From Gemmatimonadota bacterium (lineage in GTDB: Bacteria > Gemmatimonadota > Gemmatimonadetes > Palauibacterales > Palauibacteraceae), in assembly GCA_039588275.1 (NCBI GenBank), contig JBDHAC010000018.1, positions 1-64,000 on the forward strand: a stretch of 64,000 bases of DNA, given 5' to 3'. Shown here one piece after another: positions 1 to 64,000 of this stretch. Under the pieces are notes generated by a model. That model saw only the letters and a list, made by a program, of their open reading frames with translations, did not search any database and was not told the origin of the DNA. Position numbers and translations under genes: made by a program. Position 1 is the stretch's first letter, and every line of letters begins with the position of its first letter.

Positions 1-147
1 GTAGGGTGGATTTCGAGCGGTTTGTTCACGGCGGATGGCTCACGCCGGACGAGTCACGGAGATCGCGGCCTGCAGCGGTGGCCCGCGGCGGCCGCCGGTC
101 TCCGCTCTCTGTGCTCCGGTACTGTCTCGCTACGCTTCCGGGGACGC

Positions 148-687
148 CTACGGGAACAGGAGCCCGCCCGTCACGATGACCTGATTATCACCGCGGATGA
201 AGAAGTCCTCGTCGCCCCCGAGCTCGACGCGGACTTCGACAAAGGGAGATAATCCCGTCATCGGGAACTCGAACCCGGCCAGCAGGTTGAACGCCAGCTC
301 AGTCTGGCTGTCGTCAAAGTCCTCTGCGGGGCTCGTGACATCGACGGAGGCGTGCGCCAGGTTCAGACCCGCGCCGAAGTACGGCTCGATGCTCGCCCCA
401 CTCACGGGGAACGCGTAGAACAGATTCCCGTTGATTTCCCAGTAGTTCGCGTCGATGTTGACCTCGGCTACGCTCAGATCGATCGTGCCGGGGAAGAAGT
501 AATCGAAGCTCCCAATCACCCCGAATCCCGGGAGGGCCGGGAAGCCGAGAATCACGCGGCCGCCGATCCCAATGTCGGTTTCGGTACCATAGCTCGCCTG
601 AGGGCCGACCCTGAATTGCCCCGCGAGGTCGCCCGCGCCCAGCAAGAAGAACAAGCATCCACCCAACACCACCAGCTTCCGTCCCAT
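148..687 (-). CDS. Outer-membrane beta-barrel protein (OMP_b-brl-like), 179 aa
   Basis: ATG at 687 with GGAGGGA upstream; signal peptide MGRKLVVLGGCLFFLLGAGDLAGQ; amphipathic strands (WEINGNLFYAF, PYFGAGLN); C-terminus GGLLFP. Confidence 0.8.
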   Translation of the reverse strand: MGRKLVVLGGCLFFLLGAGDLAGQFRVGPQASYGTETDIGIGGRVILGFPALPGFGVIGSFDYFFPGTIDLSVAEVNIDANYWEINGNLFYAFPVSGASIEPYFGAGLNLAHASVDVTSPAEDFDDSQTELAFNLLAGFEFPMTGLSPFVEVRVELGGDEDFFIRGDNQVIVTGGLLFP

Positions 688-733
688 GCTTCCCTCCGAT
701 CCCAGTGAACGGCGTACCACAGAATCCCGTATC

Positions 734-1750
734 CTATCGTGAGTTGGACGGCGGCGGAACTGCGCGGGTTGCCTCCGCTCGCTCGTGCAGGCGCTCCCGC
801 GTGAGGCCCGCCGCCCACGACCCCGTCTCCTCCACCGCGAGGCTCGCGGCAGCGAGTCCGAGCCGGAGCGGATCGTCCGCTCCACTCGAGAGTCCGTACA
901 GGTAGCCGGCCGCGAGCGCGTCCCCTGCTCCCGTGACGTCGGCGACCCGCCCGGGCGAGATCGCCGGCACCCAGTCGCGATGCTCGCCATCGTCCACGTA
1001 GACGCCATCGGCGCCCAGTGAGACGACGACGGTTCCGGCGCCCAGGTCACGCAGCGCGGCCGCGGCCGAGACGACCTCGTCCACATCGGGTCCGGCCTCG
1101 CTGAGGCGCGTGCGCGCCGACAGTCCGGATGTCATCTCGACGGCCGCCGGCGCACCTCCGGCTCGGGCCATTGCCAGCGCCTCCTCTCGATCGGGAAACA
1201 ACGCGTGGACGGCGGGCAAGACAGGGATGAGGCGCTTCGCCTTCGGCACGGATACGGGGTCCGCCACGACCGTGGCCGCCGCCGGAGGCCGGCTCAACAA
1301 TCGTTCGAGGGTCGCAGCCGGCAGGTTGGCCTCCACGAACCAGTGGTCCGCCCCCTCGAGTCCGGGAAGGATCTCCGCCGCCCAAACCGCGTCGAGCGTC
1401 GTGAAGATCTCCATGTCCGCGAGACCGATCGCCAGCCGGCCGTCGGGCTCGAGGACCGCGGTGTAGCTCGCTGTCGGGTGCCGGCTGGAGCGTTTGACGC
1501 CCGAAACATCCACGCCGTCCGCGCGCAGCTCGTCGAGCAGACCTTCGCCGGGGGCATCGTTTCCGACGGCAGAGAACAGCGTCACCGAGCAACCCAGACG
1601 CGCGAGCCCGTGCGCCACGTTCCGCGCTACACCGCCGGACGCCACCGAACCGGTGACGGGGTTGGAGGTCCCGAAGCGCACCCCGAGGATCGAACGGAGC
1701 TTGCGGTCGAGACTGATCCCGCCGATACAGGCGATACGAGGGGAAGCCAC
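734..1750 (-). CDS. PfkB-family carbohydrate kinase, pseudouridine-kinase-like
   Basis: GGVARNVA, VGNDAPG, TASYTAVL and PfkB signature DVTGAGDAL; GTG at 1750 overlaps the MOSC stop. Confidence 0.85.
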   Translation of the reverse strand: MASPRIACIGGISLDRKLRSILGVRFGTSNPVTGSVASGGVARNVAHGLARLGCSVTLFSAVGNDAPGEGLLDELRADGVDVSGVKRSSRHPTASYTAVLEPDGRLAIGLADMEIFTTLDAVWAAEILPGLEGADHWFVEANLPAATLERLLSRPPAAATVVADPVSVPKAKRLIPVLPAVHALFPDREEALAMARAGGAPAAVEMTSGLSARTRLSEAGPDVDEVVSAAAALRDLGAGTVVVSLGADGVYVDDGEHRDWVPAISPGRVADVTGAGDALAAGYLYGLSSGADDPLRLGLAAASLAVEETGSWAAGLTRERLHERAEATRAVPPPSNSR

Positions 1751-2403
1751 TACGCCTCCGTGGATCCGATCGCGCGTAGCCGGTCGGCGAACCGGCCCCG
1801 CCACGTCGGGCGCAGCGCCTCCGCTGCGGCGGCCCGTTGGAGGAGCTCCGGGTCGTCGCGCTCGCCTGCAAAGAACTCGACGATATCGGCGACCGTCAGA
1901 TCGTCGGTTCCCCGCTCCACGAGCTCGATCGAGTCGCCCGCCGCCACCTCGCCCTCGCGTAGGACGCGCAGATAGAACCCCGTACGACGGCTCGCCAGAA
2001 ACCGCTTGGGCATGTCCGGGAGGATGAAGCGGATGGCCAGCTTCACGCACGGGAGGCGGGGCTCCGTGACGGCGAACCGGGCACGGCCGATGTCGAGCAC
2101 ATCGCCGATCCGGACCGACTCGTCGAGCCCGACCGTGGTCAGGTTCTCGCCGAACGCGCCCCAGGAGAGGTCGGTCTCGGGCAGCTCGTCACGCCAGTAC
2201 GCGTAGTGCTCCGACGGATACGCGTACACGGCCTTCCACGGTCCACCGTGCACGCTCAAGTCCGCCTGGCGGTCCCCATCCAGGTTCGTCGCCCGCACGA
2301 GCACGGGGCCGGGCACCGGCTCCTTGAAGATCCCCGTGAGGACTCGCTTGTCCTTCCAGGTCACCTCGCGCGGGAGGCCGACGTTGACCGAGATGAGCTG
2401 CAT
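1750..2403 (-). CDS. yiiM: MOSC-domain protein with 3-alpha domain (YiiM-like)
   Basis: GDRQADLSVHGG, GAFGENLT, PRLPCVKL, RTGFYLRVLREG. Confidence 0.9.
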   Translation of the reverse strand: MQLISVNVGLPREVTWKDKRVLTGIFKEPVPGPVLVRATNLDGDRQADLSVHGGPWKAVYAYPSEHYAYWRDELPETDLSWGAFGENLTTVGLDESVRIGDVLDIGRARFAVTEPRLPCVKLAIRFILPDMPKRFLASRRTGFYLRVLREGEVAAGDSIELVERGTDDLTVADIVEFFAGERDDPELLQRAAAAEALRPTWRGRFADRLRAIGSTEA

Positions 2404-2416
2404 GGATCGTCCGCCT

Positions 2417-2448
2417 GTCTCCTCGTTCGCCCGTCTCCTCGTTCGCCC
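2417..2448. repeat. 16-bp tandem duplication covering the RBS of the MOSC gene
   Basis: GTCTCCTCGTTCGCCC x2 exact; contains GAGGAG on the minus strand. Confidence 0.8.
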
Positions 2449-2532
2449 CCGGCAGGCTGCTCCCCTCAGCCCGGGGCGACGGTCGGGGTCCGTTGGCGCC
2501 CTCGGGCTCCAGGAGGGACGCTCCCGGCTGTC

Positions 2533-4245
2533 CTAGATCTCGCCCCGTCGGGCGAACCGCGCGATGTGCTCTCCCGCCCGGAACGCCAGCGCCATGATGG
2601 TCATCGTGGGCTGCCCTCGCCCGGATGTGACGAAGTTGGATCCATCGCACAGGAACAGGTTCGGCACATCGTGGGTCCGGTGGTACTCGTCCACGACGGA
2701 CGTCCGCGGGTCGTTCCCCATCCGGCACGTCCCCAGCAGGTGCGCCCCGAGCGTGGACGGGGTCACCGGCACCTCCCACACGCTGAGCGCGCCCGCCGCC
2801 TCCAGGATCTCCCTCCCCCGGGCCTGCAGGAAGCGCATCGTCGCGAGGTCGTCGGGGTGGTCGTTGTAGGTGAGCCGGAGCACGGGCCGACCGAACTTGT
2901 CCGTCACGTTCGAATCGAGCGTGATGTTGTTCGATTCCAGGGGGAGCGACGTGGTGTGCCCGTTCACGTCTACCGTGCGGTTGAAGTACTCGCCCAGCAT
3001 GCGCTTGTACTCGGCGCCCCAGGTGGGTGAGCCCGGCGGGAGCCCGGCGAGCCCGAACAGGATCGGGAAATACTGCCAGCGCGCGTCGATCCCTCCCCCG
3101 CCGTAGAAGCCGCGAGCCGGGTCCGCGTCGTAGAAGTCGTGGACGATCCGCGTGACCTGAACGCTCTTGAACTCGTTGAGCGGGTGCTCGAACAGGCCGG
3201 TCGCATACGAGAGCCCGTTGAACATCAGGTGCTTGCCCACGAGTCCGCTCGAGTTCGCGAGCCCATCCGGAAAGCGGTTGGACTCGGAGAGAAACAGGAT
3301 GCGCGACGTCTCGGCGCCGTTCGCGGACAGCACCACCGCCCTCGCGCGCTGTGCGTGCTCGACGCCGTCCCTGTCCCAGTAGCGCACTTCGCGCGCCCGG
3401 CCGTCGTCGTCCAGCTCGATACGGTGCACGGTGCTCTCGGGCCGGATCTCGCACCGGCCGGTCGCTTCCGCGAGCGGGATCATCGTGACCAGCGTGGACG
3501 ACTTCGCGCCGTACTCGCACGCGAACGCGAGACAGAAGCCGCAGTGAAAGCAGGGCGAGCGTCCGTTGTGGGGCTGTGAGAGGATCGCCATGGGAGCGGG
3601 CTGTGGGTGGAGTCCCAGCGCCCGCGCGCCGCGCTCGAGCAGCGCCCCCGATGACTTGATCGGAAGCGGTGGCATCGGGAACGGACGCGAGCGCGGCGCA
3701 TCGAACGGCCCGGGTGCGCCCGACACGCCGATCTCCCAATCCACCTTCGTATAGTAGGGCTCCAGCTCCTCGTAGGTGATCGGCCAATCCGCGAAGCCGG
3801 TTCCGGGAATGTCGCCCCATACGCTCCGCTCCTGGAAGTCGATCGGGCGGAAGCGCCAGAAGTTACCCGTGAAGTGCGCGCTGCTCCCGCCCACCAGCCG
3901 GGCGTACATGACCGGTGGAAGCCCCGTCGCGACTTGAGCGTCTTCCTCTTCGGATTGCCGGAAGGTCTGCGGGAAGTCCTGCAGCGAGCCCAAGAGACCC
4001 TCACCCGTGAAGAGCTGCGCGAGCTCGTCGTGGTTGAAGTCGGAGTTCTTCAGGTACGGGCCCTGCTCGAGGACGACGACGGAGAAGCCGGCGCTCGAGA
4101 GCTCCTTCGCCACGATCCCGCCGGCCGCGCCGGAGCCCACGACGACGAAGTCGACTTCCTCCCGCTCCTGGTACCGGACGTGGGATTCCTCCTGTCCGGC
4201 CTGGATGCGGAGGGCTCGGCGCAGCACCTCGCGGCGGTTAGCCAT
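2533..4245 (-). CDS. GMC-family FAD oxidoreductase (gluconate 2-dehydrogenase flavoprotein-like)
   Basis: VVVGSGAAGG FAD motif; Cys cluster CFHCGFCLAFAC; AHLLGTCRMG; GRGQPTMT; ATG 4245 overlaps the upstream stop. Confidence 0.92.
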   Translation of the reverse strand: MANRREVLRRALRIQAGQEESHVRYQEREEVDFVVVGSGAAGGIVAKELSSAGFSVVVLEQGPYLKNSDFNHDELAQLFTGEGLLGSLQDFPQTFRQSEEEDAQVATGLPPVMYARLVGGSSAHFTGNFWRFRPIDFQERSVWGDIPGTGFADWPITYEELEPYYTKVDWEIGVSGAPGPFDAPRSRPFPMPPLPIKSSGALLERGARALGLHPQPAPMAILSQPHNGRSPCFHCGFCLAFACEYGAKSSTLVTMIPLAEATGRCEIRPESTVHRIELDDDGRAREVRYWDRDGVEHAQRARAVVLSANGAETSRILFLSESNRFPDGLANSSGLVGKHLMFNGLSYATGLFEHPLNEFKSVQVTRIVHDFYDADPARGFYGGGGIDARWQYFPILFGLAGLPPGSPTWGAEYKRMLGEYFNRTVDVNGHTTSLPLESNNITLDSNVTDKFGRPVLRLTYNDHPDDLATMRFLQARGREILEAAGALSVWEVPVTPSTLGAHLLGTCRMGNDPRTSVVDEYHRTHDVPNLFLCDGSNFVTSGRGQPTMTIMALAFRAGEHIARFARRGEI

Positions 4246-4882
4246 CGGCCGCTTCCGCATCGTAGTGACCGAAGGGGGGCTGCCAAGAGAACCGGTCCTC
4301 GAACCCGAGGATCTGCCACCCGGCTTTGTCGCGGTTTCCACGGCGATCGGGGTGCGCGAACATCCCCTGAATCGTGAGCACTCGGACCAGACCGAAGAAG
4401 CCACCGGCCTCGATCTCCTTCAGCAGCTCGATCTGCTGGCTCCCCGACAGAGCCGAGAATGCGGCCGCTTCGGGATTCGTCTCGCGCGCCCGCGTCTGGA
4501 GCTGCCGGAGCCCGGCACGCACGGCGGGAAGCCCTCCCGACTGGAACGTCCCGAGCGCTCGATCGATGAAGTGGATGACGCCGGCTTCGCGCGCACCCGG
4601 CGTATCGTCGCTCGGGAAGATCTGAGCCGCGATCGCTTCGAGCTCGTTCGCCTCCTCGGCCGTAAGGGTCTCGAAGGCCTGTCCGCGCTCGAACGCGTCG
4701 TACGCGTGCCGCGCCGCCGCCTCGATCGCCGGCAGCTGCATCGCCAGCCAAGCACCCCCGAGGCCGTGTGCGGTAGCTCCGAGGAATGCCCTCCGGGTGG
4801 GATCCTCAGTGCAGCCACCCCCACGACCGTCGATGCGACCGTCCCTGGGGCCGTCGATGCGTCTATCCATGCGATCGTCCAT
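4238..4882 (-). CDS. Gluconate 2-dehydrogenase subunit 3 family protein, Tat-exported
   Basis: Twin-arginine TRRAFL; PSDDTPGAREAGVIHFID; GMFAHP..GNRDKAGW; coupled to the GMC gene. Confidence 0.9.
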   Translation of the reverse strand: MDDRMDRRIDGPRDGRIDGRGGGCTEDPTRRAFLGATAHGLGGAWLAMQLPAIEAAARHAYDAFERGQAFETLTAEEANELEAIAAQIFPSDDTPGAREAGVIHFIDRALGTFQSGGLPAVRAGLRQLQTRARETNPEAAAFSALSGSQQIELLKEIEAGGFFGLVRVLTIQGMFAHPDRRGNRDKAGWQILGFEDRFSWQPPFGHYDAEAADG

Positions 4883-5113
4883 CCGCGCGTCTCCCCGCTG
4901 CAGACTGGTCCACGGACCCACGTACAGCTGACCACAGATAGGGTACCGAGGGCCGCGGGGAAAGCTCGGGCGGGAGCGGAGCGACTCCGGCACGCGTTGA
5001 AGCGTTCGATGACGGCTGCCGCGTCGTCGGCGGTGACGACTCTGGAGGTAGTCATGGCCTCCCGTATGACCGGAGCGCTGGGGGCCAGGGGATGAGTTCG
5101 CCGCGCGATCGCG

Positions 5114-5413
5114 TCAGGAGACGTCGAGGCTGTCCGCGAATCCGTCGAGGAAGCCTTGTAGCGTTCTCCCCTCGATGAGCAGTCGTAGCTCGCCGGCATC
5201 CAGCCAGACGCCGCCGCAACGCGGACAGTGGTCGATGACCACGTTCAGGACGATCTCCTTGGAGAGCGTATTCCCATCGATCGGGCACGAGCGCGGCTGC
5301 TCGCGGGCGCGCTTGAGCTCGGCCGCACACGTACCGCAAATCGGTAGCGCCAGTGATTGGCTCGGGCGCGTGATCCGCCCGCACCGCACGCACTTGTTTC
5401 CCGGGACATCCAT
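5114..5413 (-). CDS. Small zinc-ribbon (zf-TFIIB-like) protein
   Basis: CPID...IDHCPRCGGVWLDAGEL, plus extra N-terminal CVRC/CGTC pairs. Confidence 0.75.
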   Translation of the reverse strand: MDVPGNKCVRCGRITRPSQSLALPICGTCAAELKRAREQPRSCPIDGNTLSKEIVLNVVIDHCPRCGGVWLDAGELRLLIEGRTLQGFLDGFADSLDVS

Positions 5414-5464
5414 ATCCGCAAAGCTACGCCGCGGCCGGCCGGACACAACCGATCGGCGGTCTCC

Positions 5465-5497
5465 GCTGTTGGACCGACACCGGCTGTTGGACCGACA
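5465..5497. repeat. Direct repeat, 15 bp identical at 18-bp period, in a divergent intergenic region
   Basis: GCTGTTGGACCGACA at 5465 and 5483. Confidence 0.75.
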
Positions 5498-5561
5498 ACC
5501 CGGCGCTGCTAGATTTCTGTCCTCTTTTCCTTTTGGTCTCACCTCAGAACGGAGTAGTGCG

Positions 5562-6158
5562 ATGTCGCTGCGCAGGACTCTCCCACTCGTCGTCCTCCTC
5601 GCCTGGGCCGGTGCCCCGCTCGCCGCCCAGGAGGAGCAGGAGTACGCTTCCCCCGAGATGGCGGAGATGATGGCGGCCTACGAGAAGGCCGGCATGGTCA
5701 CCGAGCACCACAAGGCACTCGAGAAGATGGCGGGTGCGTGGGAACTCACTGTGAAGATGTGGATGGACCCGAACGCCGAGCCGACGATCAGTTACGCCAC
5801 ATCAGAGGCCGAGATGATCTTCGGCGGCCGGTTCCTGGCCGACAAGGTAACCGGCGAATTCATGGGCCAGGAGTTCAACGGCTATGGTCTCACCGGGTAC
5901 AACAACGTCAGCGGTGAGTACGAAGCGATGTGGGTCGACAACTTCTCGACCGGGATCTACCGGTACACAGGCGCCTTCAACGAAACCGGTGACGAGTTCA
6001 TCTCGAAGGGCAAGATGCTCGACCCGGTCACCGGCGAATCGATTCCCACCTGGAGCGTTGTCAGGTTCGAGGGCGATGGTATGGTGGTCGAATCCTGGGA
6101 GGAGCGGGGCGGCGAAGAGCGCAAGACGATGGAGCTGATCTACAAGCCGAAGATGTAA
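5562..6158 (+). CDS. DUF1579-family exported protein
   Basis: GGAG RBS; signal peptide; MIFGGRFL, GLTGYNN..YEAMWVDN, KTMELIY. Confidence 0.85.
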   Translation: MSLRRTLPLVVLLAWAGAPLAAQEEQEYASPEMAEMMAAYEKAGMVTEHHKALEKMAGAWELTVKMWMDPNAEPTISYATSEAEMIFGGRFLADKVTGEFMGQEFNGYGLTGYNNVSGEYEAMWVDNFSTGIYRYTGAFNETGDEFISKGKMLDPVTGESIPTWSVVRFEGDGMVVESWEERGGEERKTMELIYKPKM

Positions 6159-6398
6159 GGCGCCCCGTCGAGGGGGCGGCCACGGCGTTGGCTGCTCGTA
6201 ACGGCGCCCCCGGCGATCGGCCGCGGGGCGCCGCCGTCGTTTGGTCCCGCGAGGCGTCGGTGCAGTACCAGAGTGCCGATGTCGTTTGTCCGGAACGACG
6301 TCGAATGCCAGGGGCCACGTCGTCCGTTCTTCGGAGCCCCGGATCCCGCCTAATATCCCGCTGTGCACACGAGTAGACACGACTGCGAGGCATAGACG

Positions 6399-7250
6399 AT
6401 GGTTCGCTGGAGATCCGAACGGCGCAGCTCGAATATCGAAGACCGCAGGGGAATGCGTCCCCGCATGGGTATGCCCATGAAGATGGGAGGGGGTCTGGGC
6501 GCCCTCGTCGTTCTGGCGCTGGTGCTGCTTCTGGGCGGCGATCCGAGCGATCTCGTCAACGTGGCACCGGAGGGCGGCCCCGTGACGATGGGCCAGCCTC
6601 GACCCACCGCGGGCAACGACGAGGCGGCCCAGTTCATCTCTGCCATCCTGGCCAGCACCGAGGACGTATGGGGGCAGCTGTTCGCCCAGAGCGGCGGGAC
6701 CTACCGTCAGCCCACGCTGGTCCTGTACGAGGACGCGGTGCAGTCGGCGTGCGGCTTCAACTCCGCCGCGACCGGACCGTTCTACTGCCCCGGTGATCAG
6801 AAGGTGTATCTGGATCTCGACTTCTTCCGCGAGCTTGCACGCCTGGGAGGACCGGGAGATTTCGCCGCCGCGTACGTGGTGGGGCACGAGATCGGGCACC
6901 ACGTCCAGCAGCTGGCCGGCATATCGGACCGCACGCGCAGCATGCAGCGCGCCGCGCGCGGTCAGGCCGAGGTGAACGCGCTCCAGGTTCGGATGGAGCT
7001 ACAGGCCGACTGCTTCGCCGGCGTGTGGGCGTACCACGCGAACCGGCAGCGCGACATCCTCGAGCCCGGCGACGTGGAGGAAGGATTGGGCGCGGCCGCC
7101 GCGATCGGCGACGACCGCCTGCTCCGACAGGCCGGTCGCCGCGTGGCCCCGGAGTCTTTCACGCACGGCTCCTCCGAGGATCGGCAGCGATGGTTGATGC
7201 GCGGGCTCCAGAGCGGCGACATCGACGCCTGCGATACGTTCGGCCGCTGA
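6399..7250 (+). CDS. ypfJ: Neutral zinc metallopeptidase (YpfJ family)
   Basis: RRSSNIEDRRG, GPFYCPGD, HEIGHHVQ, ELQADCFAG, FTHGSS. Confidence 0.93.
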   Translation: MVRWRSERRSSNIEDRRGMRPRMGMPMKMGGGLGALVVLALVLLLGGDPSDLVNVAPEGGPVTMGQPRPTAGNDEAAQFISAILASTEDVWGQLFAQSGGTYRQPTLVLYEDAVQSACGFNSAATGPFYCPGDQKVYLDLDFFRELARLGGPGDFAAAYVVGHEIGHHVQQLAGISDRTRSMQRAARGQAEVNALQVRMELQADCFAGVWAYHANRQRDILEPGDVEEGLGAAAAIGDDRLLRQAGRRVAPESFTHGSSEDRQRWLMRGLQSGDIDACDTFGR

Positions 7251-7292
7251 TTCCAACCGCCCGACCGGCGACGGGTCGCGGTGGGGCCCGAG

Positions 7293-8351
7293 CTACTTGC
7301 CCCGGGCACGACCCTTCCCGGAGTCGCTCACGTTCATGAGCGCTTCCGGATACGGCTCGAAGAAGGCCTGCCCGAGCAGGTAATCCACCTCGAAGCGCAC
7401 GGCCCAGGAGTACACCAGGGCGACGACTCCCCCTAGCGGGATTCGACTTGATCTGTAGCGGCTTAACTCACGTCTGTACAACTGCTTTTCGCGTGCGCTG
7501 ATTCGCTTTGAAACATACCCGTACGCGTGCTCCAACACGTTCACCACGGAGGGTACTCGCGCCGGTCTGGCCAGGGCCGAGCCGAACAGGATGCGGTACT
7601 CGCGCACCAGCTCCGCGAACGGCTTCCCGTCCGCGTTCGCGACCAGACGGCCCAGGGCCCGCATCCGGGCCTGGTGATGGGCCATCAGGAGGAGCTTGTG
7701 GCGCGCCTGGAACGAAACCAGGTCGCGCATCCGCCCCGCCGCTTCCACCTCTCGCAGCCGTGCCAGCGCGAACAGCTTGGTGAGGAAATGGTGCCTCAAG
7801 CGGTAGTTCAGGAGGCGTCCCTCCTCTTCGATCGCCGCCCACCCGAATCGCTCCAGGACCTCGGAGGCGAACATGCCCGCTCGGTGCGCCACGGGCGACT
7901 TGGCATCGGGGTCCGCGAACACCTTCACGCCGCCGACGCCGCACGAGGGCGAGCGGCTCTTGAGCACGAAGCCGTCCACCTCGTCCAGCCCCCCGAGGAA
8001 CCGGTCGCTGAAGTCGGTCATCGCGCGCGTCACGTCACGGCCGGTGGATGGCTGGATCAGCTCGGCCGGGAGCGGTTGATCGGCAGCGACCCGAGCTCCC
8101 TTCAGACGCACCAGCCGGATCGGATCCCGGGGCACGCCGAGCCCGACCTGTACTTCCGGACAGATCGGACGAAACGAGACGTGCGGATCCAGCTCGCGCA
8201 CGAGATCGAACGGAATCTTCACGCCGTTGTATCGGACCGGCTCGAACTCGAGACACTCGCTGATCACGACGACGGGGCGGACGAACTCGTCGTGCGACAG
8301 CTCGGCGCTCGTCTCGCGTTGCTCGAGACGTCGGCGTTGTCGGGAGCTCAT
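7293..8351 (-). CDS. DUF523-DUF1722 fusion (YbgA/RudS-type, predicted [4Fe-4S] thiouridine desulfidase)
   Basis: ISECL, VRYNG, ICPEVQVGLGVPRDPIRL, KSRSPSCG, EEEGRL; DUF1722 part FQARHKLLLMAH, NVLEHAYGY, YLLGQAFFEPYP. Confidence 0.9.
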   Translation of the reverse strand: MSSRQRRRLEQRETSAELSHDEFVRPVVVISECLEFEPVRYNGVKIPFDLVRELDPHVSFRPICPEVQVGLGVPRDPIRLVRLKGARVAADQPLPAELIQPSTGRDVTRAMTDFSDRFLGGLDEVDGFVLKSRSPSCGVGGVKVFADPDAKSPVAHRAGMFASEVLERFGWAAIEEEGRLLNYRLRHHFLTKLFALARLREVEAAGRMRDLVSFQARHKLLLMAHHQARMRALGRLVANADGKPFAELVREYRILFGSALARPARVPSVVNVLEHAYGYVSKRISAREKQLYRRELSRYRSSRIPLGGVVALVYSWAVRFEVDYLLGQAFFEPYPEALMNVSDSGKGRARGK

Positions 8352-8361
8352 GGCAGGGTCC

Positions 8362-9870
8362 TCATGCCAGGACCTGCTGGCCGGCGTAGCGGTTCAGGTA
8401 TTCGCGCATCCTGAGCTTGCGCAGCGCACTCTCGGAGCTCATGTAGCGAATCTTGCCGAAGATGGGACGCTCCGGCCCCCACGGCCGGTCGTAGCGGCCC
8501 AAGATCCAGAGGATCCCGCTGTACGAGTTCGGGTCTCGCCCGTCCAGCGCGTATTTGTCGTTGAGCGCGATCATGGCACGCAACGCGTCGCGTGGAGAGG
8601 CGCTCCACTCGAGGATCTTCTTCCCCCACAGCATTCGCAGGTAGTTGTGGATATGTCCCTCGACGCGCAGCTGGGTCTGCGCCGCGTTCCAAACGGGATC
8701 GTGGGTCGCCGCTTCCTCGAGCGCCGCACGATCGTATACGCGAGGTCGTGGATCGGCCGAATGCTCGCGCAGCGTCTTGCGGGCCCACTCGGGGAGGGAC
8801 TCGTAGTCCCGGTAGTCCTCCCTGTGCGCGCACATGTTGAGACCCAGCTCGCGCCAGGTGACGAGCTGGTCCAGGAACGCCTCCGCCCCTTCGCTCAGCC
8901 GCCACCAGCCCTGACGCTTGCCGGTAGCTCTCCCCACGCTCGCCGGCGCCCAGTCCTCGCGCGACGCGATCGCTTCCAGAATCTGGTGCGGCGAGACGTG
9001 GCCGAAGTGAAGGTACGGGGAGAGCCCGCTCGGTCCGTCCTTGTCCGGGTGGTTTCGCGCCCGTGGGTAATCCGCGAGCCGCCGGTCGAGGAACGCGACC
9101 AGCAGCGCGGTTCCCGCGTCGGCTCCACCTCGAGGCTCCACCGCCACTACGGAGTGGTCTATCGGGAGCTCGGCGAGCGGGCCGGCCTCCCCGGCTAGCA
9201 GGCCGCCCGCCGCTGCCGGCCAGCGGCTCGCGACGTCCGGCGGAAGCCTGGCTCGCACGCCACGGTGCGCTCCGCCCAGAGGATCGGCGAGCGGCGAGTC
9301 CGAGAGGTGAATGGGCAGGGTCCGCTGCAGGAAGCGCCGGAACGAGTACGCCGTGGCAAAGACGCGCTCGGTACCCCGAAGGGGGAGGAGTCCGTTCGAA
9401 TCGGCCGCTTCGAGTAGCACGCGCAGCCGACGGCCGGCGGTCTCCGTCATGCGCGGAATGAAGAACGCGGGGTATTCGTCCGTCACAACGACGCACGCGC
9501 GCGACGCCAGCGCCTCGAGCAGCCCCTTCCCCGCTCCGGGACGCGGCTCCACGTACGGGTAATAGGTGATGCCGGCGGCGCGGCAGCGAGCGGTGGTGTC
9601 GGCCATCCCGTCCAGCACGAACCGGTGGTGTCGGTCGCTCGCCCACTCGTAGGCGCAGCGCAGGGGCTCGAAGACGAGCAGCGGGCGGGCGAGCTCGCGT
9701 GACCATGCGGCCGCCCGCTGCACGGCGTAGTTCCACCCGGTCCGGCGAGTCGTGATCATCCAGTACAGCACGTACTCGCCTTCCGGCTGCACCGTGGCCG
9801 AATTGAGGCGCCGTAGACGAAGGTCCGGCACGGCGCCCACGTCGGGCGTGGCGCCCGGACCCGGGCTCAT
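8362..9870 (-). CDS. phr: Deoxyribodipyrimidine photolyase, class II CPD type
   Basis: YVLYWM, SGLSPYLHFG, HNYLRMLWGKKILEW, DGRDPNSY, RPIFGKIRYM. Confidence 0.93.
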   Translation of the reverse strand: MSPGPGATPDVGAVPDLRLRRLNSATVQPEGEYVLYWMITTRRTGWNYAVQRAAAWSRELARPLLVFEPLRCAYEWASDRHHRFVLDGMADTTARCRAAGITYYPYVEPRPGAGKGLLEALASRACVVVTDEYPAFFIPRMTETAGRRLRVLLEAADSNGLLPLRGTERVFATAYSFRRFLQRTLPIHLSDSPLADPLGGAHRGVRARLPPDVASRWPAAAGGLLAGEAGPLAELPIDHSVVAVEPRGGADAGTALLVAFLDRRLADYPRARNHPDKDGPSGLSPYLHFGHVSPHQILEAIASREDWAPASVGRATGKRQGWWRLSEGAEAFLDQLVTWRELGLNMCAHREDYRDYESLPEWARKTLREHSADPRPRVYDRAALEEAATHDPVWNAAQTQLRVEGHIHNYLRMLWGKKILEWSASPRDALRAMIALNDKYALDGRDPNSYSGILWILGRYDRPWGPERPIFGKIRYMSSESALRKLRMREYLNRYAGQQVLA

Positions 9871-10943
9871 GTCGAGGCGGCCCCCGTCTCCACCGTGGGT
9901 TCCCCGCTCGCCGTCCGGGACGCGGCGCGCAGCTCGACGAGCCTGTGGCGCAGCGAGACCACGTCACCGAACACCTCGGCACCGGCGTCCTCCAGGGCAT
10001 CCCGATACGCGGAAGCGGCCCGACCGCCGGCGAACAGCCGGGTATCGGGCAGCAGGAGCTGTCGTAGGCGACGAATCGAAACCGGTAGCTCGGGATCGTC
10101 TTCGGGGTGAACGAGGCTGATCGCCACACCGCTCGCCTCGAGCGATACCGCGGCCGCGGCGATCTCATCCACGGGGAGGTCCGCACCCAGGAACGTGACC
10201 CTCCAGCCGGCGGCCGCGGCGGTCACCGCAACCAGCATCGCGCCAATCTCGTGCCGCTGCCGGTCGGGAGTCGCACAGACGATGTGCGGGCGTCCCGGGC
10301 CCCGGCGCTCGAGCGCGCCGATGACCTGATCCAGCGTGGCCCGGACCCCGGTCGATGCGAGGTGCTCGTGGCGGGGGTTGAGGCGCCGCTCCCACCACAT
10401 CTGACCGATTCGCTGCATGAGAGGAGCGATCATCTGCTCGACGAGAACGGCCGGTGGCAAGGTCACGACCGCACGGCTCAACGTTTCGTGCAACCAGTCG
10501 CGGTCGAGCGCCTCGACGGCCGCGAGGCATTCGGTGATCAGCTCTGTCGCCGTCGCCCCCCCCTCCTCGGTCCGGACCTCGAGTCGGGCGGCGACCGCCA
10601 ACTCGGCCTCCTCCGCCTGCTGCAGCTCCCGGGCGGCCTCGTCTTCCTCGACCAGTCGCGCAAGCTCCGCACGCGATAGCTGCGCCATCTGCTTGAGGCC
10701 ACGGCCGGCCCCGCTGGCTTTGCGCAGCAGTCGCAGGTAATCGATGTCGTCATCCGAGTACATGCGACGGCCCGTATCGGTGCGGGAGGGCTCCACGACA
10801 TCGTATCTGCGCTCCCACGCGCGGAGAACGTCCTTGCTCAATCCGGTCCGCAGCGAGACGACCTGGATCGGGTGACGCTTGAGCTGCGCTTCGTTATCCA
10901 TCGTCGCCAACCCCGCCCTGGTTCGGACTCCATTGTCGTTCAT
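9867..10943 (-). CDS. carH: MerR-family cobalamin-binding photoreceptor repressor (CarH/LitR-type)
   Basis: MerR HTH (LRAWERRY, GRRMYS); W-x9-EH (WWERRLNPRHEH); B12 motif QRHEIG..LGADLP; ATG 10943 with AGAGGAG RBS; the GTG at 11006 lies upstream of the predicted transcription start. Confidence 0.88.
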   Translation of the reverse strand: MNDNGVRTRAGLATMDNEAQLKRHPIQVVSLRTGLSKDVLRAWERRYDVVEPSRTDTGRRMYSDDDIDYLRLLRKASGAGRGLKQMAQLSRAELARLVEEDEAARELQQAEEAELAVAARLEVRTEEGGATATELITECLAAVEALDRDWLHETLSRAVVTLPPAVLVEQMIAPLMQRIGQMWWERRLNPRHEHLASTGVRATLDQVIGALERRGPGRPHIVCATPDRQRHEIGAMLVAVTAAAAGWRVTFLGADLPVDEIAAAAVSLEASGVAISLVHPEDDPELPVSIRRLRQLLLPDTRLFAGGRAASAYRDALEDAGAEVFGDVVSLRHRLVELRAASRTASGEPTVETGAAST

Positions 10944-11008
10944 GACAGCCGATCTCCTCTCGTTCACATCTATGTCCGCGAGTCTCGGCCGCTCCTCGTT
11001 GTGCACTC

Positions 11009-11037
11009 AGGATAGTCCGACGTCCAGCGCGTGTCAA
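11009..11037 (-). promoter_or_regulatory. sigma-70-type promoter of the carH-photolyase-DUF523/1722 operon
   Basis: Minus strand TTGACA (11037-11032), 17 bp, TATCCT (11014-11009). Confidence 0.75.
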
Positions 11038-11043
11038 CTTTAT

Positions 11044-11107
11044 AAATTGGACAAATACTTGACAACCGCCGGGTCACGCGTTACTGTGCTGGACAGAAAT
11101 TGGACAA
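11044..11107 (+). promoter_or_regulatory. Putative CarH operator: two pairs of 11-bp-spaced TnnACA direct repeats
   Basis: TGGACA 11048, TTGACA 11059, TGGACA 11090, TGGACA 11101; matches the nnnnTnnACAn repeat known for CarH. Confidence 0.75.
11059..11087 (+). promoter_or_regulatory. sigma-70-type promoter of the fasciclin gene
   Basis: TTGACA (11059-11064), 17 bp, TACTGT (11082-11087). Confidence 0.75.
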
Positions 11108-11167
11108 CACGGCGGGAGCCAAGCGAAACTCCCCCGATTTTCACCACTCCCAGAGGAGGAAAGAGCA

Positions 11168-11671
11168 ATGCGACGCACCGGACTCATGACACTCACGGCT
11201 CTCGCCCTGTTCACCGCGGCGCCCGTGGCCGCCCAGCAGACGTACGAGAAGCCTTCCAAGGACATCGTGGACACCGCCATCGAGGCGGGCTCGTTCAACA
11301 CGCTCGTGGCGGCCGTCCAGGCGGCCGGGCTCGTCGAGACGCTGAAGGGCGATGGTCCGTTCACGGTCTTCGCGCCCACCGACGAGGCGTTCGCCGCGCT
11401 CCCCGAGGGCACGCTCGAGACGCTCCTCAAGCCCGAGAACAAGGACAAGCTGATCGCGATCCTCACCTACCACGTGGTCGGTGGCAGCGTGACCAGCTCC
11501 GACGTCGTGACGCTCGAGTCGGCCAGGACCGTTCAGGGTCAGAGCGTATCGATCGAGGTCGAGGACGGGAACGTGATGATCGACGGTGCGAAGGTCGTCG
11601 CCGCCGACATCATGACGTCAAACGGCGTGATCCACGTGATCGACAAGGTGATCTTGCCCGCGAGCGAGTAA
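11168..11671 (+). CDS. Secreted fasciclin (FAS1) domain protein
   Basis: GAGGAGG RBS; signal peptide; [32 protein letters not shown]. Confidence 0.95.
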
Positions 11672-11798
11672 CCTCGCGGCGAAGCGTTCACTCCTGCGCA
11701 GCCCGGTGTCCTGCGTGAGGGCTCCGGGCTGCCTTCTTTTCTCACGTATTCCGTTTCGCACGATTGATTCGAGCGTTTGAAGCGTTTCAGGTGATGCC

Positions 11799-13295
11799 AT
11801 GAGGATCTTGCTGACCGGAGCCACGGGTTACGTAGGGGGCCGGCTGCTCGAGGAGCTGGAGGCCGAGGGACACGAGGTGCGGTGCCTCGCGCGCGAGCCC
11901 GAATACGCCCGCGCGGTCGCCGGCCCGAAGACCGAGGTCGTTCGAGGGGATGTGCTGGACCCCGGCTCGCTCGAGGGCGCGTTCGAGGACATCGAGGCCG
12001 CCTACTATCTCGTCCACTCTATGGGGACGCGGGGCAACTTCGAGACGCAGGATCGCGAAGGAGCCAGCAATTTCGCGGCCGCGGCCCGTCGCGCGGGTGT
12101 CGGCCGGATCATCTACCTGGGCGGGCTCGGTCGCGGTCCGGATCTGTCGCCGCACCTCAGAAGCCGGCAGGAGGTGGGCGACATCCTGCGAGCGGCGGGC
12201 GTGCCCACGCTCGAGCTTCGCGCCTCGATCATCATCGGCTCCGGGAGTCTCTCCTTCGAGCTCGTCCGGGCACTGGTCGAGAAGCTTCCGGTCATGGTGA
12301 CACCGCGCTGGGTGAAGGTGAGGGCGCAACCGCTCGCGATCGAGGACCTGATCGCGTACCTGGTCGCGGGCCTGCAGGGCCCACCGGAGAACGGCGTGTA
12401 CGAGATCGGTGGTGCGGACCAGGTCTCGTACGGCGACATCATGCGAGAGTACGCGCGACAGCGAGGACTGCGCCGCTTCATGATCCCCGTGCCGGTCCTG
12501 ACCCCGCACCTGTCGAGCCTGTGGCTGGGGCTCATTACACCCGTGTACGCGCGCGTAGGGCGCAAGCTGATCGATGGAGTGCGGAATCCGACGGTGGTCG
12601 TGGACGGCTCGGCTTCCGAGCGCTTCAGGGTGCGGCCACGGGGGATCCACAACGCGATCGCGCGGGCGCTCGTGAACGAGGATCGCGAGTTCGCGCGCAC
12701 GCGCTGGTCGGACGCGCTCTCGTCGGCGGGCGATACCGGTTGGGGCGGTGAGAAGTCGGGATCGCGACTCGTGGACTCGCGAGTGCGGGTCGTGTCCGCG
12801 GGCCTGGCTCAGGCGTTCGCGCCCATACGCCGGCTCGGGGGTGACGTCGGGTGGTACGGCTCCAGCGCGCTGTGGCGCGTCCGCGGATTCCTCGACCTGC
12901 TGGTCGGCGGAGTCGGAACGAGACGCGGACGACGCGACCCCGAGCACGTACGTCCCGGTGACACGGTCGATTTCTGGCGCGTCGAGGACGTCGAACCGGA
13001 CCGATTGCTGCGGCTCGCGGCCGAAATGAAGCTACCCGGCCGTGCGTGGCTCCAGTACGAGGTCGAGCCGGTCGGACAGGAGACCGCGATCCGGCAGACC
13101 GCCCTGTTCGACCCTCGGGGGTTGTTCGGGCTTCTGTATTGGTACGGCCTGTATCCGGTCCACAAGATCGTCTTCGACCGGCTTCTCGACGGTATCGCGG
13201 AGCGCGCTGACGCTGAGTCGGGGCGCGGGGCGGAACCGGCGGCCGTGAAACCTGCCGTGAACCCTGAGGACGCTCCACGCGTACATTTGGCATGA
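11799..13295 (+). CDS. ybjT: Atypical SDR oxidoreductase with DUF2867 (YbjT-like)
   Basis: TGATGYVG, AYYLVHSM, HLRSR, RASIIIGSGS; DFWRVE, AEMKLPGRAWL, PRGLFGLLYWY. Confidence 0.9.
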   Translation: MRILLTGATGYVGGRLLEELEAEGHEVRCLAREPEYARAVAGPKTEVVRGDVLDPGSLEGAFEDIEAAYYLVHSMGTRGNFETQDREGASNFAAAARRAGVGRIIYLGGLGRGPDLSPHLRSRQEVGDILRAAGVPTLELRASIIIGSGSLSFELVRALVEKLPVMVTPRWVKVRAQPLAIEDLIAYLVAGLQGPPENGVYEIGGADQVSYGDIMREYARQRGLRRFMIPVPVLTPHLSSLWLGLITPVYARVGRKLIDGVRNPTVVVDGSASERFRVRPRGIHNAIARALVNEDREFARTRWSDALSSAGDTGWGGEKSGSRLVDSRVRVVSAGLAQAFAPIRRLGGDVGWYGSSALWRVRGFLDLLVGGVGTRRGRRDPEHVRPGDTVDFWRVEDVEPDRLLRLAAEMKLPGRAWLQYEVEPVGQETAIRQTALFDPRGLFGLLYWYGLYPVHKIVFDRLLDGIAERADAESGRGAEPAAVKPAVNPEDAPRVHLA

Positions 13296-13398
13296 CCGAT
13301 GAAGGCGATGCGGGGGTGGGCCGGCCGATAACCCGACACCCCGACGCCGACGAGAACACGCCGCACACGGCGATTACATAGCGAGCTGGAGCCCACGC

Positions 13399-14304
13399 AT
13401 GGAGCGCATCCGAATCCCGAACGCCGCGACCTACCTGCCGATCGCGCCGGCGGACTTTCTGCTCACGGCACCGCTCGTCGCTCGCGCGCTGTTCGGGGCT
13501 ACGCTGCCCGGCCGGGTGTTGCAGGCCACCGCGGTGGGCGTGTACGCCGGGAGTGCCGCCCTCGATTGGGCGCTGCGGGCCGAAGCCCGCCACGTCGATT
13601 TCAAGGCCGAGTTCGGGGTGGACCCGCTCGACCCTCCCGCCGCCTCCACCCAGGAGCGAAAGGCGGATGCCGCGAGACTCGGGGAGCGGCTCAACGGGCT
13701 CTATCAACCGATGCGTATCCCGCGCCGAGAGCTCGCGTCGGAAGTGGACCGGCACCTGACCGATTTCATCGCCGCGATCACGGGGCAGCGGATCGAGACC
13801 AGCTCGCGCGTCCGCGAGTTCATGATCGCCCACGTCCTCTTCCCCTTCGCGCTGGGGGCGGCTGACCCGCTAACCGGTGACGTCGCGATCTTCAAACGCA
13901 TCGGGATCTTCGAGCCGCACGTCATCGCACACGAGTTCTGCCACCGCAAAGGATACCTGAAGGAGGTCGAGGCCCAGATTCTGGCGTACCTGGCCCTCTC
14001 GCACTCCGGTGACCCGGTGCTCGAGCAGTCGGCCCTGTGCGAACGGTTGGACCGGCATCTGTGGGTGCTCGCCGACCGCAAGCCGGAGCGCTACAACGAG
14101 CTGGTCGAGGAGAGCGACCTCCGGGCCGAGCTCAAGGAAGCCCTGAGCCTGAGGCACCCCGCGGAACAGCCGTACGCGCAGCTCGTGTCGCCGGTGATGA
14201 AGGGGATCTACGACGCCCGCATGCGGCTCACGGGGCAGAACGGGTTGGCCGACTACGACGAGGGGTTCACCAACTTCCTGCTGGCGATCGAGCGCGACGC
14301 GTAG
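13399..14304 (+). CDS. DUF3810-like putative zinc metallopeptidase
   Basis: HEFCHRKGYLKEVEAQ (HExxH..G...E.EA); N-terminal hydrophobic segments. Confidence 0.65.
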   Translation: MERIRIPNAATYLPIAPADFLLTAPLVARALFGATLPGRVLQATAVGVYAGSAALDWALRAEARHVDFKAEFGVDPLDPPAASTQERKADAARLGERLNGLYQPMRIPRRELASEVDRHLTDFIAAITGQRIETSSRVREFMIAHVLFPFALGAADPLTGDVAIFKRIGIFEPHVIAHEFCHRKGYLKEVEAQILAYLALSHSGDPVLEQSALCERLDRHLWVLADRKPERYNELVEESDLRAELKEALSLRHPAEQPYAQLVSPVMKGIYDARMRLTGQNGLADYDEGFTNFLLAIERDA

Positions 14305-14327
14305 CGGGCCGACCGGCGGGCCGACCG
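14304..14327. repeat. 12-bp tandem repeat after the stop codon
   Basis: GCGGGCCGACCG x2. Confidence 0.6.
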
Positions 14328-14438
14328 GCTCGCCGCGGACAGGCGGCGCCAGTGCCAACCGGGCCGGCTCGCGCCGCCTGAGCAGCCGTGACAAGGCCTA
14401 CGCCGGAACGGCCGGGGCATGCTGGCGCAGCTCGCCGG

Positions 14439-15275
14439 TCAGCGAATCTCGAACCGCACCGGGACCACCCCGACGGCCTCCGCGATCAGCTCCGAAGCAC
14501 CCAGCTCCAAGTTATGCACCTCACGCGCCGGAATGGAGCGCTGCTCGGCTGCTGTGAGTAGAGGTGTCAGGGTCAGATGGAGCCGAAAATCCTCCTCCAC
14601 GAGGACCGCACCCGGACCCGACAGCACACGGTCTCGGTAACGCTCTCGGAGCGTGGCGAGATCGAAGCGGATCTCGACCGTCTCCTCCCCCTCGACCAGC
14701 GACAGCTCGCGGGTTCCCTCGTCCAGCACCGTCCTGTACGTGCGCTCGTCCAGCACCCAGTCGAGCCGATAAGCACCCTCGCGATCACCGCGAAGGTGAA
14801 GCGTGGCGGTCCGCGCCGCGGGTGCTTCTGCGGTGATCTCCACTCGCTCGACCCGGTGTCGTTGTTGGACGAAGGCTGCAAACCACTGCTCTCGCTCGGC
14901 AGCCACCTCACGCTCGGAGCCGTACCGGAGGGCGGAGATCGTCGAGCCGGCGACCAGGACGGCGATGACGGCGCCCCACACCCAGAGCAGCACATGACCG
15001 CGTCGGCGCGCGAGGTGCCAGGTCTCCTGGGGGGCACGTTCGTACCGGGAGCCGAGTCGGAGACCCGCCCAGACGCCCAGGGTGAGGACGAAGAGCCCGA
15101 TGAGGGCCCCGAGGCCGAAGACGACCGGGCCGACGGCATCGGGCCATTGATCGTCGCCGAACAGGAAGAGCCACGACGCGCCGAGGGCGAACGCGATCGT
15201 CTCGAAGGCCGCGACGGCGCCCAGCAACAGCCCCCAGACCGCGCCGACGAGCGCGTAGAGTCGGCGGAGCCTCAC
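14439..15275 (-). CDS. Hypothetical membrane protein (about 3 TM helices plus a soluble beta-rich domain)
   Basis: GTG with GGAG upstream; hydrophobic stretches and WLFLFGDDQWP. Confidence 0.65.
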   Translation of the reverse strand: MRLRRLYALVGAVWGLLLGAVAAFETIAFALGASWLFLFGDDQWPDAVGPVVFGLGALIGLFVLTLGVWAGLRLGSRYERAPQETWHLARRRGHVLLWVWGAVIAVLVAGSTISALRYGSEREVAAEREQWFAAFVQQRHRVERVEITAEAPAARTATLHLRGDREGAYRLDWVLDERTYRTVLDEGTRELSLVEGEETVEIRFDLATLRERYRDRVLSGPGAVLVEEDFRLHLTLTPLLTAAEQRSIPAREVHNLELGASELIAEAVGVVPVRFEIR

Positions 15276-15384
15276 CAGGTCGCTCCGAAGCGCACACCCG
15301 GGTGGACGCCGGCGCTCGCGCCCTCCGGGCAGGACGTACCAGCGCTCAGGGCGTGTTCAAGCCGCTTCGCCCGCCCGTGCCTGT

Positions 15385-15717
15385 CTATCCGAGCTCCTTC
15401 CGGTCCAAACGGTCCAGCTCGGCCTCATACTGCTCCAGCGTGAGCGCGCCGTCCACGAAGCGCCGCTGTAAGGACTCGAGGGCCGTCTGGGGCTCCGCTG
15501 GAACGGGCGCGGCGTTGTCGGCGCTCATCTCCTCCGATGACGATCCAGGTGGGACCGCGTGAGCGGTCGCGGGATCCGAACTGCCCGAGGGCAGCGCATT
15601 CGCATCCGCGGCGCTAGCGCCGCTTCGAAGGCGGCGGTGAGACCAGGCGCGCCGGCATCCCGCCCCACACCCGAAGAGTAACCAGAATGCTGCCAGCCAA
15701 ATCAGCCAATCGGGCAT
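15385..15717 (-). CDS. Small membrane protein with C-terminal SHOCT domain
   Basis: N-terminal TM; ALESLQRRFVDGALTLEQYEAEL. Confidence 0.75.
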   Translation of the reverse strand: MPDWLIWLAAFWLLFGCGAGCRRAWSHRRLRSGASAADANALPSGSSDPATAHAVPPGSSSEEMSADNAAPVPAEPQTALESLQRRFVDGALTLEQYEAELDRLDRKELG

Positions 15718-16010
15718 AGTGCCCCCTATCTACATGTCGGCGACGGCGCGCGTAGGCGATCGGACGAGACCATCCGGCCAGGCCGTGCCAGACTCGAAAT
15801 CTAGCCGGCCCACCTTCAGGACGATAAACGGCCCCTAGAGGATTCGACGGAGCCTGACGAGCGAGGGGCACACTTCGCATTCGCAGTGTATCATTCCGCT
15901 ACAATCCGCCCCGCGACCCGGTGGGTCGGGGATGCCTCGCACGACCGAGTCACGGTCATGAGGCGACACAGGCCACATCGAACCACCGACATCGGAGCCA
16001 TCCAGATCCC

Positions 16011-17387
16011 GTGAGCCCACAGCTGACCATCGTCGAATGCTCCGACTCCTTTTCCGAGCTGTGGCCACAGCTCGCCCAGCGACTGGGTGTGGGGCTGGAG
16101 ACCGTCAGGGAACCCTCCGAGGCGACCCACATCCGGGGGGGGTGCGTCCTTTTGGCGTGCGCCGGCGTCGAGAGTGGGGCGATCGAGCAGCTTCATCGAG
16201 CCCACCGCGCCGGGATCGATGCGCCCATCGTGGTCGGAGCCGAGCCGGATCACCGGCTTGCCGTTCAGCTGATGCGTCGCGGTGCATCGTCGTACTTCGC
16301 GCTCCCGGGCGATCTACCCCGCCTCGAGCAGGAGCTGCTCGAGAGGATCGCCCCCCTCCAAAAGGAGCCCGAGGAAGGCGATTCCTCGCCCGCAGCGGGA
16401 GTGGAGTTCGATTTCAGCGCGATCATCGGGGATCACGATTCGATCCGCGGGGCGTTGGATCGAGCCGCGAAGGTTATTCCCGGGGGACGAGCGACCGTCC
16501 TGATCCTGGGCGAGACCGGGACCGGCAAGGAGCTCTTCGCCCAGGCCATCCACGCCAACGGTCCGCGGGCGGCGGAGCCGTTCGTCGCCGTCAACTGCTC
16601 CGCGATCCCGGGAACGCTTCTGGAGTCGGAGCTCTTCGGCCACGAAAAGGGCGCGTTCACCGATGCTCGAACGTCCAAGCCCGGGCTGCTCGAGGTCGCC
16701 GATCGCGGGACCGTCTTTCTGGACGAGATCTCCGCCATGCCGCTGGAATTGCAGGGCAAGCTCCTGCGTTTTCTGGAGACGCGAGAGGTCCGCCGGGTCG
16801 GGGGTCTGAGGACGACCCAGGTGGACGTCCGGATCCTCGCGGCGGCCAACAGGGACCTGCGGCGGCTCATCGAGGCCGGTGAGTTCCGCGAGGATCTGTA
16901 CTACCGTCTGGCGGTCATCCCAATCGAGCTCCCTCCCCTGCGGGAGCGAGGGAGCGATCTCCTCCTGCTGTCCAGGCACTTTCTCTCGACCCTGGCTGCC
17001 AGCTATGGGCTCGAGGAGCCGGAGCTGACGCGTGACGCTCTCGCGACCATCGAGCAGCACCCCTGGCCCGGGAACGTCCGCGAGCTACGAAACGGCATCG
17101 AGCGCGCGCTGCTGCTGTGCGAGAGCGGGGCGATCCGACCGGAGCACCTGGCTCTTGCTGAGACGTCGTCCCTCGTCGTGCGCCGACCGGGGCTCTCGGG
17201 CGACCCCGGCGGTGACAGCCCGCTCCCCTTCCCGGCCACTCTGGATGAGCTCGAGCGGGCCGCGGCCCGGGCGATGGTGGACCGCTTCGGCGGGAACAAG
17301 AGCGAGGCCGCGCGCAGGCTCGGCATCACCCGTTCGCGGCTGTACAGGATTCTGCGGCGCGACGAGCCCGTCGGCCCCGACGGCTGA
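16011..17387 (+). CDS. sigma-54-dependent activator (bEBP): degenerate receiver, AAA+, Fis-type HTH
   Basis: GETGTGKE, ESELFGHEKGAFTDA, FLDEI, FREDLYYRL, WPGNVREL, GNKSEAARRLGITRSRLY; GTG 16011 chosen from an upstream GGAG. Confidence 0.92.
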   Translation: MSPQLTIVECSDSFSELWPQLAQRLGVGLETVREPSEATHIRGGCVLLACAGVESGAIEQLHRAHRAGIDAPIVVGAEPDHRLAVQLMRRGASSYFALPGDLPRLEQELLERIAPLQKEPEEGDSSPAAGVEFDFSAIIGDHDSIRGALDRAAKVIPGGRATVLILGETGTGKELFAQAIHANGPRAAEPFVAVNCSAIPGTLLESELFGHEKGAFTDARTSKPGLLEVADRGTVFLDEISAMPLELQGKLLRFLETREVRRVGGLRTTQVDVRILAAANRDLRRLIEAGEFREDLYYRLAVIPIELPPLRERGSDLLLLSRHFLSTLAASYGLEEPELTRDALATIEQHPWPGNVRELRNGIERALLLCESGAIRPEHLALAETSSLVVRRPGLSGDPGGDSPLPFPATLDELERAAARAMVDRFGGNKSEAARRLGITRSRLYRILRRDEPVGPDG

Positions 17388-17402
17388 GGGATCCGCTCGA
17401 GG

Positions 17403-17438
17403 TGTCGCGCAGCGAGACAGTTGTTGCGTTCGCGTACA
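17403..17438. promoter_or_regulatory. Tandem bEBP enhancer-like sites (TGT-N11-ACA x2)
   Basis: TGTCGCGCAGCGAGACA (17403-17419) and TGTTGCGTTCGCGTACA (17422-17438). Confidence 0.6.
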
Positions 17439-17480
17439 GCTTCGTGAAACGTATCTTATTGTAATGTAAAGACTTACACG

Positions 17481-17496
17481 GGGAACGGGTGTTGCA
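17481..17496 (+). promoter_or_regulatory. sigma-54 -24/-12 promoter
   Basis: GGGAACGGGTGTTGCA with GG(17482-83)-N10-GC(17494-95); AT-rich imperfect palindrome 17451-17477 just upstream. Confidence 0.7.
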
Positions 17497-17558
17497 CGTC
17501 ATCAGGTCCGTCCGCCGTTCCCCGTGGGAGCAGAAGCGACCGAGTCACCCGAGAGAGA

Positions 17559-18239
17559 ATGATGAACGAACGTGAGACTATGATCCCGACGCCGCACCCG
17601 CGTGGTCAGATGCACGCTCGAGTCTTCGCGTGTCTGCTGCTCGTGACGGGCTGTGGGGAATCGTCCCTACTGACCGAGCCCCCGCCGCCCCCCGATGGCT
17701 TGCCGGACGCGTCGCTCACGTTCCTGCGGCCGGCGAGCCTCGCTCAGCCTCTTCTGACGACGGACACCAGCTTCGTGGCGACGCGCGGTGAGGAGCTCGA
17801 TGTTCGTCTCTTCTATGCTCCCGAGCCTGGGAGCAGTGATCCGGTGGGCGAGCGGTTTCTGGAGTTCGAGCTAGACGAGGAATCGCTCCTCCGCTATCCG
17901 GCTACCGGCCACCCCAAGGCGGGCCAGCTCTTTCAAGACGGCGACACGATCACGATTCACCTCCACGTGCAGACCGACACCCTTCTGGTGGAGTTCGAGC
18001 CCAGCGGCCTCCAGTTCGATATCGCGGAACCGGCCGAGCTCGAGTTGCGCTACGGAAACGCCGACGACGACTACGACAATGACGGCGAGTCCGACCCGGA
18101 GTCCGAGGAGGACATCGACATGTGGCGGCAGGAGAAGCCGGGAGACCCCTGGTTCCGGGTCGGGGAGATCAAGGACGTGGATCAGGATCGGATACGGGCA
18201 CGCTTGACGTCGTTCACGCGCTACGCGCTGGCGATATGA
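17559..18239 (+). CDS. Hypothetical lipoprotein
   Basis: Lipobox-like LLVTGC; beta-rich acidic domain (VEFEPSGLQF, ELELRYGNAD, SFTRYALAI); start may be 17580 or 17610. Confidence 0.7.
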   Translation: MMNERETMIPTPHPRGQMHARVFACLLLVTGCGESSLLTEPPPPPDGLPDASLTFLRPASLAQPLLTTDTSFVATRGEELDVRLFYAPEPGSSDPVGERFLEFELDEESLLRYPATGHPKAGQLFQDGDTITIHLHVQTDTLLVEFEPSGLQFDIAEPAELELRYGNADDDYDNDGESDPESEEDIDMWRQEKPGDPWFRVGEIKDVDQDRIRARLTSFTRYALAI

Positions 18240-18318
18240 GCATCCCGGGTGGACGCCTCAACTACCCGCTGCGCTTTTTGACGACACCGGTGGCCTCCGT
18301 CTGACGGCGACGCGAACC

Positions 18319-19317
18319 ATGCCCACGCCACTCGACGACGCGCTACGCTCGAAGGTCGGATCGCTGGCCGAAGCCGGTGACTGGACCGCGCTGTACGAGC
18401 TGCTTCGCGGCGAGGCGCGCGCGGATCTGCTGGCCGACAGGGACGCCGCGTACCGGTTCGCCGAGTCGCTGTACCATACCGGGCGCATGGACGAGCTCGC
18501 CTCGTACGCGGCCGGGTTCGAGGAGTCGGCGCGGGGCGCCTCGGATCCCGAGGGGGTCATGCGTGCGTTGAATCTCGCGGGCATCGCGGCGTTCGAGCTT
18601 GGCGACACCGAAGGCGCGCGTACCCGGTTCGATGCCCTGATGGAGCTGGCCGAGGCAAGTCACGATAAAGAGATGCTGGCTCGAGCCTCGAACAACCTCG
18701 GCGCGATCGCGAACCTGAAGGGCCGTCGCCACGAGGCGCTCGCGTACTATCACCTGGCGATCCCACTCTACCAACGGCTCGGCCAGCCTCGTGGTCTCGC
18801 GCAAGCGTATCACAACCTGGGCCACACGTACCGCGACATGGGCCGCCCGGACGAGTGCATCGCCTCCTACACGCGCGCCATCGTCCTGGCCGAAGAGATC
18901 GACTACAAACCTCTGATCGCCATGTCGACGGTGGGACGTGCGGAGGCGGAGGTACGCCGCGGAGACGTTGCGCTTGCCCGCGAGCTCGCCGAACGGGGAC
19001 TCTCGCTCGCGCGTACGGTTCGTGACCCCATCTCGGAGACGGAGGCGTTGCGCGTGCGCGGCCTCGTGTACTGCGCCGGGGGTGACGACACGACCGCGAT
19101 CGAGGATCTGGAGTATGCCCGGTCTCTGGCCCGCGAGACCAAGAGCACCCTGCTCGAAGCCGAGATCGAACGAGATATCGGCACGCTGCGACTGGGAGCC
19201 GGTCGGGCGAAAGAGGCTCGGGCAAACTTCGAAGCCGCACTCGACCTGTTCGAGTCTCTCGGGGCTGCGGCCGAGTCGCGGGCCGTGCGCCTCCGCCTGG
19301 AATCGATCGACGAATAG
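18319..19317 (+). CDS. Cytoplasmic tetratricopeptide-repeat protein
   Basis: Long TPR units: RALNLAG, ARASNNLG, AQAYHNLG, TEALRVRG; no signal peptide. Confidence 0.85.
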   Translation: MPTPLDDALRSKVGSLAEAGDWTALYELLRGEARADLLADRDAAYRFAESLYHTGRMDELASYAAGFEESARGASDPEGVMRALNLAGIAAFELGDTEGARTRFDALMELAEASHDKEMLARASNNLGAIANLKGRRHEALAYYHLAIPLYQRLGQPRGLAQAYHNLGHTYRDMGRPDECIASYTRAIVLAEEIDYKPLIAMSTVGRAEAEVRRGDVALARELAERGLSLARTVRDPISETEALRVRGLVYCAGGDDTTAIEDLEYARSLARETKSTLLEAEIERDIGTLRLGAGRAKEARANFEAALDLFESLGAAAESRAVRLRLESIDE

Positions 19318-19350
19318 GGGCGAGCCGACCTTTTGAGCGACGGCGCTCCG

Positions 19351-21078
19351 CTACGGGTCCGCCCGGTCGCGACGTGAGGCCGGCGGAATCCACCAGCGGT
19401 GCATCGTGTGCCCGAACCCGCTCGCGTCGACCTCCACGTCCTGGAGCCGGGACCCCACCCCGAGCGGGAGATCGAAGTACCACAGGAACGCGTACGGGTA
19501 GTCCGAGGCCACTCGGGCGCCGGCGCGACGCCAGTAGGGGGCGGCCTCGGCGGCCGTCGCCTGCGCCTGGGCCGAATCGATCAGGGCGACCGTCTCGGCG
19601 TCATCGTAGCCGACCACGTTCAGCGGGCTCGACGGATCCCCCCAGAAGATCGCGATGTCCGGATCCAATCCGACCTGCCAGCCGAGGAGCACGGCGGAGT
19701 AGTCCCTCCCGATCGCACGCCCGAAGAGAGCGTTGAACTCTTCGGTTCGTATTCGAGCCACGACCCCTACATCGGCGAGCTGGCGCTCGATGATCTGGAC
19801 GGCCGACTCGCGGCGCTCGTTTCCGGCCGAGGTCGTCAGCTCGAAATCGAATCGTTCAGCACCTCGCTCACGCACGCCATCCCCGTCGGCATCCACCCAG
19901 CCGGCAGACTCGAGCAGGCGACGGGCCTCCGCGGGATCGTACATGGGATCGTCGGGCGGCTCCGATTGCAGGGTCGAGAACAGGGAGCCGTACGGACCCC
20001 AGGCCGGTTCCGAGTACCCGACCATATCCAGGGCACGGATCAGCGCCCCGCGGTCGATCGCGAGCGAGAGCGCGTGCCGGACGACGGGGTCCCCGAACGC
20101 GGAGTGAGCCGCTGGATTCCAGGCGATGTAGTCGTAGCCCCGTTGAGGGGCTCGCTGGATCCGGATTCCCTCCTCGCGAGCGAGCGCGGCCGCCTGGCGA
20201 AAAGAATTGAGTTGGGCCGCGTCCAGGCTCCCGACTCGCAGCTCCGCGGCGCGCGTCACCTCGTCGGGTACGACCCGCACGACGAGCCGATCGAGGAGAG
20301 CCGGTGTCACGCTTCTGTCGTTGCGTGCGAGCCCGATCATCTCGGTCGGGCGCCAGGTGTCGAGCCGAAACGGGCCGCTCACTACGAGCCCGGCCGCGCC
20401 CTCGGCATCGGCGGGCTCGAGACCCGCCATCCCCTGCATGCTCTCTCGAGGCAACGTCCCGTACACGTGCTCGGGGATGATCCCGACACCCGTGTCGAAC
20501 AACATCCCGGGGTACGCGTGGTCGAAGAAGAACGTGACCGTCGAGTCATCGACCGCGACCACCGAGTCTATGTGCACCGTCGTCGATGAGAGAGGGAGCG
20601 CCAGAGCGGTGTCCGCGAGTAGCCCATAGGTGAACACTACGTCCCGGGCCCGGATCGGCTGACCGTCGGACCAGCGCTTCCGCGTGTCCAGCTGATAGGT
20701 GAGCTCCGCCCGCTCGGGCGACAGGGTCCAGGTCCGAGCCAAGCCGAGGGAGTGCCCGGGCTCGTAGTCCAGAGCGCCGCCACGCCAGCTTGCATAGTTC
20801 AGGCCCAGGAAGAGCGCGGTCCCAAGCTCGAAATCGAGCGCCGCCCCGGCCAGCGGCGGGAGGAGCGTGGTGCCGCCAGCCGCCACGCCCACGACCGCGG
20901 TACCGCCGGGTGTCGGGGCGCCAGCCCCCGCCGATGCCGGCGTGCGTGCGGTTCGGCCTTCGCCGCACCCCAGACTCAGACCGGTCAGACCCAGCAGCAC
21001 GACCAGTGTGGCTGCTCGTCCGGTTCTCGGATCTATCAGGCCTGCACCGGCACGGCCGACGCTCGATTGCATGGTCAC
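19351..21078 (-). CDS. ABC transporter peptide-type substrate-binding lipoprotein (SBP family 5)
   Basis: Lipobox LSLGC; WSDGQPIRARDVVFT, SGPFRL, VRHALSLAIDR, GWVDADGDG; GTGA overlap with the upstream gene. Confidence 0.9.
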   Translation of the reverse strand: MTMQSSVGRAGAGLIDPRTGRAATLVVLLGLTGLSLGCGEGRTARTPASAGAGAPTPGGTAVVGVAAGGTTLLPPLAGAALDFELGTALFLGLNYASWRGGALDYEPGHSLGLARTWTLSPERAELTYQLDTRKRWSDGQPIRARDVVFTYGLLADTALALPLSSTTVHIDSVVAVDDSTVTFFFDHAYPGMLFDTGVGIIPEHVYGTLPRESMQGMAGLEPADAEGAAGLVVSGPFRLDTWRPTEMIGLARNDRSVTPALLDRLVVRVVPDEVTRAAELRVGSLDAAQLNSFRQAAALAREEGIRIQRAPQRGYDYIAWNPAAHSAFGDPVVRHALSLAIDRGALIRALDMVGYSEPAWGPYGSLFSTLQSEPPDDPMYDPAEARRLLESAGWVDADGDGVRERGAERFDFELTTSAGNERRESAVQIIERQLADVGVVARIRTEEFNALFGRAIGRDYSAVLLGWQVGLDPDIAIFWGDPSSPLNVVGYDDAETVALIDSAQAQATAAEAAPYWRRAGARVASDYPYAFLWYFDLPLGVGSRLQDVEVDASGFGHTMHRWWIPPASRRDRADP

Positions 21079-23141
21079 CGTCCCTCCGGATGCGGTAGGA
21101 CCCCGAGAGCCGCATACAACGCGGCGGGGTCGTACAGGACTCCATCCTTCATCACGAAGTCGACCTTGCGGATGTCCGCGATGCTGACGCTCGGATCCCC
21201 ATCTACGAGGATCAGGTCGGCCAGCTTCCCGGGCTCGATCGACCCCAGAACGTCATCTCGGGCCGCGACCTCTGCCGCTCCCAGCGTCGCGATCCGGAGC
21301 ACCTCCGGCGCCGGGATCCCGGCCCGCGCGTACAGCTCGAGCTCTCGGTGGAGCGCGAAGCCGGCCATCGCGTCGGTACCGGGCACGATCCGGATTCCCT
21401 GCCGGTACAGCTCGAACACCAGATCCAGCATGCGCCCCGCCGACTCCCGGTACCGACCATCCATCCCCTCGGGGACCGGGAGTCCCCCGTCCAGGTAGCC
21501 ACGGCGCACCATGGGTGGCAGTCGATCCGCGACCGCGGCGAACTGAGGCGAGACCGAGCCCGGACGGGCCGTGAACATCGCATCGAAGATGCCCACGGTG
21601 GGATCGACGACCACGTCCCGCTCGCGCAGGGCTCGGATGAAGCTCTGCACGCTGTCCGCGTCGAGATCCAGCTCGACCGCATGTTGTGCGACGGCGGTAA
21701 AGCGGAGCGGCGTGCGCGTGTCGAGCGTATCCCCGAGGAAGTTGAGGAACAGCATGTTTATGTGTTGGATTTCGTCGAAGCCGTCGCGAACCGCCTGACT
21801 CGCGGTCATGAACGCCGGGATGTGCCCGCTGACCCGCATCCCGTGCGCATGCGCGGCCTCGACGATCGTCGGCACGAGCTCGGGTTCGATCGAGCTGTAC
21901 ATCTTGATCTGCTCGTATCCGAGCTCGGCATAGCGATCGATCCAATCCCGGATCTCGGCTTCGGTGTCGACCAGGACCTTGGTCGGCCCGGCGAACGGCC
22001 CCGGTCCATCCATGAAGCCCGCCATGATCACACGCGGCCCGATCGCCCGACCCTCGTCGAACGCGCGTCGTGTGTCCAACAGGCCATCGATGTCGTTGGC
22101 GAGGTCACGCACCGTGGTCACGCCGGCGGCGAGCTGGAGCAAGCCGTCCAGCTTGTCGATGTGGACGTGCATGTCGAACAGCCCCGGGAGGAGGGTGCGA
22201 TCCAGCGCATCCATCTGCTCCGTCCCCTCGGGCAGGCGCACCTCATCGTCGGGGCCCACGGCCGCGATGCGGTTCCCGTCTACCAGCACGGTCATGCCGG
22301 AGCTGACGGAGAGCGTGCGGGGGTCGAATAGCCGCGCGTTGCGGATGGCAACCGGTCCACCGGGTCGGAGTGACAGCTCATCGGCGAGGCGCCCGAGCCA
22401 CTCGTCCTCGTATCGCTGCTGAGACGCGTGCAGCCGCGGCAGAACCTCCTCCCAGCCCTCCCGCACGACCCCCATCCAGCCGCTGCTCCTCCCGAAGAAC
22501 TCGCCTTCGGAGTCGAGCCACACGAAGGAGGGCGAGAAGCCGGTCCCCCCGATCGCGTACAGCGTGACCGCGACTCGATCATCACCGCTTTCGAGCACGA
22601 GGGAGTCCGCCACCTCGATCGCCGCGCGGCCTTCCGGGAAGAGCGGCAACCGACCGTCCGCAGCCATTAGCAGGGCGCGCGTTACCAGGGCATCGGAGTA
22701 GGGGGTCGAGTTCATCGGGAGGTACAGCGACGGGTCCCGGACCGTGGCCTCGCCGTCCTCTCCCTGATTGCGCCAGCGGGCGCGTGAGCCGTCGTTGTGG
22801 AAGTCCTCTCGGACCTCGTTCTTGAGGTAGTCGACGCCCGTCACGCTCCACTCCACGGGCAGATCGGCGTCATCCAGGCGCACCTCTACACGGAAGTCCG
22901 GACCCCGACCCCGATCGTTGTATTCGTATCGCATCGAGTAGCTGTCATCGGTCTCACGCCAGACAAGCTCCGAGCCGGCGGGATTCCCCTGCATCAGGAC
23001 CGCGTAGCGCAGCGTGTCCGCGGCGGCGACCGGTCGGCCGGCGGCGACGCCTTCCTGCGAGGCGCCCAAGACGCCCGCATCCGAAAACCCCACCGCCAGG
23101 ATCGCGGCCAGGCCGAGCAACACGGTGAATCGCGGGTGCAT
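21075..23141 (-). CDS. Exported amidohydrolase-family protein with N-terminal beta-rich domain
   Basis: GAGGAGG RBS; signal peptide; LPGLFDMHVH, AAGVTTVRD, QIKMY, VSGH, PGTDA, GKLADLILVDGDP. Confidence 0.9.
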   Translation of the reverse strand: MHPRFTVLLGLAAILAVGFSDAGVLGASQEGVAAGRPVAAADTLRYAVLMQGNPAGSELVWRETDDSYSMRYEYNDRGRGPDFRVEVRLDDADLPVEWSVTGVDYLKNEVREDFHNDGSRARWRNQGEDGEATVRDPSLYLPMNSTPYSDALVTRALLMAADGRLPLFPEGRAAIEVADSLVLESGDDRVAVTLYAIGGTGFSPSFVWLDSEGEFFGRSSGWMGVVREGWEEVLPRLHASQQRYEDEWLGRLADELSLRPGGPVAIRNARLFDPRTLSVSSGMTVLVDGNRIAAVGPDDEVRLPEGTEQMDALDRTLLPGLFDMHVHIDKLDGLLQLAAGVTTVRDLANDIDGLLDTRRAFDEGRAIGPRVIMAGFMDGPGPFAGPTKVLVDTEAEIRDWIDRYAELGYEQIKMYSSIEPELVPTIVEAAHAHGMRVSGHIPAFMTASQAVRDGFDEIQHINMLFLNFLGDTLDTRTPLRFTAVAQHAVELDLDADSVQSFIRALRERDVVVDPTVGIFDAMFTARPGSVSPQFAAVADRLPPMVRRGYLDGGLPVPEGMDGRYRESAGRMLDLVFELYRQGIRIVPGTDAMAGFALHRELELYARAGIPAPEVLRIATLGAAEVAARDDVLGSIEPGKLADLILVDGDPSVSIADIRKVDFVMKDGVLYDPAALYAALGVLPHPEGR

Positions 23142-23212
23142 GTGATGTCCTCCTCGGGTCGGTGAAAGCCTCGAACCCGCGTGGGCGACCGAGATGTCGA
23201 GCGATGGACCCG

Positions 23213-24931
23213 CTAAAACGCGGAGCTGGTGAGCACCACGTCCGCGGCCCGCCACGCCGCCTGGAAACGACCGGTGACCTGCTCTGCGTCCGCAGCCCGG
23301 CCCTGAGCCCGAAGACTCTGCACCAGCCCGAACAGCGACCAGCCGTTCTCCGGGTACTTCGAGAGATCCGCGACGTACACTGCCTCCGCCTCGCGAGCCT
23401 GTCCGGCAGTCAGTAGCACGGCCCCCAGAACCTGACGTACCGGGAGATGCCAGTCGGGAGGCTCGTCATACGTGAGCGCATCCTCACGCTGCACCCCCCG
23501 GCGGAGAAACTGCACGGCACGAGTGATGTCACCGTTAGCCGCCGCGATACGACCCGCCAACACGTCGTACGCGATCTCCAGCAGGCGGTTGCCGGGGTTG
23601 AGGCCGAAGATGTCTACTTCCGCCGTGCCCGGATCGGACACGAGCGCTTCCAGGCTCGCGAGCTCGCTTTCGGCCTCGGCGAGTTGGCCGCGGGCCGTGA
23701 ACGCCATTCCGCGCGCGTAGTGCCAGTTACCCCTCGGGTACGGGAGGTCCTCGGGGAATGCGGGCTCCGCGAGGATGTCGTCCCACTTGCCGAAACGGAT
23801 CATCATCCGAACGGGAGCGGTCAGATAGTGCTGGAGCATCCCGAAGCCAGGTTCGCGGAGCATCGACCGGTCCGTCTTCTCGGCCACGCTTCGCGCGGCG
23901 CCGAGGGCCTGCTCGCTCTTGCCAGCCATCGCCGCGGCGAAGGCCAGGAAATCGTAATTGTGCGGATAGTAGGCGAGTGGGTAGATCCCGGACGGATTCT
24001 GTTCCGCGATGTACTCCTCGTCCGCGTGGACCGCGTGCTCGTTTCGTTCGATCGCATCGATGTAGCGGCCCACTCGGATGTAGACGTGCCCGGGCATGTG
24101 TACCAGGTGACCCGCTCCCGGCATGAGGTCGGGCAGCCGCTCGGCACACGAGACCGCGCGTTCGGGATACGCCGCCTCAACCGCATGGATGTAGTAGTGA
24201 CACGCCCCGGGATGGGTGGGGTGGGCAGTCAGGGTCTCCCGAAGCCGCCTGAGGATGTCGGTCGTGCCGGGGCGGGGCTCCTTGGCCGGCGTCCAGTAAT
24301 CCCACGGAGTCAGGTTCATGAGCGCCGCCGCGTGCAGCACCTGTGCGTCGGGGTCTTCGGGGAACCGGTCCGCGACCTCGCCCATGGCCCGCGCGTATGC
24401 CGAGTCGAGAGGCGGCCGGGGCGCGAGCGGATCCTCCACGTACCGCGCGGCGATCGCTTCGACGTAAGCGCGTTCCGGCACCGCCCGCGGGTTTGCCCCG
24501 CCCTCCTGCCCCTCCGCCGCCGCGACGAGTTCCAGCGCGCGCTGTACGGCGTCGAAGGCGGCGACACCTGCCGCGGAGTCCATCACCGCGTTGATGTTCG
24601 GTCCGCGCGCGAGAGCCACGCCCCAATAGCACATCGTGCACTGCCGATCGAATGCGATCGCCTGCTCGAACGAGCGGATAGCCTCGGCGTGGTTGAACCC
24701 GTACACGAGCCGCAGGCCCTGATCGAAGTACTGCTGCGCCTCCGGTACCGGGCTGGAGATCTCGTGCCGCATTTCACCGAGGTTGTCGTAGAGTGGCACG
24801 GTGATCTCGGGCCCGCCGCACGCACCCACGACGACGGCCATCCCGATCCACGGCAGGCGGTGCCTTGGGCTTCGGCTAGTGCCTTCGAGCGATCTGGCAG
24901 ATCTCGAGATTCGAGCACCTCCAGTACGCAT
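23213..24931 (-). CDS. TPR-repeat lipoprotein (conserved hypothetical)
   Basis: VVGAC lipobox; AQQYFDQGL..YGFNHAEAIRSF, HPGACHYYIHAVE, GHLVHMPGH, YDEPPDW, PENGWSLFGL; start could be further downstream. Confidence 0.85.
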   Translation of the reverse strand: MRTGGARISRSARSLEGTSRSPRHRLPWIGMAVVVGACGGPEITVPLYDNLGEMRHEISSPVPEAQQYFDQGLRLVYGFNHAEAIRSFEQAIAFDRQCTMCYWGVALARGPNINAVMDSAAGVAAFDAVQRALELVAAAEGQEGGANPRAVPERAYVEAIAARYVEDPLAPRPPLDSAYARAMGEVADRFPEDPDAQVLHAAALMNLTPWDYWTPAKEPRPGTTDILRRLRETLTAHPTHPGACHYYIHAVEAAYPERAVSCAERLPDLMPGAGHLVHMPGHVYIRVGRYIDAIERNEHAVHADEEYIAEQNPSGIYPLAYYPHNYDFLAFAAAMAGKSEQALGAARSVAEKTDRSMLREPGFGMLQHYLTAPVRMMIRFGKWDDILAEPAFPEDLPYPRGNWHYARGMAFTARGQLAEAESELASLEALVSDPGTAEVDIFGLNPGNRLLEIAYDVLAGRIAAANGDITRAVQFLRRGVQREDALTYDEPPDWHLPVRQVLGAVLLTAGQAREAEAVYVADLSKYPENGWSLFGLVQSLRAQGRAADAEQVTGRFQAAWRAADVVLTSSAF

Positions 24932-25281
24932 TAGCTCGATGACCGTATGCGATTTATTTGCAATGCTTAACCTGATCGCGTAATGAGCGAGGCCGAGCCC
25001 GGATCCACCCGATGCGGACCCGCCCGTCGTCGATGCTGCGCGCCACGCTCGAGGACCACCCCGGCAGACCGGTCGGCCGCCTCGCCTGAAATGTACGGGG
25101 CACCCGGGTGCCGGGGTACCGCGCTCGCCTGCTTCTTGCCCCGATGCTTCTCGAATCGACGCGTTTTGTGCAGGCGGCCGGTCGACCGGCTCGCGGTGCG
25201 CGGGGCTGACGTCCGCCGGGCGAGTTCACAACTCCGCCCCTCGGCGGCCGTTAGCCTGGACACAGGCGGTGCGGGGCGCTC

Positions 25282-27450
25282 GTGCAGGAAACGACACAAC
25301 CAAGCAATCAGCCACAAGTATCGTTATACCGGGAAGCGAGCCCGGGTGCGCGAGTTACGGCATACGCATCTCTGGCCGCCGCCGTCCTCATCCTGTTCGT
25401 CGTTGCCAACCTCGTATCGTGGACGAGCACGCCCCTGCTCCACAGTCTCGTGGAAGTGACGGCCACGGTTCTGGCGGGAATCGTCGGCGTGCTGGCGCTC
25501 GTCCGGTACTACTCGCACAAAAACCCGACGCTGCTTCTCGTCGGCGCCGGATTCGTCGGCACCGCGTTTCTGAATGCCACCCATCTGGTCGTGACTGCCG
25601 AAGGTTTTCCGTGGCGCCTGGCGACGGAGCCGGAGGCGTTGGGGCATTGGACGTGGCTCGCCTCGCAGCTGTTCCTGTCCCTCATCCTCGTCTGGAGCTG
25701 GTGGGAGTGGCGGCGTGAAGTACGGATCGGCCGCGAGCAGGCCCGCTTGCCGGAGCTACGTGTCTACCTTGAGGTGGGGGCGCTCGTCCTGCTCTCCGTC
25801 GCGTTCCTGGGATTCATCGGACTTCCACCCGAGATCCGGCCCGGCGCTCGCATTCCGCGGCCGGCCGAGCTGATCCCTGGCGCGCTCTTCGGGATCACGC
25901 TCGTAGGCTATCTCGTCAAGGGGAACTGGAGGATTCGCCCGTTCGAGGTGTGGCTCGTCGCCGCCCTGGTACTCGGTTTCGCGAGCCAGACCCTGTTCAT
26001 GCCGCTCAGCTCCGAGTCGTTGGATGCGTTGAGCACCGGCGGGCATCTGCTGAGGGTCACCAGCTACGCGTTCATCCTCATCGGGCTCCTGTCCAGCATG
26101 TACGGGCTCTATCGCCAGGTGGAGCGCAGCACGTACGTGATCCGGCACGCGAACGAGGCGCTGCGCGGAGAGATCGAGGAACGCAAGCTCGCCGAGGACG
26201 CCGCGCGCGAAAGCGAGGAGAAGTATCGCACGATCCTAGAGACGATCCAGGAGGGGTACTACGAGGTCGACCTCGCCGGGAACCTCACGTTCGCCAACGA
26301 CTCTCTCGCGCGCCTGCTCGGATACGAACTTCCCGAGCTGGCGCGCATGAACTACCGGCGCTACACCGATGAACCGTACTCGCGCGCCGTCTTCGAGACT
26401 TTCAACCACGTGTACAGGACCGGCCAGCTGGTCGAGTCGTTCGGGTGGGAGATCCTCCGCAAGGACGGAGAGCGGCGCTATGCCGAAGCCTCGGCGGGTC
26501 CGGTCGAGAACGCGGACGGAGAGATCGTCGGGTTCCGTGGCATCGTTCGCGATGTCACACCCCGGCGCCGCGCCGAGGAGAAGCTCAAGGAGCGCTCACA
26601 CGAGCTCGCGCGCACGAACGAGGAGCTCCGGCAGTTCGCGTCCGTGGCTTCGCACGACCTCCAGGAGCCGCTGCGCATGGTCTCAGGGTACACACAGCTC
26701 CTCGCACGCCGGTACGAGGGACGGCTGGACGAAGAGGCCGACCAGTTCATTCGGTATGCGGTGGATGGCGTCACGCGTATGCAGAACCTCATCCGGGATC
26801 TGTTGAGCTACTCGCGAATCCAGACGCATGGGCGGGATTTCGAGCCCGTGAACGCGCTCGAGTCGCTCGAGTGGGCGCTCACGAATCTGGAGTGCGGGGT
26901 CCAGGAGGCCGAAGCGATCGTGACGCACGATGAGTTGCCGGTCGTGCAGGCGGATCCCGTGCAACTGGGGCAGCTCTTCCAGAACCTGGTCGCGAACTCG
27001 GTGAAGTTCCGGAGCGAGGACCGGCTGCAGATCCACATCGGCGCGCAACGGGGTGCCGACGAGTGGATGTTCAGCGTACGCGACAACGGAATCGGGCTGG
27101 ATCCGCAGTACGGCTCCAGGATCTTCGACATCTTTCAGCGTCTACACCCTCACGACGAGTACGAGGGAACGGGGATCGGGTTGGCCATCTGCAAGCGGAT
27201 CGTGGAACGGCACTCAGGGAGGATCTGGGTCGAGTCAATGCCCGGACACGGCGCTACGTTCTACTTCACGATCGCGGACGTGCCTGGCGCGACCCTCGGT
27301 GAGGCTGACCCCGAGGCCGAGATCGACATGGAGTTCGTCGACGCGAAGCCCTCGGAATCGGACCTCGCACAGCCAGGGCGCCTGGGGGCAGCCTCGGATC
27401 CTGAGCCCGAGCCGCAGGTCGTCGGCTCGGAAGGGAATGCGGAGTCATGA
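25282..27450 (+). CDS. Membrane sensor histidine kinase (MASE3-like TM domain, PAS, HisKA, HATPase)
   Basis: About 7 TM helices; PAS (SEEKYRTILE..VRDVT); ASHDLQEPLR, QLFQNLVANSVKF, DNGIG, GTGIGLAIC. Confidence 0.92.
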   Translation: MQETTQPSNQPQVSLYREASPGARVTAYASLAAAVLILFVVANLVSWTSTPLLHSLVEVTATVLAGIVGVLALVRYYSHKNPTLLLVGAGFVGTAFLNATHLVVTAEGFPWRLATEPEALGHWTWLASQLFLSLILVWSWWEWRREVRIGREQARLPELRVYLEVGALVLLSVAFLGFIGLPPEIRPGARIPRPAELIPGALFGITLVGYLVKGNWRIRPFEVWLVAALVLGFASQTLFMPLSSESLDALSTGGHLLRVTSYAFILIGLLSSMYGLYRQVERSTYVIRHANEALRGEIEERKLAEDAARESEEKYRTILETIQEGYYEVDLAGNLTFANDSLARLLGYELPELARMNYRRYTDEPYSRAVFETFNHVYRTGQLVESFGWEILRKDGERRYAEASAGPVENADGEIVGFRGIVRDVTPRRRAEEKLKERSHELARTNEELRQFASVASHDLQEPLRMVSGYTQLLARRYEGRLDEEADQFIRYAVDGVTRMQNLIRDLLSYSRIQTHGRDFEPVNALESLEWALTNLECGVQEAEAIVTHDELPVVQADPVQLGQLFQNLVANSVKFRSEDRLQIHIGAQRGADEWMFSVRDNGIGLDPQYGSRIFDIFQRLHPHDEYEGTGIGLAICKRIVERHSGRIWVESMPGHGATFYFTIADVPGATLGEADPEAEIDMEFVDAKPSESDLAQPGRLGAASDPEPEPQVVGSEGNAES

Positions 27451-27878
27451 GCCTTCCCGCCGCGGAGGTTCTCCTCGTCGAGGATAACCCGGGCGACGTC
27501 CTGCTCGTCCGGGAGGCGCTCGAGATGTCCGAGCTGTCGACGACCCTCCATGTGTGCCGCGATGGCGTGGAGGCGATGGAGTTCCTCCGGGAGAGGGACA
27601 CCGAGAACGGATCTCCACTGCCCGACCTCGTGCTGCTCGACCTGAATATGCCGAGGATGTCCGGACACGAAGTGCTCGCCGAGATGAAGGCCGATGTGGC
27701 TCTGCGCAGGATCCCCGTGGTCGTACTCTCGACCTCCACCGCACGCTCGGATATACGCACGACGTATCAGCTCCACGCCAACTGCTACATCACGAAGCCA
27801 CTCGATCTCGAGCTGTTCATGAAGGTGGTGCGCAACATCGCGAGCTTCTGGCTCGGGGTCGTACAACTCCCCTGCTGA
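27447..27878 (+). CDS. Single-domain response regulator, Rcp1-like
   Basis: LLVEDNPGD, PDLVLLDLNMP, LSTS, ANCYITKP, FWL; ATGA overlap with the kinase. Confidence 0.93.
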   Translation: MSLPAAEVLLVEDNPGDVLLVREALEMSELSTTLHVCRDGVEAMEFLRERDTENGSPLPDLVLLDLNMPRMSGHEVLAEMKADVALRRIPVVVLSTSTARSDIRTTYQLHANCYITKPLDLELFMKVVRNIASFWLGVVQLPC

Positions 27879-28016
27879 CCCCGGCTTCGGGCGCCAGCTT
27901 CCGGGTAGTGACGGGGCCGCGGCGCGCGAACATCCCTCCAAACCGTTGCAGTTTGCCAGATTGCGTACGCGGCTCGGGAGTCCAGCTGACTTCTTCTGCC
28001 TCTACGTCGCCCCCTA

Positions 28017-28033
28017 TATGAAATGTTTTCATA
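28017..28033. promoter_or_regulatory. Perfect AT-rich palindrome upstream of a sigma-54 promoter
   Basis: TATGAAA-TGT-TTTCATA. Confidence 0.55.
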
Positions 28034-28075
28034 ACGTTAGGGAGTCTCGCGCGGCCTCTCGGACTCCGGCACCCG

Positions 28076-28091
28076 TGGCCTCTCACTTGCC
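28076..28091 (+). promoter_or_regulatory. sigma-54 -24/-12 promoter of the glycosyltransferase operon
   Basis: TGGCCTCTCACTTGCC with GG(28077-78)-N10-GC(28089-90), about 60 bp before TTG 28149 (AAGGAG RBS). Confidence 0.7.
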
Positions 28092-28148
28092 GATCTCCCT
28101 GAGGATTAGAGCCCCCCTACCGAGCCGGTCGGTCCGGAAGGAGCCAGG

Positions 28149-29367
28149 TTGAGCGAACTCAGCGCGAACGTGGTCGCCCAGGAGGGCGGCGACGTGTCAC
28201 GTCCAGCGCGTGTGAACGGGAGTGGGTCCGGTCGAAGGATCGGACCGCAGGGTCGCATCCTCCTTCTGGATACCGACGTCCCGTTCCGGCAGACCCTCGT
28301 CGCCGCTCTGGAGCGGTTCGGGATAGAGGTTTCGTGGCGAGCTCGCGTCCTGGGGCTCTTCGACGCGCTCGCCGAAGCCGACCCGATCTCGCTCGTGATG
28401 AGCGCCGATCTTCCGGGGAGCGATCCGCTCGAGCTGATTCGCTCCGTGCGTCGGAGTCGCTGGGCCGAACTCCCGATCCTCATCGTCGCGAACGAGCCCG
28501 ACCGGTCTTTCGAGCTGCGCGCCTACGTCGATGGCGCCGACACGGTGGTCGCCCGCGCGGGGGCGGCGGGCGAGCTGGCCGCGCATATCATGGGGCATGC
28601 CGCGCGTCGCATCCGGAGGCGCCGGGATGCCGCGCGCGATCTTGCCGATGTGGCGCTCGCCATCAGCGAACGGGACGCGCCGACCGCCCAACCCGACGCT
28701 GCGGTCGACGAGCGGTACGCCGCTCTCGGCGAACCGGGGGGCGCCGCCCTCGGCGAACGGGGGGGTGCCGCTCCGGGCACGCCCGTTCCACCCGCGTTCA
28801 GCGCGCCCGACCCGGCTGGCGCAGTCGTCGGGCACGCGCAGGCCGCTCCACCCAACGGGCACGTGCACGACCCTCGAGGATCGGCGGCTTCCGGGTACGG
28901 TTCCGTGGAGCACCAGGCGGCTGACTCCACGCCCTTGGCCCAGCTGTTACACGACCCCACCGCAGCTTCACCCTTCGGGACGACCGCCATGAGGTCAGGC
29001 GGTGTAGCGGGGCCGATCGACGGCACGCCGGCTTCGCACGCTGCCCCGGGCACCCCAGCGGCCCCGCTGCTGCACCCGCAGGCTGCCGTTCCCGACGTGA
29101 TCCTCGTCGATGACGACCCTTCGCTGCTGGAGATGCTTCGGTACGCGCTCACCAACCGGGGGTACAAGACGCCTGCATGAGCTCGGCGGCTGTCGCCCGG
29201 GCGACTACCAGGTGATCCTGTGCACCGTTCACAGTAGCGAGGCAACCCAGGTGCTCGGGATCCAGTCCGGTGCGGTGGATTACATCGTCAAGCCGTTCCG
29301 GATGCCCATCGTGCTCGCCAAGGTCGAGCGACTCCTGGGATCTCCCCGGCTTCCGGCCGGGCCGTAG
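28149..29367 (+). pseudogene. Double-receiver protein (pseudo-REC, Pro/Ala linker, REC) disrupted near 29171-29172
   Basis: The frame from 28149 reads VILVDDDPSLLEMLRYALTNRGYKT then stops at 29180; another frame continues LHEL..VILCTVHSSE..GAVDYIVKPF to 29367; the segment carrying the phosphoacceptor Asp is absent. Confidence 0.75.
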
Positions 29368-29384
29368 TGCAACACGATCCGTAG

Positions 29385-30494
29385 ATGAGCGCCGGTCTCC
29401 TGGCGGTCGTCGCGCTCGCGCAATCGGTGCTCGTGCTCGGCGTCCTGCTCGTCCTGGGCGCATCGCATTGGCTCGGCAGCCGACGCGACCGCCGGCACGC
29501 GGCCGAGAAGGCGCGCGTCGACGAGATTGCCCGGCGTCTCGCCACTCGCGATCTCCTCCCCGAGGAAGCGATCGACGCGCTCGATGCGCTCGGCTTCGAT
29601 AGCGTCAGCCAGTTCCTCAAGCGGTACTCCGCTCACCGGAGAGGAGCCGATGGCGAGCGCATGGTGTCCGTCCTGCGCAGGACCCGCTGGCACCGACGGA
29701 TACAGACGGAGACCGAGTCTCGCTTCTGGTGGCGCCGGCTCCAGGCGGCCCGGGCGCTCTCGAACCTGGCGGCGGCCGAGGACCTGGCCACTGTGCACCG
29801 CCTGTTGATCGATCCGGTCCCGGCTGTGCGGTTGGCGGCAGCCGACACGCTCGCACGGCTGCCTTCCCCCGCTCTGGCGGCCGCGATCCTGGATCGCGCC
29901 ACCGCCGGCCACACGGTCGTTCGGAATCACCTGCTCGAGATCCTGGCATCGAGCCGCGCCGTCGTACTGCCGGTGATGGTAACCAGGCTCGGGCAATCCC
30001 TCCCGCCCTGGCGGCTGCGCGCCCTGGTCGACCTCGCCGGACTGTTGGCTGACCCCAGGTTGTTGCCCCACGTCATCGCACATTCGGACTCGGGCCACCT
30101 CGAGGTTCGCATCGCGGCCGCGACGTCGCTACGGAGCTACCCGCACCCTCAGGCGGCAGCGGCGCTCCGCCGATTGCTACGCGACCCCGCGTGGCAGGTC
30201 CGGGCCCGCGCCGCCGCGTCACTCGGCGCGATCGAGGCGATCGAGGCCGTGGACGACCTTTGCGCGACGCTGTGCGACCGCAACTGGTGGGTGCGACTTC
30301 GCTCCGCGATCGCGCTTCGGCTGGTGGGGCCGTCCGGGGTTCACAGGTTGCGCGCCATGACCCCCGAGCTGGACCGCTACGGCTACGACATGGCGTGCTA
30401 CGTCCTCGAGTTGGACGACGCGGCCATGGCGGAGTACGTAGGCGGGGCTACGATCGACTACTCCGGCGCGCCGACGGGCGCAGTGGCGGCGTAG
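29385..30494 (+). CDS. Membrane-anchored HEAT-repeat protein
   Basis: N-terminal TM; WWRRLQAARAL, DPVPAVRLAAA, EVRIAAATSL, DPAWQVRARAAASLG, DRNWWVRLRSAIAL. Confidence 0.88.
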   Translation: MSAGLLAVVALAQSVLVLGVLLVLGASHWLGSRRDRRHAAEKARVDEIARRLATRDLLPEEAIDALDALGFDSVSQFLKRYSAHRRGADGERMVSVLRRTRWHRRIQTETESRFWWRRLQAARALSNLAAAEDLATVHRLLIDPVPAVRLAAADTLARLPSPALAAAILDRATAGHTVVRNHLLEILASSRAVVLPVMVTRLGQSLPPWRLRALVDLAGLLADPRLLPHVIAHSDSGHLEVRIAAATSLRSYPHPQAAAALRRLLRDPAWQVRARAAASLGAIEAIEAVDDLCATLCDRNWWVRLRSAIALRLVGPSGVHRLRAMTPELDRYGYDMACYVLELDDAAMAEYVGGATIDYSGAPTGAVAA

Positions 30495-30498
30495 CGCC

Positions 30499-31926
30499 AT
30501 GCCTCCGGTCTCCGTGATCGCGGCTGTCGTGCGCGGCATCGACGCGACCGTCATCTGGTACTTCTTCGCGCTCAACACCTGCTACGCGATCCTCATCCTG
30601 CTCACGATCCCGGAGCTCTGGAAGCAGTGGAAGGAAGCCACGATCGAGGATCTGGAGCGGTACATGGGCTCGGACGCGCTCCCCCCGATCAGCGTCCTCA
30701 TGCCCGCGTACAACATGGAGCCCAACATCGTCGAGAGCGTGCGGGCGCAGCTCACGCTCCGCTACCCGCACCACGAAGTCATCGTCATCAACGACGGTTC
30801 GGTGGACGCGACGCTCGAGCGCTTGCGGACCGAGTTCGGGCTGTACGAGGTGCCCCCCGCCATCCCACGCCGGATCCAGACCGAGCAGGTTCGAGGCTAT
30901 TACCGCTCGAGGGTCGCCTCGGGTCTCCTCGTCATCGACAAGGAGAACGGCGGTAAGGCGGATGCCCTCAACGCCGGTCTGTGCGCGGCCCGCTATCCGC
31001 TCGTAGTGGCGGCCGACGCGGACACGATGATCGCGGAGGACGCGTTACTCCGGCTCGCGCGCCCCTTCCTGCTCGGCGATCCTGTCGTCGCCGCGGGCGG
31101 GACGATTCGCGTCGCGAACGGGTGCGTGATCGAGCATGCGCGCGTCGTCGAGCCACGCTTCCCCCGTCGTTTCCTCGCCGCCGTCCAGATCCCCGAGTAC
31201 CTGCGCGCGTTTCTGTTTGGACGCATCGGGTGGAACCGATTGGGGGGCAACCTGATCGTCTCGGGAGCCTTCGGGCTCTTCCGGCGTGACCACCTGCTCG
31301 ACATCGGTGGGTATCACACCGGCAGCGTAGTGGAGGACCTGGATCTGGTCGTGCGCCTGCACGAGCATCTGAGGGAAAAGGGCATCGAGTATTCGATCCC
31401 GCTTCTCCCGGATCCGATCGCGTGGACCGAAGTGCCACCCGATCTCAAGACGCTCGGGCGCCAACGCGAGCGATGGCACCGCGGTCTGATCGCGACGATG
31501 GTGCAGCACCGGCGCGTCCTGCTGAACCGCAGATACGGCCCGCTGGGCTTCGTGCACATGCCCTTCTTCATCTTCGGCGAGATGGTGGCTCCGCTCGTCG
31601 AGCTCATCGGGTACATCGTCACGGTGATTGGCCTGCTGCTTGGCCTTCTCTCATGGACGCACGTGTGGCTCTTCCTCGCGGTCGCACTCGGGTACGGGGT
31701 GCTGCTGAGCCTGTGGGCGATCGTGTTCGAGCAGGCGACGTTTAGGATGTACCGGCGGCGGGGCGATTTCCTTCGGCTCGTGGTCTGCGCGTTCCTCGAG
31801 CCGTTCGGTTATCGGCAGCTCACCGTGCTGTGGAGGCTCAAGAGCTTCTGGACCGCGGCCCGCGGCAACGTCCAGTGGGGCGAGATGAAGCGGTACGGGT
31901 TCGAGACCGCGGAGAGCTCCACATGA
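30499..31926 (+). CDS. Processive family-2 glycosyltransferase (PgaC/IcaA/cellulose-synthase-like)
   Basis: PAYN, NDGS, KENGGKADALNAG, DAD, VED, QRERW; one N-terminal and about 3 C-terminal TM helices. Confidence 0.93.
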   Translation: MPPVSVIAAVVRGIDATVIWYFFALNTCYAILILLTIPELWKQWKEATIEDLERYMGSDALPPISVLMPAYNMEPNIVESVRAQLTLRYPHHEVIVINDGSVDATLERLRTEFGLYEVPPAIPRRIQTEQVRGYYRSRVASGLLVIDKENGGKADALNAGLCAARYPLVVAADADTMIAEDALLRLARPFLLGDPVVAAGGTIRVANGCVIEHARVVEPRFPRRFLAAVQIPEYLRAFLFGRIGWNRLGGNLIVSGAFGLFRRDHLLDIGGYHTGSVVEDLDLVVRLHEHLREKGIEYSIPLLPDPIAWTEVPPDLKTLGRQRERWHRGLIATMVQHRRVLLNRRYGPLGFVHMPFFIFGEMVAPLVELIGYIVTVIGLLLGLLSWTHVWLFLAVALGYGVLLSLWAIVFEQATFRMYRRRGDFLRLVVCAFLEPFGYRQLTVLWRLKSFWTAARGNVQWGEMKRYGFETAESST

Positions 31927-34718
31927 GCCTCACCGGGAGAGGATGTCGGGCCGGCTCGATCGGCCCGATCGTACTCTGGCTCTGCACTTCCCCGTTCCCC
32001 TCGCCGAGTGCCGCCCAGGATGCTTGCCGAAGCGACGGCGCAGAGGTGATCGACCGCGGCTGGGACCTGTACCGCGCGGGACGGATCGACGACGCCACTT
32101 CGCGCTTCGAGGATGCGTTGGCATGTGATCCGGCGTCGATCGGCGCACGGGTCGGACTCGCGTATGCCGCGCTGCGCAATCAACGGGAAGAAGTGGCGCG
32201 GCAACTGTTCGAGGATGTGCTCGCCGATCACCCGGACGTCGTCGACGCATACATCGGTCTCGGCTGGCTGGCGTGGCGCGGGGGTCACGCGCAGGCGGCA
32301 TTCGAGGCCGCGACGGCCGCCCTCCGACTGGATCCGACCAGCACCGATGCGCGCGCGCTGCTGGAGCAAGTCCAGGAGGTGTCACCCCAGACCCCGCCAC
32401 CCGTTGAACGGCCGGAGTGGGTCCGGCCCGACGCGGTCGAATACCCAGCCCGGACATCGGGCGACCGCTTCGAGATTCGAACGCCTGCGGGCTGGAGGCC
32501 GTTCTACATGAACGGTGTCAATCTGGGCGCGGCGCTCCCCGGGAAGCACCCCAGCCAGTTCCCCGATTCGCTGGTGTACGCGGAATGGATTGCCGAGATG
32601 GCGGCCATGGGCGCCAACACGGTGCGCCTGTATACGATCCACCCGCCCGGGTTCTATCAGGCGCTGTACCAGCACAACCTGGTCCATCCCGAGCAGGCCG
32701 TGTGGCTCGTCCACGGCGTGTGGACCGAGCTGCCGCCCAGACACAACTACCTGAACCCGGTCTGGGAGGGCGAGTTCTTCGCGGAGATGCACCGGGTCGT
32801 CGACGTGCTGCATGGGCGCACCGACCTGGCTCACCGGTCTGGGCACGCGTCGGGCACCTACACCGCCGACGTCTCCAATTGGACGCTCGCCTACATCATC
32901 GGGCGCGAGTGGGAGCCGTTCTCGGTCGAGACGTTCAACAGGCGGCACCCCGGATACACGGAGTGGCGGGGCCGCTACCTGCGGGTTCGGGCCGGTACGC
33001 CGATGGACGCGTGGCTCGCGAAGGCGTGCGAGGAGATCATCGCGTACGAGATGGACGCGTATTCGGAGCAGCGTCCCGTCGCGTACACGAATTGGCCCAC
33101 CCTCGACCCCCTCCGACACCCGACGGAGACTACCGTCCCCGAGGAGATGCGGATCCGGACGGCGCTCGGGGAGCGTGTGGAGGTCAGACCGCGCGAGTAC
33201 GACAACGACCTCGTCTCGGTGTCGGCCTTCCTGGTGGAAGCTACGGAGGAGTTCCCGGCCGGCCATTTCGCGTCCTACCACGCCTATCCGTACTACCCGG
33301 ACTTCATGGTGCTCGACCCCGAGTACGGAGAATCGACGTCGCCCTTTGGCCCGTCCAACTACTACGGCTACCTGCGGGATCTGAAGCGACTGCACCCCGG
33401 GATGCCGGTCGTGATCGCCGAGTACGGGGTGCCCGCCAGCGTCGGAATCGCGCACCTGCAGCCCCAGGGTTGGCACCACGGCGGCCACTCGGAGGCGGCA
33501 ATGGCGAAGATCGATGAACGCCTCACGCGTGAGATCGCGGCCGCCGGAATGGCCGGCGGGATCCTGTTCGCTTGGATCGACGAGTGGTTCAAGAAGAACT
33601 GGATCGTGATCGACTTCGAGATTCCGCCCGATCGCAACCGGTTGTGGCTCAATCGCCTCGACGCCGAGCAGCAATACGGGATCTTCGCGATGGAGCCCGG
33701 CTCGGGCCCGCAGGGGGACGACACTCGCGAGCGATTGGCTGCCTGGGAGGCCGTCCCGCCCACGCACGTCGGGGCCGGCATGAGTCTCAGGGCGGTCGCG
33801 GATGAGGGGTATCTGTGGCTGCTGTACGAGGCGCGCGGCGCCACATCCCCATCGCCTGAGCTGATGGTCGGTTTCGATATTGTGGATCCGTCGGCGGGAG
33901 ACTTCCGCTGGCCGGACCGAGTCGGCCCACGGCTCCCGATGGGTCTCGAGTTCGTGTTGCGGGTCACTGACGACGAGGCGCGTCTGCTGGCGGACCCGCC
34001 ATACAACCCGTTCAGGCTTCAGAGCGTGCGGAACGCGATCGACTCGCCCACCCGGACTCCACCGCTGCGGCCGGCCGATACGAATGGTGGATCCGGTTGG
34101 AGCTCGCCGCCCCGAGGTCTGTTCTCGGGGCGGCTCGAGCAGCGCTACGCGCACCCGTACGTCCCCGAAGCGAACTCGGACGGACGGTACGATTCGCTGC
34201 GCGTGATCACCAACCGTGCGCGCTTCACCCGCGCTTCAGATGAGTATCTGGCATTGGGCTACGACCGAGGCATCCTGCCCGCCGGCCCGCTCCCCGATGG
34301 GCTGTGGGAGCGGCTGCCGGCGACGAACGCCGTCGAGATCAGGATTCCGTGGACGCTGCTCAACATCACCGATCCGAGTCAGCGGCGAGTCCTGCTTGAC
34401 ACCTATCCGGCTCACCGGAGTCACCGGCCCCCGCCGGGTGGTTACGCGACCCTCGAAGTGGCCGACATCGGTGTGGTCGTGATCACGGCGGATACCGAGG
34501 GAAGCTGGCGGACCCTGCCCGCGGCAGGTGCGGCGGACCCATCCGAAGGAGTGGCACGATTCTCGTGGCCCACGTGGGAGCAGCCGCGGTGGCGGGCCCG
34601 GCGGCGACCGGTCTTCGAGGCCATGCGCCGGACGTTCGAGGATCTGAGGCCCACCGTGGTGCTGACCCCATCCGTCGGCCGGCGGGTGGGAGATGGTGCG
34701 GGAGGAGGAGAGCGATGA
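31923..34718 (+). CDS. Exported TPR plus glycoside hydrolase (clan GH-A-like TIM barrel) with C-terminal beta domain
   Basis: ATGA overlap; signal-like N-terminus; TPRs; GVNLG, GANTVRLYT, IIGREWEP, SYHAYPYYPDF, VIAEYG, FAWIDEWFK. Confidence 0.8.
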   Translation: MSLTGRGCRAGSIGPIVLWLCTSPFPSPSAAQDACRSDGAEVIDRGWDLYRAGRIDDATSRFEDALACDPASIGARVGLAYAALRNQREEVARQLFEDVLADHPDVVDAYIGLGWLAWRGGHAQAAFEAATAALRLDPTSTDARALLEQVQEVSPQTPPPVERPEWVRPDAVEYPARTSGDRFEIRTPAGWRPFYMNGVNLGAALPGKHPSQFPDSLVYAEWIAEMAAMGANTVRLYTIHPPGFYQALYQHNLVHPEQAVWLVHGVWTELPPRHNYLNPVWEGEFFAEMHRVVDVLHGRTDLAHRSGHASGTYTADVSNWTLAYIIGREWEPFSVETFNRRHPGYTEWRGRYLRVRAGTPMDAWLAKACEEIIAYEMDAYSEQRPVAYTNWPTLDPLRHPTETTVPEEMRIRTALGERVEVRPREYDNDLVSVSAFLVEATEEFPAGHFASYHAYPYYPDFMVLDPEYGESTSPFGPSNYYGYLRDLKRLHPGMPVVIAEYGVPASVGIAHLQPQGWHHGGHSEAAMAKIDERLTREIAAAGMAGGILFAWIDEWFKKNWIVIDFEIPPDRNRLWLNRLDAEQQYGIFAMEPGSGPQGDDTRERLAAWEAVPPTHVGAGMSLRAVADEGYLWLLYEARGATSPSPELMVGFDIVDPSAGDFRWPDRVGPRLPMGLEFVLRVTDDEARLLADPPYNPFRLQSVRNAIDSPTRTPPLRPADTNGGSGWSSPPRGLFSGRLEQRYAHPYVPEANSDGRYDSLRVITNRARFTRASDEYLALGYDRGILPAGPLPDGLWERLPATNAVEIRIPWTLLNITDPSQRRVLLDTYPAHRSHRPPPGGYATLEVADIGVVVITADTEGSWRTLPAAGAADPSEGVARFSWPTWEQPRWRARRRPVFEAMRRTFEDLRPTVVLTPSVGRRVGDGAGGGER

Positions 34719-36288
34719 GGAGGGAGAGCGGGATCTCACGATCCGGTGCCCTCGTGCGGCGCGCCGGCGGTAGGCTCCCACTGCTGCTGGTCGTAATGCT
34801 CGGCGGCCCGGCCCGAGCCAGTGCACAGACGGCCGGCAGCGACGAGGCGCGGGCGGACTCCGCGTGGAACGAAGGCGAATTCCAGCTCGCCGAAGCGCTT
34901 TACGAACAGCGTCTGGCGAAGGAACCCACCGACTCACGCGCCCTGCACAGACTGGCTCTGCTTCACGCCTGGGGCGAGCGGTACCAGGAGAGCATCGCCC
35001 TCTTCGACCGCCTGCTGACCGCGATCCCGAGCAACTTCGACGCCGCCCTCGATAGGGCCCGCGTGCTATCGTGGCAGTCGCAGCTCGAAGACTCGCGCGC
35101 CGCGTACACGGCGCTCACCGAGCGTTATCCCGAGAGGCGCGAAGCCTGGCTCGGTCTGGCTCGGGTGCTGTCCTGGGAGGGGCGGCTGGACTCGGCCGTG
35201 GTCATCTACGATCAGCTGTTGGAGATAGAACCGCGCGATCCCGAGGCCCTGGCCGGCCTGGCGACGATGGCCGCCTGGGACGGTCGAATTCCGGAGGCCG
35301 AGATCCGATGGCGAGAGGCGCTCGAGCTGCACCCCGACAACGTGATGCTGCTGACCGGGCTCGCCCGAACGTTGCGTTGGGCCGGACGACCTGCGGCCGC
35401 TCTCCCGGTGCTGGAGCACGCTCTACAACTCTCCCCGGATCACGCGGAGGCCATGCAGGAATTCAAGCTGGCGCGCATGTCCATAGCGCCGCGTGTGGGT
35501 CCGTCGGCCATCTACGAGAGTGATTCGGACGGGAATCACATCGCCACCTTCTGGTACGACCAGACCATGTGGCCCACGGATCGGGTGGCCCTCAACCTGA
35601 GCGGGTACGCACGGACTGCCGGGCTCGGTGACTCGGGTCTTCGCGGTGAGGCGTACAGCGCACTGCTGGAGACGCGAACGCGCGTCGGAATCGGGTGGGA
35701 GCTGGACGCCGGCGCCGGAGTTTCCGGCTCGAATCTGTCGGATCGGGGCGCGACGCTTCGACTGTCCGCGAGAGCCGCCACTCCGGGTCACCACCGGTTT
35801 CAGGGCTCCGCGCGCTACTCCCGAGACGCTTTGTATGCGACGGTGCTGTTGATGCAGAGCGGGGTGCGCACCGATGACCTGAACCTGGGTGTGCGTGGCA
35901 CCCTCGCGCCCGGGTGGCGTGCGGAGGCCTCTGCCAGTGTGGCGCGGTTCACGGGCAGCGAGACCAATCGGCGGCTGGCCGGGTTTCTGAACGTCCAGCG
36001 CCGGCTCTCTCCGACCTGGAAGGCCGGCGTCACGGTGAGGGCTTTCGGGTTCGATGAGGACCTGAACGAGGGCTACTTCGACCCGTCGCTGTACGCGCTC
36101 GCCGAGCTACAGGCGGGCTGGGCCCCCACCTTCGGACGCTGGCACGCCGGTGTGGATGTCGCACCCGGCGTCCAGAAGGTGACTCGAGGCACGAGCACGG
36201 TGAGCGGCACGGTACGCCGAACTTCTCGACCGGTGACGCGGACTATCGCTACGTCCACGTCGCGTTATCGTTCGGCTGGACGTTCTAG
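34715..36288 (+). pseudogene. TPR plus outer-membrane beta-barrel export protein (PgaA/YaiO-like architecture), frameshifted near 36217
   Basis: Signal peptide, multiple TPRs, beta strands; after VSGTVR the ORF runs out of frame to 36322, while the -1 frame encodes NFSTGDADYRYVHVALSFGWTF-stop(36288), a canonical terminal beta-signal. Confidence 0.75.
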
Positions 36289-36322
36289 GCAGGCCGCTGG
36301 AGCTCTTCAGCGGCCTGTTTAG
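36285..36322. terminator. Hairpin between convergent genes (bidirectional terminator or REP-like)
   Basis: CTAGGCAGGCCGCTGGA-GCTC-TTCAGCGGCCTGTTTAG spans both stop codons. Confidence 0.7.
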
Positions 36323-38145
36323 GGGCGGATCGTAGCCCGGCGCTCGAACCATAGGTGACGGACGCGCCCGCTGCTCGACCGGAAGCCGGTGATCTGCCTC
36401 TGATCGTCACGCTCGAATCGCACGCTCCCCAGCCACCAGACGCTCGACTCGAACCGGTCCAGCGCCACCGGGCGGAGCGGGATGTCGCCGTGCCGCCAGT
36501 GGCGTAGCACGAGCCCCTTCCCTTCCACCAGCAGCCAGTAGGTGGCCCCGAGCTCCTCGCTCACGTACCCGCCCGCGTACGCAGCTAGGTCGAGAGGCTC
36601 GGGCGGCGACTCGATCCGCTGCGACACGATCGGCTGTCCATCGCCGATGCGAACCAGCATCCGCTGCGGTTCGGACTCGCGCGGCTCGAACCAGACCCGT
36701 ATCGGAGCGTCCACGCCCAGCATGCGGAATCGATCCTCACCCAGAGGCGCCAACTCGCTCTCGTTCGAGGCGCCTCGGTTGTAGTACAGGCGGCCGCGTC
36801 TCTGGTAGATGCGCCGGACGTAGTCTCGCGTGGGGTTCCAATACAGGCCGCTCACCCGATCCAGATCTCCGCTCGACACCTTCACGGCGGGCTTCGACGC
36901 CTCACCGCCCGCCGGGCCGGAGCCCCTGACTTCGCGCGTCGCGACCGGCCCGCCCGGCGTGGGATCGGCCGCGGGCAGGAACACCTGGGCGACGCGTTGC
37001 GCGAGCGACGATGGGGAGGTGCGCGCCTCGTTGGCGAGCACGACGACGGTGAATTTCTCCTCCGGGACCATCAGGATGTGGCTGCGGAAGCCCGCATCTC
37101 CGCCGCTGTGCTCCACGTGCGGCAGGCCTCCGCGCTCCACCAGCGCAAGACCGAACGCGTACTCCAGCTCCTCTCCGTTCGTCAGGACCCCGCGCTCGTA
37201 CATCTGCCGGATGACCGCCTCGCCTCCCACGGACGGGTCGAAGAAGTTCCGTGCCCAGCGCGTCAGATCTTCGGCGGTGGTGAACAGGCTCGTGGCCCCC
37301 ACGTTCGCGTAGTTGAGCACCGCGCGCTGGTACGCACCGGACGCGGTCCGCGAGTAGGAGTAGGCGCGGTCCTTGACGACCGTCCGATGATCGTCGTGGA
37401 AATGGGTGTCCGTCATCTCGAGGGGCGCGAACACGTGCTCGCGCATCCAATCCGCGAACGGTACTCCCGTCACCGCACGCACGATCTCGGCGAGCAGTGT
37501 GTATCCCGTGTTGCTGTACACGTGCTCGGAGCCGGGGGCGAAGTTCAGGGCCTTCTGGCGTCTCACGAGGCGCAGGATGTCGGCCTGCGTGATCACGTCG
37601 TCCAGTCTCCATCCCGCCATCGTGAGGAGCGTCCACTGGTCACGTAGCCCCGACGTATGGTGGACGAGGTCGCGAATCGTGATCCGCTCCCCGAAGCTCG
37701 GGAGCTCGGGCAGGTAGCGCCGTACGTCATCGCTCAGCGAGAGCTTCCCCTGCTCGGCCAGCATGGCGATCGCGAACGCCGTGAACTGCTTCGAAACGGA
37801 CGCCACGTGGAACACGGTTCGCGGCGTGATCGGGACATCGTACTCGAGTTGCGCCATCCCGTATCCGCGGGAGTACACCAACTCGCCATCCTCCAGGATG
37901 GCAACGGCGACGCCCGGTCGGCCCGACCGATCGAAGGGTCGGAAGATCGCCTCGACACGGGACAGGCGGGTCGCGAGGTCCGGCACCGAGTCGCGCACCC
38001 CCCGAGCGGCGTGATGCCAGAACTGCGCCGCGGCCGGGGCCGCGTGCGCGAAGAGACCGGCGAGCCCGAGCAGAGCGAGGGAAGGCCGGCGCCAGGTCCG
38101 GCTGGTTCGCACCCCTCCGGCTTGATTCCTAGATTCGAACCGCAC
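36319..38145 (-). CDS. Exported serine hydrolase (beta-lactamase/AmpC-related) with C-terminal extensions
   Basis: ASVSKQF (SxxK), LVHHTSG, YSNTGY, HSGG; signal peptide. Confidence 0.9.
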   Translation of the reverse strand: MRFESRNQAGGVRTSRTWRRPSLALLGLAGLFAHAAPAAAQFWHHAARGVRDSVPDLATRLSRVEAIFRPFDRSGRPGVAVAILEDGELVYSRGYGMAQLEYDVPITPRTVFHVASVSKQFTAFAIAMLAEQGKLSLSDDVRRYLPELPSFGERITIRDLVHHTSGLRDQWTLLTMAGWRLDDVITQADILRLVRRQKALNFAPGSEHVYSNTGYTLLAEIVRAVTGVPFADWMREHVFAPLEMTDTHFHDDHRTVVKDRAYSYSRTASGAYQRAVLNYANVGATSLFTTAEDLTRWARNFFDPSVGGEAVIRQMYERGVLTNGEELEYAFGLALVERGGLPHVEHSGGDAGFRSHILMVPEEKFTVVVLANEARTSPSSLAQRVAQVFLPAADPTPGGPVATREVRGSGPAGGEASKPAVKVSSGDLDRVSGLYWNPTRDYVRRIYQRRGRLYYNRGASNESELAPLGEDRFRMLGVDAPIRVWFEPRESEPQRMLVRIGDGQPIVSQRIESPPEPLDLAAYAGGYVSEELGATYWLLVEGKGLVLRHWRHGDIPLRPVALDRFESSVWWLGSVRFERDDQRQITGFRSSSGRVRHLWFERRATIRP

Positions 38146-38204
38146 GGCGGCATTCTATGGGACGAGCGGGGTGTCCAGCCAGTCCTCACGCCCACGGAGC
38201 GCGA

Positions 38205-41200
38205 ATGGCAGTAGTTGACTTCCACCCGGCGGTAGCTCGTTGGTTCGCCCAGCGGTTCGAGGCAGCCACCGAGCCTCAGGTCCACGGGTGGAGATCGATC
38301 CGGGCCGGCCGCGACACGCTCATTTCGGCACCGACCGGCTCCGGAAAGACGCTGGCCGCCTTCCTCTCCGCGCTCGACGCCCTGTTGCGCGAAGGGCTCG
38401 AGTGCGGCGGCGCGCTGCCCGACGAGACGCGGGTCCTGTACGTGTCTCCCCTCAAGGCCCTGAGCGCAGACATCCACCGAAACTTGGCCGAGCCCCGGCG
38501 CGAGATCCGCCGCGTCGCGAAGGAGATGGACCTCCCCTCCCCGCGTATTACGGCCGCGGTGCGAAGCGGGGACACGTCGCAGGCGGAGCGACAGGCGATC
38601 GTGCGCACGCCCCCCCACATCCTCGTCACGACGCCGGAGTCCCTCTTCCTGCTCCTCACGGCGGAGCGCAGTCGCGAGATCCTGCGGACGGTCCGGACCG
38701 TGATCGTCGACGAGATTCACGCGATCATCGAATCCCGGCGTGGATCTCACCTCGCGCTGAGTCTCGAGCGTCTGCAGCACGTCGCGGAGGTACCTCTCCA
38801 GCGCATCGGCCTGTCGGCCACCCAGAAGCCTATCGAGGAGGTGGCGCGCTTCCTGGTGGGCCGCGCCCGCCTGGCGCCGGATGGCCGATCCGCGTGCGAC
38901 ATCGTCGACAGCGGGCACCTCCGAGAGCTCGATCTGGCGCTGGAGGTGCCGGAATCGCCGTTGGAAGCCGTGATGTCGGCGGAAACGTGGGACGAGATCT
39001 TCGACAGGCTTGCCCGCCTCATCGGCGAGCACCGTACGACCCTGGTGTTCGTGAACACGCGGAGGATGGCGGAGCGCGTCGCACGCCAGCTGACCCGGCG
39101 GTTGAGCGAGGCCGACGTCGCCGCCCACCATGGCAGTCTTTCGCGCGAGGCCCGCCTGGATGCCGAGCAGCGGCTGAAGGGTGGCCGACTGCGCGCCCTG
39201 GTGGCGACCGCATCTCTGGAGCTGGGAATCGATATCGGGCACGTCGACCTCGTGTGTCAGCTCGGCTCGCCCAACCGCATCTCGGCCTTCCTCCAGCGCG
39301 TAGGCCGTTCGGGGCACACGGTGAGCGGCACCCCCAAGGGGAGGCTGTTCCCGCTCAGTCGCGATGATCTGGTGGAGTGCAGCGCTTTGCTGCGAGCCTG
39401 CCGGCAGGGAGAACTGGATCGCCTTGTCGTGCGGGAGCGCCCGCTCGACATCCTCGCCCAGCAGGTCATCGCGGAAGCGGCATGCGAGGATTGGGCCGAG
39501 GACGGGCTCTACGACCTCTTCCGGCGTGCCTACCCCTACCGCGAGCTCTCACGGGCCGAGTTCGACGAGGTCATCCATATGGTCGCGCACGGGTTTCGAA
39601 CCAGACGCGGCCGTCGCGGGGCGTTCGTACACCACGATGGGGTCAACGGGCGGATCCGTGGCAGGAAGGGGGCACGTCTCGCGGCTCTGACGGCAGGTGG
39701 CGCAATCCCCGATGTCGCGGACTTCAGGGTCGTCCTGGAGCCCGAAGGCACGTTCGTCGGGACGATCAACGAAGACTTCGCGATCGAGAGCGTACCCGGG
39801 GACATCTTCCAGCTGGGCAACACCTCGTGGCAGATCCTGCGGATCGAGCGAAGCACGGTGCGGGTCGCGGACGCTCGCGGGCAGCCCCCCAACCTCCCCT
39901 TCTGGCTGGGAGAGGCTCCGGCACGCACAGATGAGCTCTCGGTCGCGGTGTCCAAGCTCCGGCGTGAGATCGATGCGCATCTTGCCGACGAGGAGGGCGA
40001 GGGCGGGCGGCGGCGCGCGCGGGCGTGGGTCACCGAGGAGATCGGGCTTTCGGAGCCGGCCGCGTACCAGCTCGTCAGGCACCTCTCGGATGCGAGGCAT
40101 CTGCTCGGTGTTCTCCCGACGCGCGACACGCTCGTTCTCGAGCGGTTCTTCGACGAGGCCGGGGGCATGCAGCTCATCCTCCACTCGCCGCTCGGGAGCC
40201 GGATCAACAAGGCGTGGGGGTTGGCGCTGCGGAAGCGATTCTGCCGGAAGTTCAACTTCGAGCTGCAGGCCGCCGCGACCGAGGATGGAGTGCTGCTCTC
40301 CCTCGGGCCCCAGCATTCGTTTCCGCTCGAGGAGGTGTTCCGATACCTCCACCCCGAGACCGTTCGGGATGTGCTGGTGCAGGCGATGCTCGACGCGCCC
40401 ATGTTTCAGACCCGCTGGCGGTGGGCGGCCAGCCTGTCGCTCGCGGTGCTTCGCTGGCGCGGCGGGAAGCGCACGCCCCCCCAGATCCAGCGTATGGAAG
40501 CCGAGGATCTCCTCGCGGCTACGTTCCCCGACGCGGCGGCGTGCTTCGAGAACATCGAGGGGGAGCGAGAGGTCCCCGACCATCCGCTGGTTCGTCAGGC
40601 GATCGATGACTGCCTGCACGAAGCCATGGACCTCGAGGGACTCGTCGGGATCCTGGACCGGATTCGCACGGGTGACGTCGGCCTCGTTGCACGGGATACG
40701 CCCGAGCCCTCGACGCTGAGCCACGAGCTGCTGACCGCGAGGCCGTACGCGTTCCTGGACGACGCCCCGTTGGAGGAGCGCCGGGCCGCCGCCGTGTACG
40801 CCCGCCGCGCCCTCGATCCCACGACCGCGAACGAACTGGGTGCGCTCGACCAGGCCGCGATCGATCGTGTGCGTGCCGAGGCATGGCCCGATCCGCGCTC
40901 TCCGGACGAGCTGCACGACGCGCTCATGACGTGTGGTTTCCTCACGGCCAGCGAGGGCGCACGGGCCGAGGTGGCGGCCGGCGACGGGGGCTGGGCGGAG
41001 CACTTCGGCCGGCTGGCCGAGCGGGGCCGCGCCACGCGCGCACGGCGGGACCCCGACGGACCGAAGCTCTGGGTGGCGACCGAGCGGCTCCCGGAGCTCG
41101 AGGCGGTCCACCCGGACATTTCAACCGAGCCGGCCGTCGTTCCACCAAACCGCTTCCGCGAACGGCCACCGGACCGCAGCGCGGCGGTGCGGGAGCTCCT

Positions 41201-42650
41201 GCGCGGGCGACTCGAGATCCTCGGACCGACGACCTGCGCCGCCCTGGCCCGATCGATCGGGGTGCCCGAAAGGGACGCTGACGCCGCGCTGCTCGCCCTC
41301 GAGGCAGAGGGCGCGGTGCTGCGCGGGGCGTTCACGGCGGGGAGTGCCGGTCGCAGGAACGAGTGGTGCGAGCGGCGGATGCTCGCCCGGATCCACCGGT
41401 ATACCATCCAGCGCTTGCGAGCCGAGATCGAGCCGGTGTCGGCCGCCGACTTCATGCGATTCCTGTTCGAGTGGCAGCACGTCGCTCCGGGTACGGCCGT
41501 GGCCGGCCCGGAAGGCCTCGCGGCGGTCTTGCGACAGCTCGATGGATACGAGCTGTCCGCCGCCGCGTGGGAGCCCGATGTGTTGGCCGCCCGGTGCGAG
41601 GACTACGAGCCGGAGCTCCTCGACGCCCTGTGCCTCACGGGGCGCGCCATGTGGGGTCGCTTGTCCCCGCCGGCGGGATCGAACGGGGGTCGCGGGTCGG
41701 GCCCGATTCGCAGCTCACCCATCGCCTTGTTTCGGCGGGCGAGCGCGACGGCGTGGTTCTCGTTGGCGCGATTACCCAACGCCGAAGCGCTTTCCTCGTA
41801 TGGGCAACAGGTCCTGGAGGCGCTCGAGCGGCGTGGGGCGTCCTTCTTCCACGAGATCGTGGACGACGTCGGGTTGATGCCTACCCGGGTCGAGCAAGCG
41901 CTCGGCGAGCTCGCGGCGGTCGGGCTGGTCACCTCGGATGGGTTCACCGGCCTGCGGGCACTCCTCACACCCTCGGATCGCCGCCGACCGCTGGGGGGTG
42001 CCAGGGCCCGTAGACGGAAGCGCATCGCTCCGTACGGCATCGAGACGGCCGGCCGTTGGTCGTCCTTGCGTCGCGCGCACGAACCGACCCCGGAATCGCC
42101 GGGCGCGGGCCCGAGGAGCTCCGAGACGGTTCCACGACGAGCGCCCGCCCGGGCCGCCGATGCCCCCGAGGTCGAGAGGTACGCGCTCGCGCTGCTGCAC
42201 CGCTATGGAGTCGTCTTCCGCCGTCTGCTCGCGCGCGAGACGAACTCGCCGCCGTGGCGAGACCTGGTGCTCCTGTATCGCCGGCTCGAGGCGCGCGGGG
42301 ACATCCGGGGCGGGCGCTTCGTGTCGGGCTTCTCGGGTGAGCAGTTCGCGCTCCCCGAGGCGGTGCCCCGCCTGCGCGCGACGCGCCGGACCGAGGCGAC
42401 GGGGCGGCTTCAGAGCCTATCCGCTGCGGACCCTTTGAATCTGACGGGGATCATCACCCCGGGCGACCGTATCACCGCGGTCGCGAGCAACCGCGTCGTG
42501 TACCGCGACGGAGTCCCCGTCGCCGCACACGAGGGGGGTCGGATCCGCATGCTCGTGCACGAGCGGGCCCCGAGCGCCCGAGACGTGGAACGGGCGCTCG
42601 TCCGCAAGATGCCCCCGTCGCTGAGGTGGTATCTGTGGCGGGCCGGTTGA
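38205..42650 (+). CDS. lhr: Lhr-family SF2 helicase, long form
   Basis: APTGSGKT, YVSPLKAL, TTPES, DEIH, GLSAT, AHHGSLS, SLELGIDIG, QRVGR; C-terminal LEARGDIRGGRFV..GEQFA, SAADPLNL. Confidence 0.95.
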   Translation: MAVVDFHPAVARWFAQRFEAATEPQVHGWRSIRAGRDTLISAPTGSGKTLAAFLSALDALLREGLECGGALPDETRVLYVSPLKALSADIHRNLAEPRREIRRVAKEMDLPSPRITAAVRSGDTSQAERQAIVRTPPHILVTTPESLFLLLTAERSREILRTVRTVIVDEIHAIIESRRGSHLALSLERLQHVAEVPLQRIGLSATQKPIEEVARFLVGRARLAPDGRSACDIVDSGHLRELDLALEVPESPLEAVMSAETWDEIFDRLARLIGEHRTTLVFVNTRRMAERVARQLTRRLSEADVAAHHGSLSREARLDAEQRLKGGRLRALVATASLELGIDIGHVDLVCQLGSPNRISAFLQRVGRSGHTVSGTPKGRLFPLSRDDLVECSALLRACRQGELDRLVVRERPLDILAQQVIAEAACEDWAEDGLYDLFRRAYPYRELSRAEFDEVIHMVAHGFRTRRGRRGAFVHHDGVNGRIRGRKGARLAALTAGGAIPDVADFRVVLEPEGTFVGTINEDFAIESVPGDIFQLGNTSWQILRIERSTVRVADARGQPPNLPFWLGEAPARTDELSVAVSKLRREIDAHLADEEGEGGRRRARAWVTEEIGLSEPAAYQLVRHLSDARHLLGVLPTRDTLVLERFFDEAGGMQLILHSPLGSRINKAWGLALRKRFCRKFNFELQAAATEDGVLLSLGPQHSFPLEEVFRYLHPETVRDVLVQAMLDAPMFQTRWRWAASLSLAVLRWRGGKRTPPQIQRMEAEDLLAATFPDAAACFENIEGEREVPDHPLVRQAIDDCLHEAMDLEGLVGILDRIRTGDVGLVARDTPEPSTLSHELLTARPYAFLDDAPLEERRAAAVYARRALDPTTANELGALDQAAIDRVRAEAWPDPRSPDELHDALMTCGFLTASEGARAEVAAGDGGWAEHFGRLAERGRATRARRDPDGPKLWVATERLPELEAVHPDISTEPAVVPPNRFRERPPDRSAAVRELLRGRLEILGPTTCAALARSIGVPERDADAALLALEAEGAVLRGAFTAGSAGRRNEWCERRMLARIHRYTIQRLRAEIEPVSAADFMRFLFEWQHVAPGTAVAGPEGLAAVLRQLDGYELSAAAWEPDVLAARCEDYEPELLDALCLTGRAMWGRLSPPAGSNGGRGSGPIRSSPIALFRRASATAWFSLARLPNAEALSSYGQQVLEALERRGASFFHEIVDDVGLMPTRVEQALGELAAVGLVTSDGFTGLRALLTPSDRRRPLGGARARRRKRIAPYGIETAGRWSSLRRAHEPTPESPGAGPRSSETVPRRAPARAADAPEVERYALALLHRYGVVFRRLLARETNSPPWRDLVLLYRRLEARGDIRGGRFVSGFSGEQFALPEAVPRLRATRRTEATGRLQSLSAADPLNLTGIITPGDRITAVASNRVVYRDGVPVAAHEGGRIRMLVHERAPSARDVERALVRKMPPSLRWYLWRAG

Positions 42651-42673
42651 ACGGTGAGGTCAAACGACGAGCT

Positions 42674-44020
42674 CTATTTCACGTCGCGCGCGAGGCGGAC
42701 CCCCATGAACTGCCACGTCGCGTCCGCCGGGAAGAAATTGCGGTACGTCGGTCGAATGTGGCTGACCGACGTCGCGCAGGAGCCGCCGCGGAGCACGAAC
42801 TGGTTGCTCATGAACTTGCCGTTGTACTCGCCGAGCGCCCCGGGAGCCGGCTCGTATCCCGGATAGGGCGAGTACTGGCTGCGCGTCCACTCCCACACAT
42901 CACCATACATCTGGTGCAATGGCGCCCCGGCGTCGGGCGACGGCCGCGAGCCGTTTGACGTCGCCGGCCCGACCTGCACCGCCTCCGGGGGGACCGGGCG
43001 CAGCTCACCGGTCTCGACGAAGTTGCCTCGGATCGGAACCGTTCTCGCGGCCACCTCCCACTCCTGTTCGGTGGGCAGCCTGGCACCCGCCCAGCGCGCG
43101 AACGCGTCCGCCTCGAAGTAGCTCAGGTGGCACACCGGCTCGCTCGGAGCGACCTCGCGCATGCCCGAGAGCGTGAACGACCACCATCCCCCGTCTCGCA
43201 TCTCCCAGTAGAACGGCTCGGTCCAGCCCCGTTCCCGGACCGTGGCCCACCCCTCCGAGAGCCACAGCTCGCCGCGCTCATAGCCTCCATCCTCCATGAA
43301 GGACTGGTACTCCTCGTTGGTCACCAAACGACTCGCGATCAGGAACTCGTTCAGGAAGTGCCGATGCCGCGGCGTCTCGTTGTCGTACGAGAAGCCCTCG
43401 CCTTCGGTGGGATGACCGATCCAATGGAGGTCCTCATCGAAATGCAGCCATGTCAGATCCGTGACGGTCATCGACCCCGCCGACGTCGCATCTCGATAGA
43501 CCGGCCGCAGCGGATTCACCGAGAGCACGTGCTTGATGTCGGTGAGCAGGAGCTCCTGGTGCTGCTGTTCGTGCTGGAGGCCGATCTCGACCAGCGGCGC
43601 GATCGATCGTGCTTCCACATCGCCGGCCTCGCTGAGCAGCCGCAGCATGCGCTCGTCGACGTAACGGCGGTATTCGTATACCTCTTCCACCGTGGGCCGG
43701 GAGATGTAGCCGCGTTGGTCACGGCAATGCCGTTCTCCTGCCTGCAGGTAGTAGGAGTTGAACAGATACGCGTACGCCGGGTCCAGCGGCTCGTACCAGG
43801 ACGCGTGTTCCCGGAGGATGAACGTCTCGAAGAACCAGGTCACGTGTGCCAGGTGCCATTTGGTCGGGCTCACGTCGACCATGGTCTGAACGACGTAGTC
43901 TTCGACTGCGAGCGGCTCGCAGAGCGCTTCGGTGAACCGACGGATCGCCCGGTAGCGATCGGTCAGCGTTTCGGCTCCTGTTACGCCGGGGGCGCCCTCG
44001 GCCAGAGCTTGATCAGTCAT
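42674..44020 (-). CDS. egtB: Ergothioneine biosynthesis sulfoxide synthase EgtB
   Basis: SPTKWHLAH, FNSYY, HEQQHQEL, EYNGKFM, RPTYRNFF, WQFMGVRLA; start 44020 or 44029. Confidence 0.92.
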   Translation of the reverse strand: MTDQALAEGAPGVTGAETLTDRYRAIRRFTEALCEPLAVEDYVVQTMVDVSPTKWHLAHVTWFFETFILREHASWYEPLDPAYAYLFNSYYLQAGERHCRDQRGYISRPTVEEVYEYRRYVDERMLRLLSEAGDVEARSIAPLVEIGLQHEQQHQELLLTDIKHVLSVNPLRPVYRDATSAGSMTVTDLTWLHFDEDLHWIGHPTEGEGFSYDNETPRHRHFLNEFLIASRLVTNEEYQSFMEDGGYERGELWLSEGWATVRERGWTEPFYWEMRDGGWWSFTLSGMREVAPSEPVCHLSYFEADAFARWAGARLPTEQEWEVAARTVPIRGNFVETGELRPVPPEAVQVGPATSNGSRPSPDAGAPLHQMYGDVWEWTRSQYSPYPGYEPAPGALGEYNGKFMSNQFVLRGGSCATSVSHIRPTYRNFFPADATWQFMGVRLARDVK

Positions 44021-44135
44021 CTGTCGCATCCTCTGCGGGTGGTGCGGGTCCCGCGATCGCGGGGCCGTTCGACCATGGCCAGCAACGTACTATACCGCTT
44101 GTCAATGCGCCGGGACGGACGGAGCTTGCGTCTCC

Positions 44136-45995
44136 ATGGACTTTCACGATCCCGCCCTGACTTTCGCGATCGCGCTTGCAGCGGGTGTTCTCGCCCAATC
44201 GGTCGCACGGCACCTTCGGATCCCGGGAATCATCCTGCTTCTCGCGGTCGGCGTCCTGCTCGGCCCGCGGTTCGCCGCGCTCGTCATCCCCGAGAGTCTC
44301 GGCGAAGGACTACACCACATCGTGGGTCTGTCGATCGCCGTGGTGCTGTTCGAGGGTGGCCTGAACCTTAATATCGGGCGCCTTCGGCGGCAGGCGATCA
44401 CCATCCGCGAGCTGATCACTCTGGGAGCGGCTATCACGGCGGTGGGCGGCATGGTCGCCTCGCTCGCTCTCGTCGGATGGGACTGGAGAGTCGCTCTCCT
44501 GTTCGGGACACTGGTAATCGTCACCGGGCCGACCGTGATCAACCCGATCATGCGACGCATCCGGGTGAAGGCCCGGCTGCGCACGATCCTGGAGGCCGAA
44601 GGCATCCTCATCGATCCGATCGGCGCCATCGTCGCGGTCGTGGCGCTGGAGGTGATCCTGGAGACCACGGCGCGCGGTGCGGCGACCGGGTTGCTCGGTC
44701 TGCCCGCCCGACTCGCCTTCGGGCTCGTGCTCGGGATGGGGGGCGGCTTCCTGATGGGTCTCCTCCTGCGCTTCCGCAACGTGGTGCCGCTGGGCTTCGA
44801 GAACATCTTCACGCTCGCCGGCGTGCTGGCGTTGTTCGAGGTGAGCGACGCATTGCTCCCCGAGAGCGGGATCATGGCGGTCGCGGTCGCGGGGCTGGTG
44901 GTCGGGAACATGCACACGCGGGTCGCGCGGGAGCTGGTCGAGTTCAAGGAGCAACTCACCATCCTGCTCGTGGGGCTGTTGTTCGTCCTCCTGGCCGCTG
45001 CGGTTCCGCTCGAGCAGGTGACCGCGCTCGGATGGCGCGGCATCGGCACCGTGCTCGCGCTCATCGTGCTGGTCCGTCCTCTGGGCATCTGGGCGTGCAC
45101 GTACGGCTCTGATCTGCGGCTGAACGAGCGGGCGTTCCTCGCGTGGTTGGCCCCCCGCGGCATCGTCGCGTTCGCGGTGTCGTCGTTGTTCGCGAACCGA
45201 CTGGCCGCGCACGGGATGTCCGCCGAAGGGGATCAGCTCCGCGCCCTCGTGTTTCTCGTGATCGCCGCCACGGTCATCCTGCAGGGCGGTACGGCCGGAC
45301 TCGTGGCTCGTCTTCTCCGCGTTCGGCGCCTCGCGAACCAGGGGCACCTGATCGTCGGGGCGAACCCCCTGGGACGCGCGCTCGCGGCCGCGCTGCGTGA
45401 GGCTGGCGGGCCGGACGAGCCGATCGTCCTGATGGACACCAACTCCAACGAGGCCCAGGCAGCGGAGGCCGCGGGCTTCCGGGTCGTGTACGGCAGCGCG
45501 GCCGAGGAGAGGACGCTGCGTCTCGCCGATGCCGAGGTGCGCCGCTCGTTCAGCGCGGTCACGCCGAACGAGGCCGTGAACCTGCTGCTCGCGAACAAGT
45601 CCCTTGAGCTGTATGGCCTGAAGCGCACGCTCGTCGCGCTGGATAGCCGGGGCACGGGCGTGCTGGGTGAGCACGTGCACGAGGCGGACGCACGGATCCT
45701 GTTCGCGCAAGACATCGCGCTCGAACGTTGGCGTCACGATTTCCGGCACGGCACCGCGAGCACCAGCCGTTGGCGCTTCGCGGGGGCGGGTCGAGCGCCG
45801 CTCGCGGGCGCTCGCGATGAGTCGGGCGAGGTACCGATCCTCGCCCTGGTTCACCTTCGAGGAGGGCGGCCGAATCCGGTGGACGATCGGGAGGCCGTGC
45901 GAAGAGGAGACGAAGTCACCTTCGCGTGGCGCGCCGAAGACGACGAGCGCGCGCGCGCGTGGCTCGAGCAGAACGCCTGGCAGCCGGTCGTATGA
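44136..45995 (+). CDS. CPA1/NhaP-type cation:proton antiporter with TrkA-N domain
   Basis: LFEGGL, VTGPTVI, EGILIDPIG, APRGIVA; about 12 TM helices; IVGANPLG. Confidence 0.92.
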   Translation: MDFHDPALTFAIALAAGVLAQSVARHLRIPGIILLLAVGVLLGPRFAALVIPESLGEGLHHIVGLSIAVVLFEGGLNLNIGRLRRQAITIRELITLGAAITAVGGMVASLALVGWDWRVALLFGTLVIVTGPTVINPIMRRIRVKARLRTILEAEGILIDPIGAIVAVVALEVILETTARGAATGLLGLPARLAFGLVLGMGGGFLMGLLLRFRNVVPLGFENIFTLAGVLALFEVSDALLPESGIMAVAVAGLVVGNMHTRVARELVEFKEQLTILLVGLLFVLLAAAVPLEQVTALGWRGIGTVLALIVLVRPLGIWACTYGSDLRLNERAFLAWLAPRGIVAFAVSSLFANRLAAHGMSAEGDQLRALVFLVIAATVILQGGTAGLVARLLRVRRLANQGHLIVGANPLGRALAAALREAGGPDEPIVLMDTNSNEAQAAEAAGFRVVYGSAAEERTLRLADAEVRRSFSAVTPNEAVNLLLANKSLELYGLKRTLVALDSRGTGVLGEHVHEADARILFAQDIALERWRHDFRHGTASTSRWRFAGAGRAPLAGARDESGEVPILALVHLRGGRPNPVDDREAVRRGDEVTFAWRAEDDERARAWLEQNAWQPVV

Positions 45996-46139
45996 TGGCA
46001 GCCGCGAACGAGCGAACCGACGTAGCGTGGCGTGGGGTGGGCGGGGACGACCAGGTCGTGCGGTTCGTGTGGTCGGTTTGGCCGCGCCCCGCCCGTGGTG
46101 GAGTGTGAGGCCGTAGAACGCCTCACCTGTAGAACGTCC

Positions 46140-46277
46140 CTAAACGAAGATCTTGAACAGCTCCTTTGCCAGCCATTCGGGCATCTCCGCCCGTGGCGGC
46201 TGGGGTTCGCGTCGCGCGTCTTCTGGGACCGGAGTCCCCCGGGCGACGCGGCCCTCACGCGGATCCGAGTTCGACAT
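46140..46277 (-). CDS. Candidate 45-aa small protein
   Basis: GGGGAGGAG RBS before ATG 46277; MSNSDPREGRVARGTPVPEDARREPQPPRAEMPEWLAKELFKIFV; alternative ATG at 46316. Confidence 0.45.
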   Translation of the reverse strand: MSNSDPREGRVARGTPVPEDARREPQPPRAEMPEWLAKELFKIFV

Positions 46278-46448
46278 CCTCCACTCCTCCCCGTCTATAT
46301 CGGTGGGGTTGTCCATCGCAGCTCGCTCCCTTGAGCTCGAGCCCGTCCGGATCACCCTCCTGTGCCCTGATGACGTGTCTGGCGGGGCCTCGGTTTCGTC
46401 CTCGTGACCGGTCGGTTTACCGGCCCGCGCCAGTCTCCGGGGTCCCAT

Positions 46449-46464
46449 AGCAAGTACCGCGCCC
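46449..46464 (-). promoter_or_regulatory. Putative sigma-54 promoter for the small ORF
   Basis: Minus strand GGGCGCGGTACTTGCT (GG-N10-GC, TTGCT). Confidence 0.5.
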
Positions 46465-46532
46465 GGTTCCAACCCCCCTCGACTCTCAGCCATTGGATGT
46501 CGGTCGAGCCACGAGGGTTGCATCCGCCGCGC

Positions 46533-46590
46533 GGCGGGACCGCTCCGCCGGGTCCGGGCGGGACCGCTCCGCCGGGTCCGGGCGGGACCG
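46533..46590. repeat. 24-bp tandem repeat, 2.4 copies
   Basis: GGCGGGACCGCTCCGCCGGGTCCG at 46533 and 46557, partial at 46581. Confidence 0.85.
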
Positions 46591-46649
46591 TGATGCCGCC
46601 TTCGGGTGGACCCTTTTCGCCCACCCGACCGCCCTCCATAATGCCCGGC

Positions 46650-47819
46650 ATGACACACACGGCGAGACGAACGCACGGGTACACCGAGTCCGTGATCCGC
46701 ATGATGACGCGGCTCGCGGCGGAGCACGACGCGATCAACCTGGCGCAGGGATTTCCCGATTTTCCCGCGCCCGAGACGGTGAAGGACGCCGCCGCTAGGG
46801 CGATCCACGACGACATCAACCAGTACGCGATCACGTGGGGAGCGAAGCGGTTCCGCGACGCGCTCGTCGCCAAGTACGAGGACTGGTACGGGATGGATGT
46901 GAATCCCGAGACCGAGGTCACGGTGACCTGCGGCGCGACCGAAGCCGTCGTGTCGGCTCTCCTCGCGATCGTGGATCCGGGCGACGAGGTCATCGTGCTG
47001 GAGCCGTTCTACGAGAACTACGGCCCCGACACCGTGTTGTGTGCGGCGACCCCCCGGTTCGTGCGGCTGGGCGAGGGCTGGAGGATCGACCAGGACCGCC
47101 TGCGGGCGGCCTTCTCGGAGCGCACCCGGGCGATCGTCGTCAATACGCCCAACAACCCCACCGGGTGTGTCTTCTCGCGCGCCGAGCTCGAGGGCATCGC
47201 GGCTCTGTGTCAGGAGTTCGATGCATACGCGGTGACCGATGAGGTGTACGAGCACATCATCTTCGACGGATGCGAGCACGTCCCGATGGCGACGCTCCCC
47301 GGGATGCGGGATCGCACGATCACCGTCAGCGGAGCCTCGAAGACGTTCGCGGTGACCGGGTGGCGGATCGGAACGATCGTCGCTCACCCCGCGGTGACGG
47401 ATGCGATCCGCAAAGTGCACGATTTTCTCACCGTGGGCGCGGCCGCCCCGCTCCAGGAGGGTGTGGCGGCCGGTCTCGAGAGGCTCCCGGACGCGTACTA
47501 CCGTGAGCTCGGAGACTCGTATCGGGCCAAGCGCGACGTGTTCTACAGCGCGCTCATCGATGCCGGCTTCAAATGCGGACCGCCGGAGGGCGCGTATTAC
47601 ATCCTCGCCGACTTCTCGGACCTGAGCGACCTGCCCGACGACGAGTTCGCGGCGTGGCTCACCGCGGAGATCGGCGTCGCTCCGGTGCCCGGGTCGAGCT
47701 TCTTCCATCGCCCGGAGGACGGACGGCACCTCGTCCGCTTCGCGTTCTGTAAGACCGAGGAGCTGCTGAGGGAAGCCGCGGGTCGTCTGGAATCGATTCG
47801 AACCCGCACACCCGCATGA
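46650..47819 (+). CDS. PLP-dependent class I/II aminotransferase (YbdL/kynurenine-aminotransferase-like)
   Basis: INLAQGFPDF, GATEA, NTPNNPTG, DEVYEH, SGASKTFAVTGWRIG, VRFAFCK; CATAAT 7 bp before the ATG suggests a leaderless start. Confidence 0.92.
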   Translation: MTHTARRTHGYTESVIRMMTRLAAEHDAINLAQGFPDFPAPETVKDAAARAIHDDINQYAITWGAKRFRDALVAKYEDWYGMDVNPETEVTVTCGATEAVVSALLAIVDPGDEVIVLEPFYENYGPDTVLCAATPRFVRLGEGWRIDQDRLRAAFSERTRAIVVNTPNNPTGCVFSRAELEGIAALCQEFDAYAVTDEVYEHIIFDGCEHVPMATLPGMRDRTITVSGASKTFAVTGWRIGTIVAHPAVTDAIRKVHDFLTVGAAAPLQEGVAAGLERLPDAYYRELGDSYRAKRDVFYSALIDAGFKCGPPEGAYYILADFSDLSDLPDDEFAAWLTAEIGVAPVPGSSFFHRPEDGRHLVRFAFCKTEELLREAAGRLESIRTRTPA

Positions 47820-48709
47820 ATCGCCACTCGGAAGGGTCGCTCGACACGCCGGAAGCCGTCAACGCGGACCCCGGCGGCGACGCGCCGGAAGAGGGCGTGT
47901 CCCGCCTCACGCTCGCGGAGCGCTTCGCGAATCGTGTCCAGATCAAGCTCCCGGCGCGCCACAACCCGAAGCTGGCGGAGATCGTAGAGCGCGTGAACGC
48001 GCACGACCGCACGTACGCGCTGTGGGTGGCGGCGAACGTGACCGCGGTCGATCGGCTCCATATGTCCGACCATGGGCCGGTGCACGTGCAGATCGTCGCG
48101 AACTCCGCGCTTCGTCTCCTACGGCTGCTCATGTCGGCCGATGTGGAGCCGAGCGTGGTCTCCGATTACGGTCTGGCACGAACCGATGCCGAGGTCGTGG
48201 TCACCCTCGCGGCACTCTTCCACGACGTCGGCATGTCGATCCACCGCGAAGGCCATGAGGGCTTTTCGCTCTTCGTGGCCCAACCGATCCTCGATGAGCT
48301 CCTGGCAGGGGTGTATGATCCGCCCCTCGACACGATCGTTCGATCGGAGATTCAGCACGCGATCATCTCTCACCGCTCGGGCGGTACGCCGCTCACGGTC
48401 GAGGGCGGAATCCTCCGGATCGCCGACGCGCTGGATATGGCCCAAGGCCGCTCGCGCATTCCGTTCACGGCGGGGTCGACCAGCATCCACGCGGTGTCCG
48501 CGGCAGCGATCGAAGGGCTACACATCGAATCGTGCGAGACGCACCCGGTCCGTATTCGGATCGAGATGAGCAACTCGGCGGGCGTGTTCCAGGTCGACGA
48601 GCTGCTTCGGCGGAAGCTGAAGGGGTCCGGGCTGGAGCGGTACGTCCTGGTCGAAGCGGTGATAGAAGGCGAGACGGAGAAGCGCCTCGTCCAGCGCTTC
48701 CAGTTCTAG
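47816..48709 (+). CDS. HD-domain metal-dependent phosphohydrolase
   Basis: SDHGPVH, LFHDVGM, ADALDMAQGRSR; ATGA overlap. Confidence 0.88.
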   Translation: MNRHSEGSLDTPEAVNADPGGDAPEEGVSRLTLAERFANRVQIKLPARHNPKLAEIVERVNAHDRTYALWVAANVTAVDRLHMSDHGPVHVQIVANSALRLLRLLMSADVEPSVVSDYGLARTDAEVVVTLAALFHDVGMSIHREGHEGFSLFVAQPILDELLAGVYDPPLDTIVRSEIQHAIISHRSGGTPLTVEGGILRIADALDMAQGRSRIPFTAGSTSIHAVSAAAIEGLHIESCETHPVRIRIEMSNSAGVFQVDELLRRKLKGSGLERYVLVEAVIEGETEKRLVQRFQF

Positions 48710-48796
48710 CAGGCCGCTGGAGTTCCATGCGGCCCGTCAGTCGGCTGCTGAACGGACCGCGTCGGATCGGTCCCGAGGCGGCGGAGGGGTAGCGAA

Positions 48797-50605
48797 GTGA
48801 GACTCCCGTCACTCGAGATGGTTCTGGATGGCGCGCGCGCCGCCCTAACCCGGTTCCCGCTCGTCATCGCCAGCGCGATTCTGGCGGCGCTGGCCGCGAT
48901 TCTGGGAATAGACTCCGAAGACGGTCGCATGTGGGCCCGCTGGTTCGTGACCGCGAGCCTCGGGCTCCCGTTGTTCTTCGCGCTCGCATTGTTCGCGGAG
49001 CGGCGAGCCCGTCCGGTGGCGGTCGGAGCGTGGGGCCGGCTGCTGGGGATCGTGGGTCTGGGGCTTTTCTTCCTCGCGTGGCCGAACTGGTCGGACCCGA
49101 TCGCCCTCACGAGGTACTTCCAACTCAGCGTCGGCCTTCACCTGCTCGCCGCGTTTCTCCCGTACGCCGGACTCGACGAGGACAACGGGTTCTGGCAGTA
49201 CAATCGGGCGCTGTTTCTGCGGTTCCTGACCGCGGCGATCTACTCGGCCGTGTTGTACGTCGGACTCGCGATCGCGTTGGCGGCGCTCGACAACTTGCTC
49301 GGCGTCTCCGTGGACGAGGAGACCTATTTCCGTCTGCTCGCACTGATCGCGCTCGTGTTCAACACATGGGTCTTCACGGCCGGGGTTCCCGAGGACCTCG
49401 GCGCGCTGGAGCGCGTCACGGACTACCCGCGCGGTCTGAGGATCTTCGCGCAGTTCATCCTCGTACCGCTCGTCATCGTGTACCTGACGATCGTGACCGC
49501 CTATGTGGCCCGAATCCTCATCACGCGGGTCTGGCCGAGCGGTTGGATCGGCTACCTCGTATCGGCGCTCGCGGCGCTCGGCATCCTCGCGCTTCTCCTG
49601 GTGCACCCCGAGCGCGAGCGCCGTGATCAAGGCTGGATCGAGGCCTACGCGAGGTGGTTCTACGTGGGGCTCTTTCCCTCGATCGTGATGTTGCTCCTGG
49701 CGATCTGGAAGCGCATCGATCAGTACGGCATCACCGAGAACCGCTACCTCCTGACCATCCTCGCCCTGTGGCTGGCCGGGATCGCGCTGTTCTACTCCGT
49801 CACACGTTCGCGCAATATCAGGGTGATTCCCACCACGCTCGCGCTGCTTGCCTTTGTGACGTTCGTGGGTCCGTGGTCGGCGTACGACGTGGCACGGGCC
49901 AGCCAGCGGTCGAGGCTCGAGGGGTTGCTCGAACGGAATGGCGTGCTGGTGGACGGGCTCGCGCAGGCGCCGGCCGACACGGTGTCCGCTGAAGATCGGG
50001 AGCAGATCACCTCCGTTTTGCGGTACCTGGTCGAGAGACACGGGACCGGGTCGATCGACCGATGGTTCGACGGTCGTCTGGCGGAGATCGACACGATCGG
50101 CGGAACGGGGACATCCGCGCGGGGCGAAGCGAGGGAGCGCGCCGCCCTGATCATGCGTCACCTGGCGATGGAGCCAGTCGGGCCCGGTGGCGCCGCGATC
50201 GGCGACTTCGTGCGCTACCAGGCACAGTCCAGCAAGGAGCCGCGACCCATCCGGGGGTTCGATCTCGCGCTCACCTACGCGGACCTGCGAAGCGACCGGT
50301 TCACGACGGGGGCGGACACGATCGACCTGGTCATGGACGAGTCGCAGAATCTTCTCCGTATCTCGCACAATGGCGTCGAGGTTCTCGAGGTATCCTTCGC
50401 CGGGCTCCTGGAACGGGCGCAGGCCGCGCGCATACTGGCGTACGCCGGAGATCCCAACGTGGAAGCCGAGGCCATGCGCATCGAGGTGGGCGGCGAGGGC
50501 GCCGCGGCTACCATCTACGTGACCTCCATAGCGCTCCGCCGCGTCGAGGGTCGCCTCGTGACGGAGAGCGCGCGGGGGGACGTCTACCTCCGCCTGGAGC
50601 CCTAG
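48797..50605 (+). CDS. DUF4153-family polytopic membrane protein
   Basis: RFP N-terminus, FWQYN, YPRGL..FILVPL, RIDQYGITENRY, GPWSA..SQRSRL. Confidence 0.85.
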   Translation: MRLPSLEMVLDGARAALTRFPLVIASAILAALAAILGIDSEDGRMWARWFVTASLGLPLFFALALFAERRARPVAVGAWGRLLGIVGLGLFFLAWPNWSDPIALTRYFQLSVGLHLLAAFLPYAGLDEDNGFWQYNRALFLRFLTAAIYSAVLYVGLAIALAALDNLLGVSVDEETYFRLLALIALVFNTWVFTAGVPEDLGALERVTDYPRGLRIFAQFILVPLVIVYLTIVTAYVARILITRVWPSGWIGYLVSALAALGILALLLVHPERERRDQGWIEAYARWFYVGLFPSIVMLLLAIWKRIDQYGITENRYLLTILALWLAGIALFYSVTRSRNIRVIPTTLALLAFVTFVGPWSAYDVARASQRSRLEGLLERNGVLVDGLAQAPADTVSAEDREQITSVLRYLVERHGTGSIDRWFDGRLAEIDTIGGTGTSARGEARERAALIMRHLAMEPVGPGGAAIGDFVRYQAQSSKEPRPIRGFDLALTYADLRSDRFTTGADTIDLVMDESQNLLRISHNGVEVLEVSFAGLLERAQAARILAYAGDPNVEAEAMRIEVGGEGAAATIYVTSIALRRVEGRLVTESARGDVYLRLEP

Positions 50606-50836
50606 GGGGCCCTTCAGGGACTCCGGTGGGCCGCCGGTGCGCCCCCGGGCGGCGGCGCTCGCCGAAGCCCACACAACCATTCCGGCCTGCGGCCTGTCTC
50701 AATGAAGGATACGCGGTCGAGGCGCGGAGGCGTTCGCCTACCGTCCGTCCGAGCAGCTCGAAACCTGACGGCCGCGACGCGCGTATCTGTATCTGAGTTT
50801 AGACGTCAAGACCCGAACCGCGCGGGAGAATTGGAA

Positions 50837-51634
50837 GTGAGGAAGCTCGCGACCCTCGCCATACTCGCTCTCTTCGCTTGGCTGTTCATCACGTTCACAT
50901 GGGCAACCGCCGCTCACCTGACGGGACTTCCGGGTCCCGCCAAGGCAAGCGCCGCGACGCTCGAGCTGGCCGCACGGGCCGTCACGCTGGCGGATCCCCC
51001 CGGCGCCATCGGCACGCCGCAACGGATGGCGGCGGAGAGTCTCCGGAGGGCCGCACGCATGGCCCAGCGGCTGCACCGTGGCCCCGAGCGCGCCGTGGCT
51101 CGCGTGTTGGACGGCCTCGGACACCGACATTCGCACCACCGGCACTCACTCGCGGGCGCTCGGGTGCGGGCGCCGATCGTGCTGGAATTCGGGGAGTGGG
51201 ACGCGGCCTGGCACGAAGGATGGTCCGAAGCACTCCGCGAGCTTCGCGAGAACGAGGCGCTGCTGGAACTGCGGCGCTTGAAGGGGCTCCGGGGGATCGA
51301 GCACTCGTGCTGTGATGCGACTCTGGAGCGCCGCCGGGAAAGCATCGAGCGCAGCCGCGAACAAATAGAGCGCAGCCGCGAGCGGATCACCCGAAGCATG
51401 GAGCGACTGCAGGAACGGCTCGAGCGCCTTGACGCGGCCGAGCGCAGCGAAGTGTCGGATCGGCTGAAGGAGCGGCTTCGCGACATGCTTCGCGAGTTGA
51501 AGCGAGAGCTCGAGGACCTGCTCGAGGACGACTTCGAGTCGGGAGCCATCATCGAGATCAGCGACAAATCGGCCGATCAGATCCGTATGCTCGCACCGAC
51601 CATCGCGATCAAGATCCGCGAAAAGGGACACTGA
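50837..51634 (+). CDS. Hypothetical exported or membrane-anchored coiled-coil protein
   Basis: GTG with GGGAG RBS; hydrophobic N-terminus; HRHSHHRH; heptads RESIERS/REQIERS/RERITRS. Confidence 0.55.
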   Translation: MRKLATLAILALFAWLFITFTWATAAHLTGLPGPAKASAATLELAARAVTLADPPGAIGTPQRMAAESLRRAARMAQRLHRGPERAVARVLDGLGHRHSHHRHSLAGARVRAPIVLEFGEWDAAWHEGWSEALRELRENEALLELRRLKGLRGIEHSCCDATLERRRESIERSREQIERSRERITRSMERLQERLERLDAAERSEVSDRLKERLRDMLRELKRELEDLLEDDFESGAIIEISDKSADQIRMLAPTIAIKIREKGH

Positions 51635-51682
51635 CCCCGCGCACAGCCGGCTCGGTCTTCCGAGACATAGGCTACATGAGCT

Positions 51683-51716
51683 AGCGGCCCGACCGGCGGG
51701 AAGCCGGCGGGCCGCT
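51683..51716. terminator. GC hairpin between convergent genes
   Basis: AGCGGCCCGACCGGC-GGGAA-GCCGGCGGGCCGCT. Confidence 0.6.
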
Positions 51717-51798
51717 GTCACATCTACTTCACATCCACTTCACTCGTTGCCGGTTCACCCTCGGCCGTGTCGGGCGGCGGGATCGACCGCTCGACACG

Positions 51799-53514
51799 CT
51801 AGCGCTCGAAGAGCACCTCTCCGCCCACGATCGTGTACAGCACCTGGGCCCTCGCGACGGCTTCCGCCGGCGCGGTCATGATGTCCGTCGACAGCACTAC
51901 GATGTCGGCCAGCTTGCCGGGCGTGAGCGAGCCCTTGAGGTCCTCCTCGAACGCCGCGTATGCGTTGCTGAGCGTGTAGGAGCGCAGCGCCTGCTCTCGC
52001 GTCATCGAGTTCGCGGGGAAGAAGGCGCTTCCATCGCGGAGCTCGCGCGTCACCGAGCAATGGAAGCTCGGGATGGGGTCGACGTCTTCGACCGGCGCAT
52101 CCGTTCCGTTCGTGACGACGGCACCCGATGCGAGCAGGTCCTGCCACACGTACGCCCCTTGCGCCGCACGCGTCTCCCCGAGGCGCTGGATCACCCACGG
52201 TCCGTCCGAGCAGCCGTGGATAGCCTGCATCGAGGCGATGACACTCAGCTGGGCGAAGCGCGGAATGTCGGCGGGAGCGAGGTGCTGCGAGTGCTCGATG
52301 CGCCACCTGAGGTCGGTCTGCCCCGGGTTCGCTCGGAAGGTCCGCTCGTACAGATCCAGGACCTCTCGATTGCCGCGGTCACCGATCGCGTGAGTGTTGA
52401 CCTGATATCCGTGACGGATCGCGAGTTGAGACACACGCTCGATGTGCTCAGGCGAGTTGGTGGCGAGGCCGGTGCTGCGCGGCAGGTCCGCGTACGCTTC
52501 GAGAAGCCACGCGCCATGTGATCCGAGCGCGCCATCGACCACCTGCTTGATCGATCGCACCGTGAGACGGTTGTCCGCGTACCCGATCATGTGATAGTCG
52601 GCGAGCTTCTCCTCCATCTCGTCGTACGAGTCGCGAACCATCACGTAAAGTCGAACCGGCATCTCGCCCCGCTCGGCCAGCCCTTTCAGGAAGTCGATCG
52701 TTTCGAACCCGGATCCGGCGTCATGAAAGCTCGTGATGCCCTTCGCCAGCAGGTCCTCGAACGCGAGCCGGGCCATCTCGCGTCTCTCCGCCATTCGCTC
52801 CTCCGGCGTGCGACCCGACTCGGCAGCGGCGCGCGCCCGACCCACCAGCCCCTGGGCCGTTTCGCGGAGCACCCCGGTGGGCTCGCCCGCCATGTCACGT
52901 ACGATCTCTCCCCCGTCGGGGTCGGGGGTGTCCGCCGTGATGCCCGCGAGCTCCATCGCTTTCGCGTTCACGAACGACGCGTGCCCGCTCGCGTGCCGCA
53001 AGACGACCGGATTGTCGGCGCTCACGGCGCTGAGCCCATCGTGGACCGGGAGTCCTTCCACGAGCGGGTCGGGCACTTGGTTCCACTTCTCCTGGTGCCA
53101 CCCGCGACCGTCGATCCAGTCCCCGGGCTCCGCTTCCGCCGCGGCATCCGCGACCATCTGGACGATCTCTTCCCAGGACTCTGGCGCCATCAGGTCGAGG
53201 ATGAGCTTCGCTCCGCCGATCCCCATGAAGTGCCCGTGCCCCTCGATGAATCCCGGGATCGCCAGGCGACCATCCAGATCGATCACGCGCGTCCCACCGC
53301 CGATGTAGGCGGCGATCTGCGCATCGCTACCCACGGCGGCGATCCGATCCCCGACCACGGCGAGCGCCTGAGCCTCCGGGTTGGCATCGTCCATCGTCAC
53401 GACCTTACCGCCACGCAACACGAGATCCGCCTGCTGACCGAGGGCCGGGATCGCGTTCGCGCCTGCTGCGGACAGCAGTGTGATAACCGAGAACACGAGG
53501 CGTGGTGAAGTCAT
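51799..53514 (-). CDS. Exported amidohydrolase_3 family protein (YtcJ-like)
   Basis: CAGGAGG RBS; signal peptide; PGFIEGHGH, DGALGSHGA, HAIGDRGN, RIEHSQ, GTDAPVE. Confidence 0.92.
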   Translation of the reverse strand: MTSPRLVFSVITLLSAAGANAIPALGQQADLVLRGGKVVTMDDANPEAQALAVVGDRIAAVGSDAQIAAYIGGGTRVIDLDGRLAIPGFIEGHGHFMGIGGAKLILDLMAPESWEEIVQMVADAAAEAEPGDWIDGRGWHQEKWNQVPDPLVEGLPVHDGLSAVSADNPVVLRHASGHASFVNAKAMELAGITADTPDPDGGEIVRDMAGEPTGVLRETAQGLVGRARAAAESGRTPEERMAERREMARLAFEDLLAKGITSFHDAGSGFETIDFLKGLAERGEMPVRLYVMVRDSYDEMEEKLADYHMIGYADNRLTVRSIKQVVDGALGSHGAWLLEAYADLPRSTGLATNSPEHIERVSQLAIRHGYQVNTHAIGDRGNREVLDLYERTFRANPGQTDLRWRIEHSQHLAPADIPRFAQLSVIASMQAIHGCSDGPWVIQRLGETRAAQGAYVWQDLLASGAVVTNGTDAPVEDVDPIPSFHCSVTRELRDGSAFFPANSMTREQALRSYTLSNAYAAFEEDLKGSLTPGKLADIVVLSTDIMTAPAEAVARAQVLYTIVGGEVLFER

Positions 53515-53720
53515 TACGTCCTCCTGCAGAACTCACACGTTCATGGGCTGAAGAATAGGCGCGACGAGGTCTCGCGACCAGTTGGCAAAGGTGTCTTTCT
53601 CGTCCGAGGGACCGTCTGTAAGTTAGCGCCGATTTACTCGGTGGCTCCCGCGGCGAGGTGGCGGAAGGGCGCGAACGGGCGAGGGCGAGTGAGGGTGCGG
53701 CGGAGACCAGGAGGCTGCCG

Positions 53721-54443
53721 ATGAATCTTTTCCGGCGAACCGGACGGATCCACACAGACGTGAATCACCAACCCTATCGGCGGGGCACACCGCGACACGA
53801 CGTACACGCCGCCGGCCCGCGATGCGCCAGATCACGGGCGGGATACGCCTGGTCCCTCGCCTTCGCGCTGCTCGTCTTGATCGGGACCTCCCGGCCCGCC
53901 GACGCTCAGATCGGGATCGTAGCCGGCTACAACCGGGACGCCTTCCAGGGTCTGGACGTCGCGGAGGCGTTCTCGCTGGAAGACGATCCGAGCGGCTTTC
54001 ACCTGGGCATCTTCCTCAACGTGAACGTGGGCCTGCTCGGGATCCGGCCCGCGGTCATCTATCACCGAATCGTGGATGTCGACGTGCGCAGTCCCGAGGA
54101 TGGACTGGACTTCGATCTGGAGATCGTCGAGGTGCCGCTCGATTTTCGGCTCCGGCTGCCGGTGCCCGTGGTGCGTCCCTATCTGCTCGCGGGACCCGTG
54201 TTCATGTTCCCGTCGAGCCCGGATGAATCGATAGACAGCCTGCTTGAAACAGGGCCGAGCCGCATCGACGTCGGACTGGGGTTCGAGTGGACCTTCGGTT
54301 TCCGCCTGTGGCCCGAGGTGCGATACGGATTCGGGATCAATCGATTCATGCAGACGGATTTTCCGCTGACGGGTGCCCCGTTCTCCGCCGACGGTGACGC
54401 GCGCCTCGACGCCCTCATGGTTCGAGTCGGCGTCAGCTTCTGA
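53721..54443 (+). CDS. Outer-membrane beta-barrel protein
   Basis: AGGAGG RBS; signal ending ADAQ; SGFHLG, VEVPL, PYLLAGP, PEVRYGFG; terminal GVSF. Confidence 0.8.
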   Translation: MNLFRRTGRIHTDVNHQPYRRGTPRHDVHAAGPRCARSRAGYAWSLAFALLVLIGTSRPADAQIGIVAGYNRDAFQGLDVAEAFSLEDDPSGFHLGIFLNVNVGLLGIRPAVIYHRIVDVDVRSPEDGLDFDLEIVEVPLDFRLRLPVPVVRPYLLAGPVFMFPSSPDESIDSLLETGPSRIDVGLGFEWTFGFRLWPEVRYGFGINRFMQTDFPLTGAPFSADGDARLDALMVRVGVSF

Positions 54444-54575
54444 CCCCTACGCCCCGGTCGCGCTGCGGGCCGGATTCGCCGGCCGCGCTGGCCCCGAGTA
54501 GTGCGGTAGACCCGTCGACCCACGGACCCGAACAAACCCCGAAACCTTCGCTCCCCGGTCGGGTACCCGGTCGGC

Positions 54576-55676
54576 ATGGAGACGCCACCGCCCCGCCCCG
54601 AGGTCCCACCTACACCCTCGGTCCGGGGGCGTGGGGCCGCTCGGAACCCCGCCAACCGGTTTCTCCCCCTCGCGGTGGAGCGTGAGGCATGGACCATGGC
54701 CGAGCTCACGCCTCCCGGCACCGAGTTGTTCGAGGATCGGTCGCGCTCGGTCATCGCTCGAAACGTCAGCCCGGACGTGGGCTTCGACGCGAGCCTCAAT
54801 CCCTACCGGGGCTGCGAGCACGGTTGTGCGTATTGCTACGCCCGCCCCACACACGAGTACCTCGGATTCTCGGCCGGGCTGGACTTCGAGACGAAGATCC
54901 TCGTCAAATCCGACGCGCCGGAGCTGTTGCGCCAGGAGCTGGCGTCCCAGCGCTGGGAGCCACAGGTCCTGGCGCTGAGCGGGGTCACCGACCCGTATCA
55001 GCCCGTAGAGCGAAAGCTCCGTCTGACGCGTCGGTGTCTCGAGGTGCTGGTCGAGGCCCGCAACCCGGTCATGGTCATCACCAAGAACCACCTGGTGACC
55101 AGAGACACCGACCTGCTCGAGCGGCTGGCCCGATACGACGCTGCCGGGGTGGGCGTGTCGATCACCACGCTGGATCGGTCCCTCCAGCGACGGATGGAGC
55201 CACGCACATCGTCCCCCGACCGTCGCCTGGCGGCCATCACACGGCTCAGCGAGGCGGGCGTTCCGGTCAGGGTCATGGTGGCACCCGTGATTCCCGGCCT
55301 GACCGACCATGAGCTCCCGGCCATCCTCCGAGCTGCAGCCGCGGCCGGGGCCCATCGCGCCGCTTACATCCTGCTTCGGCTTCCGCTGGCGGTCGGACCT
55401 TTGTTCGAGGATTGGCTCGGTCGCCATTTCCCAGATCGGGTGGACAAGGTCATGAACCGGTTGCGCAGCGTGCACGGCGGGCGCGTCTACGATCCTCGCT
55501 TCGGATCGCGCATGAGGGGGGATGGGCCGTATGCGGACGAGGTCGCGAGGTTGTTCGCGCTCTCGGCGCGGCGGTTCGGGCTTACCCGCCGCTCGGCCAG
55601 TCTGTCGACGGCCGCGTTTCGGCGTCCGTCACTCGGGCCACAGCTGGATCTGTTCGACGAGCCGCGGCGCGGCTGA
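54576..55676 (+). CDS. PA0069-family radical SAM protein (SplB-like, putative DNA repair)
   Basis: GRGA..NPANRF, NPYRGCEHGCAYCYARP, TDPYQP, APVIPGL, LRLP, QLDLF. Confidence 0.92.
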   Translation: METPPPRPEVPPTPSVRGRGAARNPANRFLPLAVEREAWTMAELTPPGTELFEDRSRSVIARNVSPDVGFDASLNPYRGCEHGCAYCYARPTHEYLGFSAGLDFETKILVKSDAPELLRQELASQRWEPQVLALSGVTDPYQPVERKLRLTRRCLEVLVEARNPVMVITKNHLVTRDTDLLERLARYDAAGVGVSITTLDRSLQRRMEPRTSSPDRRLAAITRLSEAGVPVRVMVAPVIPGLTDHELPAILRAAAAAGAHRAAYILLRLPLAVGPLFEDWLGRHFPDRVDKVMNRLRSVHGGRVYDPRFGSRMRGDGPYADEVARLFALSARRFGLTRRSASLSTAAFRRPSLGPQLDLFDEPRRG

Positions 55677-55690
55677 AGCCCAGGGGGACG

Positions 55691-55743
55691 GCTGAATGCC
55701 CACCGGGTCCGTTGAATGCCGACCGGGTCCGTCGAATGGCCAC
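55691..55743. repeat. 20-bp imperfect tandem repeat, about 2.6 copies, between convergent genes
   Basis: GCTGAATGCCCACCGGGTCC / GTTGAATGCCGACCGGGTCC / GTCGAATGGCCAC. Confidence 0.8.
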
Positions 55744-55794
55744 GGGCGACGGAAAAGGCCGCGGCGGGTCGCCCCGCGGATCACTCCCCCCGAT

Positions 55795-56193
55795 TCAGCA
55801 CGTCGAGTGGATCAAGGCCCCCACCGCTGCCGACTCCCGCAGCTCGTTGTAGCGATCCACGGCCTCATCGGTCTCGAGCACGTGCAACTCCACACCCTGG
55901 TCCTCCAGCCATTCCCGGGTGGACGATGGCACGCGCAGCTGCTTTAGCATGCCGCGGGAGAGGACGACCGTCGTGGCACCCCGTTCCAAGAGCTCTTCGA
56001 GGTCCGCCGGCTGCACGCCGGGTCGGTGGTGTGTCCCCGTCTCGTTCCAGTCCCATTCGCGCGCCCCACCGGGGAAGAGCTTCACGTCCCGAAACGGATG
56101 GTCCGCTCCCTCCACCTCGACGCGACCCCAGGAGATCGCGGTCACGCGGGGAGACGCCGGAGCCGGGGCGGCTTCGCTCGAACCGGGCGTCAT
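55795..56193 (-). CDS. Mth938-like (DUF498) protein
   Basis: SWG, WDWNETGTHHRPG, LSRGM, YNEL, ALIHSTC. Confidence 0.9.
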   Translation of the reverse strand: MTPGSSEAAPAPASPRVTAISWGRVEVEGADHPFRDVKLFPGGAREWDWNETGTHHRPGVQPADLEELLERGATTVVLSRGMLKQLRVPSSTREWLEDQGVELHVLETDEAVDRYNELRESAAVGALIHSTC

Positions 56194-56931
56194 CTATTGC
56201 ACCATCACGGCCAACGTGTCGTGGTGATAGGCGATCAGCGTTCTGAGATAGCTCCCGATGCGATCGGCACCCTCGAAGCCGGCAGCGACAGCGGCCCGTT
56301 GCTGCTCGTCTGGGGATGCGGCCGTGGGCTCGGCGAAGTGCTGCAAGTCGTCGTACGCCCCGAGCGTGAACAGGTCCCAGCTCGCCCCACCGGCCCGGGT
56401 GAAGATCAGGTTTTCTGGTCGGCGGATCGCTCCCAGGAACTCGTTCTCCATGCGCCGTTGTTCGAGCAGCGCCTCACGCTTGCCGGGGAGTGCCACGAAC
56501 ATCTCGACGTGCAGGAACCCGGCCCCATCGAGTGCATCGTGCACTTGGCCGCTCCCGGGCCCGCGCGCGAGGAGCTCCTCGCGCCAGGCGACCAGTCCAT
56601 CGGGGGCTTCGGTCAACCCGTCGACTCCGCCCGCGACCGAATACGAGGTGGATTCGCCGAGCGGTACGAAGAGCATGAGGTCCCACTGATCACCCTGGCT
56701 GTGCCGGAACAGGTACGGCCGCGCCGTCGACTCGGCCTCATGGACCGCGATCTGACGTTTGTATACTTCGATCAGCTCCAGAAGTCTCCCCGGAGCGGCA
56801 CGAACCAGCAGCACGCGGTACAACGCCGAGTCTGCGGAGGCGTCCGAGGCCGGCCCGACAACGGGAGTGCGCGCGGCGTCCGTGGGGACCGAAGCGGCCA
56901 TGGCGGCCGCGAAGACGAGATGACGGATCAA
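56194..56931 (-). CDS. Hypothetical exported protein with two internally repeated alpha/beta (NIPSNAP-like) modules
   Basis: AGGAGG RBS; repeats RAAPGR..GDQWDL..WREE and ALPGK..GASWDL..YHHD. Confidence 0.65.
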   Translation of the reverse strand: MIRHLVFAAAMAASVPTDAARTPVVGPASDASADSALYRVLLVRAAPGRLLELIEVYKRQIAVHEAESTARPYLFRHSQGDQWDLMLFVPLGESTSYSVAGGVDGLTEAPDGLVAWREELLARGPGSGQVHDALDGAGFLHVEMFVALPGKREALLEQRRMENEFLGAIRRPENLIFTRAGGASWDLFTLGAYDDLQHFAEPTAASPDEQQRAAVAAGFEGADRIGSYLRTLIAYHHDTLAVMVQ

Positions 56932-57103
56932 GCCTCAACCTCCTTCCAGGAATCCGGTGCTCGGTCGGCGTTCACACGTTTCGGCTATGCGGTAGAGCCG
57001 ACCACCTCCTACATTCGGGCCACGTCGGGTGACCACCGTCGCCCTCGGGCCGTGTCGAGCGGCCGCTCACATGCAATATGTCCCTGCACCGAGGTCCAGA
57101 CCA

Positions 57104-58555
57104 ATGACGTACAGCTACCCAGCCGCCGTTTCACGCTCCCGCTCGCACGCGCGGTCGACTCTTCTCGCATTGCTCGCCGGGCTGACCTCGGTCGCCTGCG
57201 CACCGGCCGATGGGGATCCGCCCGAGGGTGAAGCCGCCGCCTCGGAACGAGGACTCCCGGCGGCTGGCGCGGACGTGACCGCGTTCGTGGACGTCCACGT
57301 CATTCCAATGGACTCGGAGCGGATTCTCGAGAGCCAGACGGTGCTCGTGGAAGGCGAGCGGATCGCCGAGATCGGGCCGGCGGACGCGGTCGAGGCCCCC
57401 GCGGGCGCCACGGTGATCGAGGGCCGCGGGCGCTACCTGATTCCCGGTTTGGGCGAGATGCATGCGCACGTCCCGGCCGGGGGCGACGCGGCCGAGGAGG
57501 TGCTGTTCCTGTACCTTTCACAGGGGGTCACGACGGCCCGGGGCATGCTCGGGCAGCCCGAACACCTGGAGCTTCGCGAGCGGCTGGCACGGGGGGAGGT
57601 GATGGGTCCGCGACTGTACACATCCGGCCCCTCGATCAACGGCAACAGCATCCCGAGCGCAGACTCCGCGATACGGGCGGTTCGGCACCAGGCGCAGGCC
57701 GGCTACGACTTCCTCAAGATCCACCCGGGTCCGACTCGCGAGGTGTATGACGCGCTGGTCGAGACGGCTCAGGAGGTCGGGATCCCGTGGGCGGGGCATG
57801 TGCCGGCCGACGTCGGTCTGCATCGCGCGCTCGAGGCGCGGCAGGCATCCGTGGACCACCTGGACCAGTACATGGAAGCGATCGTGGCGGAGGGCACGGA
57901 CGTCACGAGCTCGCTGTTCTTCGGCGTAAACCTGGCCGGGTATGTCGAAGACTCCAGGATCGAGGAGATCGCCGCGCGGACGGCCGAGGCCGGCGTGTGG
58001 AACGTGCCCACGCAGAGCCTGATCGAGAACGTACTCCTGCCGGACGATCCCGCTGAGATGGCGGCCCGCCCGGAGATGCGGTACATGTCGCCGGAGACGG
58101 TGGCACGATGGGCGGAGCAGAAGACGGGGTTTCTGGAGAACGAGCTGTATTCCGCCGAGCTGGCGCAGCGGTTCGTGGAAGTGCGGCGTCAACTGATCAA
58201 GGCGCTGAGCGATGCGGGCGCACCGATGCTGCTCGGGTCGGATGCGCCTCAGATCTTCCAGGTGCCCGGCTTCTCGATGCTGCACGAGCTCCGGCTGATG
58301 GTCGCCTCCGGCTTGACTCCGTACGAGGCGCTGCGGGCCGGAACCTACAACGTGGCGCTTTATTTCGACGCGGTGGACGAGTTCGGGACCGTGGAGGAAG
58401 GCAAGGTAGCCGACCTCGTCCTGCTAAATGCGAATCCGTTCGACGACGTGGCCAACGTGGCGCGGCGGGGGGGCGTGATGGTCCGCGGACGCTGGCTGTC
58501 GGCAGACGCGATCGAGGAGCGATTGGAGGCGATCGCAGCATCGCACGGAAACTGA
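57104..58555 (+). CDS. Amidohydrolase-family lipoprotein
   Basis: Lipobox TSVAC; PGLGEMHAH, GVTTARGM, FLKIH, AGHVP, LGSDA, ADLVLLNANP. Confidence 0.9.
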   Translation: MTYSYPAAVSRSRSHARSTLLALLAGLTSVACAPADGDPPEGEAAASERGLPAAGADVTAFVDVHVIPMDSERILESQTVLVEGERIAEIGPADAVEAPAGATVIEGRGRYLIPGLGEMHAHVPAGGDAAEEVLFLYLSQGVTTARGMLGQPEHLELRERLARGEVMGPRLYTSGPSINGNSIPSADSAIRAVRHQAQAGYDFLKIHPGPTREVYDALVETAQEVGIPWAGHVPADVGLHRALEARQASVDHLDQYMEAIVAEGTDVTSSLFFGVNLAGYVEDSRIEEIAARTAEAGVWNVPTQSLIENVLLPDDPAEMAARPEMRYMSPETVARWAEQKTGFLENELYSAELAQRFVEVRRQLIKALSDAGAPMLLGSDAPQIFQVPGFSMLHELRLMVASGLTPYEALRAGTYNVALYFDAVDEFGTVEEGKVADLVLLNANPFDDVANVARRGGVMVRGRWLSADAIEERLEAIAASHGN

Positions 58556-58661
58556 CCGGCTGAGAATGGGAGGAGCGGCGCACCGCGGCTATGCGGGACA
58601 CGCCGCTCCGTCGTTCTGGTGGGGACGCCCTCCCGGGACGCCCCCGTGGGCTGGCAGTGTG

Positions 58662-59876
58662 TCAGACGCGGGTCTCGACTCGCCCCCGCGGCACCTCGAC
58701 GTCAAACCCGGGCACCTCGATCACCGGTAGCTCGATCGCCGGCATGTCGAAGTGCGGGATCCGGATCTCGGGGATCGAGATCGTCATGTCCTCCCTGTCG
58801 ATCCACTCGCCGTCTCCGATCTCGAAGTGCCACTCGAACGGCTCCATCTCGAAGCCTTCGATGTGGATCGGACCGACCTCAAACGCCGGCATCTCGAAGG
58901 GCTCGAGGTGAAAGCTCCAGTGCTCCCCTTCGTGGATGCCTCCGGATTCCCCTTCGTGATCGCCTTCCTGCTGTCGACGCCATTGCGATCGCTCCTCGAG
59001 CTCGACCGTCAGGGTGCGTTCCTGTCGGTCGCGCATGAGCAGGATCGTCGTGGGGCCCGCTTCCTGTTCACTCAAGATCTCGATGAGATCGCCGGGGCCG
59101 TCGACGGCTTCTCCCGCGACCTCGAGGATGACGTCGCCCGCCTGAATCCCCGCCACTTCCGCAGGCGAGTCCTCGACCACCGAAACGACCAGCGCGCCTT
59201 CCTCGACGCCGAAGTACTCGGCCAACTGCTCGCCCAGGTTCTGCACGCTCACTCCCAGCCGTCCGCGGCCGCCCATGAACGACCAGACCCGCGCGTCTCC
59301 AGGTCCCATGATCCGTACATCACCGGGCCCGATGACGTGTACCTCGCCGGGTGTGACGGCGCGGATCCGTTCACGGATATCCTCTCCGAGTCCGCGCAGC
59401 TCGGGGACGGTCGCGATCCGGAGGTTCCCCAACCGACCTGAGCTCTCTCCGAGCTCCACGGAGAGCTCTCGCTCGCTCCCGGCGCGGAAGATTCCGAGTC
59501 GCGCGGTCCTCCCGACGGGAGTCTCACGAACGAGGCGTTGGAGCTGAGCCGCACTCTCGACCCGCTCGCCGTTCCAACGAAGGATCACATCCCCGTCCTG
59601 CATCCCGGCGGACGCGGCCGGCCCATCCTCTACCACGCTCGCGACGTGTACGCCGTACTGGTCGGGAAGTCCGAGCTCCTCGACGAGCTCGTCGTTCACA
59701 TCCTCGATGCGTACACCCAGATAGGAGCCGCCACCCAGGACGCGCAGGGCACGCACCGCACGCTCCTGATCCGTCTCGCGCTCCTGCGCGGACGCCGTTC
59801 CGAACGTCGTGACCGTGGTCGTCAGCACGCCGACTGCCAGCGCCAGACCCAACGCTCCGATCACTCCTCGCTTCAT
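58662..59876 (-). CDS. Exported two-PDZ-domain protein without a protease domain
   Basis: GGAGG RBS; signal peptide; YLGV..GPAASAG..GDVI and RLGV..SPAEVAG..GDVI; no trypsin GNSGG motif. Confidence 0.85.
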   Translation of the reverse strand: MKRGVIGALGLALAVGVLTTTVTTFGTASAQERETDQERAVRALRVLGGGSYLGVRIEDVNDELVEELGLPDQYGVHVASVVEDGPAASAGMQDGDVILRWNGERVESAAQLQRLVRETPVGRTARLGIFRAGSERELSVELGESSGRLGNLRIATVPELRGLGEDIRERIRAVTPGEVHVIGPGDVRIMGPGDARVWSFMGGRGRLGVSVQNLGEQLAEYFGVEEGALVVSVVEDSPAEVAGIQAGDVILEVAGEAVDGPGDLIEILSEQEAGPTTILLMRDRQERTLTVELEERSQWRRQQEGDHEGESGGIHEGEHWSFHLEPFEMPAFEVGPIHIEGFEMEPFEWHFEIGDGEWIDREDMTISIPEIRIPHFDMPAIELPVIEVPGFDVEVPRGRVETRV

Positions 59877-59962
59877 GCTTTTCCTCCGGGGCCGTGTTCA
59901 ACCCGGGCGGCACCGGGCAGGACGTCCACCCTTAGCGCCCGCAAAGATCGCTCTTTCGCCCA

Positions 59963-59993
59963 TTTTGACCTTTACGGCCCTCGCAAGGTTGCC
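59963..59993 (-). promoter_or_regulatory. ECF (sigma-E-like) promoter upstream of the PDZ gene
   Basis: Minus strand GGCAACC-N16-GGTCAAAA. Confidence 0.45.
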
Positions 59994-60050
59994 CGTCCGG
60001 AGGGCGTCCCGGCAGGTCGTTTCGTACGCTGGGCTGGTCTTCGGCCCGCG

Positions 60051-60896
60051 CTACCGATTGGGGGTGAAGAATATCGGGATGCCACCCTCGGTCGGGGCGA
60101 TGACCATGTTGTTGGTGCCCTCTCCGATCTTCCCGAGCATCTCGAGGTAACGCCAGTACAGGTAGCGCTGCCCGGCGAGTCCCTCCAGGCTTGCCGCGAT
60201 GATGTCCTGCGCGTCGCGGATCCCCTCGGCCTCGGCCCGCTTCTGGTTGGCCTGCTCGACCACGACCTGCGTCTGGAACTGCGCGACCTGCACCTGCTGC
60301 TCACGCGCGAGCTTCTCCTCGATCGCGGCGCGGATCGTCTCCGGTGGCACCACCTCGCGCACGAAGAAGTCCGTGACCTCGATTCCACGCGGCTGGAGGC
60401 GCGCGGTCATTATCTGGTCGATCCGGTCCCCGATGCCGGCTCGTTCAGTGGACAGGATGTCGGTCGCGGTCATCTCCGCCATGGCATCGCGCGTGGAGGA
60501 CCGGTAGGTGTTGTAAACGAACGAGTGCACCTCGCCCGGCTCCCCCACCGTGAGGTACAGGTGCACCACGCTGTCCGGCATCAGCCGGTAGCGGAACGCG
60601 GCGTCGACCGCGATCTGGAGCTGGTCCGACGTGAGGGCCGTCAGGCGTTCGCTCTGTCCCTCCCGCGGATACTGGATCTCGCGTAAGGGATAGTTCGTCC
60701 AGGACCTGAGGATCGAGTGATACAGCCCCTGGGTGTACGGGCGACTCCCGACCGCACCGGTCAGCGGGTTTCGCTTCACCGCCACTTCGAATTCGTCGAC
60801 CCGGTTGAACCCGAACGCGAGCAGGATCATCACCAGTACGGCGGCGACCGCGGCCGCGATCGTGCTGAGGCGCAGCGATTTGATGTTATTCGACAT
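60051..60896 (-). CDS. SPFH/prohibitin (band 7) family protein
   Basis: N-terminal TM; ALTSDQL, AAIEEKL, EAEG, YLYWRYLE. Confidence 0.9.
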   Translation of the reverse strand: MSNNIKSLRLSTIAAAVAAVLVMILLAFGFNRVDEFEVAVKRNPLTGAVGSRPYTQGLYHSILRSWTNYPLREIQYPREGQSERLTALTSDQLQIAVDAAFRYRLMPDSVVHLYLTVGEPGEVHSFVYNTYRSSTRDAMAEMTATDILSTERAGIGDRIDQIMTARLQPRGIEVTDFFVREVVPPETIRAAIEEKLAREQQVQVAQFQTQVVVEQANQKRAEAEGIRDAQDIIAASLEGLAGQRYLYWRYLEMLGKIGEGTNNMVIAPTEGGIPIFFTPNR

Positions 60897-61315
60897 GGGC
60901 TCCCTCTCTCCTGATTTGCTGCCGGGCCACGCCGATCGGGCATCGCGGCCACGGCCCTCGGTCGTCGGATCGCGCGCCCGCCGGAGGCGGAGGCGACAGG
61001 GACCTCAACAACATAGCGCCTGGGGGAAGGCGGAGGGATTCGCGGACTCCAAATCGCGGTGGCGGAGCCGCACGAGGCTGCCCTCATGCGCGCAGGCTGG
61101 CGTCGCGGTTGCACCCTAGCCGGGGGATTGCGCGATGAGGCCCCGAACATGCCTCGAACCGACGAGCGCGCGCAATCTGATAGGATGCGCACTGCCAGCC
61201 GCTTACGGCTGTTGCTTAATGCTCTTTATAGCATGGGCGAGGGCTACCCGTTTCGGCAGAAAACGGGAGGCCTTCGCGAAACACCAGATCGCCCGCTTGG
61301 GCGCGAGGTTCGCCG

Positions 61316-63760
61316 ATGACATCGCGAAAGAAGTCCGGCTCACAACGCAAGCAGCAGCAGACCCCGCAGACGAGGTCGGAGGCTGACACGTCCGGCGGAT
61401 CCGGCTCCTCCTCCTTCGATCTCGAACCGACCCCCCAGAGCGATTCTCCCGAGATGTCCTCCGCGACCGAGCTGCTTCCGAGGCTACGGCGTCTGACGGA
61501 GATGCTGAAGCGGGGAGACACCGTGACGGACGTCCTGATCGCGACGGCTGAGGAACTTCGAGAATCGGCAGAGTGTCCGCTGGCCGTCGTCGTCGTCAAG
61601 GATCAGAAGACCGCTCCCACTGTCGCCGCGTGGCACACCCATGAGGAGAAGCGGTACGATGCCCTTCGCCACGCCACGAAGAAGGCGCTCGAGCCCGAGA
61701 AGGACTCGAGCGGACCGATCGCTCGGCTCCTCGCGGGCGACGTGGGCGAGATTGACGGGGCGATCGAGACGGAGCTCGACGAGGAGAGGGCGGCAGCCGC
61801 GAAGCAGGCGGGACTCAAGCACGTCTTCGCGTTTCCGGTGGACGCCGACGGGGTGGTGATCGCGGTCGTGGAGTTCCTCTTCGAGAGCGAAGGGCCGGTC
61901 CCGAGCGACCTCCTGCAAGCCGTCGAGCTGGTCCGCGCTCAACTCGACCTGTCCGCGAGCCGAGACCGTGGGCGGGCGGCAGTCGCGGGCGCGGCACACC
62001 ACGTCCGCCGTCTCACCGACCAGCTCAACGCGACGACGGAGCGCTTGCAGGGCTTCGAGGAGCGATACGCGCTTCTGTGTCGCGGAGCGAGCGCCGGCCT
62101 TTGGGATTGGGACCTCCGCCAGGATCGCATCTACTACTCGGCTCGCTGGAAGACGCTTCTGGGGTACGGGACCCAGGAGGTAGGTGACGAGCCCTCGGAG
62201 TGGTTCGATCGGATTCACCCGGATGACTCGGACCGGGTCGAGCTGGAGCTGCTGGAGCATCTGGACTGGCAGTCGCAGCGATTCGAAAGCGAGCACCGGG
62301 TCATGCACCGCGACGGCACGTATCGTTGGGTCGTCGCACGCGGGGTGGCCCTACACGACCAGGCCGGAAAAGCGTACCGGGTCGCCGGGTCCATGACCGA
62401 CGTGACGGACCTTCGCTCGAGGCATGACCGCACCGCCCGCGATCTCATGTACCATAGACTGACGGGCCTCCCCACCTATCCGGTGATGCTCGACAGAATC
62501 GACATGGCGATGCGCCGACGGGCGAGACGCCCTGATCGCGCCTTCGGAGTAGTGGCCCTGTCCCTGGACGGGTTCAGGGAAACCTCCGAGCGGGTGGGTG
62601 GCGAAGCCACCGACGAGCTGATGCTGGCCATCGCGCGCCGCGTCGCGAACGTGATTCGGCCGGGGGACACGCTGGCACACGCGGATGACCTGGACTTCGC
62701 CATTCTGTTCGACGAGGTGCAGGATCACGAGGACGCCGTCGAGGTCGGGCAACGGGTAGCGAGCAGCCTGTCGCAGCCGATCCCCCTCGGGGCAGAGAGC
62801 ATCGACTTGACCCCGGCGCTTGGACTGTGCCTCAGCCGGGCAAGCTACGAGACGGCGGAAGAGCTCCTTCGAGACGCGAACATCGCGCTGCGTCGCGCAC
62901 GGCGAAACGAGGTCGATGTCCAGGTCTTCGATGCTGCGACGAAGGCGTATGCGCAATCAATCGCCGAGCTCGAGGGAGACCTGACGCAGGCCATTCAGTC
63001 CCGATCGCTCTTCCTCGAGTACCAGCCCGTCGTCTCACTCGGAGATGGGCGCATCACGGGCGTGGAGGCTTTCATCCGGTGGAAGCACCCGGAGCGCGGG
63101 CTCATTCCACCCAACGAATTCCTACCCGTGGCCGAGGAAGCGGGTCTACTCGATGAGCTCGGGTACTGGATCACCGAACAGGCGTGTCGGCAGATGAAGG
63201 AGTGGGTCGATCGCCTGTCGCTGCGGTTCCCGCCCAACATCGCGGTGAACGTGACCGAAACGCAGCTGTTCGCCAAAGACTTCGTACCTCGCACGATCGC
63301 GAGCATCGAGGCGTCCGGTATCGATTTCAAGCTCGTTCGTTTCGACGTGAGCGAAGGCACCTTCATGAAAGACGGCCCGGCCGCCGGTAGGATCTTGAGA
63401 GCGCTCACACAGCGCGGTGTTCGGGTGGCAATCGATGATTTCGGTACCGGCTACTCATCGCTGAGCTATCTGCACCGCTATCCGATCGGAGCGCTCAAGA
63501 TCGATCGTTCCTTCGTGAGCGGCACCGCCGGTGCGAGCCACGACTGGGATGTGGCTCGCACCGTCATCGAGCTGGCGCGGATCCTGGAGCTCGAGGTGAT
63601 CGCCGAGGGCATCGAGACGCGTGAGCAGTTTGCACAGCTGCGAGCGTTGGGCTGCCAGCAGGCGCAGGGGTATTTCTTCTCGGGGCCTGTCGCCCCGGTG
63701 AAGGCGGGCAAGCTGATCCAGGATGGGTATCCACTGGATCTGGAGGCCTACACCGTCTAG
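61316..63760 (+). CDS. GAF-PAS-degenerate GGDEF-EAL protein, probable c-di-GMP phosphodiesterase
   Basis: PAS (GLWDWD, IHPDD, AGSMTDVT); GGDEF position reads DDLDF; YQP, EAFIRW, DDFGTGYSSL, LKIDRSF, AEGIE, QGY. Confidence 0.9.
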   Translation: MTSRKKSGSQRKQQQTPQTRSEADTSGGSGSSSFDLEPTPQSDSPEMSSATELLPRLRRLTEMLKRGDTVTDVLIATAEELRESAECPLAVVVVKDQKTAPTVAAWHTHEEKRYDALRHATKKALEPEKDSSGPIARLLAGDVGEIDGAIETELDEERAAAAKQAGLKHVFAFPVDADGVVIAVVEFLFESEGPVPSDLLQAVELVRAQLDLSASRDRGRAAVAGAAHHVRRLTDQLNATTERLQGFEERYALLCRGASAGLWDWDLRQDRIYYSARWKTLLGYGTQEVGDEPSEWFDRIHPDDSDRVELELLEHLDWQSQRFESEHRVMHRDGTYRWVVARGVALHDQAGKAYRVAGSMTDVTDLRSRHDRTARDLMYHRLTGLPTYPVMLDRIDMAMRRRARRPDRAFGVVALSLDGFRETSERVGGEATDELMLAIARRVANVIRPGDTLAHADDLDFAILFDEVQDHEDAVEVGQRVASSLSQPIPLGAESIDLTPALGLCLSRASYETAEELLRDANIALRRARRNEVDVQVFDAATKAYAQSIAELEGDLTQAIQSRSLFLEYQPVVSLGDGRITGVEAFIRWKHPERGLIPPNEFLPVAEEAGLLDELGYWITEQACRQMKEWVDRLSLRFPPNIAVNVTETQLFAKDFVPRTIASIEASGIDFKLVRFDVSEGTFMKDGPAAGRILRALTQRGVRVAIDDFGTGYSSLSYLHRYPIGALKIDRSFVSGTAGASHDWDVARTVIELARILELEVIAEGIETREQFAQLRALGCQQAQGYFFSGPVAPVKAGKLIQDGYPLDLEAYTV

Positions 63761-63770
63761 CAGGCCGTAG

Positions 63771-63802
63771 ACCGGGCCCGGTGCCGAGCGACCGGGCCCG
63801 GT
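63771..63802. terminator. Duplicated palindrome between convergent genes
   Basis: ACCGGGCCCGGT at 63771 and 63791. Confidence 0.6.
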
Positions 63803-63811
63803 TACCCGCCA

Positions 63812-64000
63812 TCAGCCCATGATGGGGGCGCCGAGAATGCGGCCCACGATCCCGGCCATCAGCCCATAGGCGATCCAGCCGAGCAATGCGGTCAGGACCG
63901 CTTTCCCCGTCGTGAAGTCCAGGGCCTGACGGATCGCGATGATCACCGCGATCAACATCCATATCCCGACCGCCAGCATGGCGAGCGGCCCGAGGAACGG
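63812..64000 (-). CDS. YIP1-family membrane protein, 3' part only
   Basis: Own translation: PFLGPLAMLAVGIWMLIAVIIAIRQALDFTTGKAVLTALLGW..IMG-stop; truncated by the window edge. Confidence 0.75.
   Translation of the reverse strand, partial: PFLGPLAMLAVGIWMLIAVIIAIRQALDFTTGKAVLTALLGWIAYGLMAGIVGRILGAPIMG

Follow-up and report, generated by a model that had tools for sequence, protein, structure and literature searches.

An operon in a Gemmatimonadota bacterium of the Palauibacteraceae was assigned, with moderate confidence, to a widespread family of receiver-HEAT-GT2 operons that likely produce a surface polymer, beta-linked and probably containing GlcNAc. The GT2 synthase would polymerise the glycan and pass it across the inner membrane, the HEAT-repeat protein would act as its bound partner subunit, and a phosphorylated terminal receiver would switch the pair on. 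The window is the whole stretch of 64,000 nucleotides analysed (positions 1 to 64,000 of the forward strand of contig JBDHAC010000018.1, assembly GCA_039588275.1).

According to the proposed pathway, transcription likely starts in this lineage at a sigma-54-type promoter, whose conservation was observed and whose function is predicted. The terminal receiver would gain its phosphate from the MASE3-PAS kinase encoded upstream or from another relay and, to judge from co-conservation, may then dock on the cytoplasmic HEAT solenoid. The HEAT protein is predicted to hold the GT2 through its own TM helix and a family-specific insert of the GT2. Folds and gene fusions suggest that the TPR-GH-A enzyme trims or clears periplasmic polymer and that the TPR-barrel exports it.

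For the well-studied synthase-dependent biofilm polymers, c-di-GMP is the switch. A more tentative proposal, possible but short of probable, is that receiver-HEAT-GT2 constitutes an undescribed cross-domain synthase class, with members from haloarchaea through to Gemmatimonadota and, probably, Clostridium perfringens NELoc-2, in which a phospho-receiver activates the enzyme directly via a membrane HEAT subunit with no second messenger, accompanied by an unreported GlcNAc-containing beta-glycan and a new clan GH-A hydrolase family. If true, the route from phospho-receiver through HEAT subunit to synthase would be a second control logic, would account for how such a polymer could be regulated in archaea, from which use of c-di-GMP is not known, and would provide a candidate function for NELoc-2, a locus with a long-standing link to necrotic-enteritis strains of poultry. 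No functional study of a receiver-HEAT-GT2 system was found in the literature, and the system is apparently unstudied; the family occurs in easily grown strains and is therefore directly testable.

Gene layout, promoter and two deletions

Five same-strand genes, in the order REC-REC, HEAT, GT2, TPR-hydrolase and TPR-barrel (28149-36288; Table 1), are joined by gaps of 17 and 4 bp and then by two ATGA overlaps, as an earlier note on this DNA had described. The upstream MASE3-PAS kinase is a candidate phospho-donor and also precedes the operon in the same-genus genome G001, in G004, in G015 (where it is split) and in L023; L023 showed no single-domain receiver between the two. To judge by their sequence, the conserved upstream element may serve as an activator site and the AT-rich palindrome as a bending or regulator site.

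Table 1. Features of the operon and its upstream region (positions in the window)
Feature	Coordinates	Strand	Basis
MASE3-PAS histidine kinase	25282..27450	+	Pfam MASE3, PAS, HisKA, HATPase_c
Single-domain receiver, overlapping the kinase gene	27447..27878	+	Pfam Response_reg; syntenic in G001, G004, G015
Conserved upstream element with short inverted repeat	27940..27954	+	Near-identical in G001; similar word 5' of L023 operon
AT-rich palindrome between upstream element and promoter	28018..28032	none	Sequence; aligned AT-rich block in G001, G004, L023
Sigma-54-type -24/-12 site, one mismatch to consensus	28076..28090	+	Conservation in close loci
Pseudo-receiver, low-complexity linker, terminal receiver; broken by deletion	28149..29367	+	Pfam; comparison with G001
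TM-anchored HEAT-repeat protein, predicted GT2 partner subunit	29385..30494	+	Pfam HEAT_2; TM 5-23
Processive-type GT2 synthase with family-specific insert	30499..31926	+	Motifs; model; fold matches
TPR + clan GH-A glycoside hydrolase; catalytic part without Pfam family	31923..34718	+	Model; fold match
Signal peptide, TPR array, outer-membrane beta-barrel; last strand out of frame	34715..36288	+	Pfam; relatives

The -24/-12 site claimed previously is conserved among close relatives only. By itself the match is at chance level, with 3 matches versus 7.4 expected, but 6 of 7 close loci have GGC-N7-TTGC at the same position: the window, G001, G004, L023 and two paralogous operons carry it, and G015 does not. 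Among more distant loci it was found in 0/20, against a background of 3% per 350 bp. The genome contains rpoN, and 9 of the 14 G[AS]FTGA matches in it sit in an activator-like context. The features of a sigma-54 promoter were all found, with GG-N10-GC at -24/-12 and genes for RpoN and an activator elsewhere in the genome, and promoter function is predicted.

The title of the earlier note leaves out two frame-breaking deletions relative to the same-genus genome. A 116-bp deletion at 29171/29172 relative to G001 takes out the REC2 strand with the phospho-Asp, and translation stops at 29180; because REC1 reads Ser at its phospho-Asp position, the regulator as assembled is without a phosphorylatable Asp. 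The barrel gene lacks 79 bp at 36217/36218 that G001 and G002 have, which places its C-terminal strand ending GWTF (stop 36288) out of frame, with the open frame continuing to 36322; the barrel is intact in all four relatives shown (G001, G002, G004 and G015). Since the phospho-Asp and the last strands of the barrel are missing, the locus as assembled would neither respond to induction nor export properly, unless assembly errors account for the deletions.

It is a separate question whether both deletions are real and recent losses of function, so that this strain no longer makes the polymer, and the answer is nearly balanced, leaning slightly towards no. Two deletions fall within 8.1 kb, as against 5 others (60-230 bp) across roughly 304 kb of alignment (Poisson P ~0.008, post hoc, with the background count too low, since the REC2 deletion itself escaped the scan), and a different deletion of about 70 bp affects the same receiver in L023. 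Comparable deletions, however, strike unrelated genes in both G000 (6) and G001 (8), and relaxed selection was seen in none of the genes: dN/dS against G001 is 0.005-0.26 across the operon, indicating purifying selection in all, and even the out-of-frame 3' half of REC2 keeps 98% identity to G001 with a dN/dS of 0.005. Broken as assembled, this copy is a poor model.

The HEAT-GT2 pair and its receiver

The full D, DxD, ED and QxxRW motifs seen earlier in the GT2 were confirmed, and D99, D173-x-D175, E279-D280 and Q322-x-x-R325-W326 proved invariant in 86/86 aligned homologues. Its processive motifs and TM helices are features of synthase-dependent secretion, and its model (pLDDT 93) includes an insert specific to the family, about 29 residues long (about 108-136). 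An estimated 2200 or so stored DNA stretches match the GT2 patterns. HEAT-GT2 loci span many bacterial phyla and archaea, and the HEAT profile matches 74 of 201 genomes of Gemmatimonadota; the locus counts are not independent, because many loci are Gemmatimonadota kin.

The HEAT protein (369 aa, one N-terminal TM helix at 5-23) is encoded directly 5' of the GT2 in 75 of 80 loci, or 75 of the 78 with upstream DNA, the other 3 having HEAT elsewhere in the locus; the HEAT profile was built from the same loci in which this adjacency was counted. As an independent check, a HEAT protein is annotated at this position in 9 of the 10 family plasmid records, the tenth matching the HEAT profile, and beside the GT2 in 0 of 3 out-of-family records. 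Complex prediction gave the HEAT-GT2 pair a score of 0.70, compared with 0.00 for the best of 3 controls; the pair thereby passes the mark set for this score, as do 116 of 157 solved pairs and 2 of 215 mismatched pairs. The prediction runs share at least 79% of contacts, with a partner pLDDT of at least 81, and the predicted interface uses the GT2 insert that PgaC lacks. A sequence search of solved structures returned no like HEAT-GT2 complex.

Of the 39 loci with at least 6 kb on each side, 32 encode a receiver upstream of HEAT. Under 55% identity, 42 of 59 HEAT-adjacent receivers have another HEAT-adjacent receiver as their best match, rising to 67/67 after post hoc relabelling of 8 operon-linked receivers, and the phospho-Asp is kept in 62 of 67. 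Compared by sequence, the HEAT-adjacent receiver forms a dedicated, phosphorylatable subfamily of its own. In haloarchaeal copies of the operon the receiver is a single-domain protein only. Of the checks suggested in the earlier note, conservation of HEAT and receiver genes beside the GT2 across phyla and co-folding, run for the HEAT-GT2 pair, turned out in its favour.

Its further claim, control by phosphorylation rather than c-di-GMP, has been weakened. The five genes gave no Pfam match to PilZ, a deacetylase or PgaD/BcsB, all of which it had stated to be absent, and in this lineage neither Pfam nor a GGDEF profile detected a recognisable c-di-GMP receptor (PilZ, MshEN or degenerate GGDEF) in the operon; the absence of PilZ proves little, because PgaC-PgaD reportedly binds c-di-GMP without a recognisable motif. 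HEAT-GT2 might likewise be a synthase activated by c-di-GMP at a motif-less subunit interface, the receivers controlling only a linked cyclase that this lineage has lost. PgaC/IcaA is the closest named family to the GT2, Pfam GGDEF occurs in 19 of 64 homologous upstream regulators (8 of them with canonical GG[DE]EF), a GGDEF-like domain in 22 of 39 hand-picked regulators (8 canonical), and this genome encodes 7 GGDEF domains; L161, from the same phylum, has an intact full operon with GGDEF. This explanation is nevertheless judged unlikely, considering that most regulators have a degenerate GGDEF or none, whereas the terminal receiver remains canonical, that in haloarchaea and several further phyla the operon begins with a single-domain receiver, and that use of c-di-GMP is not known from haloarchaea.

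HEAT could also be a constitutive partner with a structural role, stabilising the GT2 as PgaD or BcsB would or positioning it as a scaffold, with the receiver acting elsewhere, for instance as a phosphate sink or on operon transcription. Such a role would suit the 7 of 39 loci in which no receiver adjoins HEAT, the cultured-strain records of Deinococcus, Bacteroides and Planococcus that likewise lack one, and the finding that the lowest-error predicted HEAT-GT2 contacts are TM-TM. It is rendered rather improbable by a receiver subfamily tied to the operon across distant phyla and by the C-terminal half of the receiver, where constraint is stronger than anywhere else in the locus (dN/dS 0.005); the large cytoplasmic solenoid would also be more than a stabiliser needs. 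A HEAT subunit that relays the state of the receiver to the GT2 is preferred.

Hydrolase, barrel and polymer

The hydrolase model (pLDDT 94) adopts a clan GH-A fold that best matches GH157 (Z 34.2, rmsd 2.2 A, 312 residues), with GH2 next at Z 28. The GH157 match is a beta-1,3-glucan-bound enzyme and does not point to GlcNAc. E329 and E500 are the probable catalytic glutamates, and both are present in 124 of 127 sequences. Export of the hydrolase, as previously claimed, agrees with clearer signal peptides in relatives, from which a periplasmic location seems probable, but the signal in the window's copy is weak (no stretch above the hydropathy threshold). A TPR scaffold and an outer-membrane barrel with weak BCSC_C similarity are present by sequence, truncated in this assembly. 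GT2, hydrolase and TPR-barrel together give the layout of a synthase-dependent secretion system recognised from the beginning.

Hydrolase was found in 13/39 loci, barrel in 24/39 and neither nearby in 11/39; the core is receiver-HEAT-GT2, with hydrolase and barrel optional. Fusions among 150 hydrolase representatives join 1 to GT2, 5 to barrel and 16 to a CE4-type deacetylase, so that the reported lack of a deacetylase is true of this locus (Pfam) but not of the family. In two haloarchaea, glmS and a GlmU-like nucleotidyltransferase gene flank the operon. Both the fusions to a deacetylase and the neighbouring glmS suggest a GlcNAc polymer. Very improbable is a GT2 that makes a lipid-linked or short membrane glycan, with hydrolase and barrel as optional add-ons: its top structural match is the mannosyltransferase PcManGT (Z 31.7, rmsd 2.9, 340 residues; hyaluronan synthase Z 28.5) and both genes are missing nearby in those 11 loci and at this genome's second copy, but QxxRW and ED are invariant, hyaluronan, chitin and cellulose synthases populate the Foldseek list with alignments longer than PcManGT's (up to 399 residues), and GT2-hydrolase and hydrolase-barrel fusions exist.

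Comparison with characterised systems

By the features tested, the locus does not belong to Pga, Bcs or Nfr, in line with its earlier description as unlike characterised pathways. It resembles PgaABCD and IcaADBC in its membrane GT2 with D, DxD, ED and QxxRW, for which TIGR03937 is the closest named model, and also in having a membrane partner subunit, a periplasmic hydrolase and a TPR-barrel exporter. The GT2 was rejected as a Pga/Ica synthase (TIGR03937, 115.9 bits versus a cut-off of 422.3) and the TPR-barrel as a Pga porin (TIGR03939, 50.1 bits versus 366.65, matching in the TPR part only); the genes compared gave no Pfam or BLAST match to PgaD or PgaB. The GT2 is 29% identical to E. coli K-12 PgaC, which lacks the 29-residue insert, and the GT2 tree proposed as a check, a quick one, set it apart from PgaC on a separate branch, with SH-aLRT (93) as the sole support measure, and with NfrB unplaced on a very long branch. 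Where Pga has the 137-aa PgaD, the partner is a 369-aa TM-HEAT protein; the hydrolase is unrelated to PgaB by sequence, and this operon has a linked receiver.

Bcs shares the GT2 fold (Z 25 to BcsA), the hydrolase plus TPR-barrel and the weak BCSC_C similarity of the barrel, whereas the present locus has no PilZ or BcsB and a clan GH-A TIM barrel where Bcs has BcsZ. The GT2 was rejected as BcsA (TIGR03030, 37 bits versus 699), with no match to BcsB or BcsZ. E. coli NfrA/NfrB and YaiO/YaiP/YaiS also combine a GT2 with a TPR-barrel, and many homologous loci carry the Pfam YaiO barrel, but the barrel of this locus does not match YaiO and neither NfrB nor YaiP has a HEAT neighbour. Orthology of the GT2 to either was rejected, as they scored 15 and 59 bits with the family profile versus 472-636 for members. 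Published descriptions of Xanthomonas xagABC(D), in their available parts, give no HEAT gene, and xagBCD-like genes are described, in a source available in part, as following a bcsB-like gene in iron oxidisers.

GH157 enzymes in laminari-oligosaccharide complexes (PDB 9g4n, 9g5g) are the best fold match of the hydrolase core; the hydrolase differs in sequence (15% identity), in extra C-terminal beta domains and in an N-terminal TPR, and the substrate is not transferable. In C. perfringens NELoc-2, CP4_0466-0468 encode a 685-aa hypothetical protein, a 377-aa HEAT protein and a 466-aa GT2, following VTC and CotH genes (PMC2879425, PMC11677781). The available portions of these reports annotate the genes without giving a function, list no receiver or barrel, and mention a polysaccharide deacetylase gene in the locus (PMC2879425, PMC11677781). 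Likened on gene order and size alone, and from those portions, the NELoc-2 trio agrees with a Planococcus plasmid locus (689, 355 and 470 aa) whose three proteins match the hydrolase, HEAT and GT2 profiles.

The operon and its breaks

The contig carrying the operon, C18, belongs to a 4.1-Mb genome (G000) that is 86% complete. Five genes, with 17 and 4 bp between the first three and ATGA overlaps at the two later junctions, had been described from sequence alone. Both the junctions and the gene contents were borne out, with Pfam recovering Response_reg, HEAT_2, GT2 and TPR domains and finding none of PilZ, PgaD, BcsB or a deacetylase in the five genes. Directly 5' of the operon lie a MASE3-PAS histidine kinase gene and a single-receiver gene, and this arrangement is syntenic in the same-genus genome G001 and in two further relatives (G004 and G015).

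Genes of the operon, its neighbours and related loci (positions in the window unless another contig or locus is named)
Feature	Position	Strand	Remark
REC-REC	28149-29367	+	
HEAT	29385-30494	+	
GT2	30499-31926	+	
TPR-hydrolase	31923-34718	+	
TPR-barrel	34715-36288	+	
Beta-lactamase-fold protein	36319-38145		convergent; ordinary neighbour
Lhr-type large helicase, 1497 aa	38157-42650		downstream of the convergent 36319-38145 gene; ordinary neighbour
PAS-GGDEF-EAL protein	61316-63760		C18, ~25 kb from the operon
Second operon copy	G000:C6 ~109340-113350		locus L105
Terminal receiver with deletion	L023:8588-8857		another genome
LTA-synthase-family gene	L146:9149-11116		Emticicia
LTA-synthase-family gene	L072:9634-12195		Salinibacter
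REC-TPR-HEAT-GT2	L149:4355-8248		Erythrobacter
VTC-DUF4956-CotH-hydrolase-HEAT-GT2	L148:840-8275		Planococcus plasmid

The REC-REC and barrel genes are present as described, but both are broken as assembled. Alignment with G001 showed that the receiver next to HEAT (REC2, the terminal receiver) lacks 116 bp at 29171/29172, by which the phospho-Asp strand is lost and a stop falls at 29180, while alignment with G001 and another relative, G002, showed that the barrel gene lacks 79 bp at 36217/36218, leaving its last strand out of frame. In the first receiver, REC1, the sequence reads Ser at the Asp position. Over 312 kb of alignment, six deletions of 60–230 bp were counted in G000, the barrel deletion included, and eight in G001, several of them within unrelated genes. 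The dN/dS values of the operon genes (0.005–0.26) indicate purifying selection, with the strongest constraint in the half of REC2 that is out of frame. Given this selection, the breaks are either very recent or assembly errors. No public contig piece listed spans either junction, and in a word search for the deletion state one run contained 30% of the words, while the matches listed included no RNA dataset.

In a genome-wide sample, clean 60–230 bp deletions occur about once per 40–50 kb in G000 and G001, for example in agmatinase-like and amidohydrolase-like frames, and such scattered deletions can mimic pseudogenes in these two genomes. In another genome (L023), an independent deletion of ~70 bp likewise throws this terminal receiver out of frame; the domain's repeated loss may reflect selection or an assembly hot spot.

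The -24/-12 promoter proposed for the operon stood in part. The sigma-54-like site alone is at chance level (3 found vs 7.4 expected), as is a looser pattern genome-wide (76 vs 78), but the site is kept in 6 of 7 close loci, two paralogous operons among them, against a background of 3%, and rpoN is in the genome. It was found in 0 of 20 distant loci, and a sigma-70 promoter scan returned 0 sites. Since the close loci carrying the site are kin, its support holds at the level of the lineage only.

Spread and gene order of the family

Patterns drawn for the GT2 matched an estimated ~2200 stored stretches, from which 80 loci were returned, spanning Gemmatimonadota, Actinomycetota, Pseudomonadota, Bacteroidota, Bacillota, Bdellovibrionota, Marinimicrobia and archaea. 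HEAT lies directly 5' of GT2 in 75 of the 80; two others have no upstream DNA, and in three HEAT is at another place in the locus. Two loci among the 80 are duplicates of relatives' loci; they were kept in these adjacency counts but dropped from the alignment of GT2 homologues and from the regulator GGDEF scan and the receiver-subfamily test below. For the neighbourhood survey that the earlier note had called for, gene content was counted in 39 loci flanked by 6 kb or more in both directions, where HEAT is adjacent in 37 and a receiver is present in 32. Hydrolase and barrel are less constant, occurring in 13 and 24 (both in 9, neither in 11), and a kinase or Hpt is found in 27. By contrast with the family, no HEAT neighbour was found beside out-of-family GT2s in three of three records.

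According to annotation, plasmids of cultured strains carry REC-HEAT-GT2 in Haloarcula, Salinirubellus and Halosolutus, REC-TPR/YaiO-HEAT-GT2 in Mesorhizobium, Erythrobacter and Devosia, and the same core in Emticicia, Deinococcus and Planococcus (hydrolase-HEAT-GT2) and Bacteroides. Cultured carriers of the family include Mesorhizobium ciceri WSM1271 (MESCI_RS32000-32015), Erythrobacter aureus, Deinococcus radiophilus and Haloarcula halophila (P0204_RS16150-16160). Within Gemmatimonadota, the HEAT profile matches 74 of 201 genomes, and HEAT retrieved generic HEAT clusters only in the protein atlas. G000 itself carries a second REC-HEAT-GT2 copy on contig C6, with no hydrolase or barrel beside it. 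This copy and its G001 counterpart (L106) read REC-REC-REC-HEAT-GT2 and keep the sigma-54-like site; in their terminal receivers Glu replaces the phospho-Asp and may act as a constitutive mimic.

Several variants were observed around the core. A HEAT-GT2 fusion was considered and rejected, as the long HEAT frames (~990–1250 aa), present in 6 of the 10 loci inspected, are extended HEAT arrays adjoining a separate GT2; in the subfamily L155–L160, with HEAT proteins of this length, several receiver genes flank the array and GT2 lies directly downstream. An LTA-synthase-family gene, possibly encoding a polymer-decorating enzyme, adjoins the operon in Emticicia and Salinibacter. In Erythrobacter, REC-TPR-HEAT-GT2 is embedded among flagellar genes clustered on a plasmid, ~5 kb from a PilZ gene.

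The predicted HEAT subunit and the adjacent receiver

The GT2 model (pLDDT 93) matched PcManGT (Z 31.7, rmsd 2.9, 340 residues), hyaluronan synthase (Z 28.5, rmsd 3.3, 399 residues) and BcsA (Z 25.4, rmsd 3.4, 377 residues), and contains an insert of ~29 residues that is not in PgaC. HEAT had been proposed as the regulatory partner of the synthase. In co-folding with alignments of 86 rows each, the HEAT-GT2 complex scored 0.70 against 0.00 for the best of three controls. That score reaches the mark, as do those of 116 of 157 solved complexes and of 2 of 215 mismatched pairs; with the custom alignments used here, these figures are approximate. Runs shared at least 79% of contacts, with partner pLDDT of at least 81. 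In the predicted complex, the HEAT TM helix packs against GT2 401–412 and the repeats contact residues 41–62, 116–123, 136–142 and 190–195, the insert included. The model supports a predicted binding of HEAT to GT2.

With the best hit limited to less than 55% identity among 232 receiver domains, 42 of 59 HEAT-adjacent receivers found another HEAT-adjacent receiver, and the 17 exceptions all led to eight terminal receivers that belong to operons of this kind. Post hoc relabelling of these eight gave 67/67, and 57/67 at less than 45% identity. The phospho-acceptor Asp is kept in 62, Thr/Ser in 65 and Lys in 65 of the 67. By these sequence relations, the receiver adjoining HEAT behaves as a dedicated subfamily.

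Control by phosphorylation rather than c-di-GMP, as the earlier note had it, is weakened as a reading, as GGDEF domains occur in 19 of 67 regulators from 64 loci (Pfam, each protein cut to its last 620 residues), and the HEAT-GT2 system may instead bind c-di-GMP. The domains ahead of the terminal receiver vary from nothing to Hpt, further receivers or GGDEF. Among 39 regulators, picked so as to include all Pfam GGDEF carriers, a profile found a GGDEF-like domain in 22, of which 8 are canonical, 2 near-canonical and 12 degenerate, and this lineage has a low-complexity linker where GGDEF would be. GGDEF can be read as an optional cyclase in decay beside a retained terminal receiver, a pattern that favours a proposed direct receiver input to the synthase.

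Hydrolase, polymer and known systems

The hydrolase core was modelled (pLDDT 94) as a clan GH-A barrel whose best fold match is GH157 (Z 34.2, rmsd 2.2, 312 residues, 15% identity), followed by GH2 (Z 28). The hydrolase sequence retrieved TPR matches only among the PDB matches listed. A pair of glutamates, conserved in 124 of 127 sequences, would be catalytic, judging from the fold. The core matches 1302 representatives at E ≤0.001, and among the best 150 of these it is fused to a family GT2 in 1, to a barrel in 5 and to a CE4-type domain in 16; Pfam confirmed a deacetylase in 6 of 30 scanned. Genes for glmS and a GlmU-like nucleotidyltransferase adjoin the operon in Halosolutus and in locus L074. 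The CE4 fusions, these neighbours and PgaC as the nearest named family favour GlcNAc. The fold similarity to GH157 points to a glucan or to beta-1,3 bonds. On balance, the product is moderately likely to be a beta-linked GlcNAc-containing glycan.

No functional study of a receiver-HEAT-GT2 system was found in the open-licence literature, nor did any title on one appear among the YaiO matches listed there; a bioRxiv match for HEAT repeats (10.64898/2026.06.07.730766) proved unrelated in the part available. For xagABC, a candidate characterised member of the family, the accessible portions of PMC3609779, PMC3542200, PMC3826837, PMC4643136, PMC3528676, PMC3633832, PMC13392355, PMC9040811 and PMC4624772 give no connection with a HEAT gene. 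The published listing for C. perfringens NELoc-2 (PMC2879425, Table 4) gives CP4_0466 (685 aa) together with a 377-aa HEAT protein and a 466-aa GT2, function not given, and an excerpt of PMC11677781 adds a deacetylase; as far as that listing goes, NELoc-2 resembles the family in gene order and size. On a plasmid of Planococcus, hydrolase-HEAT-GT2 follows genes for VTC-domain, DUF4956 and CotH kinase proteins and has no receiver; this gene set is also the one reported for NELoc-2.

New here are a score for the HEAT-GT2 complex, the test of the receiver subfamily, the series of decaying GGDEF domains, the pointers to GlcNAc, the likeness to NELoc-2 and the broken state of this copy as assembled. 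The cluster is distinct from Pga and Bcs, scoring far below the cut-offs of TIGR03937 (116 bits vs 422), TIGR03030 (37 vs 699) and TIGR03939 (50 vs 367). The family GT2 profile gives PgaC 125, YaiP 59, BcsA 37 and NfrB 15 bits vs 472–636 for members, and a quick 47-row tree without bootstrap has one branch (SH-aLRT 93) that splits PgaC, YaiP, BcsA and six other GT2s from the family, with NfrB unplaced. The system is a variant of synthase-dependent secretion, set apart by its predicted HEAT subunit and by the dedicated receiver beside it, that would share its mode of working with Pga and Bcs but belongs to neither.
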